Assembly (NCBI GenBank): GCA_016931275.1
Contig: JAFGFA010000018.1
Coordinates: forward strand, 6,492-70,491
DNA from: Parachlamydiales bacterium
Lineage (GTDB): Bacteria; Chlamydiota; Chlamydiia; Chlamydiales; SM23-39
Direction: 5' to 3'
DNA: 64,000 nucleotides
The position numbers and the translations under genes were made by a program. Position 1 is the first letter of the stretch. Each line of letters begins with the position of its first letter. Shown piece after piece: positions 1 through 64,000 of this stretch. The notes under the pieces are model-generated. The model saw nothing but the letters and a program-made list of their open reading frames with translations. It was not told where the DNA came from and did not search any database.

Positions 1-937
1 AACACACTTGGGTTTGATCGAGGAAAAAAGAAAAATCTGGTTTTTGAAGGAACAGATTTTTGACAGCCGAGATTTTTCTTCTTTAGTTTCTGTGATAAAA
101 AGTTTTTTGCAGAGAGAAAAAACACCTGTAAAAAAAGCTTGTTTCGGAGTTGCCGGGCCTGTACGGAATGGCCGTTGTTCTACGACAAACCTTCCCTGGG
201 TGATTGATGCCAAAGAATTGCAGGAGATTTTTCATATTTCCCATGTTTTCTTGCTCAATGATCTTGAAGCCAATGCGTATGGTATAGAATGTCTTTTGCC
301 TTCAGAGGTGTATTCCTTGAACGAGGGAAAAGCAGCGCCCGATAATAATAAGGCGCTTATTGCTGCTGGAACAGGTCTTGGAGAGGCCGGAATGATTTGG
401 AATGGTCGTTTTTATCTCCCCTTTGCAACGGAAGGCGGACACGTGGATTTTGCTCCTGTAAATGATGTTCAAATAGACCTCCTTCATTATTTGAAAACGA
501 AATATGAACATGTTTCCTATGAAAGAATTGTTTCCGGACCCGGACTTTATAATATCTATCAGTTTCTTGTCCTTAGATCAAAAGGAGAAAATATACAGCC
601 CTTAGAAGAAAGAATGATAAAAGAAACACCAGAGCTTATTAGCGAATGGGGAATGCGGCATCAAAATTCTCTATCTTCACGGGCGTTGAATCTTTTCTTG
701 GAGATTTATGGAGCCGAAGCTGGGAATCTTGCTTTGAAAACATTGGCTCTTGGTGGTTTGTATATTGGTGGAGGGATTGCTCCCAAAATTCTAGAACGCC
801 TTAAAGAAGGACTCTTTTTTTCTGCATTTTGTGATAAAGGACGCTTTCGTTCTTTGATGCAGGATATCCCTATAAAAGTGATTTTAAACGAAAAGACAGC
901 CCTGCTTGGTGCCGGACGGTTTATCGTGTCTTTGTAA
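1..937 (+). CDS. glk: Glucokinase (5' truncated by window edge)
   Basis: Motifs GVAGPV, TNLPW, LLNDLEA, AGTGLG, TEGGH, YERIVSGPGL, GGGIAPK. The frame is open to the window edge and the N-terminal GDIGGT motif is missing, so the true start is upstream. Confidence 0.93.
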   Translation, partial: THLGLIEEKRKIWFLKEQIFDSRDFSSLVSVIKSFLQREKTPVKKACFGVAGPVRNGRCSTTNLPWVIDAKELQEIFHISHVFLLNDLEANAYGIECLLPSEVYSLNEGKAAPDNNKALIAAGTGLGEAGMIWNGRFYLPFATEGGHVDFAPVNDVQIDLLHYLKTKYEHVSYERIVSGPGLYNIYQFLVLRSKGENIQPLEERMIKETPELISEWGMRHQNSLSSRALNLFLEIYGAEAGNLALKTLALGGLYIGGGIAPKILERLKEGLFFSAFCDKGRFRSLMQDIPIKVILNEKTALLGAGRFIVSL

Positions 938-957
938 GAGATGATTTTGAATGAGAG

Positions 958-997
958 AAAAAAAAACCAAGCTGAAGAGGATTTCTCCAGCTTGGTT
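958..997 (-). terminator. Rho-independent terminator of the porin gene
   Basis: Stem AACCAAGCTG (965-974) / CAGCTTGGTT (988-997), followed on the minus strand by a T9 run (A958-966). Lies between convergent glk and the porin gene. Confidence 0.8.
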
Positions 998-1021
998 GGA
1001 TTAAACCAAACGTAGATTAGA

Positions 1022-2062
1022 TTAGAAATCTAATGCTAGTTTTACTGTAAGACCTTGTAACAATAGATCTGATGCACTTCCGTCAGTAGCTACTCCTATT
1101 AGATCTTTCAAAGAACGCATTTCGTTTTGATTCCAGAAAATTTGGAAATCATAAGATGCTGAAAGATCAATATGCCAGTCGCTATTTGAGAAGTATGTTC
1201 CCCAGCCTAGGCCAAGATCAAGTTCAAAGTTTGGAGTAATATAGCTAGGCTCATCTTGGAAATGAGTTGTACTTTCGCGACCTTTTACTTTAAAGTCTTG
1301 ATAATACAAGCCAGCAGCTGTATTTCCAAATACTCTGAATCCTTCTCCAATAAGCCAGTTTGTATTCAAACCTGCTCGTGGTCCTAACAACCAAGAATCA
1401 GAGGTGTATTTTATGTCTGTTGCAACTGCTGCAAGAGTAAGGTAATCGATTTTATATTTTTGATCGATCCAACCACCTCGTAGCCCTACGAATGGGAAAA
1501 ACGTAAGTTTAGTTCCTACATAGTGAGCTCTTCCCATAGTAAAATCTAGAAGATCTATGTAAGAATACCATTTAGCAGCTACAGAAGCAGAACTAGTTGG
1601 TGATATAGACCAAGTTGGTGTAATATCATCAGCTGAAGAGGTTTTATGATATTTATTAGTACCATGTACTCTTGTATATTCGAGCATCAAAGCCCAATTA
1701 TCATGGTCTAAATTCATTCCAGCAGCAACTTTAAATGCTGATTTGTAATCAAAGTCCATGTTAATTACTTTATGAGAATCAGAACCATCTATTCCTAATT
1801 CCAATCCTTTTTCTTTCATTTGCCAATAAAGATAGCTTACAGAAAGAAAAGCGTCCCAAGAACAATTTACATCAATTCTTGCTGGAGCATTATATGCACC
1901 CATCATTTGATGTTCTTGGACAGTATATCCTTGTTTATAATCATTAGGATTTTTTTTGCAATCAGAAGGACATTCACAGCCTTGATTGTTTTGCACAGCA
2001 AATGCTGAAAGAGCAATACAACTTGCTCCTAACAGCGATATCATTTTTTTGGTTAAAGACAT
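1022..2062 (-). CDS. MOMP-like / Lpg1974-family outer membrane beta-barrel porin
   Basis: Signal peptide (..ALSAFA), YNAPARIDV, YLYWQ, PFVGLRGGWIDQ, GPRAG, YDFQIFWNQN, C-terminal GLTVKLALDF ending in Phe; amphipathic beta strands. Confidence 0.8.
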   Translation of the reverse strand: MSLTKKMISLLGASCIALSAFAVQNNQGCECPSDCKKNPNDYKQGYTVQEHQMMGAYNAPARIDVNCSWDAFLSVSYLYWQMKEKGLELGIDGSDSHKVINMDFDYKSAFKVAAGMNLDHDNWALMLEYTRVHGTNKYHKTSSADDITPTWSISPTSSASVAAKWYSYIDLLDFTMGRAHYVGTKLTFFPFVGLRGGWIDQKYKIDYLTLAAVATDIKYTSDSWLLGPRAGLNTNWLIGEGFRVFGNTAAGLYYQDFKVKGRESTTHFQDEPSYITPNFELDLGLGWGTYFSNSDWHIDLSASYDFQIFWNQNEMRSLKDLIGVATDGSASDLLLQGLTVKLALDF

Positions 2063-2198
2063 CTTTTCACTCCATTTTGTCGACTAATAAAATTAGCTTT
2101 TATTTCAAAATAATAGTTTTTCCTCTTTTTTGGCAACGACCTTTGTTAAATTTTTTGTGTCTAACCAAAAACGAGGTTGTTTTTTCTTTTTTCATAAA

Positions 2199-2233
2199 TT
2201 GACATAACATCCTTTTGAACTATTTGTCAAAAG
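2199..2233 (-). promoter_or_regulatory. Candidate sigma66 promoter of the porin gene with overlapping inverted repeats
   Basis: Minus-strand TTGACA (2230-2225), 17-18 bp spacer, TG-T-TATGTC. A plus-strand TTGACA lies at 2199-2204 and an inverted repeat CTTTTGA-N8-TCAAAAG at 2212-2233. Confidence 0.4.
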
Positions 2234-2541
2234 CTTTTTTTTATATTCATTTTTATCGTCTTGAAAAGTTGAGGGGATGCGAAGAAAATTTTCTTCCGAA
2301 ATACTATCGATTGTTTTTTCTTTTTTCTCCGATCTTTTTTGCAACAACAAGGTATTGATTTGTTGCGCAACTTGTGCAAAATATGATAGTTTTAAGTAAC
2401 AAACAAATTTTTTAAACAAATGGAAATACGCCTTCGAAACAATCTTTGGGATCCTCTTCGCATTATGGAAATCATAGGACATTAAAAGTTATAGACGTTT
2501 ATTTTTTGTATTGTTGCTAACCAATATTTACATAGAGGCTT

Positions 2542-2949
2542 ATGAAAAAAATATTGTTCTTGTTAATAGCCTTTCCTCTTTTTGCAGATTATTCTGTGGT
2601 GTTGTTTAACGACTCCCCTTTTGAGTTGACCGCTCAGGTGCAGGCGGCCAACGGAACGATTATTGGCAAGACTACCTTAAAACCTGGAGAACAAAATATT
2701 TGGCGATCCGATCTTTCCAGAACTTATTTAAATACGCCCAATACACCGAAAGTTTCTTTAACGCCCTTTTCTGTTATTTGGTATTGTCCTTATGGAGGGT
2801 TTTATTCTATGTGCAGCAATGTGCCTCCAGGAGCTACCGTAACAGCAAATACTTGCCCTGGTTCTCGGTATTGCCAGCCAAAACCTAAGGAGCAAAAATG
2901 CCCGCCCTGTATTTGTGTTCCTCCTACTGTTAGAAAAAAAACAGAGTAA
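2542..2949 (+). CDS. Small exported cysteine-rich protein
   Basis: RBS GAGG, signal peptide MKKILFLLIAFPLFA, seven Cys in the C-terminal 55 aa (WYC..SMC..NTC..RYC..KCPPCIC). Confidence 0.75.
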   Translation: MKKILFLLIAFPLFADYSVVLFNDSPFELTAQVQAANGTIIGKTTLKPGEQNIWRSDLSRTYLNTPNTPKVSLTPFSVIWYCPYGGFYSMCSNVPPGATVTANTCPGSRYCQPKPKEQKCPPCICVPPTVRKKTE

Positions 2950-2955
2950 TTTTTT

Positions 2956-3810
2956 ATGAAATGGATGAAATTTTTATTCGTATTCGTTGCCTCTTTTTGT
3001 TGGTCTTATGACTATATCAATTCTCCCACAGCATGGATGCATAAAACCAATGATGCGATGAGCCCTTTAGTTTCGGAGGCAATTTATGGAACGGAGGTAC
3101 AAATTATTCAAGCGCAAGGTGCTTGGAGTGAAATTGTAACTCCTGAAGGATATCGAGGATGGGTGGAAAATAAAAATTTGATTGTTCGAGACGCTCCATA
3201 TCCTTCTACAGATATTCGGGCAAAAGTTAACAGAACGCGCAGTTTTGTATCCTATGACGAAGAGACAGTTTTTCATCCTACGCATATGGAATTGCCCTAT
3301 GGGGTTATTCTAGAAATTTTATCTTCAAGGGAAAATTTAGAGAAGAGATGGATTAAAATTCGGTTATTGGATAGTAAAGAATATTGGATTCAAAAAGGGG
3401 ATATTCTCTTAACGCAGGATCAAATGACCCTTGACAATATGTTGTTATTAAGCAAGGGCTTTATAGGCATCCCGTATCGATATGGAGGAGTGTCTAGTTT
3501 TGGGTGTGATTGTTCAGGATTTGTACAGACCCTTTTTTTACAAAGAGGAATAAGACTTCCTAGAGATTCTTATCAGCAATATGATGCTGATATTTTTGTT
3601 TCTGTAGACCTTGAACAATTACAAAAAGGAGATCTGCTGTTTTTTGGGCGTAATCGCGTAAGCCATGTTGGCATTTATATGGGAAATGATCAAATGATTC
3701 ATTCCATGGTGGAATGTGCTGGTGTAACGCCTTTTTCAGGGGTGCAAACGACCTCTTTTTCCGCCTTTAAAAAAGCTTATCCTTTCAAAGGGGCACGTCG
3801 ACTTAAATAA
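2956..3810 (+). CDS. SH3b + NlpC/P60 (C40) peptidase, YkfC-like cell wall peptide endopeptidase
   Basis: Signal peptide, SH3b-like SEAIYG..GYRGWV, then PYRYGG, CDCSGFVQ (catalytic Cys), LPRDS, GDLLFF, SHVGIY (His), MIHS. Confidence 0.88.
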   Translation: MKWMKFLFVFVASFCWSYDYINSPTAWMHKTNDAMSPLVSEAIYGTEVQIIQAQGAWSEIVTPEGYRGWVENKNLIVRDAPYPSTDIRAKVNRTRSFVSYDEETVFHPTHMELPYGVILEILSSRENLEKRWIKIRLLDSKEYWIQKGDILLTQDQMTLDNMLLLSKGFIGIPYRYGGVSSFGCDCSGFVQTLFLQRGIRLPRDSYQQYDADIFVSVDLEQLQKGDLLFFGRNRVSHVGIYMGNDQMIHSMVECAGVTPFSGVQTTSFSAFKKAYPFKGARRLK

Positions 3811-3817
3811 ACTGTGG

Positions 3818-4357
3818 TTAAAAGAGAAATACTTTTTGAAGAATTACGTCATGGCTTTCCCGAGGAATTTCTTCCCATTGCTGTTCTTGGAATCCGACGC
3901 CGATCGTGAGGCAGTTTGTCATTTTCTGCAGTAAGCGATCATAAAAACCAAGGCCATATCCAAGGCGGTTCCCCTGAGAACTAAAAGCAATTCCCGGAAC
4001 AAGAATAGCGATATGGTCGAGATAATGGATTTTGTTCTCCTCGAGGGGTTCTGGTTCTTGAATGTTGTATTTCGTATTCAGGATAAGGCTTTGTAAGTTT
4101 AGGACGCGATAGATTGCAAGAGAGTTCTCTTGACAATAAGGCAGCAAAAGCCTCTTTTCTTCGCAAAGGGTCTTATTGAGGGGCCATAGATCGATTTCCT
4201 CTGTTTTTGAGGCAAAAGAAAGGACATTCGGATAAGCCTTTGTTAGTTGATAGAGCTTATGGAAAGCTTCTAGAGAGGCTTCTTTGCGTCGTTGAATGGA
4301 GATTACTTTCCTTTTTTGACGCAAAAAATTACGGAGCTGTTTTTTCCGGTTTTCCAT
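3818..4357 (-). CDS. ygfA: 5-formyltetrahydrofolate cyclo-ligase
   Basis: KKQLR N-terminus, EIDL, LVPGIAF, GNRLGYGLGFYDRLL, PRESHD. Start taken at MENRKK (4357; 4363 also possible). Confidence 0.92.
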   Translation of the reverse strand: MENRKKQLRNFLRQKRKVISIQRRKEASLEAFHKLYQLTKAYPNVLSFASKTEEIDLWPLNKTLCEEKRLLLPYCQENSLAIYRVLNLQSLILNTKYNIQEPEPLEENKIHYLDHIAILVPGIAFSSQGNRLGYGLGFYDRLLQKMTNCLTIGVGFQEQQWEEIPRESHDVILQKVFLF

Positions 4358-5666
4358 GGACATAGATGATTTTTCGAATGAAAACCCCTTCCCCATCATA
4401 TATCGTAGCGGCACCAAAACCGTCAACAACGGAAGAGACGGGTGTTAATTGAGAAGGAGAAAAATAGGATCCTGAAAGGAGATTTCCCATCTGATATTCT
4501 TCGATACACATGACTTTTCCATTGCGATACCAGCTAGAGGAACTTCCGTTTTTTTGGTTGTGGGTCATTTGTTTTTGACTTTCTATCTGACCATTATTGT
4601 ACCAAGTCATTGCCGTTCCACATATCGAGTCTTGATCCCAAAAAAAAGAAAGCTTGGGTTGTCGATTCTCCGAAGGCCTTACAAGTTCGGACGAAAGATA
4701 AAAAAGAATTTCCTCCCCTTGTTTTTTCCCGTTTTTAATATGGTAAATTTTTTTCAATTCTTTTTGAGGGGTAAAAATTTCTACTTTCCCATCAGGAATT
4801 CCCTGGTGATAAGAGATTAATTTGTGGAGATAGAGATCCCTAAATACTGCTTTTTTTCCCTCTCTGGCCTCAATGGCTGCGATCAGAGTGCGGTTTTGAT
4901 CAAAATATTTGCCCTCTTCTAATAAACCCTTGCTATAATTTTCCTCATATTGCGCGACAGATGGTTTCCAGAAGCAAATACTTTTCCCGTGTTTCTGATC
5001 ATGTATATAGGAGGTTTCTTGAATCAGCTGATTATCTGGAGAAAATTTACACACCTTTCCCTCAATCCTTCCCTTTTCATATGGGATTATTTTTTTGAGA
5101 GATCCATGGGGATAATAGTGGAGAGATTCTCCGTGTAAAAGTCCTTTTTCATAGGGAATGCGAGCAAGAAGGTTGCCTTTTTCATCCCAAAAAGAACTGA
5201 TACCGTCAAACAACCATTTTGCTTGAGACTCTTCCGACAGATCGGCAGGACCTCCCAAGACGTACGCATGGATTTTTGGTGTTCCGTCACTATACCATGA
5301 TCGATATTCTCCAAGAGCCCTTCCATCTTGGGTCTGCACCGATTGAGAGATCTGACCGTTTGGATAGTAGGCCAAGATAGTTCCCGGCGTTTTTCCCTGA
5401 GGATCTTTTTGAAAAACCTGAATTACCTGATGGTACGGTTGTGGTTGCATAAAATCTGTTGAAGACAGGCGCCGAAGTTTTTCTGGAGAACTAATGGTTT
5501 CTGTAATCCCATGGCGGTCGGTGATTTGGATGCAAGAGAGCTGCGGAGATTTCTGTGTATTCTGATGATAGGAGCAAGAGAAAAAGAATAGTGGCAAAAT
5601 AAGCAATATTCTTTTTGCTAAGGCCTTTTTTTGAAAAAGTCTCGTTGCAATATTTCCATATGGCAT
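4329..5666 (-). CDS. MORN_2-repeat putative lipoprotein (conserved chlamydial gene upstream of ygfA)
   Basis: Hydrophobic leader with lipobox-like FFSC, many YYxNG/WYxxG/GxxxG repeats, QITDRHGITETIS motif. Confidence 0.75.
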   Translation of the reverse strand: MPYGNIATRLFQKKALAKRILLILPLFFFSCSYHQNTQKSPQLSCIQITDRHGITETISSPEKLRRLSSTDFMQPQPYHQVIQVFQKDPQGKTPGTILAYYPNGQISQSVQTQDGRALGEYRSWYSDGTPKIHAYVLGGPADLSEESQAKWLFDGISSFWDEKGNLLARIPYEKGLLHGESLHYYPHGSLKKIIPYEKGRIEGKVCKFSPDNQLIQETSYIHDQKHGKSICFWKPSVAQYEENYSKGLLEEGKYFDQNRTLIAAIEAREGKKAVFRDLYLHKLISYHQGIPDGKVEIFTPQKELKKIYHIKNGKKQGEEILFYLSSELVRPSENRQPKLSFFWDQDSICGTAMTWYNNGQIESQKQMTHNQKNGSSSSWYRNGKVMCIEEYQMGNLLSGSYFSPSQLTPVSSVVDGFGAATIYDGEGVFIRKIIYVHGKPEKTAP

Positions 5667-6253
5667 TGATAAAATCCTTCTTGGTTTTTGGTTATAGAAA
5701 AATCGAGAAAAAACAGTTGAGGTCTTTTAGCGAGATTTTCCGTATGTTCGATGGATATTCCCTCAACGGTTCTTAAAATTTTTTCCAGGCTCTTTCCCGT
5801 AAGGGTGACCGGATGTTCAAGGAGAAAAACAGTCTCCTTCATTAAAGAAGAGGAACTAATTGTTTTTTTTTGAAAAGACAGGGTTTGTTGCGATAATTGC
5901 AGAAGTTTTTTTTGAACTTTCTTGTCATGGCTGAAGGGAAGATTTTGAACAATAGGATTTATGAGGGAGAGATAAGACTGGTTTAATGGAAAAGCCAAGA
6001 GGGTTTTTCCCATATATTCGCTATCGGCTTCCAAAAAAGCGCGAAGAAAATGTTGTCTTCGCATCCTGGTATCAAAAGAAGCATAGAATTTTTCGTAGGT
6101 TTGATATAGGAATAGAGCTCTTTTCTGCAAAGAGCAATAGTTGTTGATACTCCAACTCAGAACCGCAATCACAGGGATTAGTCCGATGAGAATAAAAATT
6201 TTTTTTTGATCGAACTGTTGCGTAAAAGATAGTATTTTCTTTAGAAAAGTCAT
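5618..6253 (-). CDS. Hypothetical single-TM protein, GspM/PilO-like topology
   Basis: N-terminal TM (IFILIGLIPVIAVLSW), then a helical segment and a short C-terminal domain; overlaps both neighbours. Confidence 0.6.
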   Translation of the reverse strand: MTFLKKILSFTQQFDQKKIFILIGLIPVIAVLSWSINNYCSLQKRALFLYQTYEKFYASFDTRMRRQHFLRAFLEADSEYMGKTLLAFPLNQSYLSLINPIVQNLPFSHDKKVQKKLLQLSQQTLSFQKKTISSSSLMKETVFLLEHPVTLTGKSLEKILRTVEGISIEHTENLAKRPQLFFLDFSITKNQEGFYQCHMEILQRDFFKKRP

Positions 6254-7593
6254 GAATGGATACGATTATTTAAATAGAAAGTAATTATAGTAGAATCTTT
6301 TTCTTTTTTCCATGTCATTTCTTCATGGGCATCGATAATTTTATGTGTTTTGAGAGAGGAGAGAAAATCTTCTCGGGAAAGAGGGCTTTTGCATTGTACA
6401 AAGATCTTTATTTTATACGGGGTATGAGGCGTATTTTTTTGAGGGAATTTTTCCATATGGTAGCGAAATTTTTCCACAGCATCCAGAGGGACGATATTCC
6501 GGAGAATGGCTAAAGTATCATAGACATTGAGAGCGTCAAGCGGATAAGGAAAATGTTTGGAAGAGACCTTGATCCTTTTTTGTAGCTGTTGGAGAGAAGC
6601 GGGACGATTGTAAAAATAGCGTTCTTCAAGGTCAGATAAAGAAGAAAATTCTTGATCCAGAGCTTGTTGATGCAAGGAAAAAATATAAAGGAATATCCCC
6701 CAAAAAAGGAAGGACAGGATCCATGAGGCGGGCATAAAGACTTTTTTAAAAAAAATCGAAGAGCGATTTATCGTGTTGGGGAACAATTTTTTAAAGGAAA
6801 AATCCCCTCCCCGATTTTTTTGAAGAGAGAGCAAAGAGAGTCCAATGCTTAAAGCATATTTTGAGGACCCATTGCCGGAACAAGAAGTTTTGCCGGTAAA
6901 AAAGGGCTGTAATTCTGGAGAGAACTTGGATGTTTCCAGTCCTGTAATGAGAAGAGAAGAAGGATTCCATTGTTCTTTATTGAAAATGATCCGAAGAGAT
7001 TGATGACAGCGATTGTGAAAATCCTCGGGATTTTGGTGCAGGAGAGATGATCCTATAGGAAAAGAGCGGAAGATGACCGGACGAAAATAGGATAAAGAAA
7101 GAAAAAAAGTTTCTTGTTCTCGAATGTGTAAGAGAAAACCATGAGGATTATCAGTAAAATTTTTAGCGAATTCTGCAAGAGCGATAGCCGGGGCTGTGAG
7201 AAAAGAGGGAACGAGGTCTATTGTTTGCTTTAAAGATGTTTCAAAGCTCTCCATCGCTGTTTTTGTTGTGAAAAAGACAGCAAAATGATGCAGCGATTTC
7301 TCAGAATGAATGAGATAAGGGATAGAGATCTGTTGGTCTACAGATAAGGAAGTCAAGCTTTCCAGTTGAAAAGGAAGTAGTTTAGGCAAATGTCTTTTTG
7401 GGGCTTCTATGCGGAGTTCTTTAACGATACAGTCTTTTGAGGGAAGAGCTGCAGTTGTTATTGTATGTTTACTCACGATATCGGGGGAGAGTTTTTCCAG
7501 AGGGAGAATGTGGGTAGAAAATTTTTGATCATTTTTCCCAATATGGGAAATGATTAGTTTGTGATCTTCTATATCAATACCGGTGAAATCCAT
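6250..7593 (-). CDS. Hypothetical protein, GspL/PilM-like actin fold + TM + periplasmic domain
   Basis: GIDI at the N-terminus, TAALPSKDCIVKEL, LPFQLE, LLHI, RSFPIG, LLITG, YALSIGL; one TM near aa 290-308. Confidence 0.6.
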   Translation of the reverse strand: MDFTGIDIEDHKLIISHIGKNDQKFSTHILPLEKLSPDIVSKHTITTAALPSKDCIVKELRIEAPKRHLPKLLPFQLESLTSLSVDQQISIPYLIHSEKSLHHFAVFFTTKTAMESFETSLKQTIDLVPSFLTAPAIALAEFAKNFTDNPHGFLLHIREQETFFLSLSYFRPVIFRSFPIGSSLLHQNPEDFHNRCHQSLRIIFNKEQWNPSSLLITGLETSKFSPELQPFFTGKTSCSGNGSSKYALSIGLSLLSLQKNRGGDFSFKKLFPNTINRSSIFFKKVFMPASWILSFLFWGIFLYIFSLHQQALDQEFSSLSDLEERYFYNRPASLQQLQKRIKVSSKHFPYPLDALNVYDTLAILRNIVPLDAVEKFRYHMEKFPQKNTPHTPYKIKIFVQCKSPLSREDFLSSLKTHKIIDAHEEMTWKKEKDSTIITFYLNNRIHS

Positions 7594-7670
7594 AATTGTT
7601 GCCTTTAGAAAAGAGTTTAGTGTAATATAATTGTCTCTTTTACTAAAGAGTTAAGCAAAAAAGAGGTGGC

Positions 7671-7931
7671 ATGGCCGTATTTATATACCAAGTGGTCTCG
7701 TTGCTCTGTACCTGTTACATTTTGATGTTGATGATTCGGGTGGTGGGATCTTGGTTTGTTTCTTTTAGAAACTCTCGATTTATGATTTTTATTGCCCAGT
7801 ATACGGATCCATATCTCAATATTTTTAGGAAAATTATCCCCCCAATCGGAGGAGTCCTCGATTTAAGCCCTCTTTTAGGTTTTTTTGTTCTTCGTCTAAT
7901 AGAAAATTTTCTGTTGATGCTTTTGTCATGA
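7671..7931 (+). CDS. yggT: YggT family membrane protein
   Basis: RVVGSW, TDPYLNIFRKIIPPIGGVLDLSPLL; RBS AGAGG. Confidence 0.92.
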   Translation: MAVFIYQVVSLLCTCYILMLMIRVVGSWFVSFRNSRFMIFIAQYTDPYLNIFRKIIPPIGGVLDLSPLLGFFVLRLIENFLLMLLS

Positions 7932-8911
7932 AAACAGGTATTTATCCTCTACAAATTCAAGGACTTTCTTTGAGCAGTAATATTTTTTATGCTCCTTTGG
8001 CTGGATATACCGATTATCCTACGCGTCAAATGATCGCTTCTTTCAGGCCGGGATTGTTTTTTACGGAAATGGTGAGAGGAAAAGCATTAATAGAACATTT
8101 TGAAAAAGTAAAAAATAATATTGAAATAGAAGAGAACATGCATCCTGTCGGAGCACAATTTTATGAAAACGATATATCGATTGCTGTCGATGCTGCGCAA
8201 TTTTTGGAAAATAAGGGTTTTGATTGGGTTGATTTTAATTGTGCTTGTCCTTCTCCTAACATTGTCCGACAAAAATGTGGAGCCTATTTTTTGCGATGTC
8301 CACAAGAATTTTCAAAGATCCTTCGGGCGATTGTTCTCGCTGTAAAAGTTCCTGTGAGTGTCAAGATTCGGTTGGGCTGGGATCACAATTCTGTTGTAGC
8401 TCCTGAGTTGACCCGCATAGCGGAAGATGTCGGGGCGGCGGCCGTGCTAATTCATGGAAGAACGGCTCTTCAAGGATATAGGGGAAAAGCGCAATGGGAA
8501 AAGATCGCGCAATGTGTAACCATTTCAAAGAACATTCTAATTATTGGAAATGGAGACATTTTTTCTTCTCAAGAGGCAAAAGAAAGGCTTCTTCAGAGTC
8601 GATGCCATGGCATTCTCATCGGCAGGGGGATGCTTGGAAATTATGGAATTTGTTCGGATATTCAGAATTTTTTTCTGAAAAAAGAGGAATATCGGAGATC
8701 TTGGCCGGAAACATTGCGGCAAATGCGTAGGCATTGGGGGTATATTCTGGATTATTATCCTGTTATTTCAGCGTTAAAGGAAATGAAAAAAGTGGGATTC
8801 TTATATTTAAAAGGGCATAAGGATATCAAAAAAATACGAAAATCGTTGGCTCAAGCGAATACTCCATCTGCTATTTTTGCTTTATATGACGATATTTGTA
8901 AAATAATGTAA
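7928..8911 (+). CDS. dusB: tRNA-dihydrouridine synthase (DusB-like)
   Basis: APLAGYTD, TEMV, DFNCACP, VKIRLGWD, HGRT, IGNGDI, IGRG; ATGA overlap with yggT. Confidence 0.88.
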   Translation: MKTGIYPLQIQGLSLSSNIFYAPLAGYTDYPTRQMIASFRPGLFFTEMVRGKALIEHFEKVKNNIEIEENMHPVGAQFYENDISIAVDAAQFLENKGFDWVDFNCACPSPNIVRQKCGAYFLRCPQEFSKILRAIVLAVKVPVSVKIRLGWDHNSVVAPELTRIAEDVGAAAVLIHGRTALQGYRGKAQWEKIAQCVTISKNILIIGNGDIFSSQEAKERLLQSRCHGILIGRGMLGNYGICSDIQNFFLKKEEYRRSWPETLRQMRRHWGYILDYYPVISALKEMKKVGFLYLKGHKDIKKIRKSLAQANTPSAIFALYDDICKIM

Positions 8912-8935
8912 CATCATCTTGTGAAAAAATTGATA

Positions 8936-9571
8936 TTATATTCGTCTTTTTTTTACGAGATTTTCAAGAGACAAACCAAGTTTGTCGAACGCTTTACGTC
9001 TATGAGAAATGCGATTTTTAATTCGCTCTTCTAATTCGCCAAAAGTTTTTCGATATTCATGTTTCAGGAATAAAGGATCATAACCAAATCCTCCTCCCCC
9101 TCTAGGAGCTTTGAGGATTTCTCCTTCACAGGTTGCAAAAGAGGATTTGTAAAGACCTGTTGGAGATGCTAGAGCTAAAGCACATGCAAAATAGGCTGCG
9201 CGATCCTCTCCTTCCAAATGGCTCATTTTTTCTAATAGTTTGGCGCGATTATCGGCATCAGTAGCGTTATTGCCGGCGTAACGTGCAGAAAAAATTCCCG
9301 GTTCGCCGTTGAGAGCGGGTACCACTAATCCCGAATCGTCTGCAATAATCCACTGCTGTAAGGTCTCGGCGGCAGCTACAGCTTTTTGAATAGCGTTTTC
9401 TTCAAATGTAGAAGAGGTTTCCTCCGGAGGGGAATATTGGGGAAAATCTTGCAAACTTAATATATCCAATTGAGCTATAGAAGAGAGCATGGCTCTCAAC
9501 TCTCGAATTTTATGAATATTTTTTGTGGCAAGAACTATAGTAAAAGATGCTGTTTTATAACGGTCGTTCAT
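8936..9571 (-). CDS. rdgB: dITP/XTP pyrophosphatase (Ham1 family)
   Basis: ATKNIHKIRE, TFEENA, ADDSGL, PGIFSARYAG, GFGYDPLF, KNRISHR. Confidence 0.96.
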   Translation of the reverse strand: MNDRYKTASFTIVLATKNIHKIRELRAMLSSIAQLDILSLQDFPQYSPPEETSSTFEENAIQKAVAAAETLQQWIIADDSGLVVPALNGEPGIFSARYAGNNATDADNRAKLLEKMSHLEGEDRAAYFACALALASPTGLYKSSFATCEGEILKAPRGGGGFGYDPLFLKHEYRKTFGELEERIKNRISHRRKAFDKLGLSLENLVKKRRI

Positions 9572-9638
9572 TACGCTTTTCTCAAAATTTCTTTTTGTTT
9601 TTTAGCATACCAAAGATAAAATTTATCTTCGCTTTTTT

Positions 9639-11783
9639 TTATTCCAAGGCATTGTCAATCGCGATGATTTTATAAGTCTTGTCTTGAAAATGAAAGATCT
9701 CTCCAATTTTTTTATGCAGCATAGCTTGTGCTAATTTTGAAGAAAGAGAAAGAATTTGTTTTTCCGGATCGGCATCCCACGGTCCTAAAAGAGTAAAAAC
9801 AATTTCAGTTCCATTGGATTGACAGACTACTTTCGTTCCGATGTCCACAGAAGAAGTGTTGACGAGATCTTTTGTAATGATTCGTGCTTGATTGAATTGA
9901 TCGGATAAAATTTTTAACTCTCCCTGAATCTGTTGTTTTTTTTCCAGCGCAGCTTTGTATTCTGCATTTTCTCGCAGATCTCCATGTGACCGGGCCTCTT
10001 CGATCTCATGCGCATTATGAATCATTTCCACTGTCGCTAAATGTTTGATTTTTTCTTGAATTTTTTGATAGCTCTTAGGCGTAGCCCAGACTACATCGAT
10101 CGTTTTTTCTGTCTTTTGCCCTCTTGCCAAAGAAGGATGAACAACTTTTGCCAAGGATGAAAAAATTTTCATATCGTGTTGAGAAAAAAGGCGACACTTA
10201 GAAATCAGAAGAAGAAATTCTTTTGCTTCCTCTAAAGAAGTTTTTTCTAAGATCTTACGAATAAGAGAAAATCGATTTGTTGTTACTATATGTACCATTT
10301 TTTTTGCTAGATCGAGACGATCATTTTTTTGAGACAAGTATGCTAAGAGAGTAAGGAACGATTCGAAAAGACGGAGCTGTCCTTTAGCATCTGAAAAAGG
10401 TAAATCAGAATTTTTTTTATCCAGAGCTTTCTGAAAATACCACATAAAAGCTTCGGGATATCGGGTATTGGAAGAAAGAAGCTCTTTGAGTTTTTGAGTC
10501 ATTTCTTCACGATGAAGAGAAAATAGTTCTTTGAACAGAAAATCGCGAATAATGTTTGAATCGACAATAAATAGTAAGGACAAGAATACCGTAGAATAAT
10601 CTGGAAGGTTTTGTTGGATTAAAAGAAGGATTTCTTTTTGGAGGGCGACGATAGCTACGGAATTAATAAGCTCTACTAAAGATTTGGTCTCTTTAATAAG
10701 ATTAATGGCCAAAGTGAGGTCTCTCTTGCAGATAGCATGTAAGAAAAAATAGAGCTGAATTTTTTGATGATTTAAGAGTGTTTCATTCTTTAAAATAGTT
10801 TCTATTTTTCGAACAAGAGTAGCAGTAAATTCATTGTTTTTTAAAGATCTGGGAAAATCTTTCAAAAAGGAATAGACCATTTGTATGGTCGTGTCGATAT
10901 TAGGTTTGGCATCCAGTTCTTGGTAAAAAAGTTCTTCATGCGAGATCTCTTTTTCCGATAAGGAAAATTTTTCAAAACTTTTTTTTGGGGTGTGAATTTT
11001 CGTGTCTTTTTTTATTTTTGTGCGAGCGTTTTGCCACCATTTGTTCCATTCCGATTCCGGAATAACGAGATCGCATAATTCTTCTTTTATTTCTTGTGTG
11101 TTTTTAGGTCCGAGATCTTTCAACAGCATATAAATCACCTGTAAAGGATCTTCTTTTGCTTTTTTTTCTAGAAGATCGGGATTTCCAAATCGCTGTGCAA
11201 GAAAATGGGTTTCTTCGAGAGGAATTAGTGTTTTCATGGCATTCTCGAAAGAAAGTGTTTTAGTGCCAATGACATATTCAAATTCTAAAGAGATATCTTC
11301 TCGAATGAGAGAAAAATCTAAAATTTCCCCTGCCCCCCAACCGGCTTTATGAAAAACATACTTTCCTTTTTGGATATGAGACAGTAGTTCGAAGTGACTG
11401 AGGGCTCCTTGAAAATGATCTTTGGTGCGTAGTCCGACAATTCGTAATTTGGTATCAAAAAGAGGATCTTGGGGATATTTTTCTTGGAGATACTGATGCG
11501 CGATCTGCGCCAAATTTTCAGAATTTGTAGTTTGTAAATCGAAAATTAGCGCAAGGACACGATCTTTTGTTGGGCTCGGAGAGAGTTTTTCCCATAGGAT
11601 GAGCCCTTTTTCTACATGATTTCCAAAAAGTTCCGCAAGAGAAGAATTTTTGATTTCGAGGAGAATTTGCCGCAATTCTTCAGAATCCGGTTGATCCGAA
11701 TAACAATATTCTTCCCAGATTTTTAAAAATTCGTGGTAGTTACCCGCTGCAATTTTTTTAATAAATTCTTTTAAGTAGGTCAT
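9639..11783 (-). CDS. greA: Transcription elongation factor GreA with long chlamydial N-terminal extension
   Basis: C-terminal EARSHGDLRENAEY and LGPWDADP; ~550-aa N-terminal region typical of Chlamydiota GreA. Confidence 0.9.
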   Translation of the reverse strand: MTYLKEFIKKIAAGNYHEFLKIWEEYCYSDQPDSEELRQILLEIKNSSLAELFGNHVEKGLILWEKLSPSPTKDRVLALIFDLQTTNSENLAQIAHQYLQEKYPQDPLFDTKLRIVGLRTKDHFQGALSHFELLSHIQKGKYVFHKAGWGAGEILDFSLIREDISLEFEYVIGTKTLSFENAMKTLIPLEETHFLAQRFGNPDLLEKKAKEDPLQVIYMLLKDLGPKNTQEIKEELCDLVIPESEWNKWWQNARTKIKKDTKIHTPKKSFEKFSLSEKEISHEELFYQELDAKPNIDTTIQMVYSFLKDFPRSLKNNEFTATLVRKIETILKNETLLNHQKIQLYFFLHAICKRDLTLAINLIKETKSLVELINSVAIVALQKEILLLIQQNLPDYSTVFLSLLFIVDSNIIRDFLFKELFSLHREEMTQKLKELLSSNTRYPEAFMWYFQKALDKKNSDLPFSDAKGQLRLFESFLTLLAYLSQKNDRLDLAKKMVHIVTTNRFSLIRKILEKTSLEEAKEFLLLISKCRLFSQHDMKIFSSLAKVVHPSLARGQKTEKTIDVVWATPKSYQKIQEKIKHLATVEMIHNAHEIEEARSHGDLRENAEYKAALEKKQQIQGELKILSDQFNQARIITKDLVNTSSVDIGTKVVCQSNGTEIVFTLLGPWDADPEKQILSLSSKLAQAMLHKKIGEIFHFQDKTYKIIAIDNALE

Positions 11784-11962
11784 AATGATAAAATTCTCCT
11801 CGGATAGACGGATAATATCATAGAAAAAAGATCATTAATTTTCAAACAGCTATAAAAAGAAGATTTTTTAGCAAAGGAAAACCATGCTAAAAAATATTAG
11901 AAAAAATAGTTCTTTTGAAGAATCCTAAAAATTTTTAAAACTGAAGCCTTTATTGGGAGTGA

Positions 11963-14068
11963 TTGGTGTTTTGGAAATTATGGGTTATGATTCTATGCGG
12001 TTTTTATTGGTTGCCGGGATACGGGGAATGGAGTACTGATTTAGAAAACGATTTGCGCATCCTATCTCATGGAGAAAAAAAACTGCCTTTGCTCTATAAC
12101 AGTTCTTCTCAGACAGGGTATTTTACGATGCCCTCGGCCCGTTCTTTAGGAAACGGTTTAATCATAGGAGGATACTCTCATATTCCTCCTTATAAGTTAT
12201 GGGGTGTCGGAATAGGTCTTTTCGAGTGTCTGGAACTGTCGGGGAATTATTGGGTCTATAATGGAATCGTCGAGAAGAATTTCGGGCACCTGGGCTTCGG
12301 AAACGATGCGGAAAGATCTGTGAATATAAAAATTGTCTTGCCGTTAAGATACTATGGCCTTCCTTCTGTTGCCTTTGGATGGAATGATTTTCTTGGAACA
12401 AAACGTTTTTTTTCTCAATATGCTGCTGTTACCCAAGAATTTTTGTCGCAGAGATGCGAAGTGACTCTTGGATGGGGAAAGGGAAGAATCCAAGGACTTT
12501 TCGGGGGATTGGCTTATTTTCCGTGGAGGAAATCAGACTCTATTTGGAAAGGATTGGGAGGGGCTTTGGAATATGACGGGAATGATTATGCTCATCATAT
12601 CGAGGAACATCCTCAAGGGAAAAAAACACGATTTTCTTGGAATCCAGGTCTTTTTTATACATGGAAAAAACGATTCCAATGTGCGGGCTATTTGATTCGG
12701 GGAAAAGAGATCGCTGCGACGGTTTCTTTGAATTATCCTTGGGGGACAACAAAAGGATTTTTTTCAAAAGTAAGAGATTCTTCAAGGAATGATGCAGAGA
12801 TAGAAGAGGATCATTCCGGCAAGATTTTTTTTGAGCTGTGGGAAGAACGGATCAAAAACTCTTTATACAAAGAAGGTTTTTGGGTAGACCATATCGGTTA
12901 TAAAAAAAATTTGCAGGGCTCTAAAGAAATAATCATCTATGTAAAAAATCCTCATTATCGGCATGAAAAAGAAGTTCATAAAAAGTTAATTGGTTCCTTG
13001 CAGAGAATTCCTGATAGTAGCGAGGTTTTTTCTATTTCCGTTGTTGTTCAGTCATCCGGCCTAGAAACATTTCAATATACATTTCCCTCTGAAGTGTTGG
13101 AAGCGTATCGAGAGAATCGAATGAGTGAATACGAATTGGAATGGGTCACTTCTCCGAGAGATTGTTGTCGCCAGGGCTATTATATCGACTTGTGGAGGAG
13201 AAAAGATCAAGAACATCACATGGCGATCCATCCTTTGATCAATATGTATTTTGGTTCTTCCAGAGGAAAATTTAAATATGATCTCGGGACAACCTTCGGT
13301 TTTGAGGGGGTAGCCCCCTATCGTGTGTATTATGAGTTATATGGAGCTTATGTCGCTCGATCTTCTACAGCTGATATTTCCCATACGGATTTTCTGAATC
13401 CTTCCCGGTTGCTATGGGTTCGTTCCGACACATTGCAATATTATAAACAGGGATCCTTAGAGCTCGATCGTTTTTTTGTGCAAAAAAGCAGGAATTGGGG
13501 AAAAGGTTTTTTTTCTCGAATTGGTATAGGGTATTTCGAGAGAGCTTATGGAGGAGCTGGCGCGGAATTATTATATGCTCCTTATTCTTCTAGATGGGCC
13601 ATTGGAACAGAAGCTTTTTTTTTAAAGAAAAGAAGATATCATGGGTTGGGTTTTTATTCCAAAATACCAAAACTAGATGACAAGAAAGAACAAAGGATTC
13701 CTTATCTGGGGACGCAATTTTTTTTGCACGGTTATTTTGTTTTTCCCGTGATTGAAACGGATGTGAAAATTAGTGTAGGACAATTTTTAGCGAAAGATAT
13801 CGGAGCGCGAGTGGAGTTTTTAAAACATTATCGAAGCGGAGTGCGCTTTTCTCTCTGGACTACCATGACCAATGGACAAGATCGAATCAACGGAAAAAAA
13901 TATTATGACAAAGGATTTAGCTTTTCTTTTCCTCTAGATCTTTTTTTACATAAAAGTAATCGTTCTCGAGTTTCTTATGTGGCTTCCGTATGGCTTCGGG
14001 ATGTAGGCGCGGTGGCGCAAACGGGAAAAGATCTCTATACGATTTTATTTCAGGAAAAAGAAGAGTGA
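11963..14068 (+). CDS. YjbH/GfcD-like outer membrane beta-barrel protein
   Basis: Signal-like N-terminus, GYFTMPSAR, DFLGT, TLGWGKGRI, LEYDG, GYFERAYGG, GQFLAKDIG, YYDKGFSFSFPLD, WLRDVG. Confidence 0.8.
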   Translation: MVFWKLWVMILCGFYWLPGYGEWSTDLENDLRILSHGEKKLPLLYNSSSQTGYFTMPSARSLGNGLIIGGYSHIPPYKLWGVGIGLFECLELSGNYWVYNGIVEKNFGHLGFGNDAERSVNIKIVLPLRYYGLPSVAFGWNDFLGTKRFFSQYAAVTQEFLSQRCEVTLGWGKGRIQGLFGGLAYFPWRKSDSIWKGLGGALEYDGNDYAHHIEEHPQGKKTRFSWNPGLFYTWKKRFQCAGYLIRGKEIAATVSLNYPWGTTKGFFSKVRDSSRNDAEIEEDHSGKIFFELWEERIKNSLYKEGFWVDHIGYKKNLQGSKEIIIYVKNPHYRHEKEVHKKLIGSLQRIPDSSEVFSISVVVQSSGLETFQYTFPSEVLEAYRENRMSEYELEWVTSPRDCCRQGYYIDLWRRKDQEHHMAIHPLINMYFGSSRGKFKYDLGTTFGFEGVAPYRVYYELYGAYVARSSTADISHTDFLNPSRLLWVRSDTLQYYKQGSLELDRFFVQKSRNWGKGFFSRIGIGYFERAYGGAGAELLYAPYSSRWAIGTEAFFLKKRRYHGLGFYSKIPKLDDKKEQRIPYLGTQFFLHGYFVFPVIETDVKISVGQFLAKDIGARVEFLKHYRSGVRFSLWTTMTNGQDRINGKKYYDKGFSFSFPLDLFLHKSNRSRVSYVASVWLRDVGAVAQTGKDLYTILFQEKEE

Positions 14069-14077
14069 AAAAATCCC

Positions 14078-14105
14078 TTGCAGTCGCTGGCAGTATATGG
14101 ATAAT
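14078..14105 (+). promoter_or_regulatory. Candidate sigma66 promoter for thyX-tyrP
   Basis: TTGCAG-N16-GATAAT with TG just upstream of the -10; GTG start 36 bp downstream with AGAGG RBS. Confidence 0.35.
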
Positions 14106-14141
14106 TTATCAAGAAGAAATTAAGGATATAAGAGGTGTTTT

Positions 14142-15761
14142 GTGAGTGGTCAAGAAGAATTTAGCGAAAAACAATTAAAAATTCTCGAACAGTTTGTAAC
14201 GAACACCTCTGGGAATGTGTTTGTTGTTCGCAATTTGCCAGAAGTAATCAAGGGAGCTTTATTTTCTCGTTATTCCCGTTCCGCTTCCGGCTTGCGTTCG
14301 TTATTGTTGCAGGAATTTATCCTGAATGAAGAAACCGCGTTTGTGGAAATAGCCGGTTTGGGTGACCAAGATTTTTCTGCGGAGAATCAATATAAGGCTA
14401 TTCAAAAAGCTCAGAATTTTTATGACCGTATTCTCGACGGGTATGGGGATGACTCCATAGGCGAATTGGGAGGAGCTCATCTGGCCATGGAAAATGTTTC
14501 CATATTGGCGGCAAAAGTGATCGAAGATGTTCGAATAGGAGGCTCCCCTTTAGAAAAATCCACTCGCTACATCTATTTTGATCAAAAAGTCAATAATGCA
14601 TATCTTTTTTATCAAGAGCCCATGATTATGGCCTCAGCTTATAGGGATTTATATTTAGAGACCTGTAATTTTCTTTTCGACACTTATTGTAAGCTGATTC
14701 CTTCTTTAACGGCTGTTTTAGAGAAAAAGTTTCCTCGAGAACATCATATTTCAAAATCTGCTTATACGGCGGCTCTTCGCGCCAAAGTGCTCGATTGCAT
14801 TCGAGGATTACTCCCGGCTAGTGCTTTGACAAACCTTGGCATATATGGAAATGGACGTTTTTATGATCATTTGCTTCGTAAAATGCAAACACATAATTTA
14901 GCGGAACTACAGGAGCTTGGCAGGGCCTCTCATGGAGAATTATTCAAGGTCATCCCATCTTTTATTCGACGATCAGATCCTTCCCACAAATTTTTTCAGT
15001 CTTATGCGACTTTTATGGAACATACTTCTTCTGAGCTCTCGCAGTTAGCGCATCATCATGCTGTTCATCTGTCTTGTCATCAGCACAATGGCGTTTTTTT
15101 GATCCACAGTGATGAACATGCCGTAAGGAAGGTTGCTGCGGGGCTTTTGTTCGAATATTCTTCCGCCGGCTTGGAAGATTTAGAAAAATATTGTGATCGT
15201 TTATCGGAAGAAGACCTGTCTCGCATATTAGATGCAGGTTCCGCTTGGAGGGAGAATCGTCGGCATAAATCACCTAGAGCTCTTGAAAGAGCCGATTTTA
15301 CTTTTGAGATTTTAGCAGATTTTGGAGCATATCGGGATTTGCAAAGGCATCGTCTTTTATCACAACAAAGACAAAAGCTTACTTGTCAATATGGCTATTA
15401 TATTCCGGAAGAGCTCCAAAATACCGACATGGAAAAAGAATATATAGAGGCCATGGGAAAAGCTAAAAAAGCGTATGATATTATTGCTACAGAACTTCCG
15501 GAAGAAGCCCAATATGTGGTTCCCTTAGCCTATCATCTTCGCTTTTATTTTCATTGTAATTTGCGAGAGCTTCAGTGGCTTTGTGAGCTTCGCTCTTCTC
15601 CTGCAGGCCACTCCAATTACCGTTATATTGCGCAAGAAATGGCTTTGCAAGTGTGCAAACGGTTCCCTTCGTTTGAGAGGTATTTTAAGTTTATGGATTA
15701 CGAAGGATATGAACTTGGCAGGATGGGGCAGGAGATTCGTAGAGAGGAAAAAAGAATATGA
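14142..15761 (+). CDS. thyX: Flavin-dependent thymidylate synthase, chlamydial double-length form
   Basis: ALFSRYSRS, YGDDSIGELG, LEKSTRY, RDLQRHR, ELRS. Confidence 0.92.
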   Translation: MSGQEEFSEKQLKILEQFVTNTSGNVFVVRNLPEVIKGALFSRYSRSASGLRSLLLQEFILNEETAFVEIAGLGDQDFSAENQYKAIQKAQNFYDRILDGYGDDSIGELGGAHLAMENVSILAAKVIEDVRIGGSPLEKSTRYIYFDQKVNNAYLFYQEPMIMASAYRDLYLETCNFLFDTYCKLIPSLTAVLEKKFPREHHISKSAYTAALRAKVLDCIRGLLPASALTNLGIYGNGRFYDHLLRKMQTHNLAELQELGRASHGELFKVIPSFIRRSDPSHKFFQSYATFMEHTSSELSQLAHHHAVHLSCHQHNGVFLIHSDEHAVRKVAAGLLFEYSSAGLEDLEKYCDRLSEEDLSRILDAGSAWRENRRHKSPRALERADFTFEILADFGAYRDLQRHRLLSQQRQKLTCQYGYYIPEELQNTDMEKEYIEAMGKAKKAYDIIATELPEEAQYVVPLAYHLRFYFHCNLRELQWLCELRSSPAGHSNYRYIAQEMALQVCKRFPSFERYFKFMDYEGYELGRMGQEIRREEKRI

Positions 15762-16978
15762 AACGGGAACTACTACAACCAGGAAGCATGTTCGGCGGGA
15801 TGATGCTTATTGCCGGATCATGCATTGGTGCTGGAATGTTAGCTCTTCCAGTGCTAATGGGTCTCTGCGGTCTTTCTTTGTCTTTGGTGATGCTGTTCCT
15901 TTCCTGGGCATTTATGACATTTACGGCTCTTTTGCTGGTAGAAGTGAATGGATGGTTTTATAAGCAGGTCAACATTGTCTCTATGGCAGAAACGGCCTTT
16001 GGGAAAATAGGACGGTTGATCAGTTGGATGCTGTATTTGTTTTTATTTTATTCCCTTTTAGTGGCGTATATCGCCGCTAGCGGCGATATGGTTTCTCATT
16101 ACTTGTCTCGGGGTTTTCCCGCCTATATGGCTAGCATTTTTTTTGTATGTTTTTTTGGTGTCATTGTCTATTTCGGAACTAAGCCTGTGGATTTTCTCAA
16201 TCGATTTTTTATGATAGGATTAGTGATTTTCTATATGGCTATGATTGTTGCTGGCTCTCGCTTGATTCATTTTTCTTATTTTCGTTATATCGATTTCAAA
16301 TATTTTCTTTTTCCTCTCCCCGTTCTCATCACCTCTTTTGGATTTCATAATATGATTCCTTCTTTGACGGCTTATATGAAAGGAAATTTACGTCGAATGC
16401 GATACACAATTTTGGGAGGCAGCCTTATCGCGCTTTGTGTGTATTTGATTTGGGTTGTTTTGGTGCTGGGATCCGTTCCTACTATTGGGAAAGGAGGATT
16501 GCTAGAAGGATATAGACAGGGAATAGAATCTTCTCAAATTTTACAAAATGCATTATCCAATCCTTGGGTTGTTTTTTTTTCCGGAGGGTTTGCTTTTTTT
16601 GCGATTATAACTTCTTTTTTAGCGCAAAGCTTGGGTCTGATGCATTTTTTGGCTGACGGATTAAAGGTAGAATTATCTTATAGGAATAACGGGTGGTTAT
16701 GCCTTCTTGCCTTAGCACCGCCAACTCTTTGCGCTCTTATTTATCCTGGCATATTTTTTCAGGCGCTTAATTTTGCTGGAGGCTTTTGTGCCGTGATTCT
16801 CTTCGGCCTTTTACCGGCTCTTATGGCGTGGCATGGTAGATATGGCAAGAAAATTACCTCTTCGTATCATGTGACGGGAGGTAAATTAGCCTTAATAGCC
16901 ATTATTATTTTTTCAACCTTTGTCGCGGTCTCTGAGCTAGTTAAGCTTGCATATAAGATGGGAATAAACAAATTGTGA
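15758..16978 (+). CDS. tyrP: Aromatic amino acid:H+ symporter (TyrP/Mtr family)
   Basis: GGMMLIAGSCIGAGMLALP, TSFGFHNMIPSL, AIITSFL, about 11 TM segments; ATGA overlap with thyX. Confidence 0.88.
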   Translation: MKRELLQPGSMFGGMMLIAGSCIGAGMLALPVLMGLCGLSLSLVMLFLSWAFMTFTALLLVEVNGWFYKQVNIVSMAETAFGKIGRLISWMLYLFLFYSLLVAYIAASGDMVSHYLSRGFPAYMASIFFVCFFGVIVYFGTKPVDFLNRFFMIGLVIFYMAMIVAGSRLIHFSYFRYIDFKYFLFPLPVLITSFGFHNMIPSLTAYMKGNLRRMRYTILGGSLIALCVYLIWVVLVLGSVPTIGKGGLLEGYRQGIESSQILQNALSNPWVVFFSGGFAFFAIITSFLAQSLGLMHFLADGLKVELSYRNNGWLCLLALAPPTLCALIYPGIFFQALNFAGGFCAVILFGLLPALMAWHGRYGKKITSSYHVTGGKLALIAIIIFSTFVAVSELVKLAYKMGINKL

Positions 16979-17009
16979 GGATTCTTGCACGGGGCAATCG
17001 TAAAATAAG

Positions 17010-18995
17010 ATGCATAAGTTTCAATTAAAAACTTCTTTTTCCCCATGTGGAGATCAGCCTCAGGCGATCGAAAAGATCACGCGGAAGATTGATCAAGGAG
17101 TAAAGGCGCAAGTTCTTTTGGGAATTACGGGATCGGGAAAGACTTTTACAATGGCCAATGTTATTCAAAATGTGCAAAAGCCAACTCTTATTTTAGCGCA
17201 TAACAAGACATTAGCCGCGCAGCTTTATCAGGAATTTTCCACCTTTTTTCCCAAAAATGCCGTAGAATATTTTGTTTCCTATTATGACTATTATCAACCC
17301 GAAGCCTATATCGCAAGGACGGATACATATATTGAAAAGGATCTTTCCATTAACGACCGGATTGATCGCATGCGCCTTAGCGCCACACGTTCTTTAATAG
17401 AAAGAAAGGATGTGATCATTGTTTCTTCCATTTCGTGTATTTATGGATTAGGGATGCCGGAATTTTATGCGCAGATGTCTCTTCGGTTAGCACATCGGCA
17501 AACGATTCGAAGAGATGAACTTTTGCTCCGGCTTGTTGAAATGCATTATACTCGTGGCAGTGATTTGATGAGAGGAACGTTTCGTGTTCGCGGCGATGTG
17601 ATAGAGATCGTTCCTGCTTACGAAGAGGAACGAGGATACCGCCTTGAATTCTTTGGAGAGGAAATTGAGCGTATATCGGAAATAGATCCTCTTACGGGGA
17701 AAGTTTTGTCTCATCCGGAGTCTTTATCGATCTTTCCTGGATCTCATCATGTCACTCCTGAACATATTCGTATGGAAGCGATAGAGACTATTCGAGAAGA
17801 GTTGGGAGAGAGGGAGAATTTTTTTAAGCAACAGAATAAATTGGTCGAAATGCAACGGCTTAAGGAAAGAACTCTTTATGATATAGAAATGATGCAACAG
17901 GTAGGCTTTTGTAAAGGGATTGAAAATTATTCCCGGCACTTTTCTCGTAGACGTTCTGGAGACCCTCCTCCTTGTTTACTCGACTATTTTCCAAAAGATT
18001 TTTTGCTGTTTATTGATGAATCCCATCAGACGATCCCTCAGATGCATGCAATGTATAATGGGGATCATGCCCGCAAAAAAGCGTTGGTCGAATATGGTTT
18101 TCGTCTTCCTTCGGCATTTGATAACAGGCCATTGAAGTTTGAAGAAATCTATGGGCTAATCAACCAGGTTGTGTATGTCTCTGCAACACCCGGTCAGTGG
18201 GAAATCCATGAAGCAAAGGGGAATGTGGTTCAACAGATTAATCGTCCGACAGGATTGCTCGATCCCCTTGTAGAAGTTCGTAAAGCTGAAAATCAGGTAG
18301 ATGATATCTTGGAAGAGATTCGAAAGGAAAGTGAAAAAAATCAAAGAATACTGGTCACGACTCTCACTAAAAAGCTTGCAGAGCAATTGACGGAATATCT
18401 GTTGGAAATCGGCGTGAAGGCAAAATATATTCATTCTGATATTGACACGTTGGAAAGAATGAAGCTGATTAAAGATTTGCGCTTAGGTGTTTTTGACGTT
18501 CTTATTGGCATTAACTTGTTGCGAGAAGGATTGGATATCCCGGAAGTGAGTTTGGTTGCAATATTGGATGCGGATAAAGAGGGATTTTTGCGTAGTGAAA
18601 CAGCTCTGATTCAAACATGCGGGCGGGCTTCGAGGAATATTCATGGGCGAGTTATTTTTTATGCAGATACGATCACTAGTGCCATTAAAAATACGTTGTC
18701 CATTACGAAAAAAAGACGAAAAGATCAAGAGACTTTCAATCAAATTCATCAAATTGTTCCCAAAAGCACGACCCGGGCCTTGGCAGAGACTCTGGAAGAA
18801 ACTTTTGGAGAAATGCCGGAGAAAGAAGATGTAAAGCCGCTTTACATGAAATCTCCTTCGGTTTTGGAGTTGGAGAAAAAAATTGCAGAATGTAAAAAGG
18901 AAATGCTTCTTGCTGCGAGGGAACTTCGGTTTGAGGATGCGGCGCACTTTCGGGATCTTCTTCATTATTATGAAGGGCTTGAATTGGTTCAATAA
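17010..18995 (+). CDS. uvrB: Excinuclease ABC subunit B
   Basis: PCGDQP, GITGSGKT, YYDYYQPEAY, DESH, GINLLREGLD, C-terminal UVR coiled coil. Confidence 0.98.
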   Translation: MHKFQLKTSFSPCGDQPQAIEKITRKIDQGVKAQVLLGITGSGKTFTMANVIQNVQKPTLILAHNKTLAAQLYQEFSTFFPKNAVEYFVSYYDYYQPEAYIARTDTYIEKDLSINDRIDRMRLSATRSLIERKDVIIVSSISCIYGLGMPEFYAQMSLRLAHRQTIRRDELLLRLVEMHYTRGSDLMRGTFRVRGDVIEIVPAYEEERGYRLEFFGEEIERISEIDPLTGKVLSHPESLSIFPGSHHVTPEHIRMEAIETIREELGERENFFKQQNKLVEMQRLKERTLYDIEMMQQVGFCKGIENYSRHFSRRRSGDPPPCLLDYFPKDFLLFIDESHQTIPQMHAMYNGDHARKKALVEYGFRLPSAFDNRPLKFEEIYGLINQVVYVSATPGQWEIHEAKGNVVQQINRPTGLLDPLVEVRKAENQVDDILEEIRKESEKNQRILVTTLTKKLAEQLTEYLLEIGVKAKYIHSDIDTLERMKLIKDLRLGVFDVLIGINLLREGLDIPEVSLVAILDADKEGFLRSETALIQTCGRASRNIHGRVIFYADTITSAIKNTLSITKKRRKDQETFNQIHQIVPKSTTRALAETLEETFGEMPEKEDVKPLYMKSPSVLELEKKIAECKKEMLLAARELRFEDAAHFRDLLHYYEGLELVQ

Positions 18996-20026
18996 TGACA
19001 CAAAAGAGATTTTTCATTTTATTTTCGAATATTGCTCATGTCGGAGATGTTGCTTTAAGTCTCTCTTTGATCCCTTGGGCACGAAAAAAATTTCCTCAAG
19101 CTACAATAGGTTTTTTAACCTCTTCTTATGGAGAAGAGATGGTAAAAAATCATCCTATGATCGAAAAAATTCATGTTCTAGACCATTGGTGGCTAAACCG
19201 AAAAAAAATTTCCCTTTGGAGAAAATTAAGAGAATATTGGCGTTCTCGAAAGAATGTTTTAAAAGAAATACGAGAAGAACAATATGATCTTTCCGTTAAT
19301 TTGTATTCTTTTTTCCCTTTGATGCATTTTTTTTTATGGAGGACGCGTATTCCACAACGAATTGGATATTCCCGAGGAGGGATCCGTTACGGGCTTACCG
19401 GTTTTTTACCTTGGTGCAACAATAGTTATACTCTGCTGGAACGTCATTTGTCTGGATTGGCTCGATATTGGGGTCAAAAAAAAGATCTTGTGACGAATGA
19501 TGTATATCTTGTTCAAAGAAAAAATCCTTCTCATGCTAGCATCCATGATAGATATGTGGTGTGTCATCCGGGATCGGGAAAAAAATCGTCCCAGTGGGAA
19601 GAAAAAAAATGGCTTGCTCTTTTTGAAAAATGTATAGAACATAAGATCCGAGTGGTGATCACTGCAAAGAATCTTGAAGAAATTTCTTTTGCAGAACACT
19701 GCTCTACTCGTTCGGAATATCTCGTTCTTAAAACAGGCCTTGTATGGGAAGATTATATGGCCCTCATTCAAGGAGCTAGCCTTCTGGTTGGGGTGGAGTC
19801 GTCCGCTGTGTTACTGGCTTCTTTAATGGGAATTCCCTCCTTAGGAATATATTCTCAACGAGGAATTACTTTATGGAGACCTTGTAGAAACTGTACCGTT
19901 ATGACATCCTTTTGTCCAAAAATTCCTTGCAGCAAATATTGTCGCAAGATGAGCTGTGTGAAAAATGTGGACGTGGAGGAGGTCTTTCAATGGATTTGTC
20001 AAAATGAAAACAGCCTTGATTCATGA
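18995..20026 (+). CDS. Glycosyltransferase family 9 (heptosyltransferase-like)
   Basis: HVGDVALS, ARKKFPQATI, YDLSVNL, RIGY, CHPGSG..W, C-terminal CxxxxC..C motif; TAATG overlap with uvrB. Confidence 0.82.
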   Translation: MTQKRFFILFSNIAHVGDVALSLSLIPWARKKFPQATIGFLTSSYGEEMVKNHPMIEKIHVLDHWWLNRKKISLWRKLREYWRSRKNVLKEIREEQYDLSVNLYSFFPLMHFFLWRTRIPQRIGYSRGGIRYGLTGFLPWCNNSYTLLERHLSGLARYWGQKKDLVTNDVYLVQRKNPSHASIHDRYVVCHPGSGKKSSQWEEKKWLALFEKCIEHKIRVVITAKNLEEISFAEHCSTRSEYLVLKTGLVWEDYMALIQGASLLVGVESSAVLLASLMGIPSLGIYSQRGITLWRPCRNCTVMTSFCPKIPCSKYCRKMSCVKNVDVEEVFQWICQNENSLDS

Positions 20027-21080
20027 TTGGTTTGTGCAGCCGGGGGGAGCGGAAAAGGTTCTTTTTTCCTTGCATAAGCTTTTCCCCGCTCCGCTTTATT
20101 TTTTATTTGCAGATCTTCAAAGAGCTCAAGCCTTTTTTCCAGAAGAGATCCTTCATACGTCATATCTACAAACGATTTATCGCTTTTTCCCTTATTATCG
20201 CTTTTTGCTTCCTCTTTATCCTCATGCCGTTACTCGATGGAACCTTCGAGAATATGATTTGATCATCTCTTCTTCTCATGCCGTGGCAAAAGGAGTTAAA
20301 AAGCTTTCTCATCAAATGCATATTTGTTATTGTCATACTCCAATGCGATATGCATGGGATCTTTTCCACACCTATTTTAGAAACGGATGGAAAAGTGTAT
20401 TGGCTTCAGGATTTTTTTCCTTTTTTCGGCAATGGGATAGGAAGACAGCGGATCAAGTCGATTTTTTTGTAGCCAATTCCCAGCATGTCCGTCAGAGAAT
20501 CTTGAAGACATATTCTAAAGATGCTGTTGTAATTTATCCTCCGGTGGATGTTGATTTTTTTGCTTTAGAAAAAAATAAAGAAGATTTTTATATGACCGCC
20601 TCACGTCTTGTGTCTTATAAAAAAGTAGACCTTATTGTAGAGGCTTTTCTTGCCATGCCGGAAAAAAAATTGATCGTGATCGGAGACGGACCCGAAAGAA
20701 AAAAAATTGAGGCGAAAATTCAAGGAAATATTTCTTTTTTGGGCTATCAATCAGATGAAAGGCTGCGTTTTTGGTTACAGAAAGCAAAAGCTTTTGTCTT
20801 TGCTGCTGAAGAGGACTTTGGGATTCTTCCTGTGGAAGCCCAATGTACCGGAACGCCCGTTATTGCCTATAAAAAGGGAGGGGCCTTGGAAACAGTTGTG
20901 GACAATGAAACGGGAATCTTTTTTGACCATTGTACTAAGGAAGATATTATCAATGCCGTTCATCGTTTTGAAACAATGGACTTTGATCCTGTAGCTTGTC
21001 ATACTCATGCGCAAAAATTTTCAACAGAAAGATTCTGTCGTCATTTTTCTCAATTTGTCAGTAAGTGCGTGGGATTATGA
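20004..21080 (+). CDS. Glycosyltransferase family 4 (WbaZ-like mannosyltransferase)
   Basis: Start MKTALIHDW; GGAEKV, YCHTPMRYAW, SRLVSYK, EEDFGILPVEA, GGALETV. Confidence 0.9.
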   Translation: MKTALIHDWFVQPGGAEKVLFSLHKLFPAPLYFLFADLQRAQAFFPEEILHTSYLQTIYRFFPYYRFLLPLYPHAVTRWNLREYDLIISSSHAVAKGVKKLSHQMHICYCHTPMRYAWDLFHTYFRNGWKSVLASGFFSFFRQWDRKTADQVDFFVANSQHVRQRILKTYSKDAVVIYPPVDVDFFALEKNKEDFYMTASRLVSYKKVDLIVEAFLAMPEKKLIVIGDGPERKKIEAKIQGNISFLGYQSDERLRFWLQKAKAFVFAAEEDFGILPVEAQCTGTPVIAYKKGGALETVVDNETGIFFDHCTKEDIINAVHRFETMDFDPVACHTHAQKFSTERFCRHFSQFVSKCVGL

Positions 21081-21910
21081 AAGTGATTATTTTAGCCGGT
21101 GGAGAGGGAAGAAGATTGTGGCCGCTCTCCTCTGCTTTCTTGCCGAAACAGTTTATTCCTTTGGAGAAAGGAATAAGTTATTTTCAGAAGACCGTTCTTC
21201 GCTTTCGTGATCTTGTCTCTAAGGAGCAAGATATTCTTATTGTCACAAAAGAGAAGTATCTCGATTTAGCCAGGGAGCAAATAGAAAAAATATCCATGAA
21301 GGATATTCGGATTATTGGAGAAAAATATTCCAAAAATACCGCTTACGCGATAGCGTTAGGTGTGAAATACTGGGAGACGAATGGTGTTGCTAAGGAGCCT
21401 ATTTTGGTCTCTCCCTCGGATCATGCAATCTCTCCGGAATTTCTGTTTAAGGAGACGGTCTTGCAAGCAATCAGACGGTTTGATCCCCAAACTTTTATGT
21501 TGTTTGGCATAAGAGCCAGACATTATAATCCCCAATATGGGTACATTAGAGTGGAACAGAACTCTGTGATCGGTTTTCTAGAAAAACCTGTTCAAGAACC
21601 TCATTTGTTAGAAAAAGAGACTCTTTATATCAATGCAGGGATCACCGTTTTTCAAAAAGACTTTTTTGTTTCTGAGGTCCAAAAATTTTTTCCGGAGCTT
21701 TTTAGTCTTTTTGGTCAATCGTTAGAACGGATGATTCAGGAATCTCAGTCGCTTTTGAATAGTTCTTTTGATAAGGCTGTTTTAGAAAAAACAAAGAGCT
21801 TAGAAATGATTCCTTTAGCAGAAGGAATATTGTGGCGAGATATAGGTTCTTGGGAATCCCTTTTATCAAGTCGGAGAAAAAAAGAGGAATTCTTGTGCTG
21901 CAAAAAATAG
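21077..21910 (+). CDS. manC: Mannose-1-phosphate guanylyltransferase (nucleotidyltransferase domain only)
   Basis: ILAGGEGRRLWPLS, PKQF, KNTA, PSDH, YGYI, FLEKP, WRDIGSW; no C-terminal isomerase domain. Confidence 0.85.
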   Translation: MKVIILAGGEGRRLWPLSSAFLPKQFIPLEKGISYFQKTVLRFRDLVSKEQDILIVTKEKYLDLAREQIEKISMKDIRIIGEKYSKNTAYAIALGVKYWETNGVAKEPILVSPSDHAISPEFLFKETVLQAIRRFDPQTFMLFGIRARHYNPQYGYIRVEQNSVIGFLEKPVQEPHLLEKETLYINAGITVFQKDFFVSEVQKFFPELFSLFGQSLERMIQESQSLLNSSFDKAVLEKTKSLEMIPLAEGILWRDIGSWESLLSSRRKKEEFLCCKK

Positions 21911-23256
21911 AAATCTGGGAGCAAGTGATACGATGCTCTCCTTTTTGGCTTATAGTCGATGGAGTTTTAGTATTCCATTTTGGAATTAGTTGGTTTTTTT
22001 CCTGGAAAAAAAGCGGATGGGTTTTAGATTTTTGGTATTTTACCCTTTTTTATTCTTTTTTTATTGCTGTGATGATGATGTATCCCTTTCAGGCTTCTAT
22101 TTATCAAAAACCGGCTGTAGGAAATGACTTTTTTCGTGTAGAAGTTTTTATGGACCAGGCGTTCGCGATTACTCTTTTGGGATATGTGTTTTTATGGGTG
22201 GGCAAGTATTGTTATGATTTTTTTTCTCCCCGGTGCGTTTTAGAAGGGGTGTCCTTGTTCTTTTCTCCGTTGCAAAAGATCGTTGAAAAAAATTTGCGTA
22301 GTTCTTTAGTTTTTTATATTTTATTGTTTTTCACCTTTTTTTTCGGGGGAATTATCATTTTTTATCAGATTAAAGAAGATGTTCTTTTTTCTCCGCGATC
22401 GTTTTTTTTAGCGCAGGATGCTTTGCGTCCTATATATAATCTCTCATTAAGCATTATAGCTCTTGCGATTACGATTGCCGCCCTTCGGAGTATCAAAGCA
22501 CCTAAAATGAAAGCGGGGTTCCTGATTTTATTTGCCTTTTCATTTTTTTGGGGATTGAGGGGATTTGTGATCTCGGCGCTTCTTACGCTGATGATCTATA
22601 GGAGTTTTGCCAAGCAGGGAAAATTAAAGATAGCAAGACTTGTTTTGAGTTTGTTGGGAATGCTTTTTTTAGCGTTGTACATTGAGGATATGCGAGATGG
22701 AATCTATAATCCATGGCATACCATAGTCTCTACCATATTTAGAGTTATCTATGGGAATCATTTGTCGGACACTCGCGATTTTGCCTGGGTTCTTTCGTTT
22801 TGGGATGGAGAACTTTTATGGGGAAAGACATATATTTCTAAAATATTTTCCTTTATTCCCAGAAAATTTTCTCAGTTCCGCCAGATTTGGGATCTTTCTT
22901 TAGTTACGGCGGAACTGGTAGGATTGAATCCTATGAGTCATGCAGGATTGAGAATAGGATGGTTTGGAGAAGCTTTTCTGAATTTTGGATATTGGGGGGT
23001 ATCTTTTGTTGGGTTGGTTGCTGGATATTTTCTGCGTCAGGCCGATGATCGAATAAAAAAAATAATCACTCAGGGAGGTGATGTTTTGCAAGCATATGCT
23101 CATACGGTGACATTTATTTTTATATCCTCCCTTTTGTTGAATGCTTCTTTGTGGATTTTTTATGTGTTTTTAGTAGGGCATATTCTTTTATATCCTTTTT
23201 CTAAAATAACAATTTTGTCTGATAAGGCATTAGAAAATTCTTCAAAATCTTTTTAG
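21895..23256 (+). CDS. Wzy-like O-antigen/oligosaccharide repeat-unit polymerase
   Basis: About 11 TM segments, large periplasmic loop with YGNHLSDTRDFAW, FIPR, HAGLRIG, GEAFLNFG; GTG start after AGAGGA RBS; last gene of a GT operon. Confidence 0.7.
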   Translation: MLQKIEIWEQVIRCSPFWLIVDGVLVFHFGISWFFSWKKSGWVLDFWYFTLFYSFFIAVMMMYPFQASIYQKPAVGNDFFRVEVFMDQAFAITLLGYVFLWVGKYCYDFFSPRCVLEGVSLFFSPLQKIVEKNLRSSLVFYILLFFTFFFGGIIIFYQIKEDVLFSPRSFFLAQDALRPIYNLSLSIIALAITIAALRSIKAPKMKAGFLILFAFSFFWGLRGFVISALLTLMIYRSFAKQGKLKIARLVLSLLGMLFLALYIEDMRDGIYNPWHTIVSTIFRVIYGNHLSDTRDFAWVLSFWDGELLWGKTYISKIFSFIPRKFSQFRQIWDLSLVTAELVGLNPMSHAGLRIGWFGEAFLNFGYWGVSFVGLVAGYFLRQADDRIKKIITQGGDVLQAYAHTVTFIFISSLLLNASLWIFYVFLVGHILLYPFSKITILSDKALENSSKSF

Positions 23257-23297
23257 CGCATTGAAAAAAGTTTGCAGAAACTCGCTGTCAAAAAGAT

Positions 23298-25799
23298 CTA
23301 TTTTTTGAAATGCTTTCCGAGGATTTTTGAAAGTTGCATCATATCGATAGGATCTTTGTTCCCAAAAACCTTGGAGAGTTTTTCGTCGGGAATAATCTCT
23401 CGTTTATTTTTGGGATTTTGCAATTCATGCGTTTTAATATATTCCCATACTTTTTTAATGACTTCTCCTCGAGAGAGTTCTTTTTCTTTGGTGATTTGCG
23501 CTAGTTCCTCACTCAATTGATACTTATATCCTTTCCCTTTTCCTTTCCAAGAACCTTTCTTTTGATAGGGCGTTTTAGGATGATGTTCGTCATATTTTTT
23601 TTCTAAATCTTCCAAATTGTTGACGATTACGTCACAGTCCGGAAAATTGGAACAGGAATAAAATATTTTTCCAAAACGGGAACGTCGCATTAAAATTTTA
23701 CCGTCGCATCCCAAAGCTGGACAATCCGGTCTTTCCTCCGGTTTCAAGGAAACTTCTCCTTTCTTGGGAATATTCACGATTCCTTGGCAGTCAGGATATT
23801 TTGAACACCCTAAAAAAGGGCCGAACTTTCCATGACGGATAACCATGGGGGAAGAGCATTTAGGACATTTTTGATCCCAATCAAAATCAGGATCATAATC
23901 TTCCTTATGAAAATCCAAGGCCTCGATAGGAGTAGTATAGTCACAGTCCGGATAATGGGAACAGCCGTAGAAATATTTGTTTTTTGACCAGATTTTTTGC
24001 AGAGGATGACCACATTTTGGGCAGGGGATTTTTGTATTTATTTTGGGAACGACCGCTTCTTTTTCTGCTTTTTTTACCATGGGGATAAATTCTTGGTAAA
24101 ATTCTCGAATCAATTCTTTCCAATTTCTTTTGTTTTGTGCGACAAGTTCCAAATCATCTTCCATCGCTGCTGTAAAACCAACATGCATGATAGGAGGAAA
24201 GTTTTCTTCCAGCATTTGCGCAATAATTTTTCCAAGTTCTGTGGGATGCAAGACTTTATTTTCTTTGTTGGTATAGGATCGGCTTTGTATTTTTTGCATG
24301 ATGGAAGCATAAGTAGAAGGACGACCGATGCCCGATTTTTCCAATTCTTTGACTAGAGAAGCTTCGCTAAATCTTGGAGGCGGTTTGGTAAAGGACTGCT
24401 GAGTATGAGCTTTTTCTAAAAAAAGCGTATCTCCGGGTTCGAAAGGAGGTAAAATGCTTTCTTCCTGATTTTCTTCTTCTTCATCTTTTTTTTCTTCATA
24501 AACAGCCAAAAAACCGGAAAATTTAATTCTTGACCCGGAGGCTTTTAATGTTAGAGAGGTGTTGGTTTCAATTTCAGCGCTGATGGTGTCGTAAAGAGCA
24601 TCTTTCATTTGTGAGGAAATGAACCGTTTCCAGATCAGCTGATAAATTTTAAATTGGTCCGCGGTAAGATATTGTTTCACTGTTTCCGGTGGATGGTTGA
24701 GATTGGTAGGGCGAATAGCTTCATGGGCCTCTTGGGCTACTTTTTTGCTGGTATAATACCGGGGCTTTTCAGGAAGATAGTCGGCTCCATATTCTTTTTC
24801 GATATAATCTCGAGCGGCGTAGATTGCTTCAGGGGCAATTTTCACCGAATCGGTTCTCATATAGGTAATCAGTCCTTCTACCCCTTCTTTTTTCATGTCG
24901 ATCCCTTCGTAAAGGGTTTGCGCGATAGTCATTGTTCGCGCCACATTATAGCCATAATGCCTAGAAGCTTCTTGTTGCAATGTTGAAGTGATAAAAGGAG
25001 GAACCGGCGAACGTTTTTTTTCTTTTTGCTCTACACTTTTTACCTGAAAGATCGACTGCTCTATCTTGTGTAGCAAGGCTTTCGCGACTTGCTCGTTGGC
25101 AATATGAAAAATTCCTTTTTTAGGGATCTTGTCAACTTTTTCGCCATCAACCATATGTAAAACAGCTTCAAAAGGGGTTTGTCTCTCTTTGGCGGTCAGT
25201 ATGGCCCAAATATTCCAATATTCTGTTGGGACAAAAGCTTCTATTTCTTTTTCTCGGTCGACTACAAATTTTAGAGCAACTGATTGAACTCGACCCGCCG
25301 ATGTTCCGTCTTTTCCTTTTCGAATTTTTCTGGTCAGAATAGGAGAAATTTTATATCCTACAATACGATCTAAAAGTCGACGTGCTTGTTGCGCATTTAC
25401 TAGATCAATGTTGATATCGGTCGGATGTTTAAATGCTTGGAGTACAGCTGATTTTGTTAAGGAATGAAAAGAGACTCGCTTGGTCTTCGTTCCTTTAGGA
25501 AGGATGGATTGAATGTGCCATGCAATCGCTTCTCCTTCTCTGTCAGGATCGGGAGCTAGATAGACAAGATCGGTAGATTTGGCTTGTGTTTTGAGTTTTT
25601 GAATAACCTCTTTTTTTTCAGGGAGATTGACATATTTTGGGGTAAAGTCATGTTCGACATCAATACCAAATTCTTTTTTGGGAAGGTCTCGAATATGTCC
25701 AATCGAAGAAGTTATGAGATATTCTGATCCTAAAAATTTTTTTAAAGTCTTAATTTTTGCGGGAGATTCCACAATAACTAAAGCTTTCTGTTTGCCCAT
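23298..25799 (-). CDS. topA: DNA topoisomerase I with zinc ribbons and C-terminal SWIB domain
   Basis: IVESPAK, DPDREGE, SAGRVQS, LITYMRTD, GIGRPSTYA, three Cys ribbons, SWIB-like SRGEVIKKVWEYIK. Confidence 0.98.
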   Translation of the reverse strand: MGKQKALVIVESPAKIKTLKKFLGSEYLITSSIGHIRDLPKKEFGIDVEHDFTPKYVNLPEKKEVIQKLKTQAKSTDLVYLAPDPDREGEAIAWHIQSILPKGTKTKRVSFHSLTKSAVLQAFKHPTDINIDLVNAQQARRLLDRIVGYKISPILTRKIRKGKDGTSAGRVQSVALKFVVDREKEIEAFVPTEYWNIWAILTAKERQTPFEAVLHMVDGEKVDKIPKKGIFHIANEQVAKALLHKIEQSIFQVKSVEQKEKKRSPVPPFITSTLQQEASRHYGYNVARTMTIAQTLYEGIDMKKEGVEGLITYMRTDSVKIAPEAIYAARDYIEKEYGADYLPEKPRYYTSKKVAQEAHEAIRPTNLNHPPETVKQYLTADQFKIYQLIWKRFISSQMKDALYDTISAEIETNTSLTLKASGSRIKFSGFLAVYEEKKDEEEENQEESILPPFEPGDTLFLEKAHTQQSFTKPPPRFSEASLVKELEKSGIGRPSTYASIMQKIQSRSYTNKENKVLHPTELGKIIAQMLEENFPPIMHVGFTAAMEDDLELVAQNKRNWKELIREFYQEFIPMVKKAEKEAVVPKINTKIPCPKCGHPLQKIWSKNKYFYGCSHYPDCDYTTPIEALDFHKEDYDPDFDWDQKCPKCSSPMVIRHGKFGPFLGCSKYPDCQGIVNIPKKGEVSLKPEERPDCPALGCDGKILMRRSRFGKIFYSCSNFPDCDVIVNNLEDLEKKYDEHHPKTPYQKKGSWKGKGKGYKYQLSEELAQITKEKELSRGEVIKKVWEYIKTHELQNPKNKREIIPDEKLSKVFGNKDPIDMMQLSKILGKHFKK

Positions 25800-25876
25800 A
25801 AAATGCCTCTGTGAAAAAATAAAGCAGCAATAATTTATGCATAATATCCATAAAGTTACAATGTGTAAACAAATTT

Positions 25877-26725
25877 ATGTTTTCTGACAAACAATTAATA
25901 CAATGGAATAGAGAAGGCTGGTTTCCCGGACCTCATGAAAAGGAACAGGAATTTTATCAACGAGTCCAAATAGGTAAAAATTTTTTTTATAATCCTGAAA
26001 AGTCTTCTCTTCCTCAATGGGCAAATCATCGAGTTTATCCATCCCGATATAATTGGGTTTTAGCGCACTTGCATTCTCTGTTTGATATTATTCCGGAAGA
26101 AATTTATGTGTTTTTTTCTAAAAAATCATTGCGAGCCTTTGAAGGAGGCGCTTTTTGGACATTGTCTATGGAAAAAAGTCATGTGCCATTGGTGCAATTA
26201 CATGAAACACTGCAAAAAAAATCTTTATATGGAATATACAGCCTGGAAGAAATTCTCTCGCATGAACTGATTCATGCCTGTCGTTTAGGATTTGAGGATC
26301 ATTCGATAGAAGAGTTTTTTGCCTATATGAGCTCAAGCTCTGCTTTTCGAAAGATCTTTGGTCCTCTTTTTTCTTCTCCTCGAGAAGTGGGCGTTTTTTT
26401 TATTATTTTGGGAATCGTTTTGCTTTGTTCTTGGGTTAGTCCCTTTTCCATTTTTACCCTATGGGCGCATATGCTTTTTTTAGGCGCGAGCGGTTTTTTC
26501 CTCTGGAGGCTTTTTTATAGACGATGGAAATGGAATCGATGTTACAAAAAATTTTGCGCTCTTTTTAAAGACCCTTCGAAAGCCCGGGCTATGATGTTTC
26601 GTTTAAGCAAAAGAGAGATGGAAGAATTTTCTCGGTTGTCGAGAGAAGAAATTGTCGCAACCGTGACATCTCGTGCTAAGGTGAACTATCGCTGGAAGAT
26701 AATTGTTTTAGCCTATTTTTCCTAA
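25877..26725 (+). CDS. Membrane protein with zincin HExxH motif
   Basis: HELIH (26261-26275) followed 11 aa later by EEFFAY; two TM helices in the C-terminal half. Confidence 0.65.
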   Translation: MFSDKQLIQWNREGWFPGPHEKEQEFYQRVQIGKNFFYNPEKSSLPQWANHRVYPSRYNWVLAHLHSLFDIIPEEIYVFFSKKSLRAFEGGAFWTLSMEKSHVPLVQLHETLQKKSLYGIYSLEEILSHELIHACRLGFEDHSIEEFFAYMSSSSAFRKIFGPLFSSPREVGVFFIILGIVLLCSWVSPFSIFTLWAHMLFLGASGFFLWRLFYRRWKWNRCYKKFCALFKDPSKARAMMFRLSKREMEEFSRLSREEIVATVTSRAKVNYRWKIIVLAYFS

Positions 26726-26734
26726 GAAGAGGGA

Positions 26735-27967
26735 TTATAAAGGGATTTTCTGTCGTTGAAAAGATGGAAAAATTTGAATTTGTTTTCGATATTTTGCAAT
26801 AGTCCTACGAGGACATTCGATTCCATGTTCTTGTAATTTTTTATACAGCATTTTGTCGGATAGAGGTTTTTTTTTATCTTCTGTTTTGATGAAGTGTTCC
26901 ATCCAATGGATTACCTGCATTTTGTGAGGATGATGTGTCAGAGCAGAGGGGAAAAAATAAGAAAGAGGGACGAACGTTTTTTCAATAAGGGCATATTTTT
27001 TAGCGATAGCGCGATAGATAGTAGAATAACTATATCCCAGATCTTGAGCGGTTTTTTTAAGGGTAAGCGGCTTAAGAGGAGCTCCCAAAGAAAAAAAATC
27101 TTTTTGTTTTTCCATAATATAATGCAGGAGATTTGTAAGAATTTCTCTTCGTTTCAAAAGACTTTGTTTGTAAAAGCAGGCAGAAGAAATATATCTTTGG
27201 AAAAAATGTTTGTGGTGATGCCGATGGGAAAGATAATCCATATTGAACCAAAAACAGAAGAGAGAGGTATCTAAGATCTCATAGTTCCAGAGATCCTTTT
27301 CAAAAAAAATTCTGACATCGGCTCGGGGATATTGCTTTGGAGAGGAAGATTCGTAGAAATCTTTCGGATGGATTGTGAGGCTATAGAGAATATCCCTCAT
27401 TCTTCTTAGAAGAGAGAAATCTATTTTTAATTCTTGTGAGAGTTTATACCATCTTTTATGGAGAAAATCGTTGAAATATTTTTGCAAGAGGACCGTTATA
27501 AGAGGCTCTTTTAAGGGGTCGATTTGTTGCAATAACCGGGTTTGAAGGTTCGGTGAGGCGATTCCCGGAGGATCAAACTCTTGCAAGAGGGTTATAATTT
27601 TTTTTATTTTTTGCGAGCTGATCGAGAATGTCTGTCTTATTTTTTTTTCAAAGACAGGAGAAAAATATTGTTGATCGTCCAAATGCAAAATAATCGTTTC
27701 TGCTATCGCAGCTTCTTTTGGATCTTTAAAACAAAGCCGGGCTTGATGAAGAAGGTATTCCGTAAACGAAATCTTACAAGAGGAAAAATTGTCCTGTAAT
27801 GAACAATGGGGAGTTTTAAAGCGATGGATCAATAAGGGGTTTTTATCCACAAATTGAAATAGATAGTGTTCTAATTCTTCCAAAGGAAGTTCTAATATAT
27901 GGAGGCCGAGGCTCATTTTCTGAGTTATAAGCATTTTTTTTTGCATCTTTATATTTTGATGCATCAT
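26735..27967 (-). CDS. rpoN: RNA polymerase sigma-54 factor (divergent)
   Basis: Region I (Q/L-rich, NPLL), FDPPGIAS, KPLTLK..STIYRA..KY, EDKKKPLSD, RpoN box PRRTIAKYR. Confidence 0.9.
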   Translation of the reverse strand: MMHQNIKMQKKMLITQKMSLGLHILELPLEELEHYLFQFVDKNPLLIHRFKTPHCSLQDNFSSCKISFTEYLLHQARLCFKDPKEAAIAETIILHLDDQQYFSPVFEKKIRQTFSISSQKIKKIITLLQEFDPPGIASPNLQTRLLQQIDPLKEPLITVLLQKYFNDFLHKRWYKLSQELKIDFSLLRRMRDILYSLTIHPKDFYESSSPKQYPRADVRIFFEKDLWNYEILDTSLFCFWFNMDYLSHRHHHKHFFQRYISSACFYKQSLLKRREILTNLLHYIMEKQKDFFSLGAPLKPLTLKKTAQDLGYSYSTIYRAIAKKYALIEKTFVPLSYFFPSALTHHPHKMQVIHWMEHFIKTEDKKKPLSDKMLYKKLQEHGIECPRRTIAKYRKQIQIFPSFQRQKIPL

Positions 27968-28188
27968 GATAGAGCCTATTTTTTTTCTCTTATTTTTTTC
28001 TATATCATATAGAGAGGTGAAGGCAAAGAGGTTTATGCAAAAGATCTAGGAAAAGAAGTCTTGTACCCTTCCTTCTTTTCTGAAAGAAAGAAACTTTTTC
28101 GGCGCATGTTGCTAAAAAAATAATATCATTTTTTTAGAAGTTCTCATTTTTTTTACAACCAGATAGTATAACAGATAGGAGTCATGAC

Positions 28189-29112
28189 ATGAAAAAAAAG
28201 GCTGCCCTTATTTGTTCTTACGGATTAGGAGATGGTTTGATAGGGTGTGTTGTTGCCTATAACTTATATATTAATGGATATGATGTCGTTGTCTACCATC
28301 CTTTTTTAAAGCAGTTATGCCGGTTTTTTCCCTATGCCTCTTTTTCCCTTTATCCTTCTGAGGGTAAAATTAAGAGAGAGTTATCCTCTTTTGATAGAAT
28401 TGTGATCAACGGAGATAAATCTTGTATCAGTCAAAGGATAGTCGCCGTGGCTAAAAGGGATTTTTCGGATAGGACTACCGTGCTTTATCCTTCCACTTGT
28501 AAAAAAAAGAATCTTCCCGGAGATTTTTTATGGAATCAAAAAATCTCTATCGGAAAGAATTTAGAAAATCTTTGCAAAGAAAATTTTTTTTGTGAAAGGA
28601 CTTTTGTGAATAATGGTATGTGTATTCCTCAAAAAAACAAAGAAAATCTTGTTATTATTCATCCGACTAGTAGTTCTCTTTATAAAAATTGGCCAAAAGA
28701 AAAATTTATACAATTAGGGATCAAAATTCAAAAAACGGGATGGAAGACCCTTTTTGTAGTCATGGAAAAAGAAAAGCTGTTATGGCAAGATATTAGTAAG
28801 AGCGGATTAGAACTCTATGCCTATGCTAATCTTGATGATTTGGTAGAAAAAATTGTCATGGCTAAAAATATGATCGGCAATGATTCCGGAATTGCTCATC
28901 TCTCTTCTTTTTGTCATCTTCCGACAGTGACCATTTGTTCTACTCATCGCAAGGGAACATTTTGGGCTCCGTTTGCAAGCAAAAATGTGTCGGTTTATCC
29001 TGCTCCCTGGATTTTTAATGTGAAGGGAATGCGATTGCGGGATTATTGGTGGAAACGATTTGTTTCTGTTTCTTGCGTTTTTGATGCTTGGAAACAAATA
29101 GCGGATTGTTAA
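28189..29112 (+). CDS. Glycosyltransferase family 9 protein
   Basis: GLGDG, IIHPTSS..KNWP, IGNDSGIAHLS; RBS AGGAG. Confidence 0.82.
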   Translation: MKKKAALICSYGLGDGLIGCVVAYNLYINGYDVVVYHPFLKQLCRFFPYASFSLYPSEGKIKRELSSFDRIVINGDKSCISQRIVAVAKRDFSDRTTVLYPSTCKKKNLPGDFLWNQKISIGKNLENLCKENFFCERTFVNNGMCIPQKNKENLVIIHPTSSSLYKNWPKEKFIQLGIKIQKTGWKTLFVVMEKEKLLWQDISKSGLELYAYANLDDLVEKIVMAKNMIGNDSGIAHLSSFCHLPTVTICSTHRKGTFWAPFASKNVSVYPAPWIFNVKGMRLRDYWWKRFVSVSCVFDAWKQIADC

Positions 29113-29169
29113 AAAGGTGAAAAATGGTCTTTGATAGACAAATTTTTCTCTTTTTTTTGCATGCAAGAG

Positions 29170-31314
29170 TTATCGTTCTTCTTTAGACAGAGGAGAAAGA
29201 TGGGCATACTGGGCTACTAGAGAGCGAGGAATCCGTTCTCCTACAAATAAAATATCATAGGTAAGACCAAAACTGGTGTGATATGTTTTAACAATTTTGC
29301 CGTGGCCAAAAGCTGTATGTAGGACATGATTTCCTACCTCAAATTCTCCTTCTATGGAGTTAGAAGGCTCTCGGCGGTCTTCTAAAAAGGGTTCTGGGTC
29401 TTTTTCTACGATATCTATTAAATCCTGCGGAAGTTCTTTGAGAAAACGGGAGGGTTGTAGAAAATGATGTCCTCCCCATAAAAGACGGGATGCAGATGCT
29501 GTGAGACAAAGGTGTTCTTTTGCCCGCGTCATCCCCACATAACAAAGGCGCCTTTCTTCTTCTAATTGAAAAGAAGAGCTCTTGGCATTGACGTGGGGAA
29601 AAAGATCTTCTTCCAGTCCAGCGATAAAAACAACGGGGAATTCTAATCCTTTTCCATTATGCAAGGTCATCAATTTTAAGGCATCCCCCTTGTCCTTTTG
29701 AGCAACTCCGCTAACCAAGGATAGTTCTTCGAGAAAGTGAAAGAGCGAAGACCGGGTTTCTTTTTCATCAAATAAAATAGTTTTTGCGATCAGCTGTTCG
29801 ATATTTTCTTTTCTGTCTTCATAAGTGGCCATGTCTTCTTTAAGGTAAGAATAATACTCTGTAATGCTTAGGGCTTTTTGGAGAATTTCTGTGCACTTTG
29901 CCTCGTTATAGATTGTTTGCTGAATTTCCTGCATGATCCGAAGATAGTCAGAGAATCCTTGGATCTGTTTTTTCCCCAGCTGATCGGAATAGGGAGAAGG
30001 AGAGGTGATAAATTTTTCGATAAAATGCAGGATCGAACAATTTTCGGAAGAGACCCAAAGGAGCAGTTTTTCCAAACTGGTTGTTCCAATACCTCTTTTG
30101 GGAATATTAATCGTTCGTTTAAAGGAAAGAACATCTGTAGGACTGAGCGCTAGTCGTAAAAAGGAGAGAATATCCTTAATTTCTTTTCGTTGATAAAAAG
30201 AAATTCCTCCATAAATAGTATAAGGAATTTTCTTGGACAGAAGGATGTCTTCAAACACGCGAGATTGGGCGTTCGTTCGATAAAAGATGACTATTTCCTG
30301 TAAAGGAATTTTTTTTGCCTTATGATACTGTTCTATTTGTTCTATAATAAAGCGGGCTTCGTCTTGTTCCGTTTGTGCAAAGAATAGTTTAATTTTTTCT
30401 CCGGGCCCGGAGGTGCTCCATAGATTTTTTTCATGGCGGTTTTCATTATTTTGAATAAGAGTATTTGCGGCTTTTAAAATATTACCAGAACTTCGATAAT
30501 TCTGTTCTAAATGGATCACTTGAGCCTTGGCGAAATCTTTGTCAAATCGGAGGATATTTTCATACTGAGCTCCACGCCATGAATAGATGGATTGATCGGG
30601 ATCTCCCACAACAAAAATATTGTGATGAAGGGCCGCAAGAGATTTTGTAAGAATATACTGAGCGTAATTTGTATCTTGATATTCATCGACTAGAATAAAA
30701 AGAAATCGATTTTGGTATAATTTTTTTATGTCGGGAAAACGCTCAAATAAAATATGGGGATATAAGAGAAGATCATCGAAATCCAGAGCATTATAGTCAC
30801 GTAATTTTTTTTGATAAAGAGGGTATGTTTGTGAAAAAGCTCTTTCGAAGGGTGTTTTTATCGGTGTTTGACACTCTTCAGGAAGCTGAAGATTATTTTT
30901 AGCTCTTGATATTTCGTTTTTAATGTTTTTGAGCATATTTTCTTTAATATTAAGCTCTTTGAGACAGTCTCGCAGTAATTTTAAACTGTCATCCTCATCA
31001 TAAATAGCAAAGGATGGAGAAAAACCTAAAGGAGCGATAGATTCCCGTAATATGCGAGCTCCTAAGCTGTGAAATGTGCAGGCAAGTATGGAAATTTTCG
31101 TTAAGGCAAATATCCTTTCCTGCATCTCTTCAGCGGCTTTGTTCGTAAAAGTTACCGCTAAAATATGCTCTGGCATAATTCCCATATGAATAAGGTGGGC
31201 AATACGGTAGGTGACAACACGGGTTTTCCCCGAGCCAGCGCCTGCAATCACTAACATAGGACCATGGATATGTTCCACAGCCGTTTTTTGAGGGATATTT
31301 AAAAGGGAAGACAT
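29170..31314 (-). CDS. uvrD: ATP-dependent DNA helicase UvrD/PcrA
   Basis: AGAGSGKT, TFTNKAA, VDEYQDTN, VGDPDQSIY, LEQNYRS, MTLHNGKGLEF, EERRLCYVGMTRA. Confidence 0.97.
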   Translation of the reverse strand: MSSLLNIPQKTAVEHIHGPMLVIAGAGSGKTRVVTYRIAHLIHMGIMPEHILAVTFTNKAAEEMQERIFALTKISILACTFHSLGARILRESIAPLGFSPSFAIYDEDDSLKLLRDCLKELNIKENMLKNIKNEISRAKNNLQLPEECQTPIKTPFERAFSQTYPLYQKKLRDYNALDFDDLLLYPHILFERFPDIKKLYQNRFLFILVDEYQDTNYAQYILTKSLAALHHNIFVVGDPDQSIYSWRGAQYENILRFDKDFAKAQVIHLEQNYRSSGNILKAANTLIQNNENRHEKNLWSTSGPGEKIKLFFAQTEQDEARFIIEQIEQYHKAKKIPLQEIVIFYRTNAQSRVFEDILLSKKIPYTIYGGISFYQRKEIKDILSFLRLALSPTDVLSFKRTINIPKRGIGTTSLEKLLLWVSSENCSILHFIEKFITSPSPYSDQLGKKQIQGFSDYLRIMQEIQQTIYNEAKCTEILQKALSITEYYSYLKEDMATYEDRKENIEQLIAKTILFDEKETRSSLFHFLEELSLVSGVAQKDKGDALKLMTLHNGKGLEFPVVFIAGLEEDLFPHVNAKSSSFQLEEERRLCYVGMTRAKEHLCLTASASRLLWGGHHFLQPSRFLKELPQDLIDIVEKDPEPFLEDRREPSNSIEGEFEVGNHVLHTAFGHGKIVKTYHTSFGLTYDILFVGERIPRSLVAQYAHLSPLSKEER

Positions 31315-31317
31315 ACA

Positions 31318-34300
31318 TCAATAGGGGGGTTTTCGCAATTCTCCTTCTCTAGGAGAGAGATTGCCATATCGTTCATATTCACAACTAATAGTACATTCCC
31401 GTAAATAGTGTAATAGTTCTAATCTGCCATTAGCTAATACGGAATCGGTAGCAATAAAAGTCATCGAAGCCGCCGCCGCTTCTTTCACTAAATAAGAAGG
31501 AGGAGTAAGCATCCGGATCAGTTCAAAATCTTCTTTTCGTATTCGACTAATAAATTGATCTTCCGGTTCATCATAAATTTTGAGAAAAGAAGACATATTG
31601 AACCAATCAATGGAAGAAGGGATTTGAGCATCAAAACTGATTTGTAAAGCGGCTTTACATGTAAGAGCCGCTGCAATAACTCTAAGATAATCAAGAGTAG
31701 GCGCTTTTTCTTCTATACGCAGGATAATTTTTTTCTTGGGAACATAGCCAAATAAATTATCCTGACCGATGATTTTTGAGGGATCTCTAAACTGTTTCAT
31801 GCGATGCCACCAAAAAGAATAATTTGCCACACTGCTGTACCACAGTCCTAAATCCTCTGCATTGAGTTCCAGTTTTTCAAGGAAGCTTGTCAGCCGGTTA
31901 ACCTCTTCTGAAACAGGCCTTTTTTGCTGAGGAAGAGATGTTTGTCGTGCATGCATGCATCCTTTAAGAAAATTAGGCCCTCCAGTTTTATAACCATGAC
32001 CAAAGGAGCTTTTTTTTATTCCCCCAAAAGGCTCTCGTCGAATAGAAGAACTGGTCATGCTTTTATTAATATAGAAATTTCCAACTTCGATCTTTTTTTG
32101 CCATTGATATTGCTCTTGGGGATCCAAGGATTGAATGCCTGCTGAGAGACTAAAGGGAATTTGCGCTGCAATATCTAAAGCATCGCGAAAATTTTTAGCT
32201 CTTACCAGAGAAAGAACCGGTCCAAGACAAGGCGTTCGAAAAGAAAAACTTTTCGGAGAGGATCCCATTTTAATGCCGGGGGACCACAAGTAGGGATGAT
32301 GATTGGTAAGGGTCGGTTGTAAAAGCCATTTTTCTCCAGTATCTAATTCCGTGAGGCTTTTTTTTATCGTTACTTCGGGAAAATTGATTAAAGAAGGTAT
32401 TTGAGTTTCTAAATTCCAGGAAGGCCCTGCGATCAAACTTAGGGCTGCCTCTTTGAGGTTTTCGAGAAATTGTATGTCATTATAGACTTCTTCTTCCAAA
32501 ATAGCTAGAGAAGTAGACCCATATTTTTGTCCGCTGTATCCAAAAGCAGACTCGACCAATTCCTTGATCGCCCGATCCTTATCGGCCATAGCTGTGATGA
32601 TCATAGCGTTATTGCCGTGAGTAATTGCCGTAAGGTCTATCTGAGGGTTGATATGCAAGAATTTATGTGCTGTGGACGATTTTCCCGTTAGAATAATAGA
32701 AGAGATTCGGCGATCGGGAATAATATGGGTTTCTGTAATATCTTGTGTGCAATGGATTAATTGTAAGGCTTCTTTAGGAACGTTTGCATCCCACATGGCC
32801 TGGGCTATGTAACTTCCAACTAGAGCTGCTTCCGGAGCGGGTTTGAAAATAGCGCAGTTTCCTGTAATCAGAGCGGCAATGATACTACTAGTGGGAGCTG
32901 AGCAGGGAAAACTTCGTGAAGAGATGATCCAAAAGGTTCCTTTAGGCTCCCATTCTATATCTTTTATGGCTAAAAACTTCTCCATGCGAATGCGATAATA
33001 TTCGATCGTGTCAATTGCTTCGCAAACTTCTGCATCCGCTTCGGGGAGGATTTTTCCAACATCGGTCACAAGGGCAGCAATAAGATCATCTCGGCGAGCC
33101 CGAAAATTTTGAGCGATGTCGTTAATAATTTTGACCTTGTCTGCATAATTTACAGCTTTCCATGTCTTTTCATATTCTTTAGCGCATTGTATCGCCATAT
33201 CGACATCTTCTGAGGAAGCAAGCGCATAATGATAAAATGGAATCTCAGGAGAGGAGATGTTGTAGCCGAGGCCGGTATTGTCTGAGATGATCTCTTTTCC
33301 TCCTATTTGTAAGGGAAGGGTATTCGGCTTTAGATGTTTGCATTTTTCCAATAGGTTACAGGCCCAGCGTCGATTTTCTCTTTGAGAAAAATCCGTGTGA
33401 GGCTCATTAGAAAAAATCGTATATTTCTCAATTTTTGCAGGAGGATGTAATCGATTTTGTTTATGTCTAGGAGTTGATTCTAATGAGGATATCCACTGAA
33501 AGCTTTCGGAAAACATCGCTGTTTGTTCCTCCCAAAATTTTGTGTGAGGATATAAAAAGGGGAAATGCCGCAAGAAACTCTCGGGAGAGGAATGTGCGTC
33601 AATGGTTCTGAGAAGGTAAGGGACTGTGTTGGTCAGCTCGGATTCATGGGAAATCTTGGGAGTAAAAAGAATGGTGCGGTGAAGAAAAAATTGCTCTGCA
33701 ATCCTTCGTATATAAGGAAAAATTCCAGCCTGCATTTCTAAATAGACATAGGATAGAACACCGTTTTCATGCGCCAAAAGAAGCGCATAAGCAATATCAA
33801 AAATGTTATGCGTTGCGATTCCTAAGTGGACCATTCGAATATTTTCGGGGAGCATTCCATAAGAGACCATTTTTTTAAAATGAGCGTCTGTCAGCACTTT
33901 AGAAAGAAAAGGAGCTTGGGGCCAGTCGTTTTTTGATGCTTTTATTTGTTCCTCTCCTAAATAGGCTCCCTTTACTAGAGATATTTTAATGGGGCTGCCT
34001 CCATTTTGTACGCGTTCTTTCGCCCATTGCGTAAGTTGAGTTTGAATAGGAAATGACTCCGGCAAATATGCCTGAAGAGTAATCCCTGCATAGGTATTAA
34101 TAAATTCTGCTTCCGATAAGAGATCTTGAAAAACAGTTACGGTTAGGTCGAGATAGGTATGTGAATCCATTTCAAAGTTTATAAAAGTAGGCTTTTTATG
34201 ACCCTCGGGTGTGATGATGAAATTTCTGTTGGCAGCCTCTAAGAGGAGGCGAAGAGTACTTTTAATTCTGGGAAGGATGGCTTCTTGGGCAGAAAGATGA

Positions 34301-34929
34301 AAAAGAGGATGTAATAGATTGATTTTGATGGAGACGTATTCAATAGAAGGATTGGAAATATGATCAAGATAGTTTTCAATATGTTTGCGAGCCTGTTTTT
34401 TGCCATAGGTCGCTTCTCCCGTTTCCGCAATCGAGATCACGACTTTTTCTTTTTTCCAGCCATTAAGATATTTTAAAAGATGGGTATAATTACCAATAAA
34501 AATGAATTCAGAGATTTTTTTTTGAAGGGTTCTTAAATAAGAGGAAAAGAAAAATTTTGGTAGGATTTTTCCGAAAGCGTGTAACAAAAACAAGGTGATT
34601 TGTTCTTTGTAGGAAAAAGAAGGAAGGATGCCGTAGCGTATAGAGATATTGATCATTTGTTCGATCACGCGATTTTTAGAAGAGGGTCGAAAAACCTGAT
34701 CTAGGATTGCTAAGAGGAGGCATCGGCTTTGAGGATCATGAAATAGGGCATGAATTTTTTTGAGCCGATGCTTTTCTTTCGGAGTAATAATACTATGTAC
34801 TTCTTTCATCAAAAGATCCGCTAATTCTATCGCTGCTGCTTTTCTTTCCTCTTGTAAAAGGGGGGTTTTTGCAGCCTCTTTGAGAAGATGATGGGCTTGT
34901 TCCAGATATAGGGATTTTTTTATGGGCAT
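31318..34929 (-). CDS. putA: PutA-like (proline dehydrogenase + P5C dehydrogenase) protein with degenerate active sites
   Basis: LQAYLP, LVKGAY, ATHN, EVCEAID, KPAPE, SAFGYSGQK, GPVL, EPFGG, GQDN. Catalytic positions are substituted (see findings). ORF intact, 1203 aa. Confidence 0.85.
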   Translation of the reverse strand: MPIKKSLYLEQAHHLLKEAAKTPLLQEERKAAAIELADLLMKEVHSIITPKEKHRLKKIHALFHDPQSRCLLLAILDQVFRPSSKNRVIEQMINISIRYGILPSFSYKEQITLFLLHAFGKILPKFFFSSYLRTLQKKISEFIFIGNYTHLLKYLNGWKKEKVVISIAETGEATYGKKQARKHIENYLDHISNPSIEYVSIKINLLHPLFHLSAQEAILPRIKSTLRLLLEAANRNFIITPEGHKKPTFINFEMDSHTYLDLTVTVFQDLLSEAEFINTYAGITLQAYLPESFPIQTQLTQWAKERVQNGGSPIKISLVKGAYLGEEQIKASKNDWPQAPFLSKVLTDAHFKKMVSYGMLPENIRMVHLGIATHNIFDIAYALLLAHENGVLSYVYLEMQAGIFPYIRRIAEQFFLHRTILFTPKISHESELTNTVPYLLRTIDAHSSPESFLRHFPFLYPHTKFWEEQTAMFSESFQWISSLESTPRHKQNRLHPPAKIEKYTIFSNEPHTDFSQRENRRWACNLLEKCKHLKPNTLPLQIGGKEIISDNTGLGYNISSPEIPFYHYALASSEDVDMAIQCAKEYEKTWKAVNYADKVKIINDIAQNFRARRDDLIAALVTDVGKILPEADAEVCEAIDTIEYYRIRMEKFLAIKDIEWEPKGTFWIISSRSFPCSAPTSSIIAALITGNCAIFKPAPEAALVGSYIAQAMWDANVPKEALQLIHCTQDITETHIIPDRRISSIILTGKSSTAHKFLHINPQIDLTAITHGNNAMIITAMADKDRAIKELVESAFGYSGQKYGSTSLAILEEEVYNDIQFLENLKEAALSLIAGPSWNLETQIPSLINFPEVTIKKSLTELDTGEKWLLQPTLTNHHPYLWSPGIKMGSSPKSFSFRTPCLGPVLSLVRAKNFRDALDIAAQIPFSLSAGIQSLDPQEQYQWQKKIEVGNFYINKSMTSSSIRREPFGGIKKSSFGHGYKTGGPNFLKGCMHARQTSLPQQKRPVSEEVNRLTSFLEKLELNAEDLGLWYSSVANYSFWWHRMKQFRDPSKIIGQDNLFGYVPKKKIILRIEEKAPTLDYLRVIAAALTCKAALQISFDAQIPSSIDWFNMSSFLKIYDEPEDQFISRIRKEDFELIRMLTPPSYLVKEAAAASMTFIATDSVLANGRLELLHYLRECTISCEYERYGNLSPREGELRKPPY

Positions 34930-35020
34930 ATAAGTATTGTTCCATTGAATACAGATTTCAAATTTAGCAGATTTTTGTCGAATTCTCTATTGAAATTTTC
35001 AGAAAGAAGTATCAGAAAAA

Positions 35021-36022
35021 TTAATGAGAGATTCTTTTAGGCTTCAGGTGGAGCCGTTCCCATAAGGAGGCAGGTTCTTGACTAATGCGCCATAGAGCAA
35101 CGGAAACAATATGTTCTTCTTCATAGAGAGAAAGTTTTGTCCCTAGGCTTTGGATATCTTCAAAATAAACAACGGCATCCACGGTTTGCTGAAAACAGAA
35201 AAAAGGGCTTTGATCCTTGTCTCTTTCTACAATAGAAGAATGCTGTTTCCACAGATCTAACGTTTGAAAATACTTGAGAGCGCGGGCGATCGTCTGTTTT
35301 TGCCATATTCGTCCATAAAGGGGAATTCCTATCACTAATTTTTCTGGAGGAATATTCTTTTTTGCATAGTTTAGTACCTTGGAACACCAAGGTAGAGAAG
35401 CAATTGTTCCTGGAGAGGCAGAGCGTCCATGTTCATCGTAGGCCATTACAATGACCCTGTCGACGATAGAAACAATTTTGGGATAGTCGTAGGCATTGTT
35501 CATGGAGCAGGTTTGTGGAGGGACTGTAACACTAAAAATTTTTTCGTGAGGAATTCTGTTTTTAATTTCTTGAAGAAATTGAGTCAAAGCTTCTTTTTCT
35601 TCCGGACGGATCGATTCAAAATTAATTTGAATGCCATCAAAAGAGGAAGCTATTTGTACAATGTCTTGGATAAGGTTCTCTCTAGTAAGAGGATCCTGTT
35701 TGAGGCACCAGTACATTAACGATCGGTTATAAGGAGAAGAGATTACGCAGTGAATACGTGTGTTCGGTGGAAGAAAAGGGCGGATTTTTTCCGGAAGAGG
35801 AGTTCGTCCTATTCTGCCGATTTCATTAACGGAAGCACTAAAATACGCTGCATCGGAAATAGCATGATTGCTTTTGATAAAATGTTCTTCTCCTTGAAAA
35901 ACATAGGCCCAAATTTCATGAAAGGAAAAGGATCTCTGATTAGGAGGAAGAATTGTTGCCGTTAAGGAAGAATTTTGTAAGAACAAAAAAACGGTAAGGA
36001 TCCGTCGATAAAAAGTATTCAT
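35021..36022 (-). CDS. Exported GH18-family protein (YaaH/SleL-like)
   Basis: Signal peptide, FDGIQINFE, AYDY, MAYDEH, PGTIASLPW, IPPEKLVIGIPLYG, ALWRI. Confidence 0.8.
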   Translation of the reverse strand: MNTFYRRILTVFLFLQNSSLTATILPPNQRSFSFHEIWAYVFQGEEHFIKSNHAISDAAYFSASVNEIGRIGRTPLPEKIRPFLPPNTRIHCVISSPYNRSLMYWCLKQDPLTRENLIQDIVQIASSFDGIQINFESIRPEEKEALTQFLQEIKNRIPHEKIFSVTVPPQTCSMNNAYDYPKIVSIVDRVIVMAYDEHGRSASPGTIASLPWCSKVLNYAKKNIPPEKLVIGIPLYGRIWQKQTIARALKYFQTLDLWKQHSSIVERDKDQSPFFCFQQTVDAVVYFEDIQSLGTKLSLYEEEHIVSVALWRISQEPASLWERLHLKPKRISH

Positions 36023-36246
36023 AACTGTCTAAAAATTATTGTATGCAGCAAATTTTATGTAAGGAAAGATTTTTGAACAATATCTTCTTGTAACGCATCC
36101 TCTCTTGAAATATACAAAAACTTGAGAAAAGAGTTGATTCCTTCTGTAGAAAAATTTTTTGGAGGGATGTTCTTGTTTTTTCTCTCCCGGGTTTAATCAT
36201 GCTCCTGATAAACTATTCTCAATAGAATATATTTGTTAAGGTGTTT

Positions 36247-36555
36247 ATGAAAAAATTATTTTTAATGATGATTCTATCCTCTAGTGCTGTTTTTGCTGCC
36301 TTGCCTCCTTTTTATCAAAGCTCTAAGGAAATTATGGCAATCCTCTCCTCGGAAGAATTGCATAATGCTCTTGGCAGCGGGGAGATCATTCAAAAAATCA
36401 CGCGTAATTCTCGAGGATATACAGTTATTTCAGGGCGTTATTGTATAGAGGTCGATGTGGAATACATTCCCAGAGAGATGATAGGTCCCGTTGCTTTCGA
36501 TTTGCATTTTCATGATCCTGTCCCTCTGCAACGCGGTTTTTCAACAAAACGCTGA
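36247..36555 (+). CDS. Small exported hypothetical protein
   Basis: Signal peptide MKKLFLMMILSSSAVFA, then ALPPFYQS; RBS AAGG. Confidence 0.7.
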   Translation: MKKLFLMMILSSSAVFAALPPFYQSSKEIMAILSSEELHNALGSGEIIQKITRNSRGYTVISGRYCIEVDVEYIPREMIGPVAFDLHFHDPVPLQRGFSTKR

Positions 36556-36567
36556 GCTTGATACTGA

Positions 36568-38214
36568 TCAGATTTGTTGCTTCCAAAAAGAAGGAATGAA
36601 AAGTAGCAGTAGAGAGAAAAACTCCAGTCGTCCTAAGAGCATCCAGAAAATGGATATAATTTTCGATAAAGAAGGAAGAAAAGCAAAGCTTTCCGTCGGG
36701 CCGGCAGCGCGAAAGGCCATTCCTATATTATTCATCATACAGGCAATAGATCCTAAAGAAGTGTCAGGATCTATTCCATCGTATACCATTCCTACTGTTC
36801 CTAAAACAGTAAAAAAAATAACAATGCAAAAATAGACGAGTACCGTCATTGCAATATTAGGAGAAATTTCACTCTCTCCGATTTTAAGTTTTTTAATGGT
36901 TTCCGGGCGAACGATCGAAGTAATTTTATAGGCAATAATTTTATAGAGAATGAAAATACGAGAGGTTTTAATTCCGCCGGCTGTTGAACCGGACATACCT
37001 CCTATGAACATAAGGATAAGCATGATGAGTTGGGAAAACAAAGGCCATCGGTCGTAATTGGCCGTGGAAAAACCGGTCGAAGTCTGTGCAGAGACCGCTT
37101 GAAAAGAACCTTCCCTTATGGCACTCGATAAAGTATAGGTGGACTGAGCGCCGTTTAGCAAAATTTGTTTTTGACCGATGAGAGGAAGAGAGACAAAAAG
37201 AGATCCAAGAACGATAATGAGCAGAAAAAACAGAAAATCAGGTTCATAAATACGATATAGTCTTCTTCGGACGAGATGAAAATATAAGGAGAAGTTCACG
37301 CTTCCTAAAATCATAAACAAGATCACGATCCATTCGGTGTGTATGTTTGCATAACTTCCAATGCTTTCGTTTCTGACGCCGAATCCTCCTGTAGATAAAG
37401 TAGAAAAGGTAATGCAAAAAGCATCAAAAAGAGGCATTTTTTCATTTGTCCATATAAGAAGGTAAATTTCAATAATTGTTGCTGCAAGATAGAGCTTCCA
37501 TAAAATTGAGGCGGTCTCTTTAATTCTAGGCGTCAGAGTCTCTTTTGTGGGGCCGGGGACTTCCATTTCATATAAGAATTTCCCTCCGACGGCCAGAGCC
37601 GGTAAAATAGCTATAAAAAGAACCACAATACCCATCCCTCCTAGCCATTGTATAAAGCTTCGCCAGAAAAGAATACCCCTGCTGACTGCTTCTATTCCGG
37701 TTTTTACAACCAGCTTGGTGTGGGGATCTTTGATGGGTTTGATCGTTCCATAATAGGTGTATGTTTTTTCCGGAAAATGAATGTTCGTATTGTAGAGAGG
37801 AATTTCTTTTCCTGATGGATCATAGGCTTTGGCGCACATGGTGCTTGCGCCGGTGGTCGTCAGTCCCGACATGGCTTCAAAATAACAGTCGATAGGATTT
37901 TCTAAAGTTTTGGAAAAATAAAAGGGAAGGGCACTGATAAAGGCAGAAAAAAACCATATAAGGACCACTAAGACAATACTTTCTCTGCGAGAGATATTGC
38001 CCTCAGCTTTTTCTCCAAAAAAAGAAAACAACGCGGAGAGGATAATGCATATGATGATTGTCGTAATGAAGGATACCCATGATGAGGGTTGAGGATAGTC
38101 TTGATGAGAAACAATGAAATCGTAATAAAGAGCCACTCCAAGAGGAATGGTTAAAACAATGGTAAAATATTTGAGATATTTACCTAATATTCGAAAAATC
38201 TCTTTGTAGAGCAC
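36568..38214 (-). CDS. trkH: Trk potassium uptake membrane subunit
   Basis: FEAMSGLTTTGA, QWLGGMGI, STLSTGGF, TSTGF, GGMSGSTAGGIK, MLLGRLE; GTG start. Confidence 0.94.
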   Translation of the reverse strand: MLYKEIFRILGKYLKYFTIVLTIPLGVALYYDFIVSHQDYPQPSSWVSFITTIIICIILSALFSFFGEKAEGNISRRESIVLVVLIWFFSAFISALPFYFSKTLENPIDCYFEAMSGLTTTGASTMCAKAYDPSGKEIPLYNTNIHFPEKTYTYYGTIKPIKDPHTKLVVKTGIEAVSRGILFWRSFIQWLGGMGIVVLFIAILPALAVGGKFLYEMEVPGPTKETLTPRIKETASILWKLYLAATIIEIYLLIWTNEKMPLFDAFCITFSTLSTGGFGVRNESIGSYANIHTEWIVILFMILGSVNFSLYFHLVRRRLYRIYEPDFLFFLLIIVLGSLFVSLPLIGQKQILLNGAQSTYTLSSAIREGSFQAVSAQTSTGFSTANYDRWPLFSQLIMLILMFIGGMSGSTAGGIKTSRIFILYKIIAYKITSIVRPETIKKLKIGESEISPNIAMTVLVYFCIVIFFTVLGTVGMVYDGIDPDTSLGSIACMMNNIGMAFRAAGPTESFAFLPSLSKIISIFWMLLGRLEFFSLLLLFIPSFWKQQI

Positions 38215-38223
38215 AAAGGTACC

Positions 38224-39579
38224 TCAAAAAATTTCCTGTATTTCATGCATATGTTTCGGGCTTGTAATTAAGATGATCGTATCGTTCGGAGAGAGAATAC
38301 GATTTCCTTTGCCAATCATCACCCGTCCGCGATTTTCTATCGCGGCTATAATCAATTCTTTAGGCAAGTCAGCGCTAAGTTGTGAAAGAGGAATGCCGAG
38401 CAAAGGAGAATCCGAAGAGATTTTCATTTCTAATACTTGTGCTTGATTGTCACACAAAGAGGCGATAGAAATAATAGATTCTGCATGAAGGATCGACAAT
38501 ACTTTATTGGCTACGCTAACCCTTTCAGAGAGAGAGACGGTAATATCTAAACTACGCAATATAGGGCCGATCGAAATATCTGAAATGAGAGAAATAATTT
38601 TTTTGCAACCCGTTTTTTTGCCTAATAAAGAAAGAAGAGCATTGGTTTCATCATTTGAAGTGGAGCAAATGAGTATGTCGGCATTATACACTTGCTTTTC
38701 TTGTAAGAATTTCAAGTCTAATCCATTATGATTAATAATCTGTGTGTTCGTTAAAAGATTGGCCAGTTCTTGACAACGCATTTCTTCCTTTTCAATAATG
38801 GTGACGGTAATATTCATTTTTTCTAAAATTCGAGCTAACTGAACGGCAACACGGTTGCCTCCGATCATCACAATATTTTTTGGAGAAGTATGGGGTATGG
38901 GGAAAATGGTGTGCAAGTCGAGCATGGCCTTCGTTTCTCCAATCACGGTGATCTCATCATTATGTAGAATGTGATCATGCCCATGAGGAAAAATAATCAT
39001 CTCTTTTTTTGTTTTAGGATCTATACGACGAATTAAACTGATTAAAATTTCATCGGGTAAAGAGAGCTCGCTAATGGGAAGATGTTCTTTATTCCATTCT
39101 TTGGAGACGATACAAGAACGCATTTGGATAATTCCATGAGCAAAATTTTCCACGGCAAGATCATCAGGACGGATAATGCTTTTTAAAATATCATAGGCTG
39201 TGAGCATTTCAGAGCCAATAAAATAGTCCACATAAAAAAGGCGACTAAAATCAAGCCGAGATCGTTTGAGATAACCGATTTCTTTAATACGGGCGATGGT
39301 CTGGGGATATCCTAAATTTTTGGCAATAGAACAGGCGACAAGATTGGTCTCATCATCTCCTGTCATAGCAATAAAACAATCAGGGGCATTTTCGATAAGA
39401 GTGTCTAATAATTTCCATTCTGCACCATATCCATGTAATGTAGCGACATCCGTCTGTTGTTGTAGTCGTTCTAAATTTTTGATCTCTTTATCAATGACCG
39501 TTACATTATGTTCTTCGTCGGAAAGAACTGCCGCTAGATGTGAGCCGATATCTCCTGCACCTAAAATGACAATATTCAT
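38224..39579 (-). CDS. trkA: Trk potassium uptake NAD-binding subunit (tandem RCK)
   Basis: MNIVILGAGDIG, TGDDETNL, second RCK unit IGGNRVA..DETN; ATGA overlap with the upstream gene. Confidence 0.93.
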   Translation of the reverse strand: MNIVILGAGDIGSHLAAVLSDEEHNVTVIDKEIKNLERLQQQTDVATLHGYGAEWKLLDTLIENAPDCFIAMTGDDETNLVACSIAKNLGYPQTIARIKEIGYLKRSRLDFSRLFYVDYFIGSEMLTAYDILKSIIRPDDLAVENFAHGIIQMRSCIVSKEWNKEHLPISELSLPDEILISLIRRIDPKTKKEMIIFPHGHDHILHNDEITVIGETKAMLDLHTIFPIPHTSPKNIVMIGGNRVAVQLARILEKMNITVTIIEKEEMRCQELANLLTNTQIINHNGLDLKFLQEKQVYNADILICSTSNDETNALLSLLGKKTGCKKIISLISDISIGPILRSLDITVSLSERVSVANKVLSILHAESIISIASLCDNQAQVLEMKISSDSPLLGIPLSQLSADLPKELIIAAIENRGRVMIGKGNRILSPNDTIILITSPKHMHEIQEIF

Positions 39580-52100: not shown

Positions 52101-55100
52101 AGAACGATGTTATGTCCTTGAGAAGTGATATCGCCGATGATGGTCGATCCGGAGCCATAGTGATAAATGATGACATCCGTTCCAATTTGTCTTAGTTCTC
52201 CAGAGATATTCATGATGTTGCCGACAGAACCGAGAATGCTTTCGTTAAGGGCATAGACAACAGAACCTCCTCCTGTAGTGGTGGTGTTCCCGTTGTGATA
52301 AAGATGTTCTCCCGTGATAGAAATTCCATCTACTCCCGAAGTATTGACATTTCCTATAAAGCTTGTAGTCCCCGTGCCGGCTAGTTGAGAGATAGAAAGA
52401 GCGGTGATGGATTTTGAGTCAAAATCTTTCACGGTGCTAATCGTCACATTGCCAAGACGGATACTAGAACCAAGATTGGAAGAACAGGTGATATCACTAG
52501 TTGCGCTGGCAGCAAGAGTTAAGTGTTCTTGTCCGATATTAGTACCATTGACGGTACCGCTGATTGTTAGGTCTCCTTCCCCGGAATTTAAGATAGCAGC
52601 AGCAGCGAGGGTGATGGGAGAGTCATCCACAAAGGAAAGAGGGGTATTGTTGGTTTGAATAGTGCCGGCTAAAACAATCGTTCCTGTTCCTCCACTATTG
52701 GTTTGAGTAAAGGCGCCATCGATTGAGACAGTCTTATCAGGGGTAAAGGTGAGAATGCCGCTATTTTGCAAGGAACAGGGACCGCTTGAAGCTGTAGTGA
52801 TATCATCTTCAAAGGTAATATTGACTCCTGTCAGAGTGATACCTCCAATAGCCGAAGTGGTTATCGAGCCGCGAAAATCAGAAGTGTTTGCTCCTGTTGT
52901 TTGCGTAAGAGAAGCGGCAGATATTGCTTCAGTCGTGACATTGTAAGCGTTTGTGATAATGAGAGCTCCGAGCGGTGTTGTGCTACCGATATTGCCTTCG
53001 AAGGATAGGTTTCCATTAGAGGATGTCCCAAGATCCAATGTTAGGTCTCCCGGACCATCGATTGTACTGAAAAAAGTGATTGGTTTATTGGCAGCGGCGG
53101 TAGATAGAGAAGGCGTTCCCGAGATAATAATAGGATTAAGAAAAAGTATTTCATCGGAAGCTGTTAGAGAAGAAGAGAGAGTGCAAGTTCCATTCCCGTT
53201 GATCGTAATGATGCCGTCGATAGAGGCCGTTGCGGTAGCTTGAAACTCGGCAGTTCCCGTATGGGTAACGGTCAAAGGGCCGGTGGTTGTTGTGATCGGT
53301 TGCTCAAAGGTGAAATTGGTCCCTTGGAGATTGATGCCAAGGGCTCCTGTCGTTGTCAAACTATCATGAAATGTTGTTGTTCCGGTGCCCCCGATTTGTT
53401 GGATGCTAGAAGCATACACTTTTTGTACGGAAGCGTTTAGAGTCTTATTGATATAGAATTTTGAGAGAGGAGTGATCGCTCCGATATCTCCAACTGTAAT
53501 ATTCCCAGCAGTCGCATCTAACTCAAGGGTAAAAGCACCATTTGTCGCTTCATTCAAGGTAATGTTTGCTCCGGTAAGTCCAGTATTTAGGATAACATTA
53601 CCGGTAAGGGTGATAGGGGAGGTAAAAGAGATCGGTTGGTTTGTTGTCGTGATATTATTGGCTAAAAGAACGGAACCTGTCCCATTTTGGACAAATGCGC
53701 CGCTTACGGAGATGTTACCGGCAGCAGAGCTGTCAAAAGTACCGCTATTCGTGATGGTCATTCCGCCACTGCCTGTGGTCGTGATCGCAGCGCTGCGTGT
53801 GATATTATTGCTTTGAATCGAGATGCCGTTAGATCCTATTGTAGCAACGGTTCCTTGTAATAAGGTCGTTCCAGTGCCTGCAAGCTGCTGGAAAGAAAGA
53901 GAAGATAGGGTAGATTGCACCGTGACATTTTGTGCGCTGTTGACAATCATATTGCCTAGAGGCGTATCGTGCCCTACGGCTCCTTGCAATAAGAGGTTTC
54001 CTGTGCCGGCTGTACAGGTGAATGTATAACCGCCATCAAGGGTACTAAGAAAACGAATATCCTGATTACCACCGCTTGTATCGAAACTTGAATTTCCCAC
54101 CAGAACACAAGGACTGGTAAAGGTGATAGATCCATTGCGGGCAATGATGTTAAAGAAGAGGTTGTTGGAGCCTGTTCCGTCTTGTAGATAGGATTGGTCG
54201 ACATCGACGGTAGTCCCTCCAAGTCCTGCCATGGTTCCGCTGTGGGTTACATGAATTGATCCCCCTCCCGTAACGAGCACATCAGCATAACGATAACAAT
54301 CATTGCCGACAAAAGTAATCCCATTGGAGCCGTTGATATCGATCGTTTCATAAAAGATCGTTTGTCCGTTTCCTGCCAATTGAGAGAAAGAAGCTGCAGT
54401 AATGGTATCATTAAAGATTAAATTGTCTGTCGATATAATTTCCAGATCTCCCAAGCGTGTAGTGGTTCCGATTGCTTGGAAAGATCCGCTGCCTAAGCCA
54501 AGCGTTAATGTCAGATCATAATTTCCGTCTATACTATTATAGAAATCGATGGGAGCATTATAGGATGAAGTGTCTAGAGCAACATTGTCTGTGAGAGTAA
54601 CGGGACCGTTGAAACCGATGTGGTTTGCGTTGATCTGGGTCCCTAAAGAAACTGCGCCTATTCCCAGTTGATGAAAGTAGCCACTGATAGAACAAATCGC
54701 TGCAGGAGGCAGTGTTAGCACTCCACTATTGCTGATTTCGAAGTTACCATTATTGGTTGTTGTGACGGTATCTTGAAAGGTAAAATTGGTGCCTGTCAGA
54801 GAAATGCCGTCGATGCCGCTTGTAAGTAATGGCCCTTGAAAGAGTGATGTTCCGGTCCCCGTGCTTTGTGTTAAAGAGGCAATAGTAAGAGCATTGGCTA
54901 CTGTCCAATTTAAGGCGGAGTTGATGGTCATATGGTTGAGAGGAGTTATAGCTCCAACAGCAGCTAAAAAAGAAATAGAACCGGTGTTAGCCGCAAGGGT
55001 AATGGAACGCGCATAAGCAACATCGCTATCGAGCGTATCGTCGAATGTGATGTCGCCTCCTGAGCTGGAAAGGGTGATGCTGTCGACGTTATTTCTGATA

Positions 55101-58100
55101 ACAGGTCTTGTAAAAGAGATGGGATTATTGACCGTAGAGATGCCTCCACCTAGGTAAATGGTGGATGTAAGGCCCGGTACAAGAGAGATTGCGTGGGTAT
55201 CGATATTCCCCATGAGATATAGATCGCCGCCGATGATTTCGACGAGAGAAAATTCATCGGGTAAAACGGTGCCGATGGAACCGACATGAACTGTTCCTGT
55301 ATCGGCATTGATGCGTAGGATTCTGTAGTCATTGGCAGGGTTGGAAAGAGCGAGCGTATCGCCAAGAGTGATAGTTCCTCCTGATGAGGTAATTGTGAGA
55401 TCGCTGCCGGCACCGAGTTGTATGGTTCCTGTAGTAAAGTCCATAGGATCATTAGAGGATGTGAAAGTAGTTAATGCTCCAGCATCCATATTGAAATTAG
55501 TGGCGGCAGCATAAGATTGTGTGTTAGCATGATATGTCGTTCCGGTAAAAAACATCTCATTGCTGGCATTAAGGGTTGTGGTTCCAGTAACCCCTGCACT
55601 TGCAGCTCCGATATCACCTACAGAAATATCGCTTCCTGAAATTGTAAGGGAAGCAAGAGGAGTAGAAGCTCCTATTGGCCCAGACAGGGTTACAGAAGCG
55701 CCATTGCCATTGGCAATATAGTTAAAGGTTCCGTCGATACTGTTTGATAGAGTGATGTCGCCAATGCCGGATGTGAGTTCCATGGTTATATCGTTTGTCA
55801 GAGTGATCGGAGAAGAAAAAGAGATCTCATCGCTATTACCGGTGATATCTGCTGCAAGAGAGTTTTGGCCCGATCCGTTTTGTATGAAGGCTCCTGAACT
55901 AACGATTTCTGCTGCTAGAGCTTGTGTGAAGAGGCCACTATTGGTGATCGTGACAGGACCGTTGTTTGTTGTAGTCACTGTGTTATTCATTGTGATCGCA
56001 TTTCCTGTAAAAGAAATGCCGTTGCTGCCCGTTGTTACTACTGTATTATTGAAAAGAGTGGTCCCCGTTCCCGCCGTTTGCGAAAAGGAAGAGGCATTGA
56101 TCGTTGTAGCGGTGACATTGTTGGCAGAGGCGATACTGAGGGCTCCCAAAGAAGAAATACTTCCGATAGGATTATGAAAGGTGATCGATCCGGTTCCCGC
56201 TGTTAGAGAAAGGTTTTGTGTGCCGTCGAGAGTGTTATAAAAATCGATATTGCCACCGCCGCTTCCTGTGCTTACAGAAGAAGTTCCTGCGATCGTGACA
56301 GGTCCGTTAAAAGATATATTGGCATTTTGCGTAGTGATGTTCGCCGCCAGCGATACGGCTCCGGATGTGGACTGGTTAAAGACGCCTCCTCCGACAAGGG
56401 AGACGTTGGTACCTGAAATAAAAGTGGCTGTGCCGGTATTGGCAAGTGTCAATGATCCTGCGGCGGCGGTTGTTACGGTATTGTTGAAAGTAAAGGCATT
56501 TCCTGTGAGCGAGATGCCGCCTACGGTAGATGTGCTTAAGGCTCCGAAAGATGAAGTTCCTGTTCCGGCTAGTTGAGAGATAGTTCCTGCAGTGATATTG
56601 TTGAAGCTGGCATTTTGGACACTGGAGACTGTAAGGGAGGTGAGAGCAGTAGTATTTCCGATTGCACCAGAAACGGAAATATCACCTGCACCTGCATTGA
56701 GAGTTAGTGTTCTTGCATTATTTATGGTGCCGGAGACTGTGATATCTCCGCCGGAAGTGGCGATGGTGATGTTATTATTGAGTACAATGTCGCCGGTTCC
56801 TGCGGTATTGGGATAGAGCATGACAGGTCCTCCGGCTGTCGTTATATTCCCTCCTAGGCTGATGCTTTGCGCTGATGTATAGATCCTGGAAAAATAGGTT
56901 CCGCTTGTAAAGATAGGCACATTTGAGAAGTGCTCCAGGCTGGGTAGATTAGCGCGCAGGATCAGAGCGGCTGAAGTGGTAAGGATTGCACTATCACTAT
57001 CTCCTGTAGCGCTGATATCAGGGCCAGTGATGTTGATGGTTCCCGTTGTGATAATGGTCCTTTGTGCTTCTACTTTTAAGGAAACACCGTTATAAGAACC
57101 AAATTGACAGCCACGGTTTGAGCTGATGATGGGGTCAAAGAAACTGATGAAATCACCGAGCTTACCGTCGGGTTTTAGCAGGGTAAAATCGCCGCCACTA
57201 TAGAAGTGGGCATCTGCTGAGATGGGATTTTCGCTGATAAATGTCATATTGCCGCCGGAAAAAAAGCCGGAGTTAGGATGAGACAGAGTTAAAATATCGA
57301 TGCAAGGGCTTTGAATGGTGCAGTTGCCTTTTGTCCAAATACGGCTTGATGTTTCCTTAGAATCTCTCACTTTGATTTTCTCTTGCGAGGAAAGGAATAG
57401 TTCTTTACCGGAGGATAAGGAGGAACTTTCGAGGAAAAGCGTTTTTTTTGCCTGGATGGTTAGAGTATCGTCTGCCTGTATCTGTCCGGAACTTTGCATG
57501 GAAGGAGCTTCAATTGCGATCTCTTTTCCTTGGATCGTTCCCTTATGGACTAGGTAAAACACTCCGTCTTTTTCTTCGAGGGCATTCGCAGGGGGCATTC
57601 CATCGGTGTTCACGACCATTTTAACAGCGGCTTTGGCGGCGGGTACTGAAATACACACAGCACCTCCTGCCGCTTCGATCATCCCAAAATTTTCGATCAA
57701 AGATTGTTCCAGCTCTCCTTCTGTTGTGAATTTCATTAAACCGTTGCCTAAAAAATCGATCGAGACTTTTTCTGCTGAGGCCAGGATGATTTTTTCGGCC
57801 TTGGTAAAAAGAGAACCTGTATTTTTAATATGGGGAGATAAAAGAGCAAGGCACCCATCATTGGACAATAAAGAACCTTCATTGACAATGGATCCGTTTT
57901 CTTTTCCTTTTTCTAGAAAAAAGTGAAAACGTCCTTCTAAAAAATCTTCGTTTTTAATGTTTAGCGTTGAGGCGATAAAGGATCCCGCATTGACTTGTGC
58001 GTTTTTCCCAAAATAAATTCCTTGAGGGTTGACGAGAAACAGACGGCCGTTGCTTTCCATATGGCCCTGGATTTCAGAAATGTTTTTTCCGATAACGCGA

Positions 58101-58342
58101 TTGAGGATGCAGGATTTGTCATCCGGTAAAGTAAATGTTATTTTTTCCCCTGCCCCGATAGAAAAGGTTTTATAGTCGATGATTGTTTTGTCAGTTGCCG
58201 AAACATGAAGTTGCTGGGGAGTAGAAAAGGAAAATTGGGCATCACCCGATACGATTTTTTCCCCTTTTGGCAGGGCAAAGAGAGAGGCCGTATAGCATAG
58301 ACAGCAACTCATGAAATATAAAAAAGAATATTTCTTGTTCAT
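43175..58342 (-). CDS. Giant filamentous haemagglutinin-like TpsA exoprotein (5055 aa)
   Basis: Signal peptide ending ASLFA|LP, TPS secretion domain (ILNRV, SNGRLFLVNPQGI, FIASTL), then ~4300 aa of T/G/S/N/I-rich beta repeats. ATG at 58342 overlaps the tpsB stop (TGATG). Confidence 0.93.
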   Translation of the reverse strand: MNKKYSFLYFMSCCLCYTASLFALPKGEKIVSGDAQFSFSTPQQLHVSATDKTIIDYKTFSIGAGEKITFTLPDDKSCILNRVIGKNISEIQGHMESNGRLFLVNPQGIYFGKNAQVNAGSFIASTLNIKNEDFLEGRFHFFLEKGKENGSIVNEGSLLSNDGCLALLSPHIKNTGSLFTKAEKIILASAEKVSIDFLGNGLMKFTTEGELEQSLIENFGMIEAAGGAVCISVPAAKAAVKMVVNTDGMPPANALEEKDGVFYLVHKGTIQGKEIAIEAPSMQSSGQIQADDTLTIQAKKTLFLESSSLSSGKELFLSSQEKIKVRDSKETSSRIWTKGNCTIQSPCIDILTLSHPNSGFFSGGNMTFISENPISADAHFYSGGDFTLLKPDGKLGDFISFFDPIISSNRGCQFGSYNGVSLKVEAQRTIITTGTINITGPDISATGDSDSAILTTSAALILRANLPSLEHFSNVPIFTSGTYFSRIYTSAQSISLGGNITTAGGPVMLYPNTAGTGDIVLNNNITIATSGGDITVSGTINNARTLTLNAGAGDISVSGAIGNTTALTSLTVSSVQNASFNNITAGTISQLAGTGTSSFGALSTSTVGGISLTGNAFTFNNTVTTAAAGSLTLANTGTATFISGTNVSLVGGGVFNQSTSGAVSLAANITTQNANISFNGPVTIAGTSSVSTGSGGGNIDFYNTLDGTQNLSLTAGTGSITFHNPIGSISSLGALSIASANNVTATTINASSFSQTAGTGTTLFNNTVVTTGSNGISFTGNAITMNNTVTTTNNGPVTITNSGLFTQALAAEIVSSGAFIQNGSGQNSLAADITGNSDEISFSSPITLTNDITMELTSGIGDITLSNSIDGTFNYIANGNGASVTLSGPIGASTPLASLTISGSDISVGDIGAASAGVTGTTTLNASNEMFFTGTTYHANTQSYAAATNFNMDAGALTTFTSSNDPMDFTTGTIQLGAGSDLTITSSGGTITLGDTLALSNPANDYRILRINADTGTVHVGSIGTVLPDEFSLVEIIGGDLYLMGNIDTHAISLVPGLTSTIYLGGGISTVNNPISFTRPVIRNNVDSITLSSSGGDITFDDTLDSDVAYARSITLAANTGSISFLAAVGAITPLNHMTINSALNWTVANALTIASLTQSTGTGTSLFQGPLLTSGIDGISLTGTNFTFQDTVTTTNNGNFEISNSGVLTLPPAAICSISGYFHQLGIGAVSLGTQINANHIGFNGPVTLTDNVALDTSSYNAPIDFYNSIDGNYDLTLTLGLGSGSFQAIGTTTRLGDLEIISTDNLIFNDTITAASFSQLAGNGQTIFYETIDINGSNGITFVGNDCYRYADVLVTGGGSIHVTHSGTMAGLGGTTVDVDQSYLQDGTGSNNLFFNIIARNGSITFTSPCVLVGNSSFDTSGGNQDIRFLSTLDGGYTFTCTAGTGNLLLQGAVGHDTPLGNMIVNSAQNVTVQSTLSSLSFQQLAGTGTTLLQGTVATIGSNGISIQSNNITRSAAITTTGSGGMTITNSGTFDSSAAGNISVSGAFVQNGTGSVLLANNITTTNQPISFTSPITLTGNVILNTGLTGANITLNEATNGAFTLELDATAGNITVGDIGAITPLSKFYINKTLNASVQKVYASSIQQIGGTGTTTFHDSLTTTGALGINLQGTNFTFEQPITTTTGPLTVTHTGTAEFQATATASIDGIITINGNGTCTLSSSLTASDEILFLNPIIISGTPSLSTAAANKPITFFSTIDGPGDLTLDLGTSSNGNLSFEGNIGSTTPLGALIITNAYNVTTEAISAASLTQTTGANTSDFRGSITTSAIGGITLTGVNITFEDDITTASSGPCSLQNSGILTFTPDKTVSIDGAFTQTNSGGTGTIVLAGTIQTNNTPLSFVDDSPITLAAAAILNSGEGDLTISGTVNGTNIGQEHLTLAASATSDITCSSNLGSSIRLGNVTISTVKDFDSKSITALSISQLAGTGTTSFIGNVNTSGVDGISITGEHLYHNGNTTTTGGGSVVYALNESILGSVGNIMNISGELRQIGTDVIIYHYGSGSTIIGDITSQGHNIVLTDTAAFTTQGNLTVYGDINSESGVPHNCLFSVGGNISFIGNIGQTSPLNIITVSDAINFTANKISAASLQIGTTTPISSITTFNDIVTTSDASGILIKSHDVNLNADITTSGGGSLTITNSNILTIDATAILSLDGPFVQNGGGENRLGSSITTNNQSISFASPLVLTAEPARLDTGTGSGDITINTLSGAYALNLRAGTGDIYFLDHVGLTNPLTGITIESTHNLTASSSIDIDGPLTLQNSTGTASFQNTLSTTTAGGISLTGIAITFADDVTTTGGGPIALSHSGLLTCASGISISSDSTFIETNLGATGTMTLGGSISTNNANLSISSPVILSNSATLSSGTGSGDILLSASIDATVAGTQRLTLASGLGNILATEPIGTTTRLGKLEISNAYNVTLQDITLASLSQLAGTGTSLFEGTIHTNTSQGIVLTGTNFTFSDYITTTNSGSMTVTNSGLLTRSGTFSTSIAGSFLQNGTGSITLGDTISAQTGISFTGPINLGQNSILQTTSGNITVNNTIDEAFSLTTTATSGTINFLNAIGGTSPLASFTTSASQITHQASLTTTGAIQHTGSVILGGDVSTTNSNVTVTGNVSISASDVEINTGTGVGNIAISGFLQGTVAGNCCTINAGTGNVSIGGTTGASIPLNDFSVTGHYISLNNVGSVSQGITGNITLSATDSIDFNGDVYNTTGTQNYTANNFFYFNKGALTTLRSNNTDITFTTGGIHLSANNHFTLQSNGGLITLTTLTVADDKVVNLIADASVGTISYVQIGTATNFLDNVLLKGATITPPEPPAPPPYTIIYANNWSYVSPSTIILTTDVHYDGTLTYDDPVILGATDLAFIWDGPTSGDLTFNNLLNSADGYVTNTTFSPGAGNNLVINSPIGAIDPLGSVTINDVTDVTINNDMQMGSFSQINGSGTTTINGDLTTTAVGGISIQTADIDLFGDLLTENSGPIVIDNSGLLQTPSCVTINSSGAFQQIGSGTVEICGTIITHDAEISFNSPVKLLNQLTLTSKDTSGGNISFSSTIKGSTDVTENLILTAGSGDITFLDTIGESLVPLYLGYLNIASAHDVSVEEIYTARFLQTSGTGTTSFNQAASFKGTSQGLSFTGNALTIDNTLTTTNEGPLLITNSGLLTLTSSADCTINGNFTQNGTGASSLAGAIAADGSISFATAATLTDAFALDTSSYDQTITFSQTLDGTVAGSENLTIDTGNGDLFLLGAVGQSTRLGILTITQASNVTASTMYAASIIQTNGSGTTTLSGSLNTLAGGISLNGTKLSLSGNMITTGSVSLTHTGDLIITGGGSTSIDGTFTESGGGTVRLGGSITTTNTNLTFNDPIVLTGTSYLSTGTGIGDISLATTLNGGYNLTLTAGTGDILFGGTIGNTVSLGALTIASVQDISYPIVKASSITQSLSSGTTIIGGTMTSSGLAGIALTGNIITQNASLITQNEGPITITNSGLLTIATNINSSGPFSQNGTGTVDLSSSLIAANDSISFDSPVTLTATSSVYTGSLGANILFDDTIDGTVGTENLTLTATSGSITCNGNIGATIPIGDFLISSAYNATFHDITASSLTQSINTGTTIFNGAVSSTNTVSLTGTNFTINNDFTVTSGDLNVSTSGIFSLTSAANLLISGNLEHTGTGSSSLNGIVVTGGYIDFNIPNTIISAGTANCSTAAANQPITFYGTVEGPGNLTLASGSANISFADTIGASTRLGTLTITNTGSLVSKNITAEAIVQSAGNAIFNGALNTNGVGGIDLNGTGFTFAGNVTTTGSGPCTITNAGTCSFAIGKNLSLSGAFTQDGTGPLSLGSNITTDNADIHIVQPTTLTALVSLSTGTGSGNVQFDSTINGNYNFSITAGTGNITATSPIGNITRLRDITVYSVTDLTIDAVSANSISQLQGSGISLINGNINTNGSNGIYIVGNNFIRSGDITTTNGGSITITNSGLITGTGLNTTSIDGYYIQNGTGPLDFGGTITAKLGISLLGPMTLLADGVLDTSTGNGNIVLNNTIDGAKNFTINAGTGNVSCLEIIGGSSALTSLTIDGRDISLNNIGDGGVGITGTTDITSTGQIHFSGTSYKAHTQNYSTSVQFAFDAGALTTVSSSGNPILFTGGGSINLSTNTDLTINSDGGSLTLENIYAETNDVRTLIIDAGSADLQVQQIGMSGDAEFSHTTLIGNNLYLSEDIYSNMLTLTPSVKIYAAGNISTNHTDLIFSKPVELTSSKTFSTGSTAGGNIVFSDLLDSDSDYTHSLTLTAGTGNILFNALVGSVHPLYQLTITNAQDVSAQTITAGGLTQSAGSGTTSFNGDLDITKFLGINLTGTNFTITNNVTTAENGSIVLSASGLANVSGTIVSSGAFTQSGNISFSGSLTTGQNVRFQGPVTLSGSPFIDTSATEKSIAFNSTVNGSGNLTLQAGGGNITFASSVGTTERIGDLIINNVHTMNTQAINASSIYVASSTEQIIWNDTWNTNAAGNAIHLIGKIFVYDGALETSNGGNVLLTNSGHLLCNNDSVSSISGSFIQNGTAEAYLRGSIQTGEDISFDSSLILVEDLTLQADQNITLNDTVDGNYQLTLQTGGDITLNETIGSTEELKKFLINSASNVETESITAEAVIQAAGTNTSIFHGSLKATGTDGIQLTGNIITQENLWTISQGPLIVTNAGTWTANGNKILLVNGAFTQNGTGNVSFEGNLNTNNQPISFYGPITLTNNSGFITGAVGADMTFYNTIDGAYQLSLISKAGDITFGSALGSLSPLNSLSIQNAYNVTTDAIYANIFNILAQKNVYLNTIAGNAGNMELLQVDAENIFFGGTIAADTVEFTATQEILNSGSPVAITTVEDAEFNALGGDVGSYDSPILIYAANRIFVGSTNLADFSGTDLDDTVHYLASNIPMLIIWNGRIIFDRRPTPSQETKTYAMPGLDSSSFSLANDFFFKTLFYMPDQTEIRKNYLFVYRKQKKDTDKL
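43871..56710 (-). repeat. Degenerate protein-level tandem repeat array inside tpsA
   Basis: About 21 units of ~160-175 aa (LTLxAGTGxIxF..IG...LxxLTI..A.NV..Q.AGTGTTxF..GIxLTG..TNSG..FxQNGxG..ISFxxP..TIDG) plus three ~235-aa variant units; counted by eye. Confidence 0.85.
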
Positions 58343-60000
58343 CAAAAAGCCCTGTCTGTAATTTTTATATAGAAAAATGCATCTCTTGAAAGGTCTCGAT
58401 GATTTAAAGGAAATCCGACTTCAAATGTGCCGGCAAGACCCCATGGGCCGTTGATTCTAACGCCAAATCCTGTACTCCATTGATAGGTATTTCCGTTGTC
58501 TTTAAAGAAAACGCTGCCTTGGTCCATGAAAAGAGAGAATTGCAGGATGTCTTTAATTTTTTTATTGCCCATTCCTGGAGGAGCAAAACGCCATTCCGCG
58601 TTGCAATAGTAGCCGCTGTCGCCCATGCCTGTAGCGAGAGGAAATCCTCGCACGGTATCTGCTCCTCCGATATAGATCTGTTCTGGAACGGTGAGTTTAT
58701 TGGGGCTCCATTGTCCTGAAGCATGTAACGAAAGGAACATGGAATGCGGTAAAGTTTTTAGATAATCATAATCGAGATTGAGTTTGAAAAAATTTCCTTG
58801 GGCTCCTGGACGTGAGCTGGAGGCCGTTGGGTTGTCGAGGCCATCTAAAAAGCCGGGTAAGCCTATTCCCATTTTTAATACGATATAGTTACGTCCGATC
58901 AGCGGGTTGTAATGATCAAAGATGGATCCAAGAGTGAGTACACGTAGTTTGTCGAAGGAGGTGAGCTGATGCAGCGTTAAATTTTTGATCTGCTTATAAT
59001 CAAAAGAGGCGTAGAGATCACAGTTCAGAAATTGTCTTCTGGTTAAGGCGTGCGAGGCCTTGATTGTTGCTATATGGGAGGAGCCTCTTAGTTTTAAATC
59101 TTTCATTTCTTGGATGTGGAATGTAGATGTTAGGTAGGCAAGTTCACAAAAGGTTCCCTTTACATTGACAGGAAAGCGATAGATAAGATCTGTAAAATAA
59201 AGGGCGCTTGCTGGAATGCCGATCGTTTGCGTGACGGAAAATTTGTCGCCGTCTGTAAAGAGTCTGGAATCTAGTCTGGCTCCTATACGAATGTTAGGAG
59301 TCAGCCATCGTCCATAGTTGTTGCCATTAATATATAAGTGCGTCGGAGTTTTGTCTTGTACTTGGATGGTCAGATCGACTGTTCCAAGTTCCTTGCCTTT
59401 TATAAAGATGGCTCCTGCCTGAAGATCACTATTCTCATTGAGCAATAATAAGGTGCGGAGCAATTGGTGGTAGTTAACGGCTTTGTTTTGCAAAGGGGTA
59501 AAATAACGAAGGATGAACTTTTCTTTATAATGCTTATTTCCCTCGATTGTGACTTGTCCTAGTTTTCCTTCGACAATCTCAATAGTGATTACTCCATCTG
59601 TAATAGTTTGCGGGGGAGGGAAGGCTCTTGCCAGAAAAAATCCCTTTTCTGCATAAAAATTTTCAATGCTATGACAGATGTCATAGATATCGCAAAGAGA
59701 AAGAGAGCAATGCAATCTGTTTTCAATCTGTTTGAGGATTGCAGTAGAGGAAAGGGCTTCGTTGTTTTTTAGACGTATTTCACGAATGTAAACTTTAAGT
59801 CCTTCAGGCATAGAAAGCCTTTCTTCAGGAATATCGATTTCGATTTGGGGAATTTTTCTATCCGGCTTTAGAGGTTCTGTTTCATATTCCTTTTCAAGTT
59901 GTCGTTCGATGACTCCGCTTGAGGGCACAGGAGGAGCCGTAGCAAAGAGAGTTCCCCAGAACAAGGGGAAAAAAACACAAAGCTGAATATATTTGTTCAT
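58342..60000 (-). CDS. TpsB / ShlB-FhaC-HecB family two-partner secretion transporter
   Basis: Signal peptide, POTRA (FYAEKGFFLARAFPPPQ..G.I.IEIVEG), NNYG, EQIYIGGADTVRGF (L6 loop), FMDQG, C-terminal Phe. Confidence 0.93.
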   Translation of the reverse strand: MNKYIQLCVFFPLFWGTLFATAPPVPSSGVIERQLEKEYETEPLKPDRKIPQIEIDIPEERLSMPEGLKVYIREIRLKNNEALSSTAILKQIENRLHCSLSLCDIYDICHSIENFYAEKGFFLARAFPPPQTITDGVITIEIVEGKLGQVTIEGNKHYKEKFILRYFTPLQNKAVNYHQLLRTLLLLNENSDLQAGAIFIKGKELGTVDLTIQVQDKTPTHLYINGNNYGRWLTPNIRIGARLDSRLFTDGDKFSVTQTIGIPASALYFTDLIYRFPVNVKGTFCELAYLTSTFHIQEMKDLKLRGSSHIATIKASHALTRRQFLNCDLYASFDYKQIKNLTLHQLTSFDKLRVLTLGSIFDHYNPLIGRNYIVLKMGIGLPGFLDGLDNPTASSSRPGAQGNFFKLNLDYDYLKTLPHSMFLSLHASGQWSPNKLTVPEQIYIGGADTVRGFPLATGMGDSGYYCNAEWRFAPPGMGNKKIKDILQFSLFMDQGSVFFKDNGNTYQWSTGFGVRINGPWGLAGTFEVGFPLNHRDLSRDAFFYIKITDRAF

Positions 60001-60009
60001 AATTGATTC

Positions 60010-60037
60010 TATATAAATTTTTTCTTGATATTGTCAA
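60010..60037 (-). promoter_or_regulatory. Candidate sigma66 promoter of tpsBA (near-leaderless)
   Basis: Perfect TTGACA (60037-60032), N16, TATATA (60015-60010); ATG 9 bp downstream and no SD sequence. Confidence 0.35.
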
Positions 60038-60180
60038 TATATAGTGTGTTTTTTGCGTTTGGGGGTTTTTTAATTACAATTTTAAAAAACTTTATTCTTG
60101 ATGATTGTATGATCAACAGAAAAAAAGAGACTAGGGTTCAAAGGAAAGGGTTATGCGTTATTTTTTGTTTCGAGAATTGT

Positions 60181-60921
60181 TTATAAAGACATCAGATAAA
60201 GAAGAATCGATCCGGCGGCGGCAACATTAAGAGATTCGATATGTGCAATGGGAATAGTAATTGGTGTGGCAATTTTTTGTGCCCATTTCCGAGTTCCACT
60301 CGATTCATGGCTAAGAATGAGAAAATAAGGGGGAGAAAAGACTTTTATGGTCTCTATGCTTGTTCCTTTTAGATCGGCTAAAAATCCTTGAAAAGATTTT
60401 TTCTGTATCCATGCGATAATGGCTGGTTCTTCCATAAAAAACAGGGGTAAATGAAAGGTAGCTCCTTTGGCCGCTCTTAGGGCTTTATCGTTAAAAGGGT
60501 CGACTGTTTTTGGGGGAAGTATGACTCCATCCCAGCCAAAAGCAAGAGCGCTGCGAAGAAGGGTTCCTAAATTTCCCGGATCTGTCAAGTTATCAATAAT
60601 AAGCAGTTTCTCTTTTTTTTCTAAAGAAGAGGTGGCAGGAAAATCGACAAGAGCGGCATAGCCATCGGGAGCCTGAACCCCAGTGATTTTATGCAAGACT
60701 TCCTCTGAGACTATATACGTTGTCGAAGCGATTTTTTCATGTTTTGCATAGGCTTTTTCGGACAGAAACAGGATTTTTATCCGGGGAAAAAGATCTTGGA
60801 TCATTTTTTGTCCCGAAATCAAAAGCTCTTTTTTTTCATACCGGTATTTTTTTTGAGTGCGTAGCTTAAAAATTTCTTTTACAATCGGATGTTGTAAACT
60901 GGTGATCTTTTTTGGTACCAT
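60181..60921 (-). CDS. SpoU/TrmH family RNA methyltransferase
   Basis: ITSLQHP, DPGNLGTLLRSA, KALRAAKGA, HESSG, ESLNVAAAGSILLY. Start taken at MVPKK. Confidence 0.9.
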   Translation of the reverse strand: MVPKKITSLQHPIVKEIFKLRTQKKYRYEKKELLISGQKMIQDLFPRIKILFLSEKAYAKHEKIASTTYIVSEEVLHKITGVQAPDGYAALVDFPATSSLEKKEKLLIIDNLTDPGNLGTLLRSALAFGWDGVILPPKTVDPFNDKALRAAKGATFHLPLFFMEEPAIIAWIQKKSFQGFLADLKGTSIETIKVFSPPYFLILSHESSGTRKWAQKIATPITIPIAHIESLNVAAAGSILLYLMSL

Positions 60922-60953
60922 GCGCTTAAGGGGATTGGAGGGAGTTGTATCGT

Positions 60954-62678
60954 ATGAAATTAAAAGGCAAAACGACAATACGGAAAATAAGAGGAACGAT
61001 TGCTTTGCGGGTATTTTGGGTCATATTCATATTAATCCTCATGCCTCTGTTTATCTTCTATATACTAGAATATCACAGAGAATACCATACGAAAAAAGCA
61101 GATTTTTTTAAAACGTTACAAATATTAGGGGAAAGTCGAAAGGATAGTATTGTTGCCCATATGAAGCGACAGATCTATTATTTTTTACGCCTGGCGCCGA
61201 CCCAGCCTCTGCCGGAAATTCAGAGAATATTTGATTTTGTAGAAGCCTCAAAATTGACAAAACAAAACAATCGGCTGATTTGCACGGATTCTTCGAATCC
61301 TGATAATATTGGTAAAGATTATTCGGAATTTTTGCCGGCCTTTGCCCATCATCGTTACCACATCATTTATGGTCCTTATCTCTATCTAACGCAAGTTTTG
61401 TCCGATGATACTCTTTTGATCGGAAGTAACAATCTTTCGGAGTTCCTTGGAACCGTGGATGCGATGTACCCAATAGATATGTCCCTGTTCTCTAAAGGAA
61501 AAATTTTTATTTCTTCTAACGCCTCTTATATAGGAACTAAGATTCATCTGACCCCGGCAAAAGGGATCTCCGATGGTTATGTTTTTAACGGACAAAATAT
61601 GGCAGCGGTTATTCCGATGAAAGATTTGGGGATTTCGCTTTTGGTAGATATTGAAGAAGAATACATCAAAAGCCTTCATTGGCAATATTATTTTCTTCGA
61701 TTGCTCAAGATGTTTTTATTTATCACAATCATTGGTGGCGGCAGCGCTTGGATTTTGATCCGTAAATTGAGCGCACCTCTAAAGAATCTTTTGAATGTGA
61801 TGGATCGTGTAAAAGAGGGAGATGTTTCTCAATGTTATGTTCCTGCAGTTATGGGATATGAGATTAACATGTTAGGGACTTCCTTTAATGAGATGATTCA
61901 ATCGGTGCTAAAACATCAAAAGATTGCGGAACAAGAACGCGTTGCTAAAGAAAAATTGGCTCAAGAGCTTAAAATAGGCCACGATATTCAAATGAGCCTT
62001 TTTCCTTCTGCAATGCCTCACATAAAAGGATTGGATATTACTTCGGGGTATGTGCCTGCAAAAGAAGTCGGAGGCGATTTTTATGATATTTTTTACTATA
62101 ATGATCGGGTGTATTTCATCATTGCCGATGTGTGCGGCAAGGGAATTTCTGCCTGTTTGTATGCCTTAGGGGTGAGAAGCCTTTTTCGATCTTTTTTTAT
62201 CCTAGGAAAGCCGATTTCCGAGGTCGTTTCCCATGTCAACGAGGTGTTCTTTCGGGATGTGGAAGCTTCTTTAACGTTTGTGACTGCCTGGGTGGGAGAG
62301 TTGCATCTCGACACGAAAGAACTTACGTATTGTTCTCTGGGACATTTTCCGGCTCTTTTGCGTCAAAAAGGGGGAGAGATTCAGGAGTTGCAAACAGATG
62401 GGATTGCCATCGGTGTTTCTGAATCTATTGAAGTCTTTGAAAAGAAAATAACGTTGCAGAGAGAGGATATTCTTCTTCTCTATACAGACGGGATCATTGA
62501 AGCGCATGATCGGGACCATCATGGCTATGGCATAGAAAAATTAAAAACCTTTCTGCAGAAAATAGTACAGTTACCTTCGAAGGAGATGGTTTCCCTTTTA
62601 TTACAGGATGTAAAAGCATTTTCCGTTTTGGAAGAACAGGCAGATGATATGACGGCGGTGATTATCCGTCTTTTATAG
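60954..62678 (+). CDS. rsbU: Membrane sensor + HAMP + PP2C (SpoIIE) phosphatase, RsbU-like
   Basis: Two TMs flanking a periplasmic domain, HAMP (EINMLGTSFNEM), EVGGDFYD, IADVCGKG, YTDGIIEA, QADDMT. Confidence 0.88.
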   Translation: MKLKGKTTIRKIRGTIALRVFWVIFILILMPLFIFYILEYHREYHTKKADFFKTLQILGESRKDSIVAHMKRQIYYFLRLAPTQPLPEIQRIFDFVEASKLTKQNNRLICTDSSNPDNIGKDYSEFLPAFAHHRYHIIYGPYLYLTQVLSDDTLLIGSNNLSEFLGTVDAMYPIDMSLFSKGKIFISSNASYIGTKIHLTPAKGISDGYVFNGQNMAAVIPMKDLGISLLVDIEEEYIKSLHWQYYFLRLLKMFLFITIIGGGSAWILIRKLSAPLKNLLNVMDRVKEGDVSQCYVPAVMGYEINMLGTSFNEMIQSVLKHQKIAEQERVAKEKLAQELKIGHDIQMSLFPSAMPHIKGLDITSGYVPAKEVGGDFYDIFYYNDRVYFIIADVCGKGISACLYALGVRSLFRSFFILGKPISEVVSHVNEVFFRDVEASLTFVTAWVGELHLDTKELTYCSLGHFPALLRQKGGEIQELQTDGIAIGVSESIEVFEKKITLQREDILLLYTDGIIEAHDRDHHGYGIEKLKTFLQKIVQLPSKEMVSLLLQDVKAFSVLEEQADDMTAVIIRLL

Positions 62679-63870
62679 GCCATAATTTGGTGGTCTGCAA
62701 AAGAATCAGTACCTTTTCAGGATCACATAATTTTTTTTCAATAGAGATTTTTTCAGCTTCTCTTAATAGTTCTCCCATGATTTTTCCGGGAAGAATATGT
62801 AGCTTTTGTAACGTAGAAGCAGTAATTAAAGGGGTTTTTTCTTGAATTCTTTGAATATAAGGAAGCAGCTCATTATATTTTTGACGGTGGCTGTGCATAA
62901 AAGAATCAGGATGATCGCGATGAGCGGCTATGATTTTTAAAGACGTCCATGCGCGATTATCCGCATAATAATGAGCCCATTCCCAATCAGATCCTCTGTC
63001 GATCAGCCCTTTTCCTTTTTCTAAAAATTGCAGAAAAAGAATTTCTTTTTTGGGCAATTTTAAGTATAGAGCCAAATCGATCTGTTCCGATAACGAAGCG
63101 TTCGGAAAAAGAGGGAGGAGAAAAGCGATAAGGGGGGCTTTTTGAGGATAGAGATCAAGGGGAGTCAGTAGAAGGCTTAATTCTTGTTGGGAGTATTGTG
63201 GCAAAGAAGAAAAGAGGATGGGTAAAATTCTTAGTTCCTGTAACAAGAGAAGTCCCGTTCGAAGATCGTCCATTTTGTAGAGTTCTTGAACGACCCTTTC
63301 TATGGCTACGGAAGGGAAAAGAGAAGGAGCATGACGGACGATCGCCTCTTTGGTTTTTTTCTCTATGGAAAAATGAAAACGATTGGCCAGACGTGCGGCT
63401 CGCACAAGACGTAATCTATCTTCTTCCAATCGTTGATCGGGATCTCCTATGGCGCGGATGAGCTTTTGGTTGAGATCAATTTGTCCTTGAACATAATCAA
63501 TTACCTTTTCCTCTATAGGATCAAAAAACATGCCATTAATGGTAAAATCTCGCCGTTTTGCATCCTCTTGGGGAGAGGTGAATTCTACGGAACTCGGATG
63601 CCTGCCGTCCATATAGCGCCCTTCTTTGCGAAAAGTGGCCACTTCAAAGGAAAGACCGTTTTGTATTACTATTACGATCCCAAAATGGATACCGACAGGG
63701 ATCGTTTTGGGAAAAAGTTTCTGGACGACTTCTGGAGAAGCATTGGTAGCTATATCGATATCTTCTGAAGGGATATGTAATAACCGATCGCGAACATATC
63801 CTCCGGCAAAGTAGGCAATATATCCAGCATTGTGCAATACAAGGACAATTTTTTTTGCTATATCATACAT
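62662..63870 (-). CDS. cca: Class II tRNA nucleotidyltransferase (CCA-adding enzyme / poly(A) polymerase family)
   Basis: AGGYVRD, DIDIAT, EVATFR, DGRHP, RRDFTING, EDRLR. Converges on rsbU with a 17-bp overlap. Confidence 0.88.
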   Translation of the reverse strand: MYDIAKKIVLVLHNAGYIAYFAGGYVRDRLLHIPSEDIDIATNASPEVVQKLFPKTIPVGIHFGIVIVIQNGLSFEVATFRKEGRYMDGRHPSSVEFTSPQEDAKRRDFTINGMFFDPIEEKVIDYVQGQIDLNQKLIRAIGDPDQRLEEDRLRLVRAARLANRFHFSIEKKTKEAIVRHAPSLFPSVAIERVVQELYKMDDLRTGLLLLQELRILPILFSSLPQYSQQELSLLLTPLDLYPQKAPLIAFLLPLFPNASLSEQIDLALYLKLPKKEILFLQFLEKGKGLIDRGSDWEWAHYYADNRAWTSLKIIAAHRDHPDSFMHSHRQKYNELLPYIQRIQEKTPLITASTLQKLHILPGKIMGELLREAEKISIEKKLCDPEKVLILLQTTKLWPIKDG

Positions 63871-63940
63871 TTGCCAAGAACCGGACTGTTTATTATATTA
63901 TTTAAACGATAAAGGAGCACTGTTTTTTAGAAAAGGTATA

Positions 63941-64000
63941 ATGAGATCCAAAATACATATTCTTGATGAGTCGTTAATTAATAAAATTGCAGCCGGAGAG
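63941..64000 (+). CDS. mutL: DNA mismatch repair protein MutL (5' fragment, runs off window)
   Basis: MRSKIHILDESLINKIAAGE matches the MutL N-terminal signature; RBS AAAGG. Confidence 0.88.
   Translation, partial: MRSKIHILDESLINKIAAGE

Follow-up and report, generated by a model that had tools for sequence, protein, structure and literature searches.

What does a bacterium keep when it keeps a PutA without active sites? PutA is a textbook bifunctional, substrate-channelling flavoenzyme. We examined a PutA-like gene in a metagenome-assembled genome of an environmental chlamydia (Parachlamydiales bacterium, GCA_016931275.1; 1.2 Mb, 99% complete), here called G000. Positions throughout are those of the window, the 64,000-nucleotide stretch of contig JAFGFA010000018.1 that was analysed. 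The gene and its neighbours are as follows.

31318..34929, minus strand: PutA-like gene (P0001); open for 1203 codons, the coordinates taking in the stop codon
29170..31314, minus strand: uvrD; downstream on the same strand, a conserved neighbour that marks positional orthology
35021..36022, minus strand: GH18 glycosyl hydrolase gene; upstream on the same strand after a 91-base gap

The initial annotation described a 1203-aa frame, free of stops and frameshifts, ending 3 bp before uvrD. A frame check bore this out. Three bases separate the stop codon from the uvrD ATG. No in-frame stops occur in 31318..34929 on the minus strand; the two other frames hold 61 and 68. From the base composition of the gene itself, about 72 stops would be expected in 1203 codons. 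The gene also has GC1>GC2>GC3, the same pattern as neighbouring genes. Sequence words from the gene were near absent in two metatranscriptome runs of the same study, which says nothing on expression either way. The gene was present in a sediment metagenome run, and the listed runs with the gene include no RNA run, so they are uninformative on expression. The surrounding genes, TopA-SWIB for example, are typical of chlamydiae.

Domain architecture and active sites

Three regions were assigned.

33568..34470, minus strand: PRODH (beta/alpha)8 barrel (Pfam Pro_dh, residues 154-454, 122 bits; aligned to 5ux5, 5ur2 and 4nm9)
31951..33237, minus strand: ALDH (GSALDH-type) domain (Pfam Aldedh, residues 565-993, 249 bits)
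31321..31929, minus strand: C-terminal ALDH-superfamily-like domain (residues 1001-1203)

Pro_dh is followed by Aldedh in one chain, both above the Pfam cut-off, which is the PutA domain order. The NCBIfam PutA equivalog NF008869 scored 243 bits, against a cut-off of 747. An AlphaFold model of the protein (pLDDT 86.5, pTM 0.87) matched the PutA fold of 5ux5, 5ur2 and 4nm9 in Foldseek, with target-normalised TM scores of 0.85-0.87. With good confidence, the predicted fold of the G000 protein is that of a full-length PutA with PRODH barrel, ALDH module and C-terminal ALDH-like domain. The closest solved structure is Corynebacterium freiburgense PutA (5ux5), both by sequence (E 6.6e-127) and by fold (TM 0.85-0.87). 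The two share domain order, length class and the C-terminal domain. However, 5ux5 and the other solved PutAs compared have the Cys/Glu/Asn and Arg/Arg-Arg/Glu sets that the G000 protein lacks. The replaced residues are listed below.

32521..32523, minus strand: Tyr803 for the catalytic Cys of G-Q-K-C (alignment to solved PutAs and canonical family members)
32623..32625, minus strand: Ile769 for the general-base Glu of A-E-T-G-G-K-N (alignment)
32911..32913, minus strand: Ser673 for the oxyanion-hole Asn, P-W-N-F-P becoming S-R-S-F-P (alignment)
32230..32232, minus strand: Pro900 for the Glu of E-x-F-G-P, with the Phe gone too (alignment)
33979..33981, minus strand: Ser317 for the Arg of R-[LI]-V-K-G-A (alignment)
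33595..33606, minus strand: Thr442..Ala445 for the second Arg and the Glu of Y-L-x-R-R-L-x-E-N (alignment; R441 kept)

All motifs quoted in the initial annotation (IKISLVKGAY, FINFEMDS, YLLRTIDAH, ISSRSFP, AITHGNNA, GQKYGS and TPCLGPV) were found where it had placed them. Residue roles follow PMC12398946 and PMC5786444 where so cited and are otherwise general background.

For the ALDH site, the first reading had been Cys to Tyr, Glu to Ile, loss of the oxyanion Asn and PCLGPV for ExFGPV. Residue-by-residue alignments agree: 5ux5, 5ur2 and 4nm9 carry N, E, C and E..F at these positions. We presume that the Glu and Phe of E-x-F-G-P contact the nicotinamide ribose. Catalytic Cys, general-base Glu and oxyanion Asn are thus all missing from the G000 protein. 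PMC12398946 gives the Asn its oxyanion role. PutA variants with Cys changed to Ala or Ser are without GSALDH activity in two papers: it is absent from BjPutA C792A (PMC5786444) and disabled in SmPutA C844S (PMC12398946). Judged by these residues, the G000 protein is predicted to be unable to oxidise glutamate semialdehyde.

The PRODH site is altered in part. At the replaced positions, 5ux5, 5ur2 and 4nm9 align with R and RR..E. Within the substrate and flavin-N5 set, the substrate Lys K202 and R441 are kept; R317S, R442T, E445A and L400Q are changed, and D253E/E255D are swapped. Hence, the initial annotation was right about the LVKGA Arg, the second Arg of the pair and the Glu. It went too far in counting the first Arg of the pair (R441) as lost, and the exchange of D and E in NFEMD, compared with NLDME, is conservative. 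Of the 207 homologues classified from databases, P0167 alone also lacks the second Arg and the Glu. One Arg of the 441/442 pair presumably equals BjPutA Arg456. In BjPutA R456M, PRODH activity is absent, according to PMC5786444. From the residues replaced, proline oxidation by the G000 protein is almost certainly absent. By its lost catalytic residues, the protein is a candidate pseudoenzyme.

Orthologues, phylogeny and selection

The initial annotation had suggested, among other roles, a regulatory partner of an active PutA. However, searches for Pro_dh and Aldedh found no second PutA in the 99%-complete G000 genome. They returned one Pro_dh match and an unrelated, weak Aldedh match (C28). 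The latter, a 433-aa protein without an NCBIfam match, was rejected as a P5C dehydrogenase. The partner role is excluded, because the genome has no second Pro_dh or other real PutA-type ALDH.

We next consider the family, calling PutAs with the catalytic Cys canonical and orthologues without it degenerate. PutA was matched in 94 of 103 family genomes and missing from 9. Among the 92 classifiable genomes, 65 were canonical and 27, from 21 genera, lacked the Cys. The residue in its place was Y, F, L, N, I, P or M. All 27 degenerate PutAs are single copy and 1148-1265 aa long. Their frames are open except that of G021, which has an in-frame TAA, and the G010 copy is only 29% identical. The expected active-site residues occur in 65/65 canonical family genomes, except that a single genome has Pro for the first Arg. 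Across the 19 active-site positions tabulated, canonical copies are intact but for one departure each in G001 and G012. Matches from other families were canonical in 8/8 cases. Database searches with homologues and profiles gave 207 proteins that were classified, 16 of them without the Cys. A profile built from 24 degenerate sequences and searched against 5.8 billion proteins failed to tell degenerate proteins from canonical ones.

Degenerate and canonical copies are orthologues by position. The uvrD gene lies downstream on the same strand at 23/29 degenerate loci and 35/77 canonical loci (31/69 in the family, 4/8 in other families); many of the loci without uvrD run into a contig end or have only a short flank. 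The canonical chlamydial PutA (65 family genomes; Waddlia chondrophila P0075) is the positional orthologue upstream of uvrD, with 40-47% identity over its full length. Its C-terminal domain is equally conserved, but unlike the G000 protein it keeps the active-site positions.

ALDH inactivation is common to a clade of 25 family genomes. In a PutA tree (37 rows), 13/13 degenerate rows fell on one side of a 100% branch. An independent UvrD tree (44 rows) placed 21/23 degenerate-bearing genomes in one clade (96%) and needed at least three changes; the two degenerate cases outside the clade are separate, later inactivations.

Selection was then compared within genera. In 12/12 degenerate pairs, dN/dS was 0.096-0.241, with similar values in the PRODH, ALDH and C-terminal parts. 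For uvrD in the same pairs it was 0.061-0.196, about the same. These pairs come from genera g58, g50 and g62; the genus of G000 has no second species. With NG86, dS was saturated in 61/79 canonical within-genus pairs, which left 18 with finite values. For the clade, purifying selection therefore continued once catalysis had gone; on the branch of G000, only the open frame and the codon-position composition bear on it. That branch belongs to a fast-evolving lineage (in the UvrD tree its end branch is 0.67 long, the median being 0.22).

The main claim of the initial annotation was that a protein without catalysis has been retained, as opposed to a pseudogene in decay. This claim gains support from the inactivation shared by the clade, the position of putA and dN/dS of 0.10-0.24, matching uvrD, in other genera. 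Since dead copies are kept under selection in relatives, a function other than proline breakdown is indicated. Conservation of canonical positions is uneven along the chain. Of the positions at least 95% conserved in canonical genera, degenerate genera retain 93% in the C-terminal domain, 69% in the ALDH domain and 54% in the PRODH barrel, and by this share the C-terminal domain is the best conserved part of the protein in the degenerate clade. The G000 protein retains 23/25, 98/138 and 64/107, respectively.

Respiration, a proposed retained function and competing readings

CydA was found in 0/25 genomes of the degenerate clade, compared with 59/65 canonical genomes and both independent degenerate cases, an association that rests on essentially one evolutionary event. 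Other markers were uninformative: NqrA occurs in only 7/103 family genomes and MqnA/MqnD (PF02621) in 0/103. The clade lacks cytochrome bd oxidase and would therefore have lost the respiratory chain that takes up PRODH electrons. The proline pathway would then be useless, which is the likely cause of the change.

We consider it probable that the gene encodes an old, selectively retained PutA pseudoenzyme at the single positional putA, whose catalysis was lost along with aerobic respiration. A single loss of the ALDH site would date to the common ancestor of a large subclade within the family. The dead PutA would then have been kept for long under purifying selection across all three parts and, because it was so kept, the retained function should need the fold but not catalysis. 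Our best guess is a scaffold or binding role, mainly via the module of ALDH and C-terminal domains, and canonical chlamydial PutAs may have this role already. G000 appears to have gone beyond its nearest relatives, its PRODH site having also lost the Glu and the second of the two substrate Arg residues. None of the 16 sampled members of its subclade shows these PRODH-site losses, so the G000 copy could be on its way out.

An extension of this reading is more tentative, and we would not bet on it. Chlamydial PutA might have a second function, free of catalysis and cofactors, that needs the whole fold and above all the ALDH/C-terminal module. It would have been separated from catalysis at least three times in one family and, after respiration was lost, would impose constraint like that on a DNA-repair helicase. 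If true, dead PutAs would make up a new pseudoenzyme class in bacteria, descended from a bifunctional enzyme that channels its substrate.

Alternatively, the protein could be an altered enzyme or a cofactor-binding sensor. FAD would still be bound, perhaps with a nucleotide or anionic ligand in an ALDH pocket that has been remodelled, for another reaction or for redox or metabolite sensing. G000 and its subclade do keep the PRODH-barrel motif residues Q286, K320, G321, H374, N375 and R441, which we take to be flavin-binding. In most members of the subclade, K202, R441, R442 and E445 also persist despite a dead ALDH site. Around that site, changes recur in the subclade: P671S, W672R (8/12), C803Y (10/12), A805S and, in most members, a basic residue at position 750. 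However, the residue at the former Cys varies between lineages, and newly conserved residues number only 2 clade-wide, 5 in the subclade of G000 and 15 in its sister, forming no obvious new catalytic set. G000 itself lacks R442, E445, R317, L400 and the Glu and Phe of E-x-F-G-P. The sister subclade has also lost K202, H374 and R441, yet its dN/dS is 0.12-0.24. Hence, the FAD or redox sensor proposed at the outset may apply to G000, where flavin-barrel motif residues are kept, but not as a function common to the whole clade, one subclade having lost such residues while staying under purifying selection. We regard this alternative as unlikely.

Early decay in G000 alone, where constraint would have gone so recently that the frame is as yet unbroken, is less likely again. 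It would fit the additional, lineage-specific PRODH-site losses and the differences at 39/252 positions that are at least 95% conserved among 55 homologues. Decay does occur within the clade (the in-frame stop of G021, the 29% identity of G010), and nine family genomes lack the gene. Conversely, there are 0 stops where about 72 are predicted, codon-position GC is like that of neighbouring genes, and the predicted fold is confident. The ALDH inactivation is also ancient and shared, with orthologues under purifying selection. Errors of assembly or consensus, or a chimeric bin, might be suspected because the window comes from a metagenome-assembled genome, and consensus errors were a concern of the initial annotation. 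This reading is rejected as highly implausible: second-assembler contigs cover the gene in all 30 of its bins without a difference or an indel (from what is probably the same sample, hence not independent), and 26 other, separately assembled genomes show the same class of changes. Typical chlamydial neighbours and conserved uvrD synteny also oppose it.

Known systems and implications

The reading of a retained PutA pseudoenzyme has partial parallels. According to PMC12041015, vertebrate ALDH16A1 is a pseudoenzyme without the catalytic triad, has an extra C-terminal NAD-binding-like domain and is proposed to act in protein-protein interaction. Like the G000 protein, it is a retained ALDH-fold protein that lacks the triad and has an extra C-terminal domain. 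However, it is eukaryotic, belongs to another ALDH family and has no PRODH module; the likeness is one of analogy, not membership. Engineered BjPutA C792A and R456M and SmPutA C844S still fold and crystallise, as described in PMC5786444 and PMC12398946. These are laboratory point mutants, whereas the G000 PutA has many natural replacements, in both sites, that have long been kept. No report of a naturally dead, conserved PutA was found in the literature searched, which has most subscription journals outside its coverage.

Automatic pipelines label the canonical relatives 'bifunctional proline dehydrogenase/L-glutamate gamma-semialdehyde dehydrogenase'. Because Pfam detects both domains in the dead copy, domain-based metabolic reconstructions would wrongly assign proline catabolism to these reduced chlamydiae. 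The change in PutA coincides with the loss of cytochrome bd oxidase, which links it to a shift of energy metabolism inside the family. That a clade of 25 genomes keeps a PutA of about 1200 residues under selection after the loss of its chemistry points to a function of the PutA scaffold that has gone unrecognised. The dead PutAs, as naturally occurring separation-of-function variants, may offer a way to find it.

Active sites and genomic setting of the G000 gene

The PutA-like gene of G000, the genome of the window, resembles bifunctional PutA, with proline dehydrogenase (PRODH) and glutamate-semialdehyde dehydrogenase (GSALDH or ALDH) halves.

31318..34929, minus strand: putA-like open reading frame, 1203 codons, open
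Residues 154-454 of its protein: Pro_dh domain (Pfam)
Residues 565-993 of its protein, after Pro_dh: Aldedh domain (Pfam)

As the initial annotation described, the frame contains no stops and the uvrD start follows 3 bases after the putA stop. The other two frames contain 61 and 68 stops; about 72 are expected in 1203 random codons at the gene's own base composition. The gene resembles its neighbours in GC at each codon position. The protein scores 243 bits with the NCBIfam PutA equivalog, below the cut-off of 747. Its closest solved relative is Corynebacterium freiburgense PutA (5ux5; E 6.6e-127).

We aligned the protein, residue by residue, to 5ux5, Bdellovibrio PutA (5ur2) and Geobacter PutA (4nm9). 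All of the substitutions listed initially were present, and the coordinates assigned to the Ile769 and Tyr803 codons were exact. In the PRODH half, R-L-V-K-G-A has lost its Arg to Ser317, and Y-L-V-R-R-L-x-E-N its second Arg to Thr442 and its Glu to Ala445. R441, the first Arg of this pair, is retained, as is K202, the substrate Lys. In the ALDH half, the Asn of P-W-N-F-P has become Ser673, the Glu of A-E-T-G-G-K-N Ile769, the Cys of G-Q-K-C Tyr803 and the Glu of E-x-F-G-P Pro900. We take Arg456 of BjPutA to be the second Arg of the substrate pair. In excerpts of the BjPutA study, R456M has no PRODH activity, and C792A has no GSALDH activity and normal PRODH activity (PMC5786444). For SmPutA, excerpts give Cys844 as the catalytic Cys and Asn707 as the oxyanion hole; the substrate is ion-paired by Arg488, Arg489 and Lys265, and its ring packed by Leu449 and Tyr473 (PMC12398946). 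Both canonical chemistries of the G000 protein are without their required residues.

The G000 genome (1.21 Mb, 32 contigs, 99% complete) has one Pro_dh match, the window gene, and no second PutA was found among its Pro_dh and Aldedh matches. The other Aldedh match is weak, and is to a 433-aa protein without an NCBIfam family. Hence, G000 has no active PutA, and the suggested role as regulatory partner of one has to be dropped. The window gene is the sole orthologous putA of G000. A PutP-like sodium/proline symporter is retained in the genome although PutA is dead (locus L115; contig C28, 51009-52202); imported proline presumably serves protein synthesis.

Neighbours of putA encode TopA with a SWIB domain, RpoN, a GT9 transferase, UvrD, a GH18 hydrolase, TrkH/TrkA and enolase, and homologues of the PutA protein bear chlamydial names. 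Fusion of topoisomerase I to SWIB is typical of chlamydiae. Hence, the DNA topoisomerase I with a C-terminal SWIB/MDM2 domain at 23298-25799 (minus strand) agrees with the taxonomic placement. The 282-aa open reading frame at 25877-26725 (plus strand) may encode a membrane protein; its sole match, Reticulon, is sub-threshold (E 0.00097, 19.5 bits against a cut-off of 31.8). An isochorismatase-family open reading frame (39576-40181) shares 34 bases (39576-39609) with trkA (38224-39609), which lies on the same strand, and one of the two starts may be miscalled.

Degenerate PutA in the chlamydial family

In a first set of 56 aligned homologues, 6 (query counted) have Tyr for Cys and lack the Glu and the LVKGA Arg. 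We surveyed all 103 genomes of the family (53 genera). Every PutA match was fetched and aligned, and 19 active-site columns were tabulated. Matches occurred in 94 genomes and in none of the other 9. PutA was canonical at all 19 positions in 65 of the 94, with two single exceptions. One, in G012, is Ser at G772, the rest being canonical. The other, in G001 (locus L007), puts Pro where the substrate pair has its first Arg; a sequencing error, or recent disabling of the PRODH site, could account for it. PutA lacked the ALDH catalytic Cys, and was classed as degenerate, in 27 genomes of 21 genera; the remaining two matches are fragments, left unclassified. At the former Cys these 27 have Tyr (11), Phe (10), Leu (2) or Asn, Ile, Pro and Met (1 each). 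All eight PutAs from eight other families were canonical. Among database proteins from two homologue searches, the Cys was absent in 16 of 207.

Degenerate copies occur once per genome, at 1148-1265 aa, and are open save that of G021 and two split at contig ends. The Tyr type, including G000, mostly keeps K202, H374, N375, R441, R442 and E445, with Ser, Cys, Thr or Ile at 317. In the Phe/Leu type the PRODH site is wrecked too (K202N, H374S/L, R441G/K/Q). Two copies may be in real decay: that of G021 (L017/L113) is interrupted by a single in-frame TAA, which lies between residues ~800 and 802, and that of G010 (L033) has 29% identity to the G000 protein, yet 1148 open codons. Loss of the whole gene is another frequent outcome for putA in the family. 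In genus g53 (G068-G075), the PutA match is absent from 4 of 8 species; CydA is present in all 8.

uvrD lies downstream on the same strand at 23/29 degenerate and 35/77 canonical loci (31/69 in the family, 4/8 in other families), many loci without it being cut short by contig ends or by the shorter flanking sequence first retrieved. In a PutA tree of 37 rows, omitting three fragments, the stop-containing G021 copy, G099 and G056, all 13 degenerate rows fell on one side of a 100% branch. Long branches could mimic such grouping. Hence, we built a tree of the neighbouring UvrD, taking in 44 genomes that each had 350 or more aligned residues. Here, 21 of 23 degenerate-bearing genomes, G000 among them, formed one clade (96%). 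G099 and G056 lay apart, inside canonical lineages, and at least 3 changes were required. This pattern points to one old inactivation, inherited vertically, and two younger independent ones. In the latter, the Cys became Met (G099, L081) or Pro (G056, L094), with other losses alongside.

The electrons from PRODH enter the quinone pool of the membrane. Cytochrome bd oxidase subunit I was detected in 70/103 family genomes: 59/65 with canonical PutA, 2/2 independent degenerate cases and 7/9 without PutA. In the degenerate clade it was found in 0/25 genomes (completeness 76-100%); since the clade is one lineage, this association counts as a single evolutionary coincidence, not as a statistical correlation. 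Searches for the succinate dehydrogenase/fumarate reductase flavoprotein were positive in 60/65 canonical genomes and 11/25 clade genomes, all 11 of the Phe/Leu type; it was not found in G000. With the terminal oxidase missing, PRODH would be of little use and catalysis could be lost. The G099 and G056 lineages keep CydA and SdhA, so PutA can die without oxidase loss.

Conservation, fold and selection

We compared one sequence per genus (18 degenerate, 29 canonical). Positions at least 95% conserved in canonical PutA were kept in degenerate genera at 54% in the PRODH barrel, 69% in ALDH and 93% in the C-terminal domain (1001-1203). G000 keeps 64/107, 98/138 and 23/25, respectively. Newly conserved positions numbered 2 clade-wide, 5 in G000's subclade and 15 in its sister. 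An AlphaFold2 model of residues 1-1200 (56-row alignment) had mean pLDDT 86.5 and pTM 0.87, being weak around 321-340 and 951-980 with short dips near 1051-1060 and the C-terminal end. Foldseek matched it to PutA structures (target-normalised TM 0.85-0.87). The PutA fold is thus predicted to be intact.

An altered enzyme or cofactor-binding sensor is an unlikely alternative. Around the ALDH site, G000's subclade has recurrent P671S, W672R (8/12), C803Y (10/12) and A805S, and a basic residue at 750 in most members, which leaves room for a putative remodelled ligand pocket. The scarcity of new conserved positions, and the lineage-variable residue at the Cys, argue against a common new catalytic site.

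Selection was estimated by NG86 from within-genus pairs. G000's genus has no second species, so values come from genera g58, g50 and g62. All 12 degenerate pairs gave finite estimates: PutA dN/dS was 0.117-0.241 at dS 0.21-1.27 in ten g58 pairs, 0.137 in g50 and 0.096 in g62, and was alike in the PRODH barrel, ALDH and C-terminal domains. Canonical PutA gave 0.022-0.133 in the 18 of 79 pairs with finite dS, the others being saturated. As a control for lineage-wide relaxation, uvrD in the degenerate pairs gave 0.119-0.196 in g58 (6 pairs available), 0.173 in g50 and 0.061 in g62; three canonical pairs gave 0.027-0.047. The ratio of dead PutA to uvrD was roughly 0.8-1.6, and PutA dN/dS was about twice that of uvrD in the two canonical pairs for which both were obtained. 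Nothing in the comparison with uvrD suggests added relaxation of dead PutA. Purifying selection acts on the clade's copies along their full length (0.096-0.241), which are about as constrained as uvrD in these three other genera.

Very recent decay in G000 alone seems improbable. G000 is the extreme of the Tyr type, its missing Arg-Arg/Glu set being shared with only one other of 207 database proteins; its own frame is open. An artefact is scarcely credible.

A probable retained pseudoenzyme

G000 PutA is probably a retained pseudoenzyme. Residue losses, a family clade and purifying selection support and extend the initial reading of a retained non-catalytic protein. By fold, architecture and position it is a PutA orthologue, but judged on the catalytic features that define PutA it does not qualify as an enzyme. 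In PutAs with this architecture, the ALDH/C-terminal module mimics an ALDH dimer. The most similar case in kind is vertebrate ALDH16A1, a pseudoenzyme of the ALDH superfamily whose extra C-terminal part resembles an NAD domain and which has no assigned function (PMC12041015). Provisionally, in the literature searched, with most subscription journals outside its scope, neither a PutA inactive by nature nor any PutA from this chlamydial group was described.

The dead protein would be made and folded like PutA, and its retained role would need the scaffold and not catalysis. That role cannot hinge on the flavin site in every member, since this site is lost as well in the Phe/Leu type. The standout C-terminal conservation suggests that the ALDH/C-terminal module carries a retained interaction, perhaps one already present in canonical chlamydial PutAs. 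The evolutionary evidence is good. G000 PutA is probably a conserved pseudoenzyme that descends from a well-known enzyme with two activities.
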